Part shown: positions 1 through 64,000 of the stretch, one piece after another
Position numbering within the stretch: position 1 is the first letter of the stretch
Layout of the letters: every line of letters starts with the position of its first letter
Origin: Eledone cirrhosa
Taxonomy: Eukaryota
Direction of reading: 5' to 3'
DNA length: 64,000 nucleotides
NCBI GenBank assembly: GCA_964016885.1
Contig: OZ024743.1
Span: forward strand, 52,390,001-52,454,000
Position numbers and translations under genes: made by a program
Notes under the pieces: generated by a model
Told to the model about the DNA's origin: nothing
The model's database searches: none
The model's input: the letters and a program-made list of their open reading frames with translations, nothing else

Positions 1-2332
1 AAATATCCCTCAGGCAGACAAAGTCATCGTGCTTGGTGACTTTAATGCTAGAGTGGGTAGGGATTTTAACACATGGAATGTAATCGGAAGGCATGGGGTG
101 GGAAAGTGTAACAGCAATGGTATGCTCCTGCTGCAGATGTGTGAGGAGCTGGATCTGTGTGAGGAGCTGGATCTGTGTGTTACCAACACCATATTCCAAC
201 AAAAGAACAAATTCAAGACCACATGGATGCATCCTGCATCTAAGGAATGGCATCTTTTGGACTACGTCCTAGTCAGGATGCGTGACAGACAGGATGTGCG
301 GTGTGTTCGTGTTCTTCGTGGAACTGAGTGCTGGACGGACCACCGCCTGGTACGCGCAAAAGTGAAACTAATCACTAAACGTAAAATCCAGGCTCCTGGT
401 GTTGCCCTGCCCAAAAGATTGAATGCTGCTCGTCTTAAGGATAAAAATGTGAAGAGGACATTGGAAGAAGAGATGCAGGCTGCAGATCTTGGTGAGGATT
501 GGCCGACCCTTAAAAAGTCGGTTTATGATGTAGGCAGGCGTGTTCTGGGATTGGCGCAGAGGAAATATCAGGACTGGTTTGATGAGAATGATGTACATAT
601 AGAAGACTTGTTGGCTGATAAGAGGCGTGCTCTGTCACGCTACTTGACGGCAAAACCACAGGAGAGGAATACGTTGCATGAGGAACTCAGGGATGTAAAA
701 TCACGTGTTAGGCGGAGTCTTTCTCAGATGAAGGATCAGTGGTGGAGTGAGAAGGCTGGTGAGATACAAGCTGCGTCTGATTCCAATAACACAAGGCTGT
801 TGTACAGTCTCTTGCGTGAGGTTTATGGACCGTCTTCTCTGGTGACACCGCTTCGAAGCAAGGATGGCAAAGAACTTCTTCGTGACTCACAGGGAATTCT
901 ACGAAGGTGGTGAGAGCACTTTGATGATCTTTTGAATCAGCCGTCTGTCGTCAGTGAAGATTTCCTCAATCTCATTCCAGAAAGTCCTGTGAAAGTAGCT
1001 CTCGCAGAACCTCCGACGCTTGTGGAGGTTGCAGTGGCTATTTCGAAGCTGAACAGTGGAAGATCTCCAGGTATGGATGGCATACATGCTGAGCTCCTAC
1101 AATATGGTGGTGAGAGACTCCAGCAACATCTTCACTCTTTGTTTGGCAGGATATGGGCTAATGAATCCGTACCTGAGGACTGGAGAGATGCAGTAATGGT
1201 GGTCTTGTACAAGGGAAAGGGTAACAGGAACGATTGTGGGAACTACAGGGTATATCATTGCTTTCTGTCGTAGGGAAAGTTTTATGTAGGGTGCTTCTGG
1301 ACCGTCTGCTGACACACATTGCAGATTGTGTTCTTCCTGAAAGTCAATCTGGTTTTCGTGCTGGACGCGGCACTACTGATATGATCTTCTTAGCTAGACA
1401 GCTCCAGGAGAAGTGCATGGAACAAGACTTGGATTTGTATCAGGTTTTTGTCGATCTTACGAAAGCTTTCGATACTGTTAACAGAGATGCATTATGGAAG
1501 GTTCTCCAGAAACTTGGTTGCCCTGATAAGTTCCTTGCTTTAGTTAGGTCTTTCCATGACGACATGAAGGCTTGGGTTAATGTCGGGGGTAACATGTCGG
1601 AGCCTATCTCAGTAAAAAGTGGAGTGAAGCTGGGGGATATTCCAGCACCGTCCCTGTTTGCCATATACTTTGCAATGGTTTTCTGTATTGTATTCAGGAA
1701 TTGCGAGCATGGTGTTTACATCCGATATCGAACCTCAGGCAACATATTTAACATCAGGCGCTTTGCTGCGAAGACAAAAGTATTTACATCAATCATAAGA
1801 GACCTCTTGTATGCAGATGATTGCGATCTGAAAGACGCTAACATCTCTGCTGATACATGGGAGAATATTGCTGCTGATCGTAATAAATGGAGAAAGATCG
1901 TAATAAATATGAGGGAAAAGTTGCCTTTGAGGCATCTCGAATCGCATACAAGAAAGCAAAGCGGGAAGTGAGGAAGGGCATTGCTATTGCACTTCCAGAC
2001 GGCGAGGGTCCTCCTATGGTGCTGACATGCGGCGTATGTGCGAGACTCTGCCTAAGCAAAGCTGGACTCGAAAGTCATCTTCGCAGTCATAAAGTAAGAT
2101 CAGTGGTTGACTACCAGGCTGCTGTTGGAGATGCTACTCATCATGCTTGCCAAACATGTGGTAGAGAATGTAAATCAGCAGGAGGGCTCAAGCGACATGC
2201 AAAAGTACACGAACTCCAACCACAGCCGACTATTCCCAGTGAATGTTTTGGTTGCCGACTCTGTGCAAGACATTTTAGATCATTGGCTGGGCTAAAAAGC
2301 CACATTCGATCGCAGCGCTGTTAGTTGCTATC

Positions 2333-2364
<32 letters not shown>

Positions 2365-2570
2365 GCTTGTGTGTGCGTGTGTGTGTATATATATATGTAT
2401 ATGTATATTATTATTGTTGTAGTCGTTATTATTATTGTTGTTATTATTATTATTATTATTAATGTATGTGTGTGTGCATATGTGTGTGTGAGTGTGTGTG
2501 TGTGTGTGTGTATATGTGTATGTATATGTATATATATATATATTTCTTTTTTTTATTTTTATTTTCTTTT

Positions 2571-2606
<36 letters not shown>

Positions 2607-2660
2607 TTTTTTTTTTTCTCGTGCAATGGCCATACTCGATAACGAGGGGGCAGCCATCAT
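1..2660 (+). mobile_element. RTE-clade (BovB-like) LINE, degenerate; 5' part lies outside the window
   Basis: APE motifs ([25 protein letters not shown]) and RT motifs (PESQSGFR, FVDLTKAFDTV, LLYADD). Stop at 911-913, frameshift near 1250, large deletion just after YADDCDL (~1830), in-frame 18-bp duplication near 138-175. The 3' UTR is split by microsatellite; tail motif at 2618-2660 then (TGTA)n. Confidence 0.93.
2028..2324 (+). pseudogene. C-terminal array of three C2H2-type zinc fingers of the RTE ORF
   Basis: CGVCARLCLSKAGLESHLRSH, CQTCGRECKSAGGLKRHAKVH and [23 protein letters not shown] in ORF 1887-2324. Confidence 0.85.
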
Positions 2661-2952
2661 GTATGTATGTATGTACATATGTGTGTATGTATGTATCTAT
2701 ATATATGTATATATGTATATGTATGTATATATATATATGTATATATATATATATGTGTATGAATATTTGTATATATATATGTATATATATATATGTATGT
2801 ATATATCTATATGTATGTATGTATATATCTATATATATGTATGTATATGTCTATATATATTTATATATATATATGTATATGCATGTATATATGTATATAT
2901 ATATATGTATGTGTATGTATATATGTATATATCTATATATATCTATATATAT

Positions 2953-3451
2953 CCGGGAGAGATGACCCCTTACCCTTTGTCAAGGTAGAATTCTAGGAGA
3001 AGGAAAACTCTGATATAACACCTGCAACCCTGATGGTATCCAATGATGTTGACCTGTTTTTCGTTTTGGTAAATATCATCTTGGTTAAGAGAGTGGGACT
3101 GGTTTTGTGCAGTGCTTTTGTTCACTATAAAAGCTTCACGGCACAGGCATTGCTTTATATCTGGAGATCTCTCTGCACTTCTCATCACATGGTACCACGG
3201 GCCCAGCACTATGTGTCAATAATTGTTACAAGTGTAGTGTTTGTACCAGAGTTTTCAAGCTGCTGGCTGGACTATAAAGGCACACTCGTTCAGCGCATCG
3301 GTAGGAGTTCCCCTACATGGATATAAAGTAGTGGCCGTACTCGAAAACGAGTTTGCAGCCACCACCATGTATGTATGTATGTATGTATGTATGTATGTAT
3401 GTATGTATGTATGTATGTATGTATGTATGTATGTATGTATGTATGTATGTA
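2953..3451 (+). mobile_element. Bipartite non-autonomous RTE derivative (5' UTR + last zinc finger + 3' tail), 5'-truncated copy
   Basis: Close inverted paralog at 46202-46616. The 5' part aligns by eye to the RTE 5' UTR at 42385-42590; the 3' part reads [18 protein letters not shown]; ends GCAGCCACCACC(ATGT)n. Confidence 0.85.
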
Positions 3452-3701
3452 TCCAAAATGGCTGAGGGAATATTCACGTGTATTTTTTTTTTCTCAATTT
3501 GTTTTTCCGTTCCTTCCTCTTCTCACTCTCTTTCTATTTCATCTTTTATTTCTCAGTCTAACTTGTGATAAAGGACCAGTGTCCGAAATATTAAAACTCT
3601 TTTCCTATCATTTCAAGCGATAAATTAATATATTTCTTCATTGTAGTGTCATTTGTTTTGTTATTTCTGTTACCTTTTTACACACATACATGTATGTATG
3701 T

Positions 3702-3715
3702 GGTAGTAGTAGTAA

Positions 3716-3801
<86 letters not shown>
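3702..3801. repeat. (GTA)n microsatellite
   Basis: Direct reading. Confidence 0.95.
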
Positions 3802-4077
3802 ATGGGGTTATACTTGTTGTTCATCTCTCTTGTAACCCCTTTCTTCATTTCCTCCCTCTCCCTAGTGGCGACTAAACAGGAAATAGTTCTCTGTACATGA
3901 TTAATCGGTTGTTGGTCTATCTTCTCCTCTGATACTGGAGAGTCGCATCTGTTATTTCCCCTTCCTACCTATTTACGGCAACTTAAGCCCTCTATGATAA
4001 TGGAGATTCTCAGGGAATACATACACATACGGACCGGACATACAGACACACATGTATATATACGTATATTTATATGG

Positions 4078-4162
<85 letters not shown>

Positions 4163-4207
4163 TATATACATATATATATGTATATATATATATATATATA
4201 TACCCAG

Positions 4208-4244
<37 letters not shown>

Positions 4245-4289
4245 CGTGTGTCTGTGTATATATGTATATATATATATATGTATATGTTT

Positions 4290-4340
<51 letters not shown>

Positions 4341-4774
4341 CACACACATGCATATATATTTGCGTGTGTGTGGATATATATATATATCACAGATTATTCT
4401 CTGTTACTAATCTGAGTTATACACACACACGCACACACAACACACCCACGCACGCGCAGGCACCCACCCACTTACACGCAGATACAACACACATACGCAG
4501 ACACACATACGCAGACACACACACACACGTGTGCGTATGTGTGTGTGTCTGCGTGTCTGCGTGTGTCTGCGCGCACATGTGCGTGTGTGTGTCTGCGTGT
4601 GTGTGTCTGCGTGTGTGTGTGTGTGTATCTACGCTTCAGTTAAAGATATGTCGTTTTAATTTATTTTCATCAATATTTAGTGATTTTTTTTCGTTCTATT
4701 TTAAAAAGCCATCTGTTTGAAGTATGTGTGTGTATTGTATTGTATATGTGTGTGTTGAGTGTGTTGTATGTAGG

Positions 4775-7700
4775 TATATACTGTCCTAGTATGTAGTATG
4801 TACTGTCCTAGTATGTAGCTATATATTTGTCCTGGTGTGTAGCTATATACTGTCCTAGTATGTAGTATATCCTGTCTTAGTATGTAGTATATACTGTCCT
4901 AGTATGTAGTATATACTGTCCTAGTATGTAGTATATACTGTCCTGGTGTGTAGCTATATACTGTCCTAGTATGTAGTATATCCTGTCCTAGTATGTAGTA
5001 TATACTGTCCTAGTATGTAGTATATACTCTCCTAGTATGTAGTATATACTGTCCTAGTATGTAGCTATATACTGTCCTAGTGTGTAGCTATATACTGTGC
5101 TAGTATGTAGTATATACTGTGCTAGTATGTAGTATATACTGTCCTAGTGTGTAATATATACTGTCCTAGTATGTAGTATACACTGTCCTAGTATGTAGTA
5201 TATACTGTCCTAGTGTGTAGTATATACTGTCCTAGTGTGTAGTATATACTGTCCTAGTATGTAGTATATACTGTCCTAGTGTGTAGTATATACTGTCCTA
5301 GTGTGTAGTATATACTGTCCTAGTATGTAGCTATATACTGTCCTAGTATGTAGTATATACTGTCCTAGTGTGTAATATATACTGTCCTAGTATGTAGTAT
5401 ATACTGTCCTAGTATGTAGTATATACTGTCCTAGTGTGTAGCTATATACTGTCCTAGTGTGTAATATATACTGTCCTAGTGTGTAGTATATACTGTCCTA
5501 GTATGTAGTATATACTGTCCTAGTGTGTAGTATATACTGTCCTAGTGTGTAGTATATACTGTCCTAGTATGTAGTATATACTGTCCTAGTGTGTAGTATA
5601 TACTGTCCTAGTATGTAGTATATACTGTCCTAGTGTGTAGTATATACTGTCCTAGTATGTAGTATATACTGTCCTAGTGTGTAGTATATACTGTCCTAGT
5701 GTGTAGTATATACTGTCCTAGTGTGTAGTATATACTGTCCTAGTGTGTAATATATACTGTCCTAGTGTGTAGTATATACTGTCCTAGTATGTAGTATATA
5801 CTGTCCTAGTGTGTAGTATATACTGTCCTAGTATGTAGTATATACTGTCCTAGTGTGTAGTATATACTGTCCTAGTACGTAGCTATATACTGTCCTAGTA
5901 TGTAGGTATATACTGTCCTAGTGTGTAGTATATACTGTCCTAGTGTGTAGTATATACTGTCCTAGTGTGTAGTATATACTGTCCTAGTGTGTAGCTATAT
6001 ACTGTCCTAGTACGTAGTTATATACTGTTCCTAGTGTGTAGTATATACTGTCCTAGTATGTAGTATATACTGTCCTAGTGTGTAGTATATACTGTCCTAG
6101 TATGTAGCTATATACTGTCCTAGTACGTAGTTATATACTGTTCCTAGTGTGTAGTATATACTGTCCTAGTGTGTAGCTATATACTGTGCTAGTATGTAGT
6201 ATATACTGTCCTAGTATGTAGTATATACTGTCCTAGTATGTAGTATATACTGTCCTGGTGTGTAGCTATATACTGTCCTAGTATGTAGTATATCCTGTCC
6301 TAGTATGTAGTATATACTGTCCTAGTATGTAGTATATACTGTCCTAGTGTGTAGCTATATACTGTCCTAATATGTAGTATATACTGTGCTAGTATGTAGT
6401 ATATACTGTCCTAGTATGTAGTATATACTGTCCTAGTGTGTAGTATATACTGTCCTAGTGTGTAGTATATACTGTCCTAGTATGTAGTATATACTGTTCC
6501 TAGTGTGTAGTATATACTGTCCCAGTGTGTAGCTATATACTGTGCTAGTATGTAGTATATACTGTCCTAGTATGTAGTATATACTGTCCTAGTGTGTAGT
6601 ATATACTGTCCTAGTGTGTAGTATATACTGTCCTAGTATGTAGTATATACTGTTCCTAGTGTGTAGTATATACTGTCCCAGTGTGTAGCTATATACTGTG
6701 CTAGTATGTAGTATATACTGTCCTAGTATGTAGTATATACTGTCCTAGTGTGTAGTATATACTGTCCTAGTGTGTAGTATATACTGTCCTAGTGTGTAGC
6801 TATATACTGTCCTAGTGTGCAGCTATATACTGTTCCTAGTACGTAGCTATATACTGTTCCTAGTGTGTAGTATATACTGTCCTAGTGTGTAGCTATATAC
6901 TGTCCTAGTGTGTAGCTATATACTGTGCTAGTATGTAGTATATACTGTCCTAGTGTGTAGTATATACTGTCCTAGTATGTAGTATATACTGTCCTAGTGT
7001 GTAGCTATATACTGTGCTAGTATGTAGTATATACTGTCCTAGTGTGTAGTATATACTGTGCTAGTGTGTAGTATATACTGTCCTAGTATGTAGTTATATA
7101 CTGTTCCTAGTGTGTAGTATATACTGTCCTAGTGTGTAGCTATATACTGTGCTAGTATGTAGTATATACTGTCCCAGTATGTAGCTATATGCTGTCCTAA
7201 TATGTAGTATATACTGTCCTAGTGTGTAGTATATACTGTCCTAGTGTGTAGTATATACTGTCCTAGTATGTAGCTATATACTGTCCTAATTTGTAGTATA
7301 TACTGTCAAAGTATGTAGCTATATACTGTCCTAGTATGTAGTTATTTACTGTGCTAGTATGTAGTATATACTGTCCTAGTATGTAGTATATACTGTCCTA
7401 GTATGTAGTATATACTGTCCTAGTATGTATCTATATACTGTCCTAATATGTAGTATATACTGTCCTAGTGTGTAGTATATACTGTCCTAGTATGTAGCTA
7501 TATACTGTCCTAATATGTAGTATATACTGTACTAGTGTGTAGTATATACTGTCCTAATATGTAGTATATACTCTCCTAGTGTGTAGTATATACTGTCCTA
7601 GTGTGTAGTATATACTCTCCTAGTATGTAGTATATACTGTCCTAGTATGTAGTATATACTGTCCTAGTATGTAGTATATACTGTCAAAGTATGTAGTATA

Positions 7701-10700
7701 TACTGTCCTAGTGTGTAGCTATTTACTGTCCTATTGTGTAGTATATACTGTCCTAGTGTGTAGTATATACTGTACTAGGACAGTATATACTACACGCTAG
7801 GACAGTATATACTACACACTAGGACAGTATATAGCTTCATACTAGGACAGTATATACTGTCCTAGTGTGTAGTATATACTGTCCTAGTGTGTAGTATATA
7901 CTGTCCTAGTGTGTAGTATATGCTGTCCTAGTATGTAGTATATACTGTCCTAGTATGTAGTATATATTGTCCTAGTATGTAGTATATATTGTCCTAGTAT
8001 GTAGCTATATACTGTCCTAGTATGTGTATATACTGTCCTAGTATGTAGCTATATACTGTCCTAATATGTAGTATATACTGTCCTAGTATGTAGCTATATA
8101 CTTTCGTAGTATGTAGTATATACTTTCCTAGTATGTAGCTATATACGGTCCTAGTATGTAGCTATATACTGTCCTAGTACGTAGTATATACTGTCCTAGC
8201 GTGTAGTATGTACTGTCCTAATATGTAGTATATACTGTCCTAGTGTGTAGTATATACTGTCCTAGTATGTAGTATATACTGTCCTAGTGTGTAGTATATA
8301 CTGTCCTAGTATGTAGTATATACTGTCCTAGTGTGTAGTATATACTGTCCTAGTATGTAGTATATACTGTCCTAGTGTGTAGTATATACTGTCCTAGTAT
8401 GTAGTATATACTGTCCTAGTGTGTAGTATATACTGTCCTAGTGTGTAGTATATACTGTCCTAGTGTGTAGTATATACTGTCCTAGTGTGTAATTTATACT
8501 GTCCTAGTATGTAGTATATACTGTCCTAGTATGTAGTATATACTGTCCTAGTGTGTAGTATATACTGTCCTAGTATGTAGCAATATACTGTCCTAGTTTG
8601 TAGCTATATACAGTCCTAGTATGTAGTTATATACTTTCCTAGTATGTAGTATATACTGTCCTAGTATGTAGTATATAATGTCCTAGTGTGTAGTTATAGA
8701 CTGTCCTAGTGTGTAGTATATACTGTCCTAGTGTGTAGTATATGCTGTCCTAGTATGTAGTATATACTTTCCCAGTATGTAGTATATACTGTCCTACTAT
8801 GTAGCTATATACTGTCCTAGTATGTCGCTATATACTGTCCTAATATGAAGCTATATACTGTCCTAGTGTGTAGTATATACTGTCCTAGTGTGTAGTATAT
8901 GCTGTCCTAGTATGTAGTATATACTGTCCTAGTATGTAGCTATATATTGTCCTAGTATGTAGTATATATTGTCCTAGTATGTAGCTATATACTGTCCTAG
9001 TATGTAGCTATATACTGTCCTAGTATGTAGTATATACTGTCCTAGTGTGTAGCTATATACTGTCCTAGTATGTAGCTATATACTGTCCTAGTATGTAGCT
9101 ATATACTGTCCTAGTATGTAGTATATACTCTCCTAGTATGTAGTATATACTGTCCTAGTGTGTAATATATACTGTCCTAGTGTGTAGTATATACTGTCCT
9201 AGTGTGTAGTATATACTGTTCTAGTTTGTAGTATATACTGTCCTAATATGTAGTATATACTGTCCTAGTGTGTACTATATACTGTCTTAGTGTGTAGTAT
9301 ATACTGTTCTAGTATGTAGTATATACTGTCCTAGTGTGTAGTACATACTGTTCTAGTATGTAGTATATACTGTCCTAGTGTGTAGTATATACTGTCTTAG
9401 TATGTAGTATATACTGTCCTAGTGTGTAGTATATACTCTCCTAGTATGTAGTATATACTGTCCTAGTGTGTAGTATATACTGTCCTAGTGTGTAGTATAT
9501 ACTGTTCTACTATGTAGTATATACTGTCCAAGTGTGTAGTATATACTGTCCTAGTGTGTACTATATACTGTCCTAGTATGTAGTATATACTGTTCTAGTA
9601 TGTAGTATATACTGTCCTAGTGTGTAGTGTATACTGTCCTAGTATGTAGCTATATACTGTCCTAGTATGTAGCTATATACTGTTGTAGTATGTAGTATAT
9701 ACTGTCCTAGTATGTAGTATATAATGTCCTAGTATGTAGTATATACTGTCCTAGTATGTAGCTGTATACTGTCCTAATATGTAGTATATACTGTCCTAGT
9801 GTGTAGTATATACTGTCCTAGTGTGTAGTATATACTGTCCTAGTATGTAGCTATATACTGTCCTAATATGTAGTATATACTCTCCTAGTATGTAGTATAT
9901 ACTGTCCTAGTGTGTAGTATATACTCTCCTAGTATGTAGTATATACTGTCCTAGTATGTAGCTATATACTGTCCTAGTGTGTAGTATATACTGTCCTAGT
10001 ATGTAGCTATATACTGTCCCAGTATGTAGTATATACTCTCCTAGTATGTAGTATATACTGTCCTAGTGTGTAGCTATATACTGTTCTAGTATATGGTATA
10101 TACTGTCCTAGTGTGTAGTATATACTGTCCTAGTATGTAGCTATATACTGTCCTAATATGTAGTATATACTCTCCTAGTATGTAGTATATACTGTCCTAG
10201 TGTGTAGTATATACTCTCCTAGTATGTAGTATATACTGTCCTAGTATGTAGCTATATACTGTCCTAGTATGTAGTATATACTGTCCTAGTATGTAGTATA
10301 TACTGTCCTAGTATGTAGTTATATACTGTCCTAGTATGTAGTATATACTGTCCTAGTATGTAGTATATACTGTCCTAGTGTGTAGTATATACTGTCCTAG
10401 TATGTAGCTATATACTGTCCTAGTATGTAGCTATATTCTGTTCTAGTATGTAGTATATACTGTCCTAGTATGTAGTATATACTGTCCTAGTGTGTAGTAT
10501 ATACTGTCCTAGTGTGTAGTGTATACTGTCCTAGTATGTAGCTATATACTGTCCTAGTATGTAGCTATATACTGTTCTAGTATGTAGTATATACTGTCCT
10601 AGTATGTAGTATATAATGTCCTAGTATGTAGTATATACTGTCCTAGTATGTAGCTGTATACTGTCCTAATATGTAGCTATATACTGTCCTAGTATGTAGC

Positions 10701-13523
10701 TATATACTGTTCTAATATGTAGTATATACTGTCCTAGTGTGTAATATATACTGTCCTAGTATGTAGTATATACTGTCCTAGTATGTAGCTGTATACTGTC
10801 CTAATATGTAGTATATATTGTCCTAGTGTGTAGTATATACTGTCCTAGTGTGTAGTATATACTGTCCTAGTATGTAGCTATATACTGTCCTAATATGTAG
10901 TATATACTCTCCTAGTATGTAGTATATACTGTCCTAGTGTGTAGTATATACTCTCCTAGTATGTAGTATATACTGTCCTAGTATGTAGCTATATACTGTC
11001 CCAGTGTGTAGTATATACTGTCCTAGTATGTAGCTATATACTGTCCCAGTATGTAGTATATACTCTCCTAGTATGTAGTATATACTGTCCTAGTGTGTAG
11101 CTATATACTGTTCTAGTATATGGTATATACTGTCCTAGTATGTAGTATATACTGTCAAAGTATGTAGTATATACTGTCCTAGTATGTAGTATATACTGTC
11201 CTAGTGTGTAGCTATATACTGTTCTAGTATATGGTATATACTGTCCTAGTATGTAGTATATACTGTCAAAGTATGTAGCTATATACTGTCCTAGTATGTA
11301 GCTATATACTGTCCTAGTGTGTAGTATATACTGTCCTAGTATGTAGTATATACTGTCCTAGTATGTAGTATATACTGTCCTAGTGTGTATTATATACTGT
11401 CCTAGTATGTAGTATATACTCTTCTAGTGTGTAGTATATACTGTCAAAGTATGTAGCTATATACTGTCCTAGTATGTAGTATATACTGTCGTAGTGTGTA
11501 GCTATATACTGTCAAAGTATGTAGTATATACTGTCCTAGTGTGTAGTATATACTGTCCTAGTGTGTAGTATATACTGTGAAAGTATGTAGTATATACTGT
11601 CCTAGTGTGTAGTATATACTGTCCTAGTGTGTAGTATATACTGTCCTAGTATGTAGTATATACTGTCCCAGTGTGTAGTATATACTGTCCTAGTGTGTAG
11701 TATATACTGTCCTAGTATGTAGTTATATACTGTCCTAGTGTGTAGTATATACTGTCAAAGTATGTAGCTATATACTGTCCTAGTGTGTAGTATATACTGT
11801 CCTAGTGTGTAGTATATACTGTCCTAGTATGTAGTATATACTGTCCTAGTATGTAGTATATACTGTCCTAGTGTGTAGTATATACTGTCCTAGTGTGTAG
11901 TATATACTGTCCTAGTATGTAGTATATACTGTCCTAGTATGTAGCTTTATACTGTCCTAGTATGTAGCTATATACTGTCCTAGTATGTAGTATATACTGT
12001 CCTAGTGTGTAGTATATACTGTACTAATATGTAGTATATACTGTCCTAGTATGTAGCTATATACTGTCCTAATATGTAGTATATACTGTCCTAGTGTGTA
12101 GTATATACTGTCCTAGTATGTAGTATATACTGTCGTAGTGTGTAGCTATATACTGTCAAGTGTGTAGCTATATACTGTCAAAGTATGTAGTATATACTGT
12201 CCTAGTATGTAGTATATACTGTCAAAGTATGTAGCTATATACCGTCCTAATATGTAATATATACTATCCTAGCGTGTAGCTATATACTGTCCTAGTGTGT
12301 AGTATATACTGTCCTAGTATGTAGTATATACTGTCCTAGTATGTAGCTATATACTGTCCTAGTATGTAGCTATATACTGTCCTAATATGTAGTATATACT
12401 GTCCTAGTGTGTAGTATATACTGTCCTAGTATGTAGTATATACTGTCCTAGTATGTAGCTATATACTGTCCTAATATGTAGTATATACTGTCCTAGTGTG
12501 TAGTATATACTGTCCTAGTGTGTAGTATATACTGTCCTAGTATGTAGCTATATACTGTCCTAATATGTAGTATATACTGTCCTAGTGTGTAGTATATACT
12601 CTCCTAGTATGTAGTATATACTGTCCTAGTGTGTAGTATATACTGTCCTAGTATGTAGCTATATACTGTCCTAATATGTAGTATATACTGTCCTAGTATG
12701 TAGCTATATACTGTCCTAGTATGTAGTATATACTCTCCTAGTGTGTAGTATATACTGTCCTAGTGTGTAGTATATACTGTCCTAGTGTGTAGTATATACT
12801 GTCCTAGTATGTAGTATATACTGTCCTAGTGTGTAGTATATACTGTCCTAGTGTGTAGTATATACTGTCCTAGTATGTAGTATATACTGTCCTAGTATGT
12901 AGTATATACTGTCCTAGTGTGTAGTATATACTGTCCTAGTGTGTAGTATATACTGTCCTAGTATGTAGTATATACTGTCCTAGTATGTAGTATATACTGT
13001 CCTAGTGTGTAGTATATACTGTCCTAGTGTGTAGTATATACTGTCCTAGTATGTAGTATATACTGTCCTAGTATGTAGCTTTATACTGTCCTAGTATGTA
13101 GCTATATACTGTCCTAGTATGTAGTATATACTGTCCTAGTGTGTAGTATATACTGTCCTAGTATGTAGTATATACTGTGCTAGTATGTAGCTATATACTG
13201 TCCTAGTATGTAGTATATACTGTCCTAGTGTGTAGTATATACTGTCCTAGTGTGTAGTATATACTGTCCTAGTGTGTAGTATATACTGTCCTAGTATGTA
13301 GTATATACTGTCCTAGTATGTAGTATATACTCTCCTAGTGTGTAGTATGTACTGTCCTAGTATGTAGCTATATACTGTCCTAGTGTGTAGTATATACTGT
13401 CCTAGTATGTAGTATATACTGTCCTCGTATGTAGCTATATACTGTCCTAGTATGTAGCTATATACTGTCCTAGTGTGTAGCTATTTATTGTCCTATTGTG
13501 TAGCTATATACTGTCCTAGTGTG
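4775..13523. repeat. 22/23-bp satellite array, about 390 units, consensus CTGTCCTAGTRTGTAG(C)TATATA
   Basis: Continuous tandem array; each unit junction gives the palindrome AGTATATACT; short inverted block at 7773-7858. Confidence 0.98.
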
Positions 13524-13994
13524 TTTATTGTGGGTTGTATATGTTGTTTTTAAATTAAGATTTATTCTAGTCTGTGTGGCTATTTAAAGATGTGTGATGA
13601 TATTGTATTTTTTATATTGTTTATATTGTTAAAAAATAAATAATTAAAAAAAATAATAATTGTTTCTTTTATTATACAAAACATAAATAAATTTACAGTA
13701 GAATAACATAACAAATATATTTTAAATATATACATAAATAACATTACAAATGCTTAAAATTTAAAGATTATATTGGCATCTGTCGGTTTGGAAAGACCAT
13801 AGATCAGTGCCTGGATCATGCCAGCTGTTGGTGGTGCAGCTTCTGTTACTGTACAGGCCTGCACAATGTGTTTGTGTGTGTGTATATATTTACCCAACGA
13901 TTCAACAAAAAGAAATCTATAAAATATACATCAAACGTTAAAAACAAAGACTGGAAATAACTACTGGTGTCAGTACGACGAACTAAATCCTTTC

Positions 13995-14060
13995 AAGGAG
14001 GAGCCCCAGCCTGGCCGCAGTCTAATAACGGAAACAAGTAAAAAAAGAAATGAAATAAAT
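13995..14060 (+). mobile_element. SINE/LINE 3' tail fragment (GCCCCAGCMTGGCC...GAAACAAGTAAAA)
   Basis: Same motif recurs three times at 15790-15960 and at 45481-45540. Confidence 0.6.
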
Positions 14061-14485
14061 AAATAAAGAAATAAATATTCGTTAGTGTAGAAACTGCAGA
14101 GATATCAGCTGAGTCAGCTTAAATCCATCAGAAGGTAGCTTGTCATTCAGGAGGATAACAGTTTCTTTATCTGGTTGAGGGTGGGGGAGGACACAGAGAT
14201 TGATAAACATGGCGGCAACACTCCATACCAACATCCGACAAGTCATCATGTCGCCAGCAACAAGGGATATTCAAAGATATTTTGTATCATTGATAACCCA
14301 GTTTTACATGACAGAACAAAATGTCGTCCTAACATATATACATATATACATCCATATATACATTCATATATACACTCGTTTATACACTCGTTTATACACC
14401 ACTGAGCCGGTTGACCAAGGGATCCTTTCTCAGTGAAATTTGGTAAACAGAAATGGTGTAGAAGCCCATCATAAATATATATAAT

Positions 14486-14513
14486 ACTAGTGGCCTCCCA
14501 GCCTTCGCCCTGG
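14486..14513 (-). mobile_element. Helitron-like 3' terminus
   Basis: Minus strand reads CCAGGGC-GAA-GGCTGG hairpin, 7 nt, then CTAG|T. Confidence 0.45.
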
Positions 14514-14621
14514 TCTGTACTGTATCAAATCTATTTATAAGGCACCTATTGTTGGCATCTATTGTAATGTTCATTTTCCTTGAAATAAAAGATGTTAAAA
14601 AGTATTCAAATACTGCATAAA

Positions 14622-14813
14622 ATAATTGTTTCTACTTTTGGCACAAGGCCAGCAATTACTCCAGTGTATTACTGGTACTTTATTTTATCGACCCCGTAAG
14701 GATGAAAGGCATAGTTAACCTCGGCGGGATTTGAACTCAGACCATAAAGGGCCGTAACTCTTTGCTGCAAAGCATGGCGCCCGACCCTCTACTGATACTG
14801 CCAATCCACCGCC
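14622..14813 (-). mobile_element. tRNA-derived SINE, family 1
   Basis: A box TGGCAGTATCAG, B box GAGTTCAAATCC, core GCCTTTCATCCTTACGGGGTCGATAAAATAAAGTACCAG; paralogs at 17077, 19666 and 25586. Confidence 0.9.
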
Positions 14814-14889
14814 TATATACTGCATAAAATAATGTCAACAATTTATTTAGAATATCTAAATACAGAAAGTAATAAAGAAAGTTATAGAA

Positions 14890-15569
14890 AATAACAGAAG
14901 CTGGTTTCATTGTATGGAATAAAGATGTTTGGTCAACACTGAATGCTGATGCTTTCTTTCTATGACTCAATCATTTCTTCGGTTGTATGTCGGCTCAACA
15001 GTGAACATCTTTTCATCTGACCAGACAATTTTCTCCACCATTTCACGTTCTTTAAGAAAATTCTTGCTTTTCTCTAGCCTTTTTTGTTTTGTCTTTTCAG
15101 AAAGGGGTTGTTTTTCTGAAGAGTAAAGGAAGACACTCCCAAGTCATCATTGATGATCCTTCCCATTGTCCTAAGGCTTACTCGGACCTTTTTTGCCATT
15201 TTTCTCATGGACCTTTTCGAATTTCTTCTTACCCTTTCTCAAACGGCTTTAATAAGACTAGGAGTCTGTTTAATTGGTGGGCTTCCACTTCATGGTCTAT
15301 CCGACAAATCTTGCTCTTTAAAACGCCTCACAGCTTTCCAAACGAAAGTAAGTTTACAACGATCGAATCTGACCTCCTTGTGTGATGAAGTTTGAGTATC
15401 ATTTCTCTGTTGGATAATATTTTCAAATCCTTTAAGAAATTCAAACAAAGTTCAATATGTTTACATAGACTAATAATTTAACATGAAAATAAAAGAAGAT
15501 TAATGATATAATTACAACACTTTTAGAAATCAAATTTCAAAAATTTGCTTCCGAACTTATGTATGATCC
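14890..15569 (-). mobile_element. Tc1/mariner-superfamily (maT/DD37D-like) transposon relic, left end plus N-terminal transposase
   Basis: Minus strand reads VWKAVRRFKEQDLSDRP*SG..VRRNSKRSMRKMAK..IVWSDEKMFTVEPTYNRRND with stops; TIR-like CATACATAAGTTCGGAAGCAA near 15545-15565. Confidence 0.75.
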
Positions 15570-15595
15570 TATGTCACGTGATTGCTATCTCAAAC

Positions 15596-15701
15596 GAAGA
15601 AGAAGAAGAAGAAAAAGAAGAAGAAGAAGAAGAAGAAGAAGAAGAAGAAGAAGAAGAAGAAGAAGAAGAAGAAGAAGAAGAAGAAGAAGAAGAAGAAGAA
15701 G

Positions 15702-15731
<30 letters not shown>
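15596..15731. repeat. (GAA)n tract
   Basis: Nearly pure; further (TTC)n tracts at 24984-25107 and 25350-25470. Confidence 0.95.
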
Positions 15732-15732
<1 letters not shown>

Positions 15733-15789
15733 TCGATAAAATAAGTGTCAAACTTGAAAAAAACGTTCTGGTGTCGATATGATTAAGTA

Positions 15790-15960
15790 AAGTGCCCCGG
15801 CATGGCCACAGTCTAATGGCTGAAACCCATAAAAGAATAAAATAATGCAGTGTCTCAGCATGGCTACAGTCTAATGATTGAAACTAATAACATTTACATA
15901 CGGTGCCCCAGTATGGCCACAATCTAATGAATGAAACCAGACTAACCAGACTAAAAGAAA
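15790..15960 (+). repeat. Three tandem degenerate copies of the SINE/LINE 3' tail
   Basis: GTGCCCC.GCATGGCCACAGTCTAATG..TGAAAC three times. Confidence 0.75.
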
Positions 15961-16274
15961 AATTCGAGAATTATATAAATAGAATTCAACAATGGATCGA
16001 ACGTGTGCCGCTGATTTGCAGCACGTAGCGGATATTTGAGCAGAAGTCTCTGGCAGTTACACACCTTAACCCCAATCACTGTTTATCTCAATAATATATT
16101 TGATCGGATCAGTTAAATTGTGCGTATAACATCTTTCTGGTCCTTATCACGTTCCTACGAATAGCTTCCCCCCTATTTAACTGATACAGCACATATATAC
16201 ACACATTTATTGTATAGAAAATATAGAAACAAACATACGTATCTGTGTATGTGTGTTTATATGCCTTGAAATGC

Positions 16275-16325
<51 letters not shown>

Positions 16326-16429
16326 GGAAAATTTGAACAGGAACAAAACAGAGAGGCAGTACAACGAATGTTTATTAATTTCACGCTCTTGAGAGTGGGG
16401 TGGTGGTATATATATATATATATATATAT

Positions 16430-16591
16430 AATGTATAATAAACAATACAATATAATTACCTCATTACCAGAAGTTTCCCGAATAAGACGAATATAAGAAA
16501 CGTCCTCATTCGTTCGTCAGACAAGGCAATTTAAAACATTCGGGAAACCTCTGGTAATGAGGTAATTATATTGTATTGTTTATTATACATT
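16430..16591. mobile_element. Fold-back Penelope-type pLTR fragment with ~54-bp arms
   Basis: Arms 16430-16483 and 16538-16591; hammerhead on minus strand. Confidence 0.8.
16454..16531 (-). ncRNA. Type I hammerhead ribozyme motif
   Basis: AAUUGCCUUGU-CUGACGA-aCGAAUGAGGACG..CGUCUUAUUCGg-GAAAC-UUCUG-GUA-AUGAGGUAAUU; 11-bp stem I including GU pairs. Confidence 0.8.
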
Positions 16592-16694
16592 AAATTTAGC
16601 TCTGTAACTTATATAGAGCACTCTTCACTCCTATGACTTTTTCAATTTTCAACGGAAACTTCAATACTTATATATATATATGTATATATATATG

Positions 16695-16761
<67 letters not shown>

Positions 16762-16780
16762 TATATATGTAGATACACAG

Positions 16781-16870
<90 letters not shown>

Positions 16871-17076
16871 GTACATTAGTTGTAAATGGGCGGAAGAAAA
16901 GGTAGCCACCCCGTTCGTATCCCAGTAATTATTTCTATCGGCGTTAAGAGATATTCATGAGTGAGGTGAGGGAATAGAAGCAACGACTGTTCGTATTAAG
17001 GGTTTTAGTGTCAACCCAACGATTCAGATAATCAAATTAGGGGTCAGACGGCCGTGAAAGGCAGGGGAAGATATTA

Positions 17077-17265
17077 TGGTGAATTGGCAGTAACGGTAGA
17101 GGGTTGGACGCCATGTTTTCTACCATAGCTACGTCCCTTTACAGTCTAAGTTCAAATCCCGCCGAGGTTTACTTTGCCTTTCATCCTTATGGGGTCGATA
17201 AAATAAAGTACCAGTAATGTACTGGGTAATTGCTGGCCTTGTGCCTAAAGTAGAAACAATTATTT
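17077..17265 (+). mobile_element. tRNA-derived SINE, family 1
   Basis: A/B boxes and the same core as 14622-14813. Confidence 0.9.
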
Positions 17266-17924
17266 GAAAGAAGAGGGGTCCTATCTAAAGGATGAGATCT
17301 TCTTCCGTTCCCTAGACACAACTAAAGTGATATAGGATGCTGTTTCAACTTCTCTGATTGGCAGGCGTTAAAAATATCGTAAAAACTTAAGGGACACTCA
17401 CGTACGCCTGCATATCCTTTCAATATATATATATATATACACACACACATATATATATATATATGTGTGTATGTGTGTGTTTTATGTGTACACACACACA
17501 CACACACACATATATGTGTGTGTGTGTGTGTGTGTGTTTATGTGTACACACACACACACACACACATATATATATGTGTGTATGTGTGTGTTTTTATGTG
17601 TACACACACACACACACATACACACACACACATATATATATGCAGATGATGAAATTTCTTTGCTACGCATAATTGAAATTGCGAGATAAGAGTATATAAA
17701 TATATATTTATCATTTTATACATACATGTAAACATATGTGTGTGTGTTGGACTTCAGTTATTTACGATGGTGAGTTATTTGATCAACAAAACAACCTGCT
17801 CATGAAATTAATGTCCAAGTGTCTGAGCATTCTACAGATACGTGTGCCATTTACGCAATTCTCACTGGATTTTCTACATGACACCGAGTGTGATAAAGCT
17901 GTCCCTTTGAATTATAGGAACAAA

Positions 17925-18060
17925 TAAATGTTCTACCTGAATGGACCAGAGCAACGTGAAATATAGTATCTCGCTCAAAGACATAACACACTGCCAGGAA
18001 TCGAACTCACAACCTAACGATCATTAAACGAACACTCTAACCACGAAGTCACTCGTCTTC
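17925..18060 (-). mobile_element. tRNA-derived SINE, family 2
   Basis: GTGGTTAGAGTG..GAGTTCGATTCC..TGTCTTTGAGCGAGATAC..TTTCACGTTGCTC; paralogs at 22350, 55251 and 62881. Confidence 0.8.
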
Positions 18061-18396
18061 ACATATACGCACATCCATCCATATATATATATATATATAA
18101 TGGCTGTGTAGTTGCTATTTAAGGAACTTAAAATGCAGTGGGAATACGAAGAAAGCAAGAACGGAGGGAGGGGGGAGGGGTTTCTCATTAATTGTCTACT
18201 GGGGTCTAGGATATTTCTACGCTTTAAAGACAAGATACCATTTCACCTCAGGGCGTCAATAACTGGATAAGTTATTGGGAAATCGAAGGAAGGAGGGAAG
18301 GAAAGCAAAGGGGAAGAAAAGAAAAACAGTAACAAAACAACGAAAAAAAACACACAAACCGAGCAACTATAGGTTAATCACCTTTATATATACTAT

Positions 18397-18456
<60 letters not shown>

Positions 18457-18461
<5 letters not shown>

Positions 18462-19452
18462 AACCAGTAAGACCCCGACAGCTGAGCTCAAGCCGTTTCG
18501 ACGGCTAATTCTGGACTAAATGAAAATTTATCCTGGTATTTAAATAGCCGATCTTCTCAAGGGGTAATTCCATATATGGTCAAAGTGATTGGCAAAAATC
18601 AGTAGTAATTCTGTGGTTGCAAATTAATAGGGGAGATGGTGGCTAGACCTGCCAGTAGGAGAAAGAGGGGAGGGGGTGGAGTAGTATCAATCAAGCGTTT
18701 GTAGTGCCAGCTACAGCTGGGCATGAGGTCAAAGAAGATACAGGGGAGGGGGAGGGGGAGGAAGTCGGAACGGTAGGTAGAACAATGGGGGGTAGAAATA
18801 TATAGGAAAGAAAATACTGAGAGTGAAGAAAAGCAAATAAGTGTAAAGAAAAACAAAAGAGTGTAAAGAAAAAAGTAAAGTAAATTAAATTCTACGACCT
18901 AGGTCTCTAGATATTGTTAGGCTAGAATAAATAAATAAATAAAGAAAGAAAGAAGTAAAGAAAGAAATAAAGAAATAACGAAAAGTAAAAGAACTAGGTG
19001 GGACGAAATAGGCGAGGACCCTTTTAAGAGGTATAAGTACGTAAATGATACGGTGACGGGTCAACAAAAGGGGCCAAAATACTAAAGAGACTACCACGAA
19101 ATAAACAATAAAGGTTTCCATCCCGGGCACAATTCCAGCAACCACCCAGTGCAGCAAAGTGAACTAATACGAGATAATAATTCAGAGTCCCGAGAAAAAT
19201 ATATACTAATTTGCAACCACAGAATTACTACTGATTTTTGACAATCACTTTGACCATATATGGAATTACCCCTTGAGAAGATCGGCTATTTAAATACCAG
19301 GATAAATTTTCATTTAGTCCAGAATTAGCCGTCGAAACGGCTTGAGCTCAGCTGTCGGGGTCTTACTGGTTCCTATTACCCACTCTACTACCTCAAGTAT
19401 TGAGTACTTTGGTGCGTTATGGTCCACCTGGTTCCTTACCACATTTCCTTCG

Positions 19453-19455
<3 letters not shown>
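18457..19455. mobile_element. Penelope-type element family A with ~170-bp inverted arms
   Basis: Arms 18457-18626 and 19207-19376; variant hammerhead in each arm; paralogs at 52925-53097 and 55975-56178. Confidence 0.8.
19268..19361 (+). ncRNA. Variant hammerhead-like motif (UUGAGAA core)
   Basis: ACCCC-UUGAGAA-GAuCGGCUA..UAGCCGUC-GAAAC-GGC(UUGAGCUCA)GCU-GUC-GGGGU. Confidence 0.6.
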
Positions 19456-19510
<55 letters not shown>

Positions 19511-19665
19511 GCATTTTTTCTTCTAACTTTAATTTTATACCTATTGTGTATGGTTGACGATATATTTAATCGATTTCCACGTGCTATTGAAATGCTGGGT
19601 AAATATTCTATAGCTGTTGATCGCGAATAGATGGCTGTCGTTTATTTATCTATTATTTCTTCATA

Positions 19666-19855
19666 GGTGGTAGATTGGCAGAATCGGTAGAGCGTCAGAT
19701 ACCATGCTTTCTAGCATAGTTACGTCCCTTTACAGTCTGAGTTCAAATCCCGCCGAGGTTAACTTTGCCTTTCATCCTTACGGGGTCGATAAAATAAAGT
19801 ACCAGTAATGTACTGGGTAATTGCTGGCCTTGTGCCTAAAGTAGAAACAATTATT
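19666..19855 (+). mobile_element. tRNA-derived SINE, family 1, with TSD
   Basis: Flanked by the direct repeat ATTATTTCTTCATA(GGTG) at ~19652 and ~19850. Confidence 0.92.
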
Positions 19856-19979
19856 TCTTCATAGGTGCCTTTTAATCTTATAGTCTGGTTTAATTGGTTT
19901 TTTGTGTGATTGATTATGCTAATTGGGAGAGGAAATGGTGTATATATCTTATCAAATGATTCTATGGACATAATTTATA

Positions 19980-20022
<43 letters not shown>

Positions 20023-20025
<3 letters not shown>

Positions 20026-20210
20026 GTGATTAAGGAAGATCTCCAGAGGCTCGACATCACCTTCAAGGATGCAATGAGGGAGACACGGGATCACCTGCGA
20101 TGGAGGGCATTGGTGGACCTAGTCGGTTCTACACACGGTGACCCTCTGGAATCACTGATCTAGAATAACTCCAGTACCATCAAGCAAGAGCAAGAAGAGA
20201 GAAAGGAAGA
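20023..20210 (+). mobile_element. 3' end of an RTE-like LINE
   Basis: KVIKEDLQRLDITFKDAMRETRDHLRWRALV resembles LINE RT C-termini; purine-rich tail. Confidence 0.55.
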
Positions 20211-20241
20211 CACACACACACACACACACATACACACACAC

Positions 20242-21230
<989 letters not shown>

Positions 21231-21231
21231 G

Positions 21232-21584
21232 TATATATAGTGTATTTTGCAATACACTGTATGCTTAATTAAATCCATTTCGAAGACCTTATGCTATTGT
21301 TTTAGAGTAGTGACAGTCTCACTTACTTTAATTTTCAGCAAACAGGGGAGATAAAGCTGACAGAGTCCTGTTTCACATTTTTTGATGCTTATCAAAGCTA
21401 ACTACTCCTCCTGTTTGCTGAAAATCATGGATGTTTGATTCTTATAGAATTCTAGTAAATAATCAGCTTATAATTTGCTGAAAATTAAAGTAAGTGAGAC
21501 TGTCACTACTCTAAAACAATAGCGTAAGGTCTTCGAAATGCTTTTAATTAAGCATACAGTGTATTGCAAAATACACTATATATA
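21232..21584. repeat. Fold-back element with ~110-bp arms
   Basis: Arms 21232-21342 and 21474-21584; nested hairpin in the spacer. Confidence 0.85.
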
Positions 21585-21623
21585 TATTCATATATATATA
21601 GCTATTTCAGAGCACCAATTCTA

Positions 21624-21755
<132 letters not shown>

Positions 21756-21837
21756 GTGTGTGTGTGTGTGTGTACATATATATGTGCGCGCGTGTGTGTG
21801 TGTGTGTATTATCTATTTATGTTCATACACGGAACAA

Positions 21838-21923
21838 AAGCGCTACCCAAGGTTTCAAGGCCCTATTTTGACCACACCTCCAGAACTCGAGGGATCAAAA
21901 TTGTGACCTATCTTCAGGCTCTT
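21838..21923 (-). ncRNA. Type I hammerhead ribozyme motif, family C
   Basis: AAGAGC-CUGAAGA-uAGGUC..GGCCUu-GAAAC-CUUGG-GUA-GCGCUU with extended stem II (AUUUUGAUC/GGUCAAAAU, CCUC/GAGG); paralog at 55757-55845. Confidence 0.8.
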
Positions 21924-21925
21924 AT

Positions 21926-22031
<106 letters not shown>

Positions 22032-22349
22032 GTGTATATATAATAAAATTAACAAAGAAAGGACAAGACAAAACGTAAAACAATTTTCAAAGGGAAAACC
22101 TTAAAAAATTATTTTTTTAAAATAAATATACAAACGAAGGACAGAAGTCCATGGTCATTGGCCATTGTGATGTACTTGGACAGTTTTGACTCCTACCAAC
22201 AGTACTGCTGGGCTATCTGGGGTCACAGCATCTGACATGAGCCAAACTCTGTCCAAAGGAGTAAGAGACGAAAGACAAACAGTAATTTATAGCTGTTAAG
22301 CTACAAAACATACAATTTTGAGTGATGTTAGGATATACATATATATATT

Positions 22350-22450
22350 AGAGAATTTGATTCACAAACGTGAGGTTGTGAGTTCGATTCCCAGACGGGG
22401 TGATGCGTTATGTCCTTGAGCAAGACATTTTATTTCACGTTGCTCCTTCT
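22350..22450 (+). mobile_element. tRNA-derived SINE, family 2 fragment
   Basis: GAGTTCGATTCC..TGTCCTTGAGCAAGACA..TTTCACGTTGCTC. Confidence 0.75.
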
Positions 22451-22546
22451 ACCTGGAGTTGCGACCGATAGATAGTATTAGCAATTGGAAAGACCAATGG
22501 AAACATTGTTTCCTCGGTCCGATTTGACGAAAGTCAATCGTTCCTT

Positions 22547-22614
<68 letters not shown>

Positions 22615-23053
22615 GGTTTATTAAGGTTGTTCCAGTGGCATATTACTCTGGATGTATTATAAGTTCCTCAGACACCACGAGACTGGATAGTTGTACATAC
22701 AGTGACAATCTGGGGTAACCGATTGGCCGGTTTCCTGTGAGAAGGAGGGAAAATACTCAACTCATTCTTTGTTTTTAATCGATGCCTTAACTCTAGCAAT
22801 ATTTTCTGATTTTAATAGAAACCAGCATATTTTAGAGCGCGGGAGGGAGGTGTAGTCGTTATAAAATATACCAGTATGTGACTGGTATGTATTTTATAGA
22901 CACTAACTGGCTTGGTGCTAAGGCACATTCGACCTCAGTGGAATTTCTGTTCAGAAGAGAAAGCTACGTGGCTAAATACCACAACAGGGGAGTTTAACCA
23001 ATCACATTGAGCGTTTCTAGAGTTCCACCGACAGTTTTTTTTTTTTACAGATT

Positions 23054-23474
23054 CTGTACGTCTGTATACATATATGTATGTACGTATACATACATACTTA
23101 CATTTAAGTAAGTGCCGTACTAAGAGTGAGAAATGAAATTTCGTTTTCATTTTATTACAACTTATCGTTCTCGGTATGCCTGGCCGAACTCACTCGATAT
23201 GCAAATTAGGCTGCTCAGTCGTTAATTTTCATAAGGAAAGTATATACTTTCGAACGTTCAACCATCTGGCAGAAGGGTATACGGTGCTGATGATAGCTAA
23301 CAAGCTTGAAACTAGTACATCGTTCCTGTGTCAGTGTTGAACAAAAAGATGACGTCGTTGCCTTAACACCGTACGGCATAAATTCAGGCTGTTCAGTTTG
23401 TTTACAAACGAACAAAGCGGACGTTATAATAAGCGTCCGCTAAACTGATACGTACATATATGTATGTGTACCTG

Positions 23475-23524
<50 letters not shown>

Positions 23525-23574
23525 TGCTACTGTACGTCTGTATACATATATGTATGTACGTATACATACATACT

Positions 23575-23579
<5 letters not shown>
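23054..23579 (+). mobile_element. Terminally redundant hammerhead-containing element (retrozyme-like or tandem pLTR)
   Basis: 50-bp direct repeat at 23054-23103 and 23530-23579 (period 476) flanking a central hammerhead. Confidence 0.7.
23281..23323 (+). ncRNA. Minimal type I hammerhead ribozyme
   Basis: ACGGUG-CUGAUGA-uAGCU(AACA)AGCUu-GAAAC-UA-GUA-CAUCGU; palindromic stem III ACUAGU; predicted cleavage after 23317. Confidence 0.88.
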
Positions 23580-23611
<32 letters not shown>

Positions 23612-23616
<5 letters not shown>

Positions 23617-24270
23617 GTCGGGTCAATAATCTCTAATACTCGGTATGAAAAGAAAAAGCTAGAACATCCAAACGAATTTTATTTGAAAATACATTCAATA
23701 CTAGTGAAGAAAACATTAATAAAGTTATTTTTCAATGTAGCCTCCATTGTTTACAACCATCTTTCGCCATCTTACCAGTAATTCTTCAAACGCCGCTTTG
23801 AAAAATGAATCATCCAAAGAGTTCAAATATTCATTAACAAAACTTTTAAGTTCCTCTCCAGTTGCAAAGTGATTACCACTGAGCTCTTTCTTAAGCAGTC
23901 TGAAGAAAAAGAAGTCACTTGGAGCAATGTCCGGACTATAAGGAGGGTGAACTAGTTGATGAAAGCCACATTTTTCAATGCATTCTTGTGCAAGTTTTGT
24001 TGTGTGAATAGGGGCATTGTCGATTAGAAGCCAAAGTGGCACATTAGGCATCTTCCGCTTTTTCTCCTTACATTCAGTAACCAGTTTACTAAAATAAGAA
24101 GCATTGCAGACCATGCCTTTATCCAGAAAATCAGTGCTAATAATTCCCTTCCTAGTCCAGAAAATTGAAAACATGAACTCACGTCTATGGCTGGTTCCGC
24201 TTCTCATTTTGATAGGAGGTTTTTCATCATATTATCTTCACTCAGCTGAGGTTCTTTTACTTTCGGGTAA
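23612..24270 (-). mobile_element. Mariner (DD34D) transposon relic, C-terminal transposase plus right end
   Basis: ORF 23725-24207: DNAPIH...HPPYSPDIAPSDFFFF...[15 protein letters not shown]; TIR-like end abutting (TA)n. Confidence 0.92.
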
Positions 24271-24574
24271 GTACACGTATATTTATATTCCTCAGCTGCG
24301 TTTGTCTGTTTCTCTCTTACTGCTTCCCCGCTCTCTCTGTTTCTCTCACCTTCTTTCGCCCCCTCTGTCAGTTACACTTTCTCTCGACTGGCCTCTTTCT
24401 CGCACTTCCACTCACTCACTCTCTGCTTCTCCCCTTCTCACTTCCTCCCGTTTGGCCTGTAGTGGGTTCTCTTCTTGCTCACATCTCACTCACGTCGGAC
24501 GGTCTGTATTTCCCCCGCTCATGAAATCCACACAGCTTAAGCTGACCGGATCCCCATGCGCTTGTTTCTTCCTA

Positions 24575-24795
24575 TCTTTGCGTTGCTATCCTTCCTTGTT
24601 TGTTTACTGTCTCGCTCGCTTTACGCGATTTACTTGTCCCAATAGCTTTATTTAGCTATTGCTCGCACCAACCGGAGGTATATGATTTTTAAAGCGATGA
24701 AATACCAATGAAGGTTGGAAAATCACTGACGAAGGACTATTTTTATCATATGTAACCCATGTGCAACCACGCAGTATTCTTTCTTCTCATGTTTT
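24575..24795 (+). repeat. Dispersed repeat of unknown class
   Basis: Inverted paralog at 57445-57665; short end fragment at ~42908-42935. Confidence 0.8.
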
Positions 24796-24803
24796 TTTAT
24801 ATA

Positions 24804-24848
<45 letters not shown>

Positions 24849-25349
24849 TCACCCATAAAGACATAGTCTTTTGTCTTTAATCTTGTTACATTTTTCGCCC
24901 TCAATTAAAAAAAAAAATCTTTTTTTACTGAATTAAAATTATATTCTTTTTCGTTAGTTATTGTTATCTTAATCTTCATTATTTCTTCTTCTTCTTCTTC
25001 TTCTTCTTCTTCTTCTTCTTCTTCTTCTTCTTCTTCTTCTTCTTCTTCTTCTTCTTCTTCTTCTTCTTCTTCTTCTTCTTCTTCTTCTTCTTCTTCTTCT
25101 TCTTCCTCGTGAATTGTTTTTAAGTAATTAAAGAAAATATATATAGACAATGGTGAGTGTACCATAGGGAATTACACACTCCCAACTCGCACTCATACTC
25201 ACACTCACACCTCACACTCACACGTGTATGTATATGTAGCGTATGTGTCTTTTGGTTGAAGAGATAGAATGTATTGCAGATGTATTCTCTACGTACACAC
25301 GAACTGCCCCCACCCCTCCCATATATATGTATGCATGTATGTGTGTGTA

Positions 25350-25830
25350 TCTTCTTCTTCTTCTTCTTCTTCTTCTTCTTCTTCTTCTTCTTCTTCTTCT
25401 TCTTCTTCTTCTTCTTCTTCTTCTTCTTCTTCTTCTTCTTTTTCTTCTTCTTCTTCTTCTTTTTTTTTTTCTTCGCCCACTTAATCTTGGCGGGTCTTGG
25501 AGGCCGAGTGGTCAAGCACCTCTTCCATCAACTGTCTCCAGTTGATCCGGCTGGTTCCCCCAAGCAAGACCCACCGTGCTCATAGATGTGGATTGGCAGT
25601 ATCGGTAGAGGGTCTGACGCCATGCTTTCCAGCATAGAGTTACGTCCCTTTACGGTCTGAGTTAAAATCCCGCCGAGGTTAACTCTGCCTTTCATACTTA
25701 CGGGGTCGATAAAATAAAGTACCAGTAATGTACTGAGTAATTGCTGGCCTTGTTCCAAAAGTAGAAACAATTATTCAACCACCTTGCTCGGGATCTAGCC
25801 TTAGACTCCTGCCCGTTCAATCTGTCCATC
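25350..25830 (-). mobile_element. RTE-like LINE 3' fragment with (GAA)n tail, interrupted by a SINE
   Basis: Minus strand SRINWRQLMEEV..* followed directly by (GAA)n. Confidence 0.5.
25586..25774 (+). mobile_element. tRNA-derived SINE, family 1
   Basis: Same head and core as the other family-1 copies. Confidence 0.9.
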
Positions 25831-26189
25831 TATTCTTCTGTCTATAATATCAGAGCTGTGACCCCTTAATTCGGAGAAGTAGCAGCTCCCCCTGGAGCGA
25901 CTCTCTCATCTCCCAGCTACCCACAATGTCGAGTAACGTTACACCAAAGAATTTTCGGAGGAACCCCATTTTGTACGCTTGTATTGGCGGTCGTACCTAT
26001 GTCTTTAGGTATGTGTATATGTGTGTATGTGTATATGTGTGTATGTGTGTATGTGTGTGTATGTATGTGTGTGTGTGTGTGTGTGTGTACAATATATGTA
26101 TATGTAGTAAATGAATTTACATCTCAGTAATAACTAACATACGTTTATCTATCTCATCCTACATACATGTTATCATGCATCGCCAGAAC

Positions 26190-26241
26190 CACACGCATAC
26201 ACAGTCACACGCACATACACACACACACACACACACGCATA

Positions 26242-26339
<98 letters not shown>

Positions 26340-27210
26340 TACACACATATGCAGATACTCACAAAGAGAGTCGCATACAAGCATGTACACACATATATAC
26401 AAACACACATACATATGCACATGCACACAATACACACACACACACACATATTGAAAGAGAGAGAGAAACATATGCTTACACACACATACAGAAATGCATA
26501 CATACAGAAACCTATATATATATGTATATATGTACACAAACATACACACAGAGACACACACATACACAGATACACAGATATACACACACACATACACAGA
26601 CATACAGAGATACACACATACACAGACATACATACATACAGGTATACAGACATACACACACATACAGACATATACACAGAGACACACACACACAGACGTA
26701 CAGACATATAGACATACACACATACACAGACACACGCACATACACAGACATACAGATATACAGACATACACACGCACACACATACACATTCACACACACA
26801 CAGACATACAGACATACACACAGAGACACACATTCACATACACACACATACAGATATACACACAGAGACACACACACACATTCACATACACACACATACA
26901 GATATACACACAGAGATACACACACATTCACATACACACACATACAGACATACACACATACACACACACACACATTCACACACATTCACATACACACACA
27001 TACAGATATACACACATAGACACACACACACACATTCACATACACACACATACAGACATACACACAGAGACACACATATTCACATACACATACATACAGA
27101 TATACACACATACACACACACATTCACACACACACACATACAGACATACACACACACATTCACACACCCACACACATTCACATACACACATACAGACATA
27201 CACACATACG
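26190..27210. repeat. Degenerate (CA)n-derived low-complexity tract
   Basis: CA/CATA/CAGA mosaic. Confidence 0.9.
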
Positions 27211-27291
27211 ACCGTTTTAATCTTGTAGAGTTGATTAATGCAGCCGATCTTGCCAAATATGTTTCTTCATTGATAATATTAGGTTAGTATG

Positions 27292-27364
27292 AGGTCACCG
27301 ATCGTTGAGGTCATTAAGGTCATGAGGTCACTAAGGTCATCAGGTCACTTAGGTCATGAGATCA
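27292..27364 (+). repeat. AGGTCA hexamer array
   Basis: AGGTCA at 27292, 27308, 27317, 27325, 27334, 27342 and 27351; AGATCA at 27359. Confidence 0.85.
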
Positions 27365-27949
27365 CTGAGGGGAAATTATCCCCCGAGGCAAAGCAATTCG
27401 GAAAGACATCAGTTTCTTGTTTAATAGGGAACGGTCAAATGGGAGAAAGTTGCTGAGGAACAAACTTGTTTGTGGTAAAAACCTACCATTTTTAGTTACA
27501 ATAAAAATATTTCAAAATTTGTAAATAGAATTTTAAAAAAATGCCTGCATAGAGTGCTCCTTTTACCGGCCGTAAAGGATGATAGTTTTTTAATGTAATC
27601 CTTCACGATGGCATCACTAACCTTATTAGAACATTCTTAATAATGAACCCCTTTCTATTTCTAAGAACTTTTTAGTCTCTTCTTTGTAAATAGTGTATCA
27701 TACTTTTTTCTTTTATGCACTTTTTTAATATTTTAAATTTACAAATGTCTAGGGAAATAAATGATAAGAAAAAAGAAAAACAAAACAACACAAGAAAGAA
27801 AAGTTATAAGTATTTATCAGATTAACTATTGTATGTTGTATATTTATAGCATCAATATATATATATATAATAAAATAAAACAAGGACGAGTGGTGGGACT
27901 GAGACGCCTGGATTATTATGTGGAGGACAGTAAATAGAGACTTAAACCT

Positions 27950-28190
27950 TTAGCATATTAGTGGCCTCTCTACAGCCCCGGCGGACAGAATGGAGAAGGC
28001 GTTTCCTCGGAGGACGGCAAGGGAGACGCACTGGAAAAGCCATTCCAACTCGCGAGGCTCACACCTGCGGCTGGCCAGCTCAGCGCCTATGGTGGTGAGT
28101 AGGGAGATAGCCCTAGGGCCGAGGACACCAGAAGTCTCCACTGTCAAGGGTACAACCACAAACCTGTCGGAGAGCGACCGGTATTTGAAG
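27950..28190 (-). mobile_element. CRE-clade non-LTR retrotransposon, restriction-like endonuclease C-terminus
   Basis: KYRSLSDRFVVVPLTVETSGVLGPRA...LFQCVSLAVLRGNAFSI. Confidence 0.75.
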
Positions 28191-28566
28191 AGTTCAAGTG
28201 CTACAGATCTTCCCTTTTTTCACGGTGGATAAAAAGTTCTGTTGCATGAATGACTAAGGGATTGGTTTGATAGAATTTACGGTGAAGATATTCACATCAC
28301 CAAGGGGCGGACTGAGGCGCCAGGCTGAAAATTTCCTCAATATATAATTTACTAGCGGGACCCATGGACATTGAACGGAGGGAAAAAATTAAGAGTAGGT
28401 ATTTAAGAGCTGTCCGTCTAACTGTATATTATCTCTTCTTTCTGTCTTAGTTTATCTTGCTCTAAAATCATATAGCGTTTCACCAGCCCCTTCCTTCCTC
28501 AATCATTACATGGATGTGTGTGTATATAATAATTATTTTCTATAATGTGTCTATTTATGAATATGT

Positions 28567-29595
28567 ATGAGTAAATGTGTGTGTGTTTGTACTCTGTTGT
28601 CTGTGTTTCTGTCTATGTATCTATGTGTGTGTCTGTACTCTGTTGTCTGTGTGTCTGTCTGTGTGTCTGTACTCTGTTGTCTGTGTATCTGTCTGTGTGT
28701 CTACATGTGTGTCTGTACTCTGTTGTCTGTGTGTCTATGTGTCTACATGTGTGTCTGTACTCTGTTGTCTGTGTGTCTATGTGTCTACGTGTGTGTCTGT
28801 ACTCTGTTGTCTGTGTGTCTATGTGTCTACGTGTGTGTCTGTACTCTGTTGTCTGTGTGTCTATGTGTCTACGTGTGTGTCTGTACTCTGTTGTCTGTGT
28901 ATCTGTCTGTGTGTCTGTACTCTGTTGTCTGTGTATCTGTCTGTGTGTCTGTACTCTGTTGTCTGTGTATCTGTCTGTGTGTCTACGTGTGTGTCTGTAC
29001 TCTGTTGTCTGTGTGTCTATGTGTCTACGTGTGTGTCTGTACTCTGTTGTCTGTGTGTCTGTGTCTACGTGTGTGTCTGTACTCTGTTGTCTGTGTGTCT
29101 ATGTGTCTACGTGTGTGTCTGTACTCTGTTGTCTGTGTGTCTATGTGTCTACGTGTGTGTCTGTACTCTGTTGTCTGTGTGTCTATGTGTCTACGTGTGT
29201 GTCTGTACTCTGTTGTCTGTGTGTCTATGTGTCTACGTGTGTGTCTGTACTCTGTTGTCTGTGTATCTGTATGTGTGTCTGTACTCTGTTGTCTGTGTAT
29301 CTGTCTGTGTGTCTGTACTCTGTTGTCTGTGTATCTGTCTGTGTGTCTACATGTGTGTCTGTACTCTGTTGTCTGTGTGTCTATATGTCTACGTGTGTGT
29401 CTGTACTCTGTTGTCTGTGTGTCTATGTGTCTACGTGTGTGTCTGTACTCTGTTGTCTGTGTGTCTATGTGTCTACGTGTGTGTCTGTACTCTGTTGTCT
29501 GTGTGTCTATGTGTCTACGTGTGTGTCTGTACTCTGTTGTCTGTGTGTCTATGTGTCTACGTGTGTGTCTGTACTCTGTTGTCTGTGTATCTGTC
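28567..29595. repeat. 42-bp minisatellite (three 14-bp subunits) with 28-bp variants
   Basis: Unit GTGTGTGTCTGTAC-TCTGTTGTCTGTGT-GTCTATGTGTCTAC. Confidence 0.95.
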
Positions 29596-29786
29596 TTGTA
29601 ATTTCCTAACTAGTTGTGTTCTTTCTGGTTTTGTAAAGCCTAGATTCTCAAGATTTGTACTGAGGCAGTTACTAACATATCTCAGTGCCCCAATAATTAC
29701 AGGTATAAATCTGAAGGCATAGTAAAGGTGGAGTAGCTGCAGATTCCTCATTAGTTCTGGATAGATGTTCTACTTTTCGCTAATTT
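29596..29786 (-). mobile_element. R4/Dong-type LINE fragment
   Basis: MRNLQLLH..FRFIPVIIGALRYVSNCLSTNLENLGF matches 50400-50575. Confidence 0.85.
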
Positions 29787-30064
29787 GGACAATTTAGTTG
29801 TAGTGATTAGTTTAGTTCTTTGCACTAAAAAATGGTCAGAAAACTTGGATATGTGATAAACATAACATGTACATAAATTGTAGCGAATATCCAAATAGAT
29901 GTGTTTTGGTAGTTTGGGGAGAAAATATAATTATTTGAGCGCTCCTAATTCCACCGCCACTCTGTATATATTTAAAAGAAATTACGCTCTGTACCCTTTC
30001 CTAAGGGATTGGTATATTGAGCTTCTTCGTATTTGGTAAGAAACTGGTATTATACCCAATTTAT

Positions 30065-30552
<488 letters not shown>

Positions 30553-30675
30553 CGTCCTTGTTATTTTATTTCCCTATAATACACTCTGTCTAGCTTGACA
30601 CCTCGACACTGAAGTGAACCTAAACATCGAGTGCTCACCCGGGTGAACCTACAGTAACTCCAAGTTACACTCCCT

Positions 30676-30759
<84 letters not shown>

Positions 30760-30890
30760 AGTAAGTATGTTTTGAAACAGTGAGCGAGTTTGAAATTAAA
30801 AAATATATAGCTTTCACAGTATTTTTAACTAAAGGAATTTTAGCTTGATAACGGGGTTTAGAACCCTCAGATAAATGGAAAAAAATGAGT

Positions 30891-30962
30891 ATTGACGTAC
30901 ATGGGAGTCGAACCCACATCTGTGGTTATCGCGACCACTGTGCTACCATTACACCAACAATC
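30891..30962 (-). ncRNA. tRNA-like Pol III unit (pseudo-tRNA or SINE-like head) within a 251-bp terminally redundant element
   Basis: TGGTGTAATGGT A box, GTGGT/ACCAC anticodon-like stem, GGTTCGACTCC B box, oligo-T terminator downstream; acceptor stem poor; ~50-bp direct repeats at 30758 and 31009. Confidence 0.65.
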
Positions 30963-32371
30963 TCTTTCCATTCAAATTAGAAACTACATTCTTAGCGAGT
31001 TTAAATGGCAAGTAAGTATGTTTTGAAACAGTGAGCGAGTTTGAAATTAGAAAATATATATATATATACACATACATATATTAATTTATTATGGATATTG
31101 GTGAGTTTGTTACTCTAAAGTTTCACCTGTACACTCACAGGATCACCAGTGTTGTCAGGTGAGTTCACAGGTGAGTCTCCAGAGTAACAAGACTTAGCCA
31201 TAATAAAGGAATATTTAAACTCTATTTCCGTATTGCGTTTTCATTCTTACGTCCGTCAATTATAATTGACGTACTCTCAGGTCTTGAATAATCATCCCCA
31301 CCCCACCCCCGCTTATTAATTTATCAGACTCCCACCACTCACCCGCCTATTATATTCTGCTAATCTATCCCCAACAAAATTTTATTGTAAGTGATTCATA
31401 TTGATACAACAGCTGGAGAATCTAATAATTATTTTATTTTCCATTAAAAAAACATTTTATGACAAAAGAAGAACATTACAAGAAATCCCATATCTATCAA
31501 CGTACCCTATATAATTACTGATATCTAAAGCCCCCCTCCCATTATTGCCACCCCTCCTATTATTTGGGACCCGAGAGTGCCACCAAACTCTCCCTTTCTA
31601 TGTCTATCACATAAAACTCTCTTTTAATCCCCACTCCCCTCTGTATCTACTAAAACTAAACTCTACCCCTCTCTATATCTACCACGACATCGACTTTCTT
31701 ACCCCACTCACTATAACAAAGACTAATACACTCTCTCACTCTCTATAAATATCTAAACTCATCTCTCCCAATCCCCCTCTGTATATCAATCACCCTTAAA
31801 CCCTCACCCTCTCTATATCTACTACACGTCACTCTCCCATTATCCCCTCTGTATATCTACAACCACCAAATTCTCCTCCTCTCTATATCTACTACACGCA
31901 ACCCTCTTCCAATCCCCCTCTCTATATCAATTACCACTTGATATAGACGTGAATTACTTCGCTCCGGACTTTTACGGATTATTGTAAAAAAAACTGTGAG
32001 TTCATTGCTCAATTTAATAGCATTGTTTAGTTTAACCCCTTGCCTGGGCCTTCAGACGTTGAGTCAACTAATTTTCGCCCCTTTCTGGGGCGAAATTTTC
32101 ATTTTCATCTCAAAACTGTGTAGACTTGGTAGTCAGCAATGGATGCCATTTCCACCTCGCACACTGTCGTGAGTGCCACGCCCACTAAGAAAAGTGGTGG
32201 AGGGAAGGTAGGAGTACAAAGCTTGCAGCCTTCCCCCTCGCATTATCGAAAAACGTTGAAAATATTGAAACCACGAAACCAAACCCGGTAAATAATACCA
32301 GCACCAACAACAAGAACAATGACAATAACACCACAACCAACAACTGCAACAATAGCAACACCAAGGAAAAC

Positions 32372-33951
32372 ATGAACAATATTACCAACAGTGACAACAA
32401 CAGCAGCAACAAAAAAGACAACAACACCAAAACGACATTCGCACAGACTGTAAAAAAAAACGAACTATACACGCCAATAGACATAACAAATGCTAAACAA
32501 CTACTACAAGACGCAAAACAATTCGTGACTTTTGGCGAAAACGGTGCTTTTAGCATCAATTCTCCACAGGAATTACGTAGAGAGGTTGTCCTGAAAACTG
32601 TGGTTTTCAGGACAATATCGAACGAAACAAGAAAACCAGCTCAATTATCACAAAATGAAATTGAGCTGGTTCTAAAAGATGCAATGAAGGACATAACCTT
32701 CATACAAAAAGGTAAACTGTTTGGTAGCATTTCGGTGCTAATGAACAACCAGTCAACAGCACAAAAGTACTCTGTATCACCCATTGTGTCTCCCCGCTTC
32801 ACCTTTTCCCCACATACAGGGGAAAAAGGACACAAAGAATAAAAATAATGAGTATCACACCAAATGTAAATATTTGGTGGATACTATGTGGAATCATTGA
32901 CTTTGATGAAGACAAGATAATTTCAATAGGAAAGTCCTCCGGAGGTGTATTTGGTGGGACCAGCGTAGAAGTTCTGGTGCAAATGAGCCCAGAACGAATA
33001 GCGAATATCCCACAACGCGTGCCTCTGGACGGGCTAACTTATATAAACATTTCAGTGGAGGGAAGGCGGCCGTCATGTTACCACTGCTTAAGCAGGCGTC
33101 ACCTGAGGGCTGTCTGTCCTCAATTAACGAGTAAAAAAAAAAAGGCTCTTCTGCCAACCCCGAACACAACAACACAACCACCACCACCACCACCACAACA
33201 ACAACAACAACCACAACAACACGGAAAAATAGCAACACAAAACACTGTTCCACCCAACCCCTCCCCACCTAAAACAAATACAAAAGCAACTACAACAAAA
33301 CCACAAAATATACCCCTCCCCAACAACACGGAAGAGGACTCCGTATCAACGTCACCCAGTGACGACGAGGGAGAACCCTTTCAACAGGTGAAAAGGAAAA
33401 AAAAAGGCACCACATTAACAAAAATGCTACAAACACACAACCACCAGCACAAACAGAACAAACATCACAAACAAAAAAACCCACCCCTCCCCAAAACATA
33501 ACACATACTACAAAACGCAAACACGCACAAGAACAACAAACAAAAACAAACACAACACAACAAAAACTCTATACATACATTAACAAGAACAATAAAACGT
33601 TGATGAAAGCAATAGAAAATAACCCTTCGGTGGAAACCGAAGGGATCACTTTCACCTACGCAGCGAACAAACCGCACCTAATGATGATTAGGGTCCCAAC
33701 GGAAACCTATGTAACTTTGAAAAAGAACCACCCAATGCATGTGGGGACCAACTGCACCAAACCACTTACTTAACCACATCCTATTGAGATGTTTCCCCAC
33801 CCCCACACCAGACACCCACACCCCATCAAACACCCTAATCCCACCACACACTGATGTCCTCACCCCACCACAAACCACCACCCCACCAAACAACCCTTCC
33901 AACACCCCCATGGAAATTGTGCAGCCTGGTCCCCAGGAGACGAAGAGGTAA
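32372..33951 (+). pseudogene. Tx1 ORF1 (Gag-like), frameshifted
   Basis: CCHC knuckle CYHCLSRRHLRAVC followed by P/Q/T/K-rich region; split over several frames. Confidence 0.75.
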
Positions 33952-33993
33952 GTAATTTCATTTCCTCTTCCTTTTTAACTCTTCAGCACCAAC

Positions 33994-36898
33994 ATGGCCA
34001 ATATAAGAGTTGGATGTGTGAATGCACGCGGCCTGGGGATGTCCTGGAAACAGGGCAAACTCTTAAATGACCTCAGGTCGCACAGACTGGATGTAATGGT
34101 TATTTGCGAGTCTAGGATCAGCAGCGAGCGCCAACTGGCCCCCATCTTCGACGACTTTGAGATCTACGCATCTCTCTGTCAGCCGAGGGATGGGGGTGGG
34201 GTTGTCGTTCTGCTGCGAAAATACCTGGGTCTTGCCACACAGAAGGTACACCTGGATCCGGAGGGTCGACTGGTGGTTTTAGACGTCGGTATTGGTTTTA
34301 GACGTCGGCAGGGCTCTCTCAAGAGAGAAATAAGAATGGAATCGATAGGTTTTAGTCGGGAATTAGCATCAGATAGGAATAGAACTGAAAGGGAATTAAT
34401 AAATAGAGTAGAAGAGGCGATTAGGAGTGGCAACGTGGCCGGCGTGCTGGCGTCAAGAACGGCCCTAGACCAGTTCTTTGATGCGAAGCACGACGGCTGC
34501 GTTGTCAGGAGTAAAATACGTGCTCTGGGTAACGAGAGAGCCAAAGCTGTTAGCTGGGCCCGAGTGACAGAGGCAAAAAGTGGAAACAAGTCCACGATTC
34601 GGTCTTTGAAGGACCAGGATGGACGCGTGATCCTTGAACCTGAGCGGATGAGCGCGGCCTTTCAACGACGCTTTGCACGACTGTTCGAGAGGGGCGGCGG
34701 GCCGGATGGGGCCATGGATTTCGGTCCATACGTCGAAGGTCTGGCGCGGCTCTCGGACGGGGAGGCGAAGTCCTGCGAGAGGCCGATTTCAGCCGCTGAA
34801 ATAGGGGAAGCGCTGAGCCAATGCGGCAAACGCAAATCTCCGGGTCTCGATGGTCTACCATACGAACTTTATGTAGCGATGCCGGGCTTGTTCTCCGGTC
34901 TCCTCGAGGCGGTCTACTGCAACTGGCAACAGAACGGGAGAATTCCCAGTTCTGTGACCAAGGGCGTAGTCACGCTGGTGAGGAAGGACGAGAACAAGGG
35001 GGATGACATAGATAACTTCAGGCCCATAACTCTGCTAAACACAGAGTTAAAGATTTTGGCCAAGGTGTTAGCGAAGAGGTTGGCGCTTGTCGTCGGGAAC
35101 CTGGTGGGAGAAGCGCAGACATGCGCAATCCCGTCCAGGTCCATACACGACAACCTCCACCTCATGCGATACATCGTAGAGAGGGTAGGGTACGAACCCG
35201 GCTTTGGTGGGGACCTGATCAACTTGGATCAATCTAAGGCGTTCGATAGGGTTGACTATCGGTACCTGGATGCGGTGCTCGCGGCGGCAGGCTTCGGACC
35301 CGTGTTCAGGGGTTGGATTGCTGCAATGCACAGCAGCAACACCTGCTCGAGGGTCAAGGTGAACGGCTACCTCTCGGAGCCGTTCCAAATCACGCGATCC
35401 ATTCGACAGGGATGCCCTCTCTCCTCCCTCCTGTATGTGCTGGCTCTTGAGCCACTACTGCGGAAGCTTGAGCTGTTGCAGGGCATCCCATTGGAACCGG
35501 GATTGAGGAAAGCGGTGTCGGCCTACGCCGATGACGTGACAGTAATGGTGTCGTGCGCCTCGGAAATCGGGCAGATCGGCACGTTACTGGAGGAATATGA
35601 AAGGTTCACAGGAGCCAAGCTGAACCGGGACAAGTCCGTCGATTTGCAACTCGGGACGTGGAGGGGCAAAACGATGCCCTCCGACGGCATCGTCGGACGC
35701 TGGACGGAGGGACCGGTGAAGCTGCTCGGGGTCTGGTTCGGACCGGACCTCCAGGTGGAGAAAAACTGGGACGAGGCAAGGTCTTTGCACTCGCCCAGAA
35801 GTGGGCCGAGTGCAAACTATCCCTGAAAGGTCGAGCGGAGGTGGCGAACGATTATATAGCGTCCGTCATCTACTATCGCTTGACCATCGTGCCTTGCCCA
35901 GAGAAAACACTCGTCAAAATGGAGCACGCGCTCTTCCGATTTCTTTGGAAGAAGCGGGCTCCTTTGGTGAGAAGATCCATCTGCTGTCAACACCCTTCGA
36001 ACGGAGGGCTGGGGATGCCGTGGCTGACGATGCGTAGACACGCATTAAGGCTACGGCACCTCCAGGTATTCCTCACCGGTCAGCCGGTGTGGGCCCTGTT
36101 TGTGAGGCGAGCCTTTCCGAGACTCGTCTCACTCACCGAGCTGCAATCCTGGGTCAAGCAAAGACCGAGAAAAGTGGGCGACTGGCACATTGAATGTGCC
36201 CAGGCGCTCACGGCCCTCTGGCAAGCGGATCCGGCAATCAGTGGAGACTCAACCTCAACATTCTATAGAGGGTTGGTGCGCAGTAAGTGCGACGATGCTC
36301 TCGGAGAGGCTCTGGGCATGGAGGAAGACGAGCTGGCCAGTCTGTTCGGTAGGACGTTTGGCCCGGGACCGATGGACAACTTCCAGAAGTCTCTGGCTTG
36401 GCAATGTTACCGAGGAACTCTATCCGTTCGGGACAAGCTCTACAGACACGGGCGCCCGGGTAGGGACCCCTCGAAGAAGATCTGTCCAAGATGCGTGCGT
36501 GACGAGGAAACCGTCGCACAGGCATTCGTACACTGCCCGGGCGTTGCTGACTTGTGGGGCTATGTAGAACGACTACTGTCGTGGTGGGACCAATCCGGTT
36601 GACCACCGAGAACATTGTCACGATCAAACCGCCTCCCCCTTTCAAAAACGAAGGAGAGGCGGTTTTCCTCTGTGTGATAGCTATGGCGAAAGAAGTTGTA
36701 TGGTGGACAAGGTTGAAAGGGCTGAGGTCAGACACCTTTCCCTCCGGCCAACAACTGGTCTTTTTTTTCAAGTACCACTTTAGAAGAAGGATCAGAATGG
36801 AGAGAGAGGTGCTCTACCCCAGCAAGTTTTATGAAAGATGGGTGAAAGTAGCGAGAATGGCCCGAGTGAATGGGCCTTCTCTCTATATCAGCCTGTAG
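33994..36898 (+). pseudogene. Tx1 ORF2 (APE endonuclease, reverse transcriptase)
   Basis: NARGL, KSPGLDGLP, FRPITLLN, LDQSKAFDRV, RQGCPLS, AYADD, CPRC..ET..AFVHC. Most of APE deleted near 34290; frameshifts near 35775 and 36585. Confidence 0.93.
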
Positions 36899-37507
36899 GT
36901 GAGAGAGGAGAAGAATGAGAAGAGGAAGGAAGCACCCGCTCTTTGTGCTCCTGAAGAGGAGGGTTGCACATTTTTTCGGGGGTGTGTGCGACCCATGTCA
37001 ACGCCCCTCCCTATTGAGGACATCGATTGTTAAATTTAATTTGTTATATGTTTTTTACACGTCTTTTTAAATGTTTGTAAACTCCCCCCTTTGTATTTGT
37101 CCCAATCTTTGATGCCCTGGTGGCAAATAAATAGAAATATATATCTACTACACAGAACTCTCTCCCAATACCCCTCTCTATATCAATTACCACCAAACTA
37201 TCCCCCTCTCTATATCTATCTCTCCCATCTGTCTCTATATAACATGTACATAAATTGTAGCTTGTATCCAAATAGATGTGTTTTGGTAGTTTGGGAGAAA
37301 TCTGCCCCCCCCCCCCCCCCCCCCCCCCCAGTTCCGCCACCCCTGTGTATGTATACAATGTATACATAGATATCTCTAAATATATATATATCTCCTCTAT
37401 ACGAAAGCCTGTTAAAATTTCATGTTTTTATAATATATATTTATATTTTCTATATATCTTGCCAGATATTGTTACGGTAGTGTTAGAAGTTTTTTAAAAA
37501 TGGTTTG

Positions 37508-37813
37508 GGTGTTAAATAGTTAGTTCTATATAGTGAATAATTGTAGACTTTAGTGTTAATAGTTAGTACTATATAGTGAATAATTGTAGACTTTAGTGTT
37601 AATAGTTAGTACTATATAGTGAATAATTGTAGACTTTAGTGTTAATAGTTAGTACTATATAGTGAATAATTGTAGAATTTAGTGTTAATAGTTAGTACTA
37701 TATAGTGAATAATTGTAGACTTTAGTGTTAATAGTTAGAACTATATAGTGAATAATTGTAGAATTTAGTGTTAATAGTTAGTACTATATAGTGAATAATT
37801 GTAGAATTTAGTT
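37508..37813. repeat. 43-bp minisatellite, about 7 copies
   Basis: TAGTGTTAATAGTTAGTACTATATAGTGAATAATTGTAGACTT. Confidence 0.95.
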
Positions 37814-38089
37814 TCAAGGAAACCAAATACATGGTAACATTTGATGTAAATCTCTCTCTCCCTCTTTATATCTTGATGCAGGGTGTTGAAATCCCTCACG
37901 GAGGAGGAACTCCTCCCTGGACTCCTTTCACCGACTTCTGTCCCTTGTCATCGTATAGTACGCACCCCTTGTACACCCACCATCTACTGCCCCAAGATAC
38001 ATTAACACAATAATCCCGGCTACCTTATCGTTTCAGTCTGTAACTACCCTACCGAAATAATCTCTCAGTACCTTGACACCTGCCCCCAC

Positions 38090-38735
38090 TCCAAGCAACC
38101 GACCTCCTCTCCCACATCTACAACACTAATCACACACCCTTCGACTGTTTAACTCCCCCACAGCCTCCGTACTCTTACACATATTTCAGACTTCTGCCCT
38201 ACCCCCTACCCTAGTATTTCTACTTTTCTCCGCCTTATTGAGCTTGTTCTCACTCTCAATGGTTTTTCCATTTCCGGAGAGTTTTACCAACAGGTCTCTG
38301 GGGTTGCTATGGGTACAAGAATGGGGCCTAACTACGCCAACCTCTTCGTTGGTTATGTTGAGGCCATGATCTTCACCCAGAACACTGGTCCGACCCCTGA
38401 GTTATACGGTCGTTACATTGACGATTGTATCGGCGCCACCTCTCTCTATCAACAGCTCGACTCCTTTCTTTCTTTTGTCTAATTTTTCCATCCTGCCCCC
38501 ATCTTCACCACTTCTGACTCCAACTCTTCAGTCCAATTTCTTGACCACTCTACCTCCATCTTCTATAAACCCACTGATTCCCACTCCTACTTCGTCTTCA
38601 CCTCCTCCTATCCCACCCACAATAATCTCTCCATACCCTACTCCAATTCCTCCGTCTTCGTCGGCTCTGTAGCCAAGTCCACGATTTTGAAACTTAGTCC
38701 CAACACATGGCTTCCCGCTTCATCCAGCGTTGTCC
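38090..38735 (+). pseudogene. Penelope-like element reverse transcriptase relic (not in the ORF track)
   Basis: LIELVLTLNGFSISGEFYQQVSGVAMGTRMGPNYANLFVGYVE..YGRYIDDCIGA (YIDD at 38414-38425); FYKPTDSHSY..SIPYS..FLRLRRLCS. Confidence 0.88.
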
Positions 38736-38741
38736 CCCCCC

Positions 38742-38799
<58 letters not shown>

Positions 38800-38807
<8 letters not shown>

Positions 38808-41800
38808 TGCAAACTCTGCCAAGAGTATTGCAATCGCTTGTCAGATTCAGATGTGGGACGCTCGAATATGGCTTTTCAAGCCTGCTAGATACTTGTACTC
38901 TTTCACACACTGACGACAACTATGGATCTCCCTGGCTTGAGGTCCCGAATCAGGTTGCCCGTGAACCCTCACAACACCGTGGAGATCATAGTTAACTGGT
39001 TCTCTTTGAACATGGCTGCGACTGTGGCTCCTGAGACCAGATTTGCTCAAGCAAATTTTTCCACACTCAGGGCACTTCAATTCAATGGAGACACCGATCG
39101 TTTCGAGAGATACACCAGGGCATTGCTTACGCACATCCCTTTTGATCTTCTCGTGCTCTATGCGTCTGTACTCAAAATTATGGACCCCATCATTCACCAT
39201 TCCACGCCAAGTCTCTCTTTCAAGAGTTTCTATCTCCCAGTCAGCCATCATCAAACCAGTTTTTTGCAATGAGTCCTTTACACAATCCTTGAATCGGAGC
39301 TTTGATTTGTGAGGTTGTCTCTTACCCTTACAAAGCTCGTCATACAAGAGTTGTTTTGGGATTCGATCATCATCCATTCTGCAGAGGTGTCCATCCATCG
39401 CAAACGCCGTTGGTGGATGATACTCTCAATGCTCCGGCACTCACTTCTCTCAAGGACCTCAACATCACTCACATGCATCTGCCACTTGATACCAAGCATC
39501 TTTCTGAGACACTGCTGGTGAAACCGTTCCAGTCTGTGGACATGCCGTTTGTAGGCAACCCATGTCTCACATGCATACAGCAAAGCTGACAGTACACATG
39601 CAGCATACACTCTCACATTGGTCCTCATTGTGATTCCTCGCCTGCACCAAAGACGGTCGTTGAGCCTTCCAAATGACTCCCTTGCCTTACCAACACGTAG
39701 ACCAACTTCTGCATCCAGAGAGCAGGTCACACACAGAGTACTCCCCAAATACACAAATGTGTCAGCAGCCTTCAGCTTTTGACCATATACGTGTATGGAG
39801 GGTTCATTGAAAACTTTATCCGGAGCAGGTTGGTACATGACGACAGTCTTCTTCAGACTGATTGTCAGTCCCAAAGCATTGGAAACGCATTGGAAAAAGA
39901 ATCCATAAGGTGTTGCATGTCACTCTGGGAATGTGCAAAGAGATCACAATCATCTGCATATAAAAATGCTGATCAAGGTACTCAGTACCTTAGTGTTGGC
40001 AGTGAGACGCCTAAGGTTAAACAGCTTGCTGGAAGTGCGATATCTGAGATAGATACCGTGTTGACAATCCTTGAAGACCATGAAGAACACCATCGCGAAA
40101 TACAAGGCAAACAAAGTTGGTGCAGGTATATCACCCTGCTTGACACCATTTTCAACCGAGATTGGCTCAGACAGTTTACCTCCAACATTCACCCATGCCT
40201 GCATGTCATCGTAGAAGAGTTTCAGAATGTTCACAAACTTTTCAGGACAGCCTAATCTCTCCAAAATAACTCACAAAGCCTTCCGATTAACGGTGTCAAA
40301 TGCCTTGGTCAGATCGACAAAAACTTGGTATAAGTCCATGCGCTGCTCAATGCATTTCTCTTGAAGTTGTCTGGCCGAGATCATATCAACAGTGGCTCTG
40401 CCATTCCTAAAGCCATATTGGGACTCAGGAAGTACCTCAACAGCAATGTGCTGTATCAATCTGTCCAACAATATCCTGCACAAGATTTTCCCAGCTACAG
40501 ATACCAGTGAAAAACCACAGTTGCCACAGTCATCTTTGGCTCCCTTTCCTTTGTAAAGTACCACCATCAATGCATCTTTCCAATCCTGTGGCACATCTTC
40601 TTCATTCCAAACATTCACAAAGAGATCAGTGAGGCGGTTTAAGTAGTTATCACCAGCACACTTGAAAATCTCGACACTCAGTCCATCCATTTCAGGTGAC
40701 TTGCCACTGTTTAATTTGGCAATGGCCTTCGCCACCTCATCAAATGAAGGAGGATCAGCCATTGCCAGCTTTGTAGGTCTGGATGGAATCGACCGGATGA
40801 ACTCATCATCAATTTCTGATGGGATGTTGAGAAGCTCATCAAAGTGGTCATGCCACCTGATCAGGATTTCCTTCGGATCGATCAGAATTTCCTTCAGATC
40901 TCTGAGTAATTCATTGCCGTCCCCGGAGCGAAGTGGTGATATTCGTGAACCGGTCGGACCATACACCTCCCTGAGCAGACTGTATAGGAGCTTTGTATCA
41001 TGTCTATCTGAGGCCTTCTGGATTTCATCAGCCTTTTGGCTCCACCAGGTATCTTGCATGGCTCTCAATCGATGTTGCACACGTGCCTTGATCTGCCTGA
41101 GGGTCTGGTCATTCCTGTCAGAACGTGTCTCACACACCAATGATGTCAGCACTTTTTGTTTCTCTTCAAGCAAGGTCTCTGGATCACTGGATCATTTTCA
41201 TCGAACCAGTCTTTATGCTTTCTATTAGTATGACCCAAAACTCCAGCACTAACATCATAGACGGTTTTCTTCAATGATTCCAAAGTGTTTTCACATTCCA
41301 TGGACTCAAGGGACCTCGACAGCTCAGCTCTGACTTTCTCTGTTTTCAGACGAGCCACGTTTAGTTGTTTTGGAAGTGCAACCTTCTTCCCCCTTACTTT
41401 GGGCTTCACAACAAATTGAAACTTGGCGCGCACCAGACGATGATCAATCCAACATTCCGCGCCTCGCAATACACGAACCAATGTGATATCCCTGGTATCA
41501 CGTTTTCTCGTTAAAACGAAGTCAATAAGGTGCCACTTCTTGGAACCTGGATGCATCCAAGTGGTTTTATATTTGTCTTTCTGCTGAAAGAGCGTGTTCC
41601 CAACAACAAGATCCATCTCAGTGCACATCTGCAACAGAAGTAGGCCATTGTTATTGCGCTTACCTATCCATGCCTGTCCATCACACTCCAAGCTTCCCAG
41701 TCATTACCAACACGTACATTAAAATCACCAAGGATGACAATCTTGTCTGCGTAAGGTATACCATGGATGACCTCTCTCAAAGATGATACTTAGTTTTTCA

Positions 41801-42808
41801 TCATCACTAGCACACATAGTAGGAGCGTACACACTGACCAGAGTCACAAAGCGGTTTTGAATCAGAGGGACTCTCATGGACATTATCCGATCATTGAATC
41901 CACAAGGAAGATTTTCCAGCTTTGAGACGATTCCATTCCTGACTGCAAATGCGACCCCTACCTCCCTCCTACAACCCTCTGCTCCACCACTCCAATAGAA
42001 GGTATATCCTCCCTTCTGTTCTGTGAATTGACCCTCACCTGCCAATCTCGTTTCTGAAAGAGCAACGATGTCCATGCTATAGCGATCGAGTTCCCTCGAC
42101 ACCAAAGCAGATCTTCTTTCAGGGCGAGTTTTACTGAACTGGGAATCCAGTAAAGTTCTCACATTCCAACATCCAATATTCAGAGGTTTGAACCTCCTTG
42201 CAGTTGTAGAATGACGACCGGGCCCACGCTGCGGTGCCATGGGACACCTGCCGGGCCAGACCCTTTCACAATAAATTCCAGAGCCCTTACTGCCATTGAC
42301 CTCAAGGTTATCATCTGCCATCATAGAGTTTGGTGCACGCTTATGCTACGGCCAGCCACACGAACCTATAACAGATCCTGAACAAGCGATGGCTGTGCTT
42401 TGAAGGTATTTTAAGTGGGGAAGGGCCTTGCACGCCACCAATCCCACTCTCTGAGCATCGAAAACACTACACGAAATGGAGAACTGGTCAACATCATCGG
42501 ATGCTTTCAAAGCCGCAGGTTTTTTTTTAAGAGTTTCCCTTTCCTAGAAAGGTGTTGTGACAACAACAGGGGGCCCTTCACTCCCAGGTAAAAAAAAAAA
42601 AAAGTACTATTTGGATGGCCGTTGACATTGCTGAGTTCCTCCGCCCTTTGCCAGGTTTTGTATTTCATCCCGCAGGGTGTCCAAATGTCACCCTCCTCAC
42701 CAAGCAAGCTTGGTGGGGTTGCCGGTTTAGTCGCCGACGACCCGACCATGAGACAGGTAGTACTGGGTTACATGTTACCAGTAGCACTCGAGAGCAACCT
42801 GACACCTG
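38800..42808 (-). mobile_element. RTE-clade LINE, near full-length with 5' UTR, disrupted
   Basis: CWNVRTL, ALSETR, VYAPT, PESQYGFR, FVDLTKAFDTV, GVKQG, FVYLGS; two C-terminal C2H2 fingers (CPECGKICLSKSGLRSHSRSH; [22 protein letters not shown]); many frameshifts. Confidence 0.95.
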
Positions 42809-42855
42809 TGTGTGTATATATATATATATACACACACACACACATACACACACAC

Positions 42856-42913
<58 letters not shown>

Positions 42914-42972
42914 ACCCATTTGCAACCACGCAGCACGCCATGTTTTCATATTTTTCATATATATATATATAT

Positions 42973-43172
42973 ATTAGAAAGTGAGGTTTTTTTTACAAAA
43001 TGAAAAATAACCGAGGTGTCCAACACGAGTGAAAGTATAAAGAAAAAGAGATGAAATCGAAAATGCAACTGGAGTCTTATTTTAAAAAATATATATATAT
43101 TTATTTGGTTCCTTTACCGGTTTCGCAGTTCTTCTGCTTTTAAAAGCAGAAGAACTGCGAAACTGGTAAAGT
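42973..43172. mobile_element. Penelope-type pLTR fragment with terminal fold-back; paralog at 61457-61660
   Basis: CTTTACCGGTTTCGCAGTTCTTCTGCTTT / AAAGCAGAAGAACTGCGAAACTGGTAAAG; GAAAC-CG-GTA motif. Confidence 0.65.
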
Positions 43173-43252
43173 GATATATATATATATAGATATATATATA
43201 TATATATATCACATAAGAAACGGAGAATCAGTGGTGCGACGAATAAAATGTA

Positions 43253-43583
<331 letters not shown>

Positions 43584-43612
43584 TTCGAGTGTGTGTGTGC
43601 GTGTGTGTGTAT

Positions 43613-43764
<152 letters not shown>

Positions 43765-43824
43765 ATATATATATATATATATATACATACACATACACAC
43801 ACACACGCATATATATATGTGTGC

Positions 43825-43969
<145 letters not shown>

Positions 43970-44261
43970 TTATATATATATATATATATATATATACTAT
44001 GAAATAAATGACCGATAAGTTTTCGAAAGCAGGTACAGTGTAGTAGAAATATATAATGGGCAAATGATGACAAATGAATCAAACAAAGTAACGTTTTTCT
44101 AACCCAGTATATTTCCACAATATTTCAGGGCTAAGGTTCCCTTGTCAAATGTGAAACGAAAACAAAAAGGAACGATCGCTGTGTTCTTTCCCAACTTTCC
44201 TGTCATTTATCATATATCTCACAATGCTTCGTGTTAACTATACTACTGTATATACTTATAG

Positions 44262-44341
<80 letters not shown>

Positions 44342-44514
44342 GTATATATATATATATGTGTGTATATATATATATATGTATATATAAATATATATATATT
44401 TATATATATGTGTGTGTGCGTGTGTGTGTGTTATTCTCTTTACAGCTGCCAGTGTTCGTATGGCATTGATGTCTGTATATATATATATATATGTATGTAT
44501 ATTATATATATATG

Positions 44515-44559
<45 letters not shown>

Positions 44560-44565
44560 ATATAT

Positions 44566-44606
<41 letters not shown>

Positions 44607-44627
44607 TATATATGTATGTATATATAG

Positions 44628-44698
<71 letters not shown>

Positions 44699-45142
44699 AT
44701 ATGTATGTATATATATATGTATATGTTTGTATATATATGTGTGTGTGTGTGTGTATTTGTGTTCTGGTGTATATTTTGTTACAAATCCTATTCTACACCC
44801 CTTTACCTCAAGCTTGTATTTCTTAAAGATGTATATATCCCAATTGTATGAAGAATTTAAAAAGCAGCAGATACATTTGTGCAGCTATATTTTCACCATG
44901 TTTAGGGCGTAACACCCTTTTTTACAGGCCTGATCTGGTTACATCACACCCAAAATATCCTTATTTCATACTTCGAATCTCTTTTAGTATATATTTTACT
45001 TCATGTTAATCTATGTTAAAATAATAAGAATTATGCGCCCTTCTCACGTCTGGCGTCTGACAGAGCAGAAACTGGTGAGCCCTGATTTCGGAACAGAGAG
45101 ACATCACGATTTGACATCTTGTTACTCGCTCTAGACAATTGT

Positions 45143-45228
<86 letters not shown>

Positions 45229-45244
45229 TATATATGTATGTATG

Positions 45245-45337
<93 letters not shown>

Positions 45338-45360
45338 GCATACATACATATATATATATA

Positions 45361-45540
45361 TCCAGGATCCCGGATGAGCCCTCAGCAAGGCACGAAGAAA
45401 ACCTAAGGGCAGCAGCAACGAACTCCCTCTGGCACCAGTGGCCAACCAATACAGGCTGGAGATGAAATGTGTAGCAACAAGGGTGGTGCCCCAGCATGGT
45501 CTCAACCGGATGGTTAGAACAGGTAAAAGAGTAAAAGAAT
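45361..45540 (+). mobile_element. 3' end of a CR1-group LINE
   Basis: [16 protein letters not shown] resembles CR1-group C-termini (recognised from memory); 3' tail GGTGCCCCAGCATGG..GTAAAAGAGTAAAAGAA. Confidence 0.55.
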
Positions 45541-45541
45541 A

Positions 45542-45936
45542 TACGAGGGTAATCCCAAAAGTAAGGTCTCCAAAGCGATGGGGACGCAGAGAAACTGTTC
45601 GTACGGCTGTTGGCAACACTGTTGTGATTGGTGCTTCCTTCACTCCCAAACAAGCATGCGCGCATTTCGCTGGGATGCTCAATCTTGGCTTGGCAGCCGT
45701 TGAGAATGGAGCTCCCGTTGAACGCTACCGTCAAGTGCGAATTTCGCGCAGTTATTATATACGAGGGCAATCCCAAAAGTAAGGTCTCCTTCCGAGGAAA
45801 ACATGCGTAAAGATCGGCGGATCACTCTGGATGCATTCTGCATTTTGGTTCCTGAGGTTTCCCGAATCACCATCCACAGGATTTTAACGGAAAAGTTGCA
45901 ATATCGGAAGGAGACCTTACTTTTGGGATTGCCCTC

Positions 45937-45939
<3 letters not shown>
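45542..45939 (+). mobile_element. Nested mariner-derived elements: 180-bp mini-element inserted into a same-family left end
   Basis: TIR TACGAGGGYAATCCCAAAAGTAAGGTCTCC at 45542 and 45760, inverted at 45910-45939; transposase remnants [17 protein letters not shown] and [21 protein letters not shown]. Confidence 0.88.
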
Positions 45940-45990
<51 letters not shown>

Positions 45991-46154
45991 CTTGGGGAGG
46001 GTCATATTGTTGTAATAATATTGCCAGAAATAACAACAAAAAAAAAGCAATGGTGATGAAAGGTGTGGGTGTATACATACACACACATATATGTACATAC
46101 ATATATACATATATACATACATACATACCTATATTTATATATATATATATAAAT

Positions 46155-46167
46155 CTACATACATACA

Positions 46168-46201
<34 letters not shown>

Positions 46202-46756
46202 CATGGTGGCTGCCAACTCGTTTTCGAGTACGGCCACTACTTTATATCCATGTAGGAGAACTCCTACCGATGCACTGAACGAGTGTGACTTTTTAGTCCA
46301 GACAGCGACTTGAAAACTCTGGTACAAACACTACACTTGTGACAAATATTGACACATAGTGCTGGGCCCATGATACCATGTGATGACAAGTGCAGAGAGA
46401 TCTCCAGATATTAAAAAATGTCTGTGCCGTGAAGCTTTTATAGTGAGCAAAGGCACTGCACAAAGCCAGTCCCACTCTCTTAACCAAGATGATATTTACC
46501 AAAAAGAAGAACAAGTCAACATCATTGGATACCATCAGAGTTGCAGGTGTTATATCAGAGTTTTCCTTCTCCTAGAATTCTGCCTTGACAAAGGCTAAGG
46601 GGTCATCTCTCCCGGTGATTTTGGATGGCCATTGACTCTTAAGAGCTCCTTTGCCCTTTGACAGGTTTTGTTTTTAGTCCTGCAGGATGTCCAAAGTCAC
46701 CCTCCTCACCAAGAAACCTTGGTGGGGTTGCCAGTTTAGTCTCCAACAACCCGACA
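46155..46756 (-). mobile_element. Bipartite non-autonomous RTE derivative with (ATGT)n tail
   Basis: 46420-46756 aligns to the RTE 5' UTR at 42385-42746; 3' part is the terminal C2H2 finger plus the RTE tail. Confidence 0.88.
46264..46371 (-). CDS. Putative 35-aa single-C2H2 micro-ORF
   Basis: [35 protein letters not shown]; CX2CX12HX4H; no evidence of expression. Confidence 0.3.
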
Positions 46757-46786
46757 TATATACATACATACATATATACATACATA

Positions 46787-49700
46787 GACAGTCAACGCGA
46801 TCAGTCGCATATTTTGGCGTGGGAGACTATTTATTAAATTTAAGATGAATACTATCTCCGACAGTAATGCCACAACTACAGTCAGGTTGAATAACTCGTT
46901 ATTCTTCTAACTATCCCTTCTGAAGACACCTTTTATTCGAATTCGTAGAGGTATCCGACTAAATACATAATTCATTTTACAAGGATTGCTACAAACAGCA
47001 TGGCTGAACACAACATCGACAATAAAATTAAGAAAGTTCCGAAGACAAATAACAAGGAAGGTAATCAAACTTTATTCAGTTTTAGCTACAGAAGAAACCG
47101 AAATTATAAATCGCATTTCTCTTGGAGTTGCGAACTTAATAATGATTTATTTAATTGTTATAAAATGGCAAAAAACAATCCCTCCATTGGCTATATGAAC
47201 AGAATAAAGCTACACTGGGACGAAATGCACCCAGAGCTAAATTATTTCACAGCGAAACAATTACGCCAACAAGCGACGTTTGTTGAACGTAAAAATAAGA
47301 TAAATATTATTAATTGTAAGTCCCCCACAACAAACATGTTATCAACAACACGTGCTACAGGTGGCCATGCTACTAGACTTCCTAGCAGCCAAGTCGAGCA
47401 GCGCCTTGAAACAACTATGCCTGTAAGAAACTTGACACCACCTGTACCATCTAATTCTACCCCGAATGCTGGGGAAACACTATCGATAATAATAATAATC
47501 GAAGAAATTTGATACCACGTGTACCATCCGAGTCTACCTCGACTATTGTGGAAAATACTATCGATAATGATAATCAAAAGTATAAACAATTGAAAATTTC
47601 CCTCAAGGGAATCTTCCAGAGAGAAATTGACTCATGTATAAATATCTCTCTTGCTGAACGTGTTAAAACGACAATGTTGAATAAAAAACCAAATAATGAA
47701 ATATTACGTGTTATTGACGAAATAGGGGGTGAATATTTACGACGGATAAAAACCCCAACATTTTGACAAATCAACGCCTGTTTTAGCAACGACAGTGAAG
47801 CATTATCTTAGTGATAGCAGAGATATTAACAAGAACAAAACACCACTAAAAATACCATCATATATAACTAAAATAGAAAAAAAGATTGCTGACCTACGAA
47901 AAAACAGGATATGTGACAATGCTCCTTACATGCAAACAAACACAAAAAAACCTCACTCCTCACCAAAAAAGAGTGAAAAATAAAATATGGACGATGTTTG
48001 GTAACAGTAGAACCAGAACTCTCCAATATAAGCTGATCACCCTCAAACAAGAATTGAGAGCTGTTAGCGAAAAACGCCGATACCTGAAGAAGGTAGATGA
48101 GAGAAAAGTGCTTAATAAAAGATTCAGACGAAACCAAACATCAGTCTATAGAGATATGAAGGGCAAAATAATAAGTGTCACTGAGGCCCCATCCCAGAAA
48201 GACATAGATTCCTTTTGGAGAAAAATATGGGGGGAAAAGAAGAATTTCAACCAAGATGTAGTGTGGCTAAGAGAAATCTGAAAGAACTATTGCTCCTACA
48301 CTACAACAAAAACATACGAAATAAGTGAGGGTAGCCTTGAGATTGTGATAGGAAAACTCCAAGATAAGAAAACACCAGGAAGAGACATGATTGTCGACTA
48401 CAGGTACAAAAAACTAATATTCTATCGGAGGTATCTTACTGACCTCTACCAACAAGTTCTTAAAGGAGATACACTTATACCAGAATGGTTGACATTAGCA
48501 CAAACATTACTGGTCCCCAAGAACAAAGACACCCACTTGGCAAAAAACTACCGACCCATTGCATGCCAGAACCTGATGTATAAGATGAATACAGCCTGCC
48601 TGAACCTATTCCTCCAAGATTACTGTGAAAATAATAACATCATCACAGATAACAAGCAGCTGGAAAGAAAGGGGTTTGGGGATGTGATTGAACAACTCCT
48701 AATCAACAAAACTGCGATGTCTAAGGTGTGACAACTTAGGAGGAATATGACTACAGTGGCTGGACTACAGGAAAGCTTTCGATTCTGTTCCCCACTCTTG
48801 GATGATAGAGGCCCTCCAACTTGCTAAAGTCCCAGACATTATTGTCAGAGCCATAGAGAGGCTGTCTTCTTCTTGGGCTACTATCCTAAGGTTAAAGACA
48901 GAGAGGGAGGACTCTATTTTCACTGATAAAATAAAATATTGCAGGGTTATGTTTCAGGCGGACAGTCTCTCTGATATTATTCATCTTGTCATTAAACCCC
49001 TTGCCCTTTCTGCTCAAGAAATGTGAGGGATACATCATTGGCTCACAGGAGGACAGAAATACGAACCTAACCCATAATTTCTTTGTGGACGATTTGAAAC
49101 TCTATGCCAAGAACATGGATGGGATGAAGAAAAATCTTGACCTGGTTACAACGTTCTCAAAGGATATAGGAATGGAGTTTGGCAAAGATAAATGCTCATA
49201 CATGACTGTAAAGCGGGGAAAAACAACAACCCAATCTAGCAACATTGTCATCAATGGCCTAACTGTTTCACCGATATCTGATGAAGACTGCTGCAGATAC
49301 CTGGAGATAGATGAGAACATATCCTATAATGGTATCTGTAATAAAGAACGCGTAACCAGGGAATACTACACCCGATTAAGAAAGATCTGGTCATCGGAAC
49401 TCTCTGCGCAAAACAAAACAGTGGCTCACAATGTGTTTGCTGTGCCTGTCCTAACACTAACGTTTGGAATACTCAATTGGACGATAGACGAAATCCGAGC
49501 AGTTGATGTTGGAACTCGAAAAATACTGAACAACACCGGAAACTTCCACATCAACAGTGACATAGACCGCCTTTACTTGAAACGTAAGCAGGGAGGCAGA
49601 GGCCTAACATCAGTCCAGACAACATTTGAATGTCGCATCATATCTCTCCGACAACATCTACGAACCTCGAAGCGTAGGAGCCCGTTTCTCGAGCAAGTCT

Positions 49701-50858
49701 ATCTGCATGAAACAGATAAGATCATGAGAGTTGGGAAGGAACTCCTCGAGAGATATTCCCTGTGTGATAGTCAAAAACTCACACCCAGGGATATCGCTCA
49801 GCAGTATCGCAGTGAATCCATGAACGAAAAACTGCATGCCTATCAGCAAAAAATCATGCATTGATATGTTGCCAGGAAGCTCCAGAGTGAGAGTAATATA
49901 AATAAGGAAAGTAGTCTATCTTGGACCAACAACCGCTATATTGGCTCCCACTTTGAAGGATACGCTTTTGCAATACAGGAACAGGAGATTAGCACGAAAT
50001 ACCTGATTCACAAAAGAGATAGGGATGCAGGCAAAACACCTAGATGTGATAACAAGTGCAGACTCTGCAGAACTAACATCGAGCATATCACCCATGTCAT
50101 CAGCAGTTGTCCAAAGATCATCGCGGTACTATCTACCTATGAGGCATGATGTAGTGGCCAAAACACTGTACAATGCAGTTCGTGAAAAATATAGCCCCGA
50201 TAATAAACACATTAAAAGCTACAGCAATGTGGAAGACATCCATGTACATAATATGAAAGAATACTGGTGGAATGTTCCAGTAAATGTCCCAATAAAATGC
50301 AAGCATAACAGACCAGATATTATGATATGGGACAGGGAAAAGAAAGCATGCACAGTAGTGGAAATTAGCTGCCCAGCAGATGCCAATATAATATCAAAGA
50401 TTAGTGAAAAGGAGAACATTTATGCAGAACTGATGAGAAATCTGCAGATACTCCACCCTGATTACACCTGTGATTATTGGGGCACTGGGGTATGTTAGTA
50501 ACTGCCTCAATACAAATCTTGAGAAGCTAGGCTTCAGAGGAACAGAAAGAACACAACTAGTTAGGAAATTACAAATACAATCCATTAATGGAACAGTAAA
50601 AATATGTAAAACATTCCAAAAATGTTGCATCTAATAACTAAATATACACATATACAGATGCAAAGCATATACACATGCACACATACAACTCAAAACATCC
50701 ACATCCACACATACAATAACATCCATATCTACACATGCATGCATACATATCTACCTAGTTGATGTTGTGTAAATTCCAATGAGAGAGTCTTGTGTCTATG
50801 TTAGAAACCGACTCTCTCTCTATTGGTAAAACTTTGTGAAATTATAAAACCAGAAGAA
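46787..50858 (+). mobile_element. R4/Dong-clade LINE (RT plus restriction-like endonuclease), full-length, disrupted, with TSD
   Basis: NYRPIAC, DYRKAFDSVPH, HNFFVDDLKLY, DRLYLKRKQGGRGL, CRLC..H...C, RHDVVA, NRPDIMIWD..VVEISCP; 19-bp TSD CATACATATATACATACAT at 46767-46785 and 50859-50877. Confidence 0.92.
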
Positions 50859-50942
50859 CATACATATATACATACATTTACGTATGTATATAGATATGCA
50901 TTTATACATTTGTATATATACATGCATTTATATTTACATGTG

Positions 50943-51053
<111 letters not shown>

Positions 51054-51065
51054 CTATCACAAATG

Positions 51066-51648
51066 CAATTTAAATGTTAATCGATTTTCCCCAATAGGGG
51101 GAGACATTTCATATGGGTAACACATGCCCCTGAAAAAAATGTGCAACCCTCATCTCCAGGAGTACGAACAGTTTGTACCCCTTTCCTCTCTTCCTCTTTT
51201 TCCTCAACCTACAGGCTGATATAGAGAGAAGGCCCATTTACTCGGGCCATTCTCGCCACTTTCACCCACCTTTCATAAAACTTGCTGGAGTACAGCACCT
51301 CTCTCTCTATCCTGATTGTTCTTCCAAAGTGGTATTTGAAAAAAAGAATCAGTTGTTGGCCGGGAGAAAAATGTCTGACCTCAGCCCTTTTAACCTCGCC
51401 GACCATACAACCTCTTCCGCCATAACTATCACACAAAGGAAAACCGCGTCTCCTTCGTTTTTGAAGGAGGGTGGCGGTTTGATCATGACACTGGACTCGG
51501 TGGTCAACCGGATTGGTGCCATCCGCGACAATAGTCGTTCTACATAACCCCACAGGTCGGTAACGCCCGGGCAGTGTATGAATGCGTGCGCGACGGTTTT
51601 TTCGTCTCGCACGCATCTCTGACAGATCTTTTCGAAGGGTCCCTGTTG
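51066..51648 (-). mobile_element. Tx1 LINE 3' fragment
   Basis: Ends ..VKVARMARVNGPSLYISL*, as in 36554-36898; 3' UTR similarity. Confidence 0.92.
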
Positions 51649-51720
51649 GAGATAGATAGACGTGTACCTAACACACATACACATTTCTTACTCTCTCTGT
51701 CCTTCCCTCTTTCTCTCTTC

Positions 51721-51867
<147 letters not shown>

Positions 51868-51975
51868 GTTGTTGAAAAGAACAGTGGCCTTTGACCTGGC
51901 AATAAAAACTGGAGACAAATTCTTTCTGTACCAAAACCAAGGCACACACACACAAGTTTGTGTGTGTATATGTAT

Positions 51976-52029
<54 letters not shown>

Positions 52030-52054
52030 GCGTGTGCGTGCGCGTTTATGTGTT

Positions 52055-52118
<64 letters not shown>

Positions 52119-52672
52119 TGTGTGTGTCTATCTATCTAAGTATATATATATAAGGGATACAGATATGGCATTCTCACTGTCACCAAGCTTCTCAATTCAT
52201 TCGTTGCTACTAAGTATTTTATTTTGCTACGTGGTATTTTATTTTGCAAGGTACTATTTTTCCCCTGAGTTTGTGATTTCAGAGAAAGGTAAGAAATTCT
52301 TCATATTTTGCATCTTTTGTATTTTGACTTTACATTTTCAATTGTAGAATTGTCTATCCACTCAAAATATTACAACAGCTAACAATGAAATATGGAATTT
52401 AAAAAAAAAAAGCTTTTTCGACTGAGATCAAATCTTTTTTTTTTTCAAAAATATATAATTTGAAATAGCTTGCTTTTGTTTTGGACTGAAACTTTTTGTA
52501 TTTAATTCGTGCGAGTATTTTTAAAAGATTCTAACAACTTGATTTGGCCCAGTAATCTACTGATATCAAAATCAGTAGTATATTGAAAAATGGAAAAATA
52601 GGGTAGGGAGGCGTTTCATGATTTCAAGGGGCAAAAAGGGGTGTTTGGCCGAAATGGGTTGAGAACCTTTGA

Positions 52673-52857
52673 TTTACAGTATTAACAATTGTTTCATTGA
52701 TCAGGTGAGTCTAAAGGCCGCTAATCACTCGAAATTGCGTCACTCGACCTTAAATACCGCGTGTGTCTCTGATCAAATCATCGGCATACTGGGTATTTCG
52801 AGTGATTAGCGGCCTTTAGACTCACCTGATCAATGAAACAATTGTTATTACTGTAAA
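52673..52857. mobile_element. Fold-back pLTR-type element (63-bp arms) with minus-strand hammerhead at 52677-52791
   Basis: CAGUAUg-CCGAUGA-uUUGAUCAG..CUGAUCAAu-GAAAC-AAUU-GUU-aAUACUG. Confidence 0.75.
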
Positions 52858-52924
52858 TAAAACCCTTTTTGTACAGCCGCCCATGTTATTCTTCACTCTT
52901 TCGCTACTATATATATGTATATAT

Positions 52925-53203
<279 letters not shown>

Positions 53204-53262
53204 TTGTGTGTTTGTGTGTGTTTGTGTGTGTGTGTATGTGCGTGTATGTGTGTGTGTATGTG

Positions 53263-53341
<79 letters not shown>

Positions 53342-53884
53342 ATATTGGCCACAAATTCTTCTATCAAACTGATGCCTCAATTGTTTCTGCAACAGCACCA
53401 ATCTCCTACAGTGAAGAAAAGAAGAACTGCATCACTTTTCCGCTTCATATTTCCATATTAAACAAGAAAAGATGTCTTCCCGGCATGCTTTGCCTCGGGG
53501 TTAAGATACAGCGATGCCACCCTATATATAAGAGTGGGGTTGCATGTTACTTTTCGGTCAGAGAAACTAGAGGTGTTCTGGCCATGGGCGCCCCGGTTAT
53601 ATGCTTATAGGTTCAGGCCAGCGATTTTGTCGGGTAGGGCACCCGCGGATATACCCCATTCAGGACAAGATCAATCAGTGAGACACCCCCGCGAAGTAGG
53701 TGAGCTATACTACCCCCCCCCCCCCCCCCCCACACACACACACCGTTATATTAGCTATTTTGGTTTTGTGCCTTATTTTTCTTCTCTTATCCTTGGCCGC
53801 AGACAATATGACGACAAAGAATTGGTAGCAATACCATCAGACCCTTCAGTGTTGAGTGAGATGCGCCAAAATTGAAGAACGGGA

Positions 53885-55240
53885 CCGTATGGTGCGATGC
53901 TAACAACATAGCGATGGGAGAGGAGGCAGTGTGGCCCAAGAAGAAGGGTGACTGCAACCACATCAATATGGCTGAATTGTACACCGTGTTAAAAGGAGTG
54001 AATCTGACCCTGAGACGGGGACTGCGTACTATCGAAATCTGAACCGATTCTGCTACTGTTCTCGGATGGGTGAGATCAGTAATCACTGGTGAGAAGAGGG
54101 TAAGAACGAAAGGAGCGGAAGGCATGTTAATAAATCACCGCCTTGGAATTCTGGGAGAGGTAGCAGCTGAGTTCATCCGGAAGCTGAGCGTGGTGTTTGT
54201 GCCCTCGGAAAGGAAGATGGTGGACATTCTAACCACAGTGAAGAAAACCTGGTTGGAAGTGCCAAATGAGTCGGAACGTGGGGTAGCTGCAGTGTGACGG
54301 CTGAGTTACCCGGAGCCAAAGAGATTGCATACCATGTATCATATGGAAGTGGATAGGACAGTTGACTCCGACATTACCAGACAGAACCTTGAGGAGTTGT
54401 AAGAGGTCCATCGACTCCGCTCCGATCGTCCGCGAGACGAGAAACATTCTAATGGAACACAACTGGAAACGATTGGCAGTGGATGTGACGCACCACCGAC
54501 AGGGGGCGTATATCTCAATGGTCGATTGGCAGTGGATGTGACGCACCACCGACAGGGGGCGTATATCTCAATGGTCGATTGGCAGTGGATGTGACGCACC
54601 ACCGACAGGGGGCGTATATCTCAATGGTCGATTGGTAGTGGATGTGACGCACCACCGACAGGGGGCGTATATCTCAATGGTCGATTGGCAGTGGATGTGA
54701 CGCACCACCAACAGGGGGCGTATATCTCAATGGTCGATTGGTAGTGGATGTGACGCACCACCGACAGGGGGCGTATATCTCAATGGTCGATTGGTAGTGG
54801 ATGTGACGCACCACCGACAGGGGGCGTATATCTCGTGGTCGATTGGTAGTGGATGTGACGCACCACCGACAGGGGGCGTATATCTAAATGGTCGATTGGC
54901 AGTGGATGTGACGCCCCACCGACAGGGGGCGTATATCTCAATGGTCGATTGGCAGTGGGTGTGATGCCCCACCGACAGGGGGCGTATATCGATTACGGAC
55001 AGAGGCGGATGGCAATATGGAAATAAATAAAAAACAAGGACTGCAGATGAAATTGCACGAATCCTGAACGAAATATTCTTGGAGCAGGTCCCTGTTGGTG
55101 ATTTGTTGATGGACAATGGCACTGCACTTCGTTCAGAGATGCTGAAGGAAATGCTTAACAAGTGGAACGTGAACGGCTTCTTCAGAGCAGCATATAGGCC
55201 AAGTGGAAATGGAATTGTGGAGAAGAGACGTGTATCACCA
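53885..55240 (+). mobile_element. Gypsy-type LTR retrotransposon pol relic (RNase H plus integrase)
   Basis: WCDA..HINMAEL..TDSATVLGW..VPSE; LAVDVTH..LLMDNGTALRS..AAYRPSGNGIVE. Confidence 0.85.
54471..54993. repeat. 53-bp minisatellite, about 10 copies, derived from the integrase coding region
   Basis: Unit GATTGGCAGTGGATGTGACGCACCACCGACAGGGGGCGTATATCTCAATGGTC encodes LAVDVTHHRQGAYISMVD. Confidence 0.95.
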
Positions 55241-55250
55241 ATTGAGGCAG

Positions 55251-55395
55251 TGAAGGTGTATGGCTTAGTGGTTAGAGCATTGGGCTTGCAATCGAAAGGT
55301 TGTGAGTTCAATTCTCGGACCGGATGATATGTTGTTTCCTTGAGCAAGACACTTTATTTCATGTTGCCCCAGTTTACTCAGCTGTAGAAATGAGA
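55251..55395 (+). mobile_element. tRNA-derived SINE, family 2
   Basis: TGGCTTAGTGG A box, GAGTTCAATTC B box, CCTTGAGCAAGACACTTTATTTC. Confidence 0.85.
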
Positions 55396-55525
55396 TGATA
55401 GGGACTGGGGTCCCTATCATTAAATTATCCAAGACTCCTCCAACGAGATATACCTTGGAGATGGGCCAGCTAAACCTGCATAGGTGTGAGCTGTCACACA
55501 CACACACACACATAGGTGTGAGCTG

Positions 55526-55566
<41 letters not shown>

Positions 55567-55756
55567 TGAGGCAGTGTTTTGGTTTAATATATCACCTAGG
55601 TTAGTTCAGGCTGAAGAGTCGGTAGCACATATTTAGATATGAATGGTGAAATGCTTTGTTCCAGCTGTGGAAGGGAGAGAAACTACTTTTATACAGAGAC
55701 GAAGTCTGGTCAAATCTCCAAAAGCTATATTTTTAAGGGTTCCTTCAAACTCGTCC

Positions 55757-55845
55757 AAGCGCCCGATGACTAGGAAACAAATTTGATCCCTCGTACAATC
55801 TGGAGATATGGTCAATATTGGGCCTTGAAACCTTAGGTAACGCTT
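55757..55845 (+). ncRNA. Hammerhead motif, family C paralog (CCGAUGA core)
   Basis: AAGCGc-CCGAUGA-..AGG..CCU-u-GAAAC-CUUAG-GUA-aCGCUU. Confidence 0.7.
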
Positions 55846-55974
55846 TTGTTCCGTGTATGAACCTAAATAAATAAATAATATATATATATATATATGATCT
55901 TAGCCCCACACAGGACTCTTTTCATGTATATATATATATGTATGTATATATACATACATATATATATATATATA

Positions 55975-56178
55975 TGAAAAAGTATGACCCCGACGACAGA
56001 GCTCAAGCCGTTTCGACGGCTATTTCTGGACTACAAATAGTCCAGAAATAGCCGTCGAAACGGCTTGAGCTCTGCCGTCGGGGTCATAATTTTTCCTATT
56101 ACCCACTCTACTACCCTAAGTATTGAGTACTCTGGTGCGTTATGGTCCATCTGGTTCCTTACCACAATTCCTTCGTTA
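55975..56178 (+). mobile_element. Family A element, fold-back copy
   Basis: Palindrome centred near 56035; tail matches 19375-19455. Confidence 0.85.
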
Positions 56179-56179
56179 T

Positions 56180-56267
<88 letters not shown>

Positions 56268-56296
56268 TATACTAGATTTACCAACTCATAATATTA

Positions 56297-56807
56297 TAAT
56301 ATTATAAAATTAAATCAATTTGTTTAGAACTACAAGTGAAGTCATTCTTTTCCTTTTTTTTCAAATATACCTAACTGTACCAAGGATCTCACACATTTTC
56401 CAATATATATAAATAAACAAGGCCGGAGATTACATAATCACATGCATCACTGACAGATATTTTTGCATACACAAAAACAAAATATAAACAAACAAGGCCA
56501 ACGATTACATCAGTTAGTCTTAGTGTACTTCATACTGCATATAGGTAGAAGATTCCGTTAAGGGTGAAAGCAGCGATAATTTTGCATACGCAATAACAAA
56601 ATATAAACAAACGTATTTATTTCACGAGGCTCGATAAGGATAAATATATATCAAATATATAAGAACCCTAGAGCAAATCCCGAGCAGCTCCGGGCCATTC
56701 TGCTAGTAATATCATAAAATTAAATCAATTTGTTTAGAACTACAAGCGAAGTCATTCTTTTCCTTTTTTTCAAATATACCTAACTGTACCAAGGATCTCA
56801 CAAATTT

Positions 56808-56820
<13 letters not shown>
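56297..56820 (+). repeat. ~115-bp direct duplication with a Helitron-like 3' end between the copies
   Basis: Copies at 56297 and 56707; CCCG-AGCAGCT-CCGGG hairpin then CCATTCTG-CTAG|T at 56678-56707. Confidence 0.6.
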
Positions 56821-56872
<52 letters not shown>

Positions 56873-57008
56873 CAAAAAACAACAACACAAGAGCAAGAAT
56901 GAAGGGTTAAAAATGAGTCTTGTTTGCATAATTGCAAACGAATCGAATGTTATTAATATTCGAAAAACGCAGATTATATATATATATATAAAGCGTTACC
57001 TAAGGTTT

Positions 57009-57138
<130 letters not shown>

Positions 57139-57406
57139 CGGGGTAGGTCAACTGGGCGTGAGAGACACTCTTTACTTTTCGGTAAACCATGTTGCTGAAA
57201 AAAAAGGCTGCTCTGATATAAAGCCATGTTATCATCATTGCTGAGACAGATATCTAATTCGGCAAGATGTCAGCAAGATATATACACATATATACATATA
57301 TACATATTCACATATTTACAGAGTGATACACAGACAGAATTTAGCAAGCAGCGAAACAGAAACAGAAACTACAAACATCAGGATAAATGCCTGCACCCTC
57401 CATATA

Positions 57407-57449
<43 letters not shown>

Positions 57450-57662
57450 ATGAGAAGAAAGAAGAATACAGCGTGGTTGCACATGGGTTACATATGATAA
57501 AATTAGTCCTTCGTCAGTGATTTGCCAACCATCATTGATATTTCATCGCATTAAAAATCATATACCTCATGTTGGTGCGAGCAATAACTAAAAAAAGCTA
57601 TTGGGACAAGTAAATCGCGTAAAGCGAGTGAGACAAGTAAACAACATAGAAGGATGAAAGCA

Positions 57663-57740
<78 letters not shown>

Positions 57741-57789
57741 ATAATAATAAACGTGAAGACTAAAATCCAAAGATTTTACATGCACCCCC

Positions 57790-57845
<56 letters not shown>

Positions 57846-57928
57846 ATAATAATAAATTTGAAGACTAAAATCCAAAGAGGGCTCGATAAGGATAAATATA
57901 TATCAAATATATAAGAACCGTAGAGAAA

Positions 57929-61406
<3,478 letters not shown>

Positions 61407-61735
61407 GGTGCATATATATATATATAGCTGGAAGTGCATGTATTTATATATATATATATTAGAAAGTGAGGTTTTTTTTACAAAATGAAAAATAACCGAG
61501 GTGTCCTACACGAGTGAAAGTATAAGGAAAAAGGATGAAATCGAAAATGCAACTGGAGTCTTTTTTTTTTAAATATAAATTTATTTAGTTCCTTTACAGG
61601 TTACGCAGTTCTTCTGCTTTTCTAAAGTAGAATTGAGATGGAGGGTTTGTGGTTTTTTTCTATATAAGGCGTGTATGTCTATGTATGTATGTATGTATGT
61701 ATGTATGTATGTATGTATGTATGTATGTATGTATG

Positions 61736-62123
61736 TTCTTCTGGTTTTATAATTTCACAAAGTTTTACCAATAGAGAGAGAGTCGGTTTCTAACATAGAC
61801 ACAAGACTCTCTCATTGGAATTTACACAACATCAACTAGGTAGATATGTATGTATGCATGCATGTGTAGATATGGATGTTATTGTATGTGTGGATGTGTA
61901 TGTTTTGAGTTGTATGTGTGCATGTGTATATGCTTTGTATCTGTACATGTGTATATGCAGTTATTAGATGCAACATTTTTGGAATGTTTTACATATTTTT
62001 ACTGTTCAATTAATGGATTTTACTTGTAGTTTCCTAACTAGTTGTGTTCTTTCTGTTCCTCTGAAGCCTAGCTTCTCAAGATTTGTATTGAGGTAGTTAC
62101 TAACATATCCCAGTGCCCTAATT
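61736..62123 (-). mobile_element. R4/Dong LINE, 5'-truncated copy within (ATGT)n
   Basis: Near-identical to 50475-50858; (ATGT)n on both sides. Confidence 0.93.
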
Positions 62124-62880
62124 ATGTATGTATGTATGTATGTATGTATGTATGTATGTATGTATGTATGTATGTATGTATGTATGTATGTATGTATGTA
62201 TGTATGTATGCATGTATGTATGTATATATGTACTTCTGCACACACACACGCACATACATACAGACGAGAAAAAGTATAAATAAAATCAATGAAAATTGTT
62301 TGTAAAATGTAAACAAAATGATTTGAACGTTTATCTTTTTCACCTCCAGCCTCCGCCGAACATGGTTTGATGTTTATCAGATTATCTCTTACACAGAGAT
62401 CAATACCCGAGGGGTATGTAACCATTTTTATGTACCCAGCAAAGTTTTCGTTTTATAGAAAAACGAACACGACTCCTCACAAAATATAAATAACAACAAC
62501 AAAATTATAAACAAACGAATATGAAAAACAAACAAACAAAAACGCAAGAAACAAACAGAAAACAATAAAATATTTGTAGAAATGAAAGAGTTTTTTATAG
62601 CTTAAAACATGGCGGATATGACTTGTTAAATATGGCGCTGAATTCATCTGGAATGTTTCGCATCGTGTGTCTGTGTGTCAGCGTTGTATGTGTGTTTATA
62701 TCGGTGTGTGTGTCAGCGTTGTGTGTATGTTTATATCGGCGTGTGTGTTTATATCGGTGTGTGTGTATGTGCTTATATCGATGTGTATGTAAGTATGTAC
62801 ATGCGTGTCATAGCATTTGTATGTTGTGGTTTGTATATGTATATATATATATTTATATATCTATACAAGTATAAGAAGTT

Positions 62881-63006
62881 TGAATGTACGTGAATTAGTG
62901 GGGGGTTCGGCTGATGATCGTATGGCCGTGAGTTTGATTCTCGGATGCGCGTTGTGTCGTTGAGAAGAGAGCTTATTTCACGTTGTTCCAGTCCTCTCAG
63001 CTGTAA
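62881..63006 (+). mobile_element. tRNA-derived SINE, family 2, degenerate
   Basis: GTGAGTTTGATTC..TTATTTCACGTTG.TCCAGT..CTCAGCTGTA. Confidence 0.65.
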
Positions 63007-63082
63007 TTCAAATACTCTGTTACGCTCAATCTCCAACAGAACTACATTAACGTACTCTATGTATTACCACATCTATGTATCT

Positions 63083-64000
63083 ATCTCCTTGAAAGGTCGA
63101 ACGGAGGTGGCGAACACTTTCATAGCGTCCGTCATCTACTACCGCTTGACTGTCGTGCCTTGTCCCCGTGAACACCTCGCCAAGATGGAACGCATGCTCT
63201 TCCAGTTTCTGTGGAAGAAGCAGGCTCCGCTGGTGAGGAGATCCGTCTGCTGTCAGCACCCTTCCAGCGGAGGGCTGGGAATGCCGTGGCTGATGATGCG
63301 CAAACATGCGCTGAGGCTGCGGCATTCCTCACCGACCCCCAACCGGTGTGGGCACCGTTTGTGAGACAGGCTTTCCCACAGCTCGTCTCGCTGTCGGAGC
63401 TGCAGTCCTGGGTCAAGAAAAGACCGAAAACGATGGGCGCCTGGCACATTGAATGCGCTCAGGCGCTCACAGTCCTCTGGCAAGCGGGCGCAGCAATCAG
63501 TGGAGACTCCACTTCGACATTCTATAGAGGGATTGTACGTTACAAGAGCAACGACGTGCTCGGAGAGACTCTGGGCGTCGAAGACGATGAGCTCACCAGT
63601 CTGTTTGGTAGGAATTTCCGCCCGGGACCTATGGACAACTTCCAGAGGTCCCTGGCCTGGCAGTGCTACCGAGGATCTCTACCGGTTCGTGACAAGATCT
63701 ACAGGCACGGACGCCCCGGCAGGGATCCTTCCAAGAGGACGTGTCCAAGATGCGCGCAGGACATTGAAACAGTCCTACACGCAATTGTACACTGCCCGGG
63801 CGTAACCGACCTGTGGAACTATGCAGAACAACTGCTGTCGCGTATGGGACAAATCCAGTTGACTGCCGAGTACATAGTAAGGATCAAACCGCCAGCCTCT
63901 TTCAAAAACGAAAGAGAGGCGGATTTCCTCTGTACGGTGGCTATAGTGAAAGAAGTTATATGGTGGACGAGGTTGAGAGGACTGAGGACAGATGCCTTTC
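63083..64000 (+). mobile_element. Tx1 LINE ORF2 3' fragment, runs off the window
   Basis: SLKGRTEVANTFIASVIYYRLTVVPCP matches 35820 onward. Confidence 0.93.

What the first reader, a model, noticed from the sequence alone, without database searches (positions are those of the whole stretch)
23054..23579. Retrozyme-like insertion: terminally redundant ~476-bp unit with a minimal hammerhead and rod-like self-complementarity
Seen: a 50-bp direct repeat at both ends (period 476), no long conserved-looking ORF, and an intact-core HHR at 23281-23323 (CUGAUGA, GAAA, GUA, 6-bp stem I, palindromic stem III ACUAGU). Stem I extends outward through nested pairings: CUGGCA..AGG/CCU.UGUCAG, GUUCAAC(23256)/GUUGAAC(23336), UGCCGUAC(23112)/GUACGGCA(23371). 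Local hairpins include AGCGGACG/CGUCCGCU. Known: animal non-LTR retrozymes are small HHR-containing units that make circular RNAs, and HHRs with palindromic stem III can cleave as dimers. Inference: this is slightly more than one round of reverse transcription of a circular RNA, probably by a Penelope RT.
Basis: partly seen in the sequence, partly recalled or inferred. Interest (0 to 1): 0.75.

Follow-up and report, generated by a model that had tools for sequence, protein, structure and literature searches.

The report
Hammerhead retrozyme spread by Penelope enzymes
This is one copy of a non-coding repeat, present more than ten thousand times in this animal genome, that spells a predicted self-cutting RNA and lands in TA microsatellites with the two fixed ends typical of Penelope jumping genes, so it is likely an animal 'retrozyme' copied by a Penelope-type enzyme, possibly from a circular RNA.

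Summary
In detail: a 50-bp direct repeat (period 476), a type I hammerhead at 23281-23323 and nested stems. The unit belongs to a young non-coding family: 10,294 exact hammerhead matches, 35,055 within two mismatches, as monomers, head-to-tail arrays and head-to-head pairs. Copies are not circularly permuted. Their 3' ends fall at two fixed sites about 59 nt apart and run into (TA)n; 5' ends are scattered. All 39 scorable two-armed insertions pair one end of each kind, as the genome's coding Penelope-like families do. The 50-bp repeat is a 5' truncation plus fixed site 1. No copy examined is the pseudo-LTR of an ORF. Three insertions are direct chimeras with a young Hydra-clade-like Penelope ORF, the best but unproven mobiliser. 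Compensatory changes support the stems; the fold is branched, not rod-like. A circular template is plausible (about 55%) but unshown: no RNA data, and some arrays grew by local duplication. Verdict: new member of the known non-LTR retrozymes / non-autonomous Penelope elements. The scan noted the same footprint before on other DNA of this genome.

The parts
23054..23579 (+). Whole insertion: 1.1 periods of a non-coding hammerhead repeat, single arm, 5'-truncated, ending at family site 1
23054..23103 (+). Left copy of the 50-bp repeat; its left edge is this copy's own 5' truncation point (unit position R9)
   Evidence: 5' ends of other copies are scattered
23530..23579 (+). Right copy of the 50-bp repeat; ends at family 3' site 1 (unit position about R55-61), an inferred reverse-transcription start
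   Evidence: 36 of 83 scored 3' ends fall here
23104..23165 (+). Interval between site 1 and site 2 (about 59 nt), the Penelope-type 'tail'; internal in this copy
   Evidence: 44 of 83 scored 3' ends fall at site 2
23281..23323 (+). Type I hammerhead: 6-bp stem I, CUGAUGA, 4-bp stem II with U-U at its base, GAAA, palindromic stem III ACUAGU; predicted cut after 23317
   Evidence: 1 of 13 core positions differs between subfamilies that differ at 77 of 354 columns, and it is the free N7
23256..23342 (+). Stacked helices that extend stem I outward
   Evidence: both-sided changes at alignment pairs 178-232 and 188-224
23112..23379 (+). Long-range helix 23112-23120 with 23371-23379
   Evidence: two both-sided changes, U-A/A-U and G-C/A-U
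23416..23441 (+). Terminal hairpin AGCGGACG/CGUCCGCU
   Evidence: three pairs with common both-sided changes
23236..23251 (.). 16-bp palindrome; the inversion junction of one two-armed copy (L079) lies on it
23479..23521 (.). Internal (TA)n, part of the unit; its length accounts for much of the period variation (about 458-520 in the main subfamily)
23580..23613 (.). (TA)n run at the 3' junction, the inferred target; no target-site duplication is visible

Best explanation
The stretch is one 5'-truncated copy of a high-copy non-coding hammerhead repeat (a non-LTR retrozyme, i.e. a non-autonomous Penelope-like element) that was likely reverse-transcribed into a (TA)n target by the RT-endonuclease of a Hydra-clade-like Penelope element. 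Shown: family size, tandem and head-to-head arrays, two fixed 3' ends at (TA)n, scattered 5' ends, the one-of-each-site rule, chimeras with a Penelope ORF. Inferred: the enzyme cuts both strands of (TA)n and starts two cDNAs at two internal sites of the RNA, site 1 on one side and site 2 on the other; each cDNA runs across the hammerhead site for under one to about twenty periods and the two join at their truncated ends by short microhomology. In this copy only the site-1 arm is seen; it stopped about 50 nt into the second period, which made the terminal repeat. Inferred with less support (about 55%): the template is a monomer cut out of tandem transcripts by dimeric hammerheads and ligated into a circle.
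For: Copy number 10,294 exact and 35,055 at up to 2 mismatches, reversed-pattern control 0. 80 of 83 scored 3' ends at two sites, nearly all followed by (TA)n. Two-armed insertions with both ends scorable: 25 of 25 (of 34 examined) and 14 of 14 (of 21; two are one duplicated segment) pair site 1 with site 2, none pairs like with like. The same rule holds for coding family B (19 of 19), coding family A (17 of 20) and family C (24 of 24). Two internal start sites that define the tail were shown in vitro for a lizard Penelope element (PMC11167929). Families A and B carry Hydra-clade marks (DKT, CxCX5C, CxxC/CxH; PMC8557442 section 11), a clade reported to insert into (TA)n; B has open 821-aa frames and many near-identical copies. 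Direct unit/B-ORF junctions in L091, L094 and L229/L231. Stems kept by both-sided changes. For a monomer-level template: units of one insertion are alike (median 0.6% within, 5.6% between); 10 of 27 multi-unit arms carry a variant seen in all their units and in no other sampled insertion; unit-specific variants are not mirrored in the opposite arm (0 of 31; 0 of 48); 1 of 79 5' ends lies within 5 nt of the cut site, 2 expected by chance, so the template is continuous there.
Against: No autonomous element with this unit as its pseudo-LTR, or resembling it, was found, so the mobiliser is not identified by sequence. Seen from the Penelope side, direct chimeras are 1 of 69 B loci against 0 of 70 A loci, no real difference; junctions with other families also occur (C in L084 and L107, a second hammerhead repeat in L150). 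Against a circle being needed: L162 shows a duplicated two-unit block and L100 shares variants among non-adjacent units, so arrays also change at the DNA level; 5 of 33 multi-unit insertions are mixed at a family-level site; hammerhead-less non-autonomous Chlamys elements also form head-to-tail arrays (PMC8557442); the lizard enzyme used uncut RNA in vitro; 8 of 9 frog retrozyme dimers did not cleave. The count of pairs with both-sided change did not beat its shuffle (207 of 500) and most changes are single events between two subfamilies.
Confidence: 0.8

Rival explanations
1. Same Penelope enzyme and same two start sites, but the template is an uncut linear tandem transcript; long arrays are rebuilt by unequal exchange after insertion, and the hammerhead is an inherited or auxiliary motif with no circle in the cycle.
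For: Local duplication in L162 and patchy sharing in L100. No 5' pile-up at the cut site fits uncut RNA as well as a circle. Hammerhead mutants did not affect insertion in vitro for PAc. In the lowest-energy fold the core is sequestered.
Against: Mirrored unit-specific variants, expected if mixed multimers were copied, were not seen (0 of 79 testable), while array-wide private variants are common. The core is conserved across subfamilies 22% apart. Arms of about 20 near-identical units exist (L128 with L176).
Confidence: 0.35
2. The unit is the ordinary pseudo-LTR of an autonomous Penelope family, and the copies are 5'-truncated ends of that element.
For: Same ends, tail and inverted arms as coding families. 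Only a few hundred of more than 35,000 matches were inspected, so a rare ORF-bearing master could be missed.
Against: Upstream of the unit lies another unit, an inverted unit or unrelated flank; none of 69 non-self 5' junctions is a Penelope ORF end; 56 Penelope C-terminal ends scanned downstream lead to other pseudo-LTRs with other hammerheads, and the five unit hits lie 1.2 kb or more away; arrays of many units contain no ORF.
Confidence: 0.08
3. A satellite or fold-back DNA element that spreads by DNA-level recombination in (TA)n, with a chance hammerhead.
For: The unit contains (TA)n, and local duplication occurs.
Against: Dispersed loci on many contigs with polar structure (fixed 3' ends, scattered 5' ends), chimeras with Penelope coding sequence and RNA-type covariation.
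Confidence: 0.03

Closest known systems
Metazoan non-LTR retrozymes (Cervera and de la Pena 2020, PMC7229834, parts 2-4 of 6 read; Li, Clavereau and Pollet 2026, bioRxiv 10.64898/2026.07.22.740005, parts 1-3 of 5 read)
   Same: Non-coding tandem unit with one type I hammerhead per period, low GC, thousands of copies, monomers to multimers, stable self-paired fold; U-U at the base of helix II as in axolotl HHR_Amex2; short palindromic helix III.
   Different: Unit of about 420-520 nt, above the 170-400 nt of the 2020 paper but inside the 51-972 bp of the 2026 preprint; contains its own (TA)n; no target-site duplication seen; circular RNA and cleavage untested; no sequence likeness to a pseudo-LTR of a coding element found. 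The parts read do not describe fixed double 3' ends or head-to-head arms for retrozymes.
Endonuclease-bearing Penelope-like elements: insertion anatomy (Arkhipova et al. 2013, PMC3846280, passages; Craig et al. 2021, PMC8557442, passages and section 11; Frangieh et al. 2024, PMC11167929, parts 1-2 of 4)
   Same: Partial tandems, 5'-truncated inverted arm, tail on one end only, two internal start sites, AT-rich or (TA)n targets, hammerhead in the repeat.
   Different: No ORF; tail about 59 nt against 30-40 bp; arms of up to about 20 periods.
Hydra-clade Penelope-like elements (PMC8557442 section 11)
   Same: Host families A and B have DKT, CxCX5C, CxxC and CxH around E/N, a C-terminal GIY-YIG, hammerheads and (TA)n targets.
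   Different: RWT or RWR in place of RWK; no tree was built; the unit itself shares no detectable sequence with their pseudo-LTRs.
MRC1 and other non-autonomous Chlamys elements (PMC8557442, passage)
   Same: Non-coding Penelope-dependent elements that form multi-copy head-to-tail insertions.
   Different: Those generally resemble their autonomous partners at the 3' end, and most Chlamys lack canonical hammerheads.

Membership tests
Non-LTR retrozyme | Type I hammerhead in each unit | tested here: met
   Rfam match below gathering score
Non-LTR retrozyme | Short non-coding unit in tandem repeats, multiple genomic copies | tested here: met
Non-LTR retrozyme | At least two consecutive intact hammerheads (2026 preprint's 'active' criterion) | tested here: met
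   met by the family; this copy is a monomer with one hammerhead
Non-LTR retrozyme | No LTR, primer-binding site or polypurine tract | tested here: inconclusive
   the terminal repeat is a copy-specific partial tandem, not an LTR; PBS and PPT were not searched for
Non-LTR retrozyme | Stable self-paired RNA fold | tested here: met
   (prediction and covariation only)
Non-LTR retrozyme | Self-cleavage and accumulation as circular RNA | not testable with these tools
   no RNA holder listed
Non-autonomous Penelope-like element | Fixed 3' ends with an optional tail, variable 5' truncation, inverted 5' arm | tested here: met
Non-autonomous Penelope-like element | 3'-end similarity to an autonomous partner | tested here: inconclusive
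   none found in the families sampled; only a small part of the genome's Penelope families was seen
Pseudo-LTR of an autonomous Penelope element | Unit joined in register to the end of an RT + GIY-YIG ORF | tested here: not met
   0 of 69 non-self 5' junctions
Hydra clade (candidate mobiliser, family B) | DKT, CxCX5C linker, CxxC and CxH motifs, C-terminal GIY-YIG | tested here: met
Hydra clade (candidate mobiliser, family B) | RWK motif and placement in an RT tree | tested here: inconclusive
   RWT found; no reference sequences at hand, no tree built; Pfam gave no useful hit

The most novel reading that the evidence does not exclude
A Hydra-clade Penelope RT-endonuclease dimer copies this retrozyme by rolling around a ligated monomer circle from both sides of a (TA)n break, and the site-1/site-2 asymmetry is set by the protein, not by a shared RNA: in six of six insertions whose two ends come from different families (L091, L094, L229/L231 with B; L084, L107 with C; L003 with A, a TA run at its junction) one end is still site 1 and the other site 2. 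That would name an enzyme for animal retrozyme mobilisation and give a two-RNA model for Penelope insertion.
Probability: 0.3. Interest if true: 0.7.

Novelty: new member of a known kind. Interest (0 to 1): 0.42.

Why it matters
Penelope enzymes are proposed, not shown, to mobilise animal retrozymes (PMC7229834 Discussion; bioRxiv 10.64898/2026.07.22.740005). This family supplies junction-level evidence in one genome, a young candidate enzyme with open frames, and exact predicted start sites, so the step can be tested in vitro with the assay of PMC11167929. The class, the hammerhead type and the one-sided tail are already known, which limits the surprise.

Tried and rejected
Circular permutation of copy ends: rejected. 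Rod-like fold: rejected, branched. Ordinary pseudo-LTR: not found. Family A, first labelled Neptune in my notes from recall, was re-read as Hydra-like after and shows no likeness to the unit (output cut in the middle; the blast and motif parts were visible). Fold-back self-priming as the source of inverted arms (PMC3846280): only 2 of 31 junctions are symmetric palindromes; 25 of 31 join different unit positions with -3 to 7 nt overlap. RNA evidence: no RNA holder listed; four contig sets of unknown kind were laid and say nothing on expression or circles. Rfam miRNA and snoRNA matches are microsatellite noise. Pfam did not recognise the Penelope proteins. Sequence look-up in earlier findings was blank. 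Literature searches for octopus + hammerhead ribozyme + Penelope, retrozyme + cephalopod, Penelope + twin priming + inverted + tail, and Hydra clade + non-autonomous + hammerhead listed no paper on this family; only listings were seen, the library lacks most subscription papers, and supplements (including the preprint's, which are closed, and Craig et al.'s family files) were not read and may hold related sequences. Promoter type was not tested.

Full report
Observation. The window holds an identical 50-bp repeat at 23054-23103 and 23530-23579, period 476. Between them lies a type I hammerhead at 23281-23323: stem I ACGGUG/CAUCGU, core CUGAUGA and GAAA, a 4-bp stem II with U-U at its base, palindromic ACUAGU in place of a stable stem III, and a GUA cut after 23317. 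Rfam scores it weakly (17.6 bits against HH9, gathering 52). A U-U at the base of helix II is described for the axolotl HHR_Amex2, which cleaves weakly as a monomer and better as a dimer (PMC7229834); short palindromic helix III is typical of dimer-acting metazoan hammerheads (PMC4209133, passages). The microsatellite-free core folds better than all 100 shuffles (z -6.0), though 3 of 10 control stretches did better still; the circle is branched and 65% paired.

Family. A genome search gave copies 98-99% alike (40 of 2,273 candidates scored). The 37-nt hammerhead stretch occurs 10,294 times exactly, a relaxed 31-nt core 35,055 times within two mismatches, controls 0; the window's own sub-lineage has 64 exact matches. 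Sister subfamilies at about 77-83% identity have the same build (one search was cut in the middle). Between the main and one sister subfamily 77 of 354 columns differ, but only 1 of 13 core positions, the free N7; the other three hammerhead changes are a loop change and a G-U to U-G pair.

Ends. I mapped the first 100 exact matches along contig C1. Of 83 3' ends that stop within the first 125 positions of the unit, 36 are at site 1 (about R55-65), 44 at site 2 (about R108-121) and 3 elsewhere; nearly all run into (TA)n. Ends that stop in the unit's own TA run or outside the locus were not in this count. The 79 5' ends are spread over the unit, with 1 within 5 nt of the cut site against 2 expected. 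So copies are not circularly permuted, and the window's terminal repeat is a truncation at R9 plus site 1. Of 34 head-to-head insertions 25 had both ends scorable and all 25 pair site 1 with site 2; in a second positional sample 14 of 14 did (21 examined; two are a duplicated segment). Junctions mostly join different unit positions with a few bases of overlap (25 of 31). This matches the Penelope tail found on one end of an inverted insertion (PMC8557442; PMC3846280) and the two internal start sites shown in vitro (PMC11167929). Other families in this genome obey the same rule: B 19 of 19 (after correcting a mis-call), A 17 of 20, C 24 of 24.

Autonomy and partner. No long ORF belongs to the unit. 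None of 69 non-self 5' junctions is a Penelope ORF end, and 56 scanned Penelope C-terminal ends lead to other pseudo-LTRs with their own hammerheads. Families A and B encode RT plus C-terminal GIY-YIG with DKT, CxCX5C and CxxC/CxH motifs, the marks of the (TA)n-targeting Hydra clade (RWK reads RWT or RWR; no tree). B is young: 150 listed matches at 99-100% and open 821-aa frames. Three insertions join the unit directly to B coding sequence: L091, L094 and L229/L231; L165 joins it to a B relative. In L091, L094, L229/L231, L084, L107 and L003 the two outer ends come from different families and still pair site 1 with site 2; the L231 end was predicted before it was fetched. Against a firm assignment: from the Penelope side the direct chimeras are 1 of 69 B loci and 0 of 70 A loci, and junctions with families C and E also occur. 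Deletions between neighbouring insertions could mimic some chimeras.

Circle or linear template. Units of one insertion differ by a median 0.6%, units of different insertions by 5.6% (130 units, 53 insertions). Fourteen of 33 multi-unit insertions, and 10 of 27 multi-unit arms, carry a variant fixed in all their units and absent from the rest of the sample; 'private' is relative to that sample, and the second sample gave 2 of 15, one of them only because its haplotype was absent from that set. Unit-specific variants are not mirrored between arms: 0 of 31 in 8 insertions (L100 and L128 left out because an outer end lay outside the locus; L100 showed one apparent match) and 0 of 48 in 5. One arm reaches about 20 near-identical units. 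This favours one monomer read repeatedly, as a circle would allow. But L162 is a duplicated two-unit block, L100 shares variants patchily, 5 of 33 insertions are mixed at a family-level site, and the mirror test has few template-borne variants to work with. No RNA run was listed. I put the circle at about 55%. The window copy has one hammerhead and could not release a monomer alone.

Verdict. A new member of the non-LTR retrozymes, a class already proposed to be non-autonomous Penelope derivatives (bioRxiv 10.64898/2026.07.22.740005; PMC7229834). What this case adds is junction evidence, a candidate Hydra-like enzyme and the cross-family end rule. The scan's unreviewed notes report the same footprint elsewhere in this genome and in others; I reached it before reading them and count them as no support. 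The host looks like a cephalopod from a recalled repeat motif and those notes; this was not tested.

Noticed in passing
window 21229-21580: A second hammerhead-type repeat (family E) as a head-to-head insertion between (TA)n runs, with a decayed core on the minus strand at 21340-21409; in L150 a tandem of it is joined directly to the sister subfamily of the studied unit.
   Followed up: partly
window 58933-60263 and downstream; L031-L060: Penelope family A (Hydra-like). Its pseudo-LTR occurs in long and shorter forms that look like intron-retaining and spliced copies (L053, L056, L060), and its hammerhead-like motif has the variant core CAGAAGA with U-U at the base of stem II.
   Followed up: partly
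window near 18500, 19328, 53047, 56020-56051: Five matches to family C, a very common (TA)n-inserted two-armed repeat with a GAAA-stem-GUC motif but no clear canonical 5' core; it obeys the two-site rule (24 of 24). Whether it has an ORF was not determined.
   Followed up: partly
window 23614 onward, minus strand ORF in L001: A mariner-like transposase remnant (label from recalled motifs) abuts the (TA)n run after the element.
   Followed up: no
L244:2046-4508, L107: Family B's ORF carries a long asparagine-rich stretch between RT and endonuclease, like the N-rich inserts described in rotifer Penelope elements (PMC3846280 passage).
   Followed up: no
L159:about 1700-1730: A few telomere-like TTAGGG units sit inside a unit of the sister subfamily.
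   Followed up: no
runs X5 and X6: Contigs from two runs labelled as other organisms carry near-identical pieces of the unit; a related species or contamination, not resolved.
   Followed up: no
L164: A 2.6-kb segment holding a two-armed insertion is present twice in tandem.
   Followed up: no
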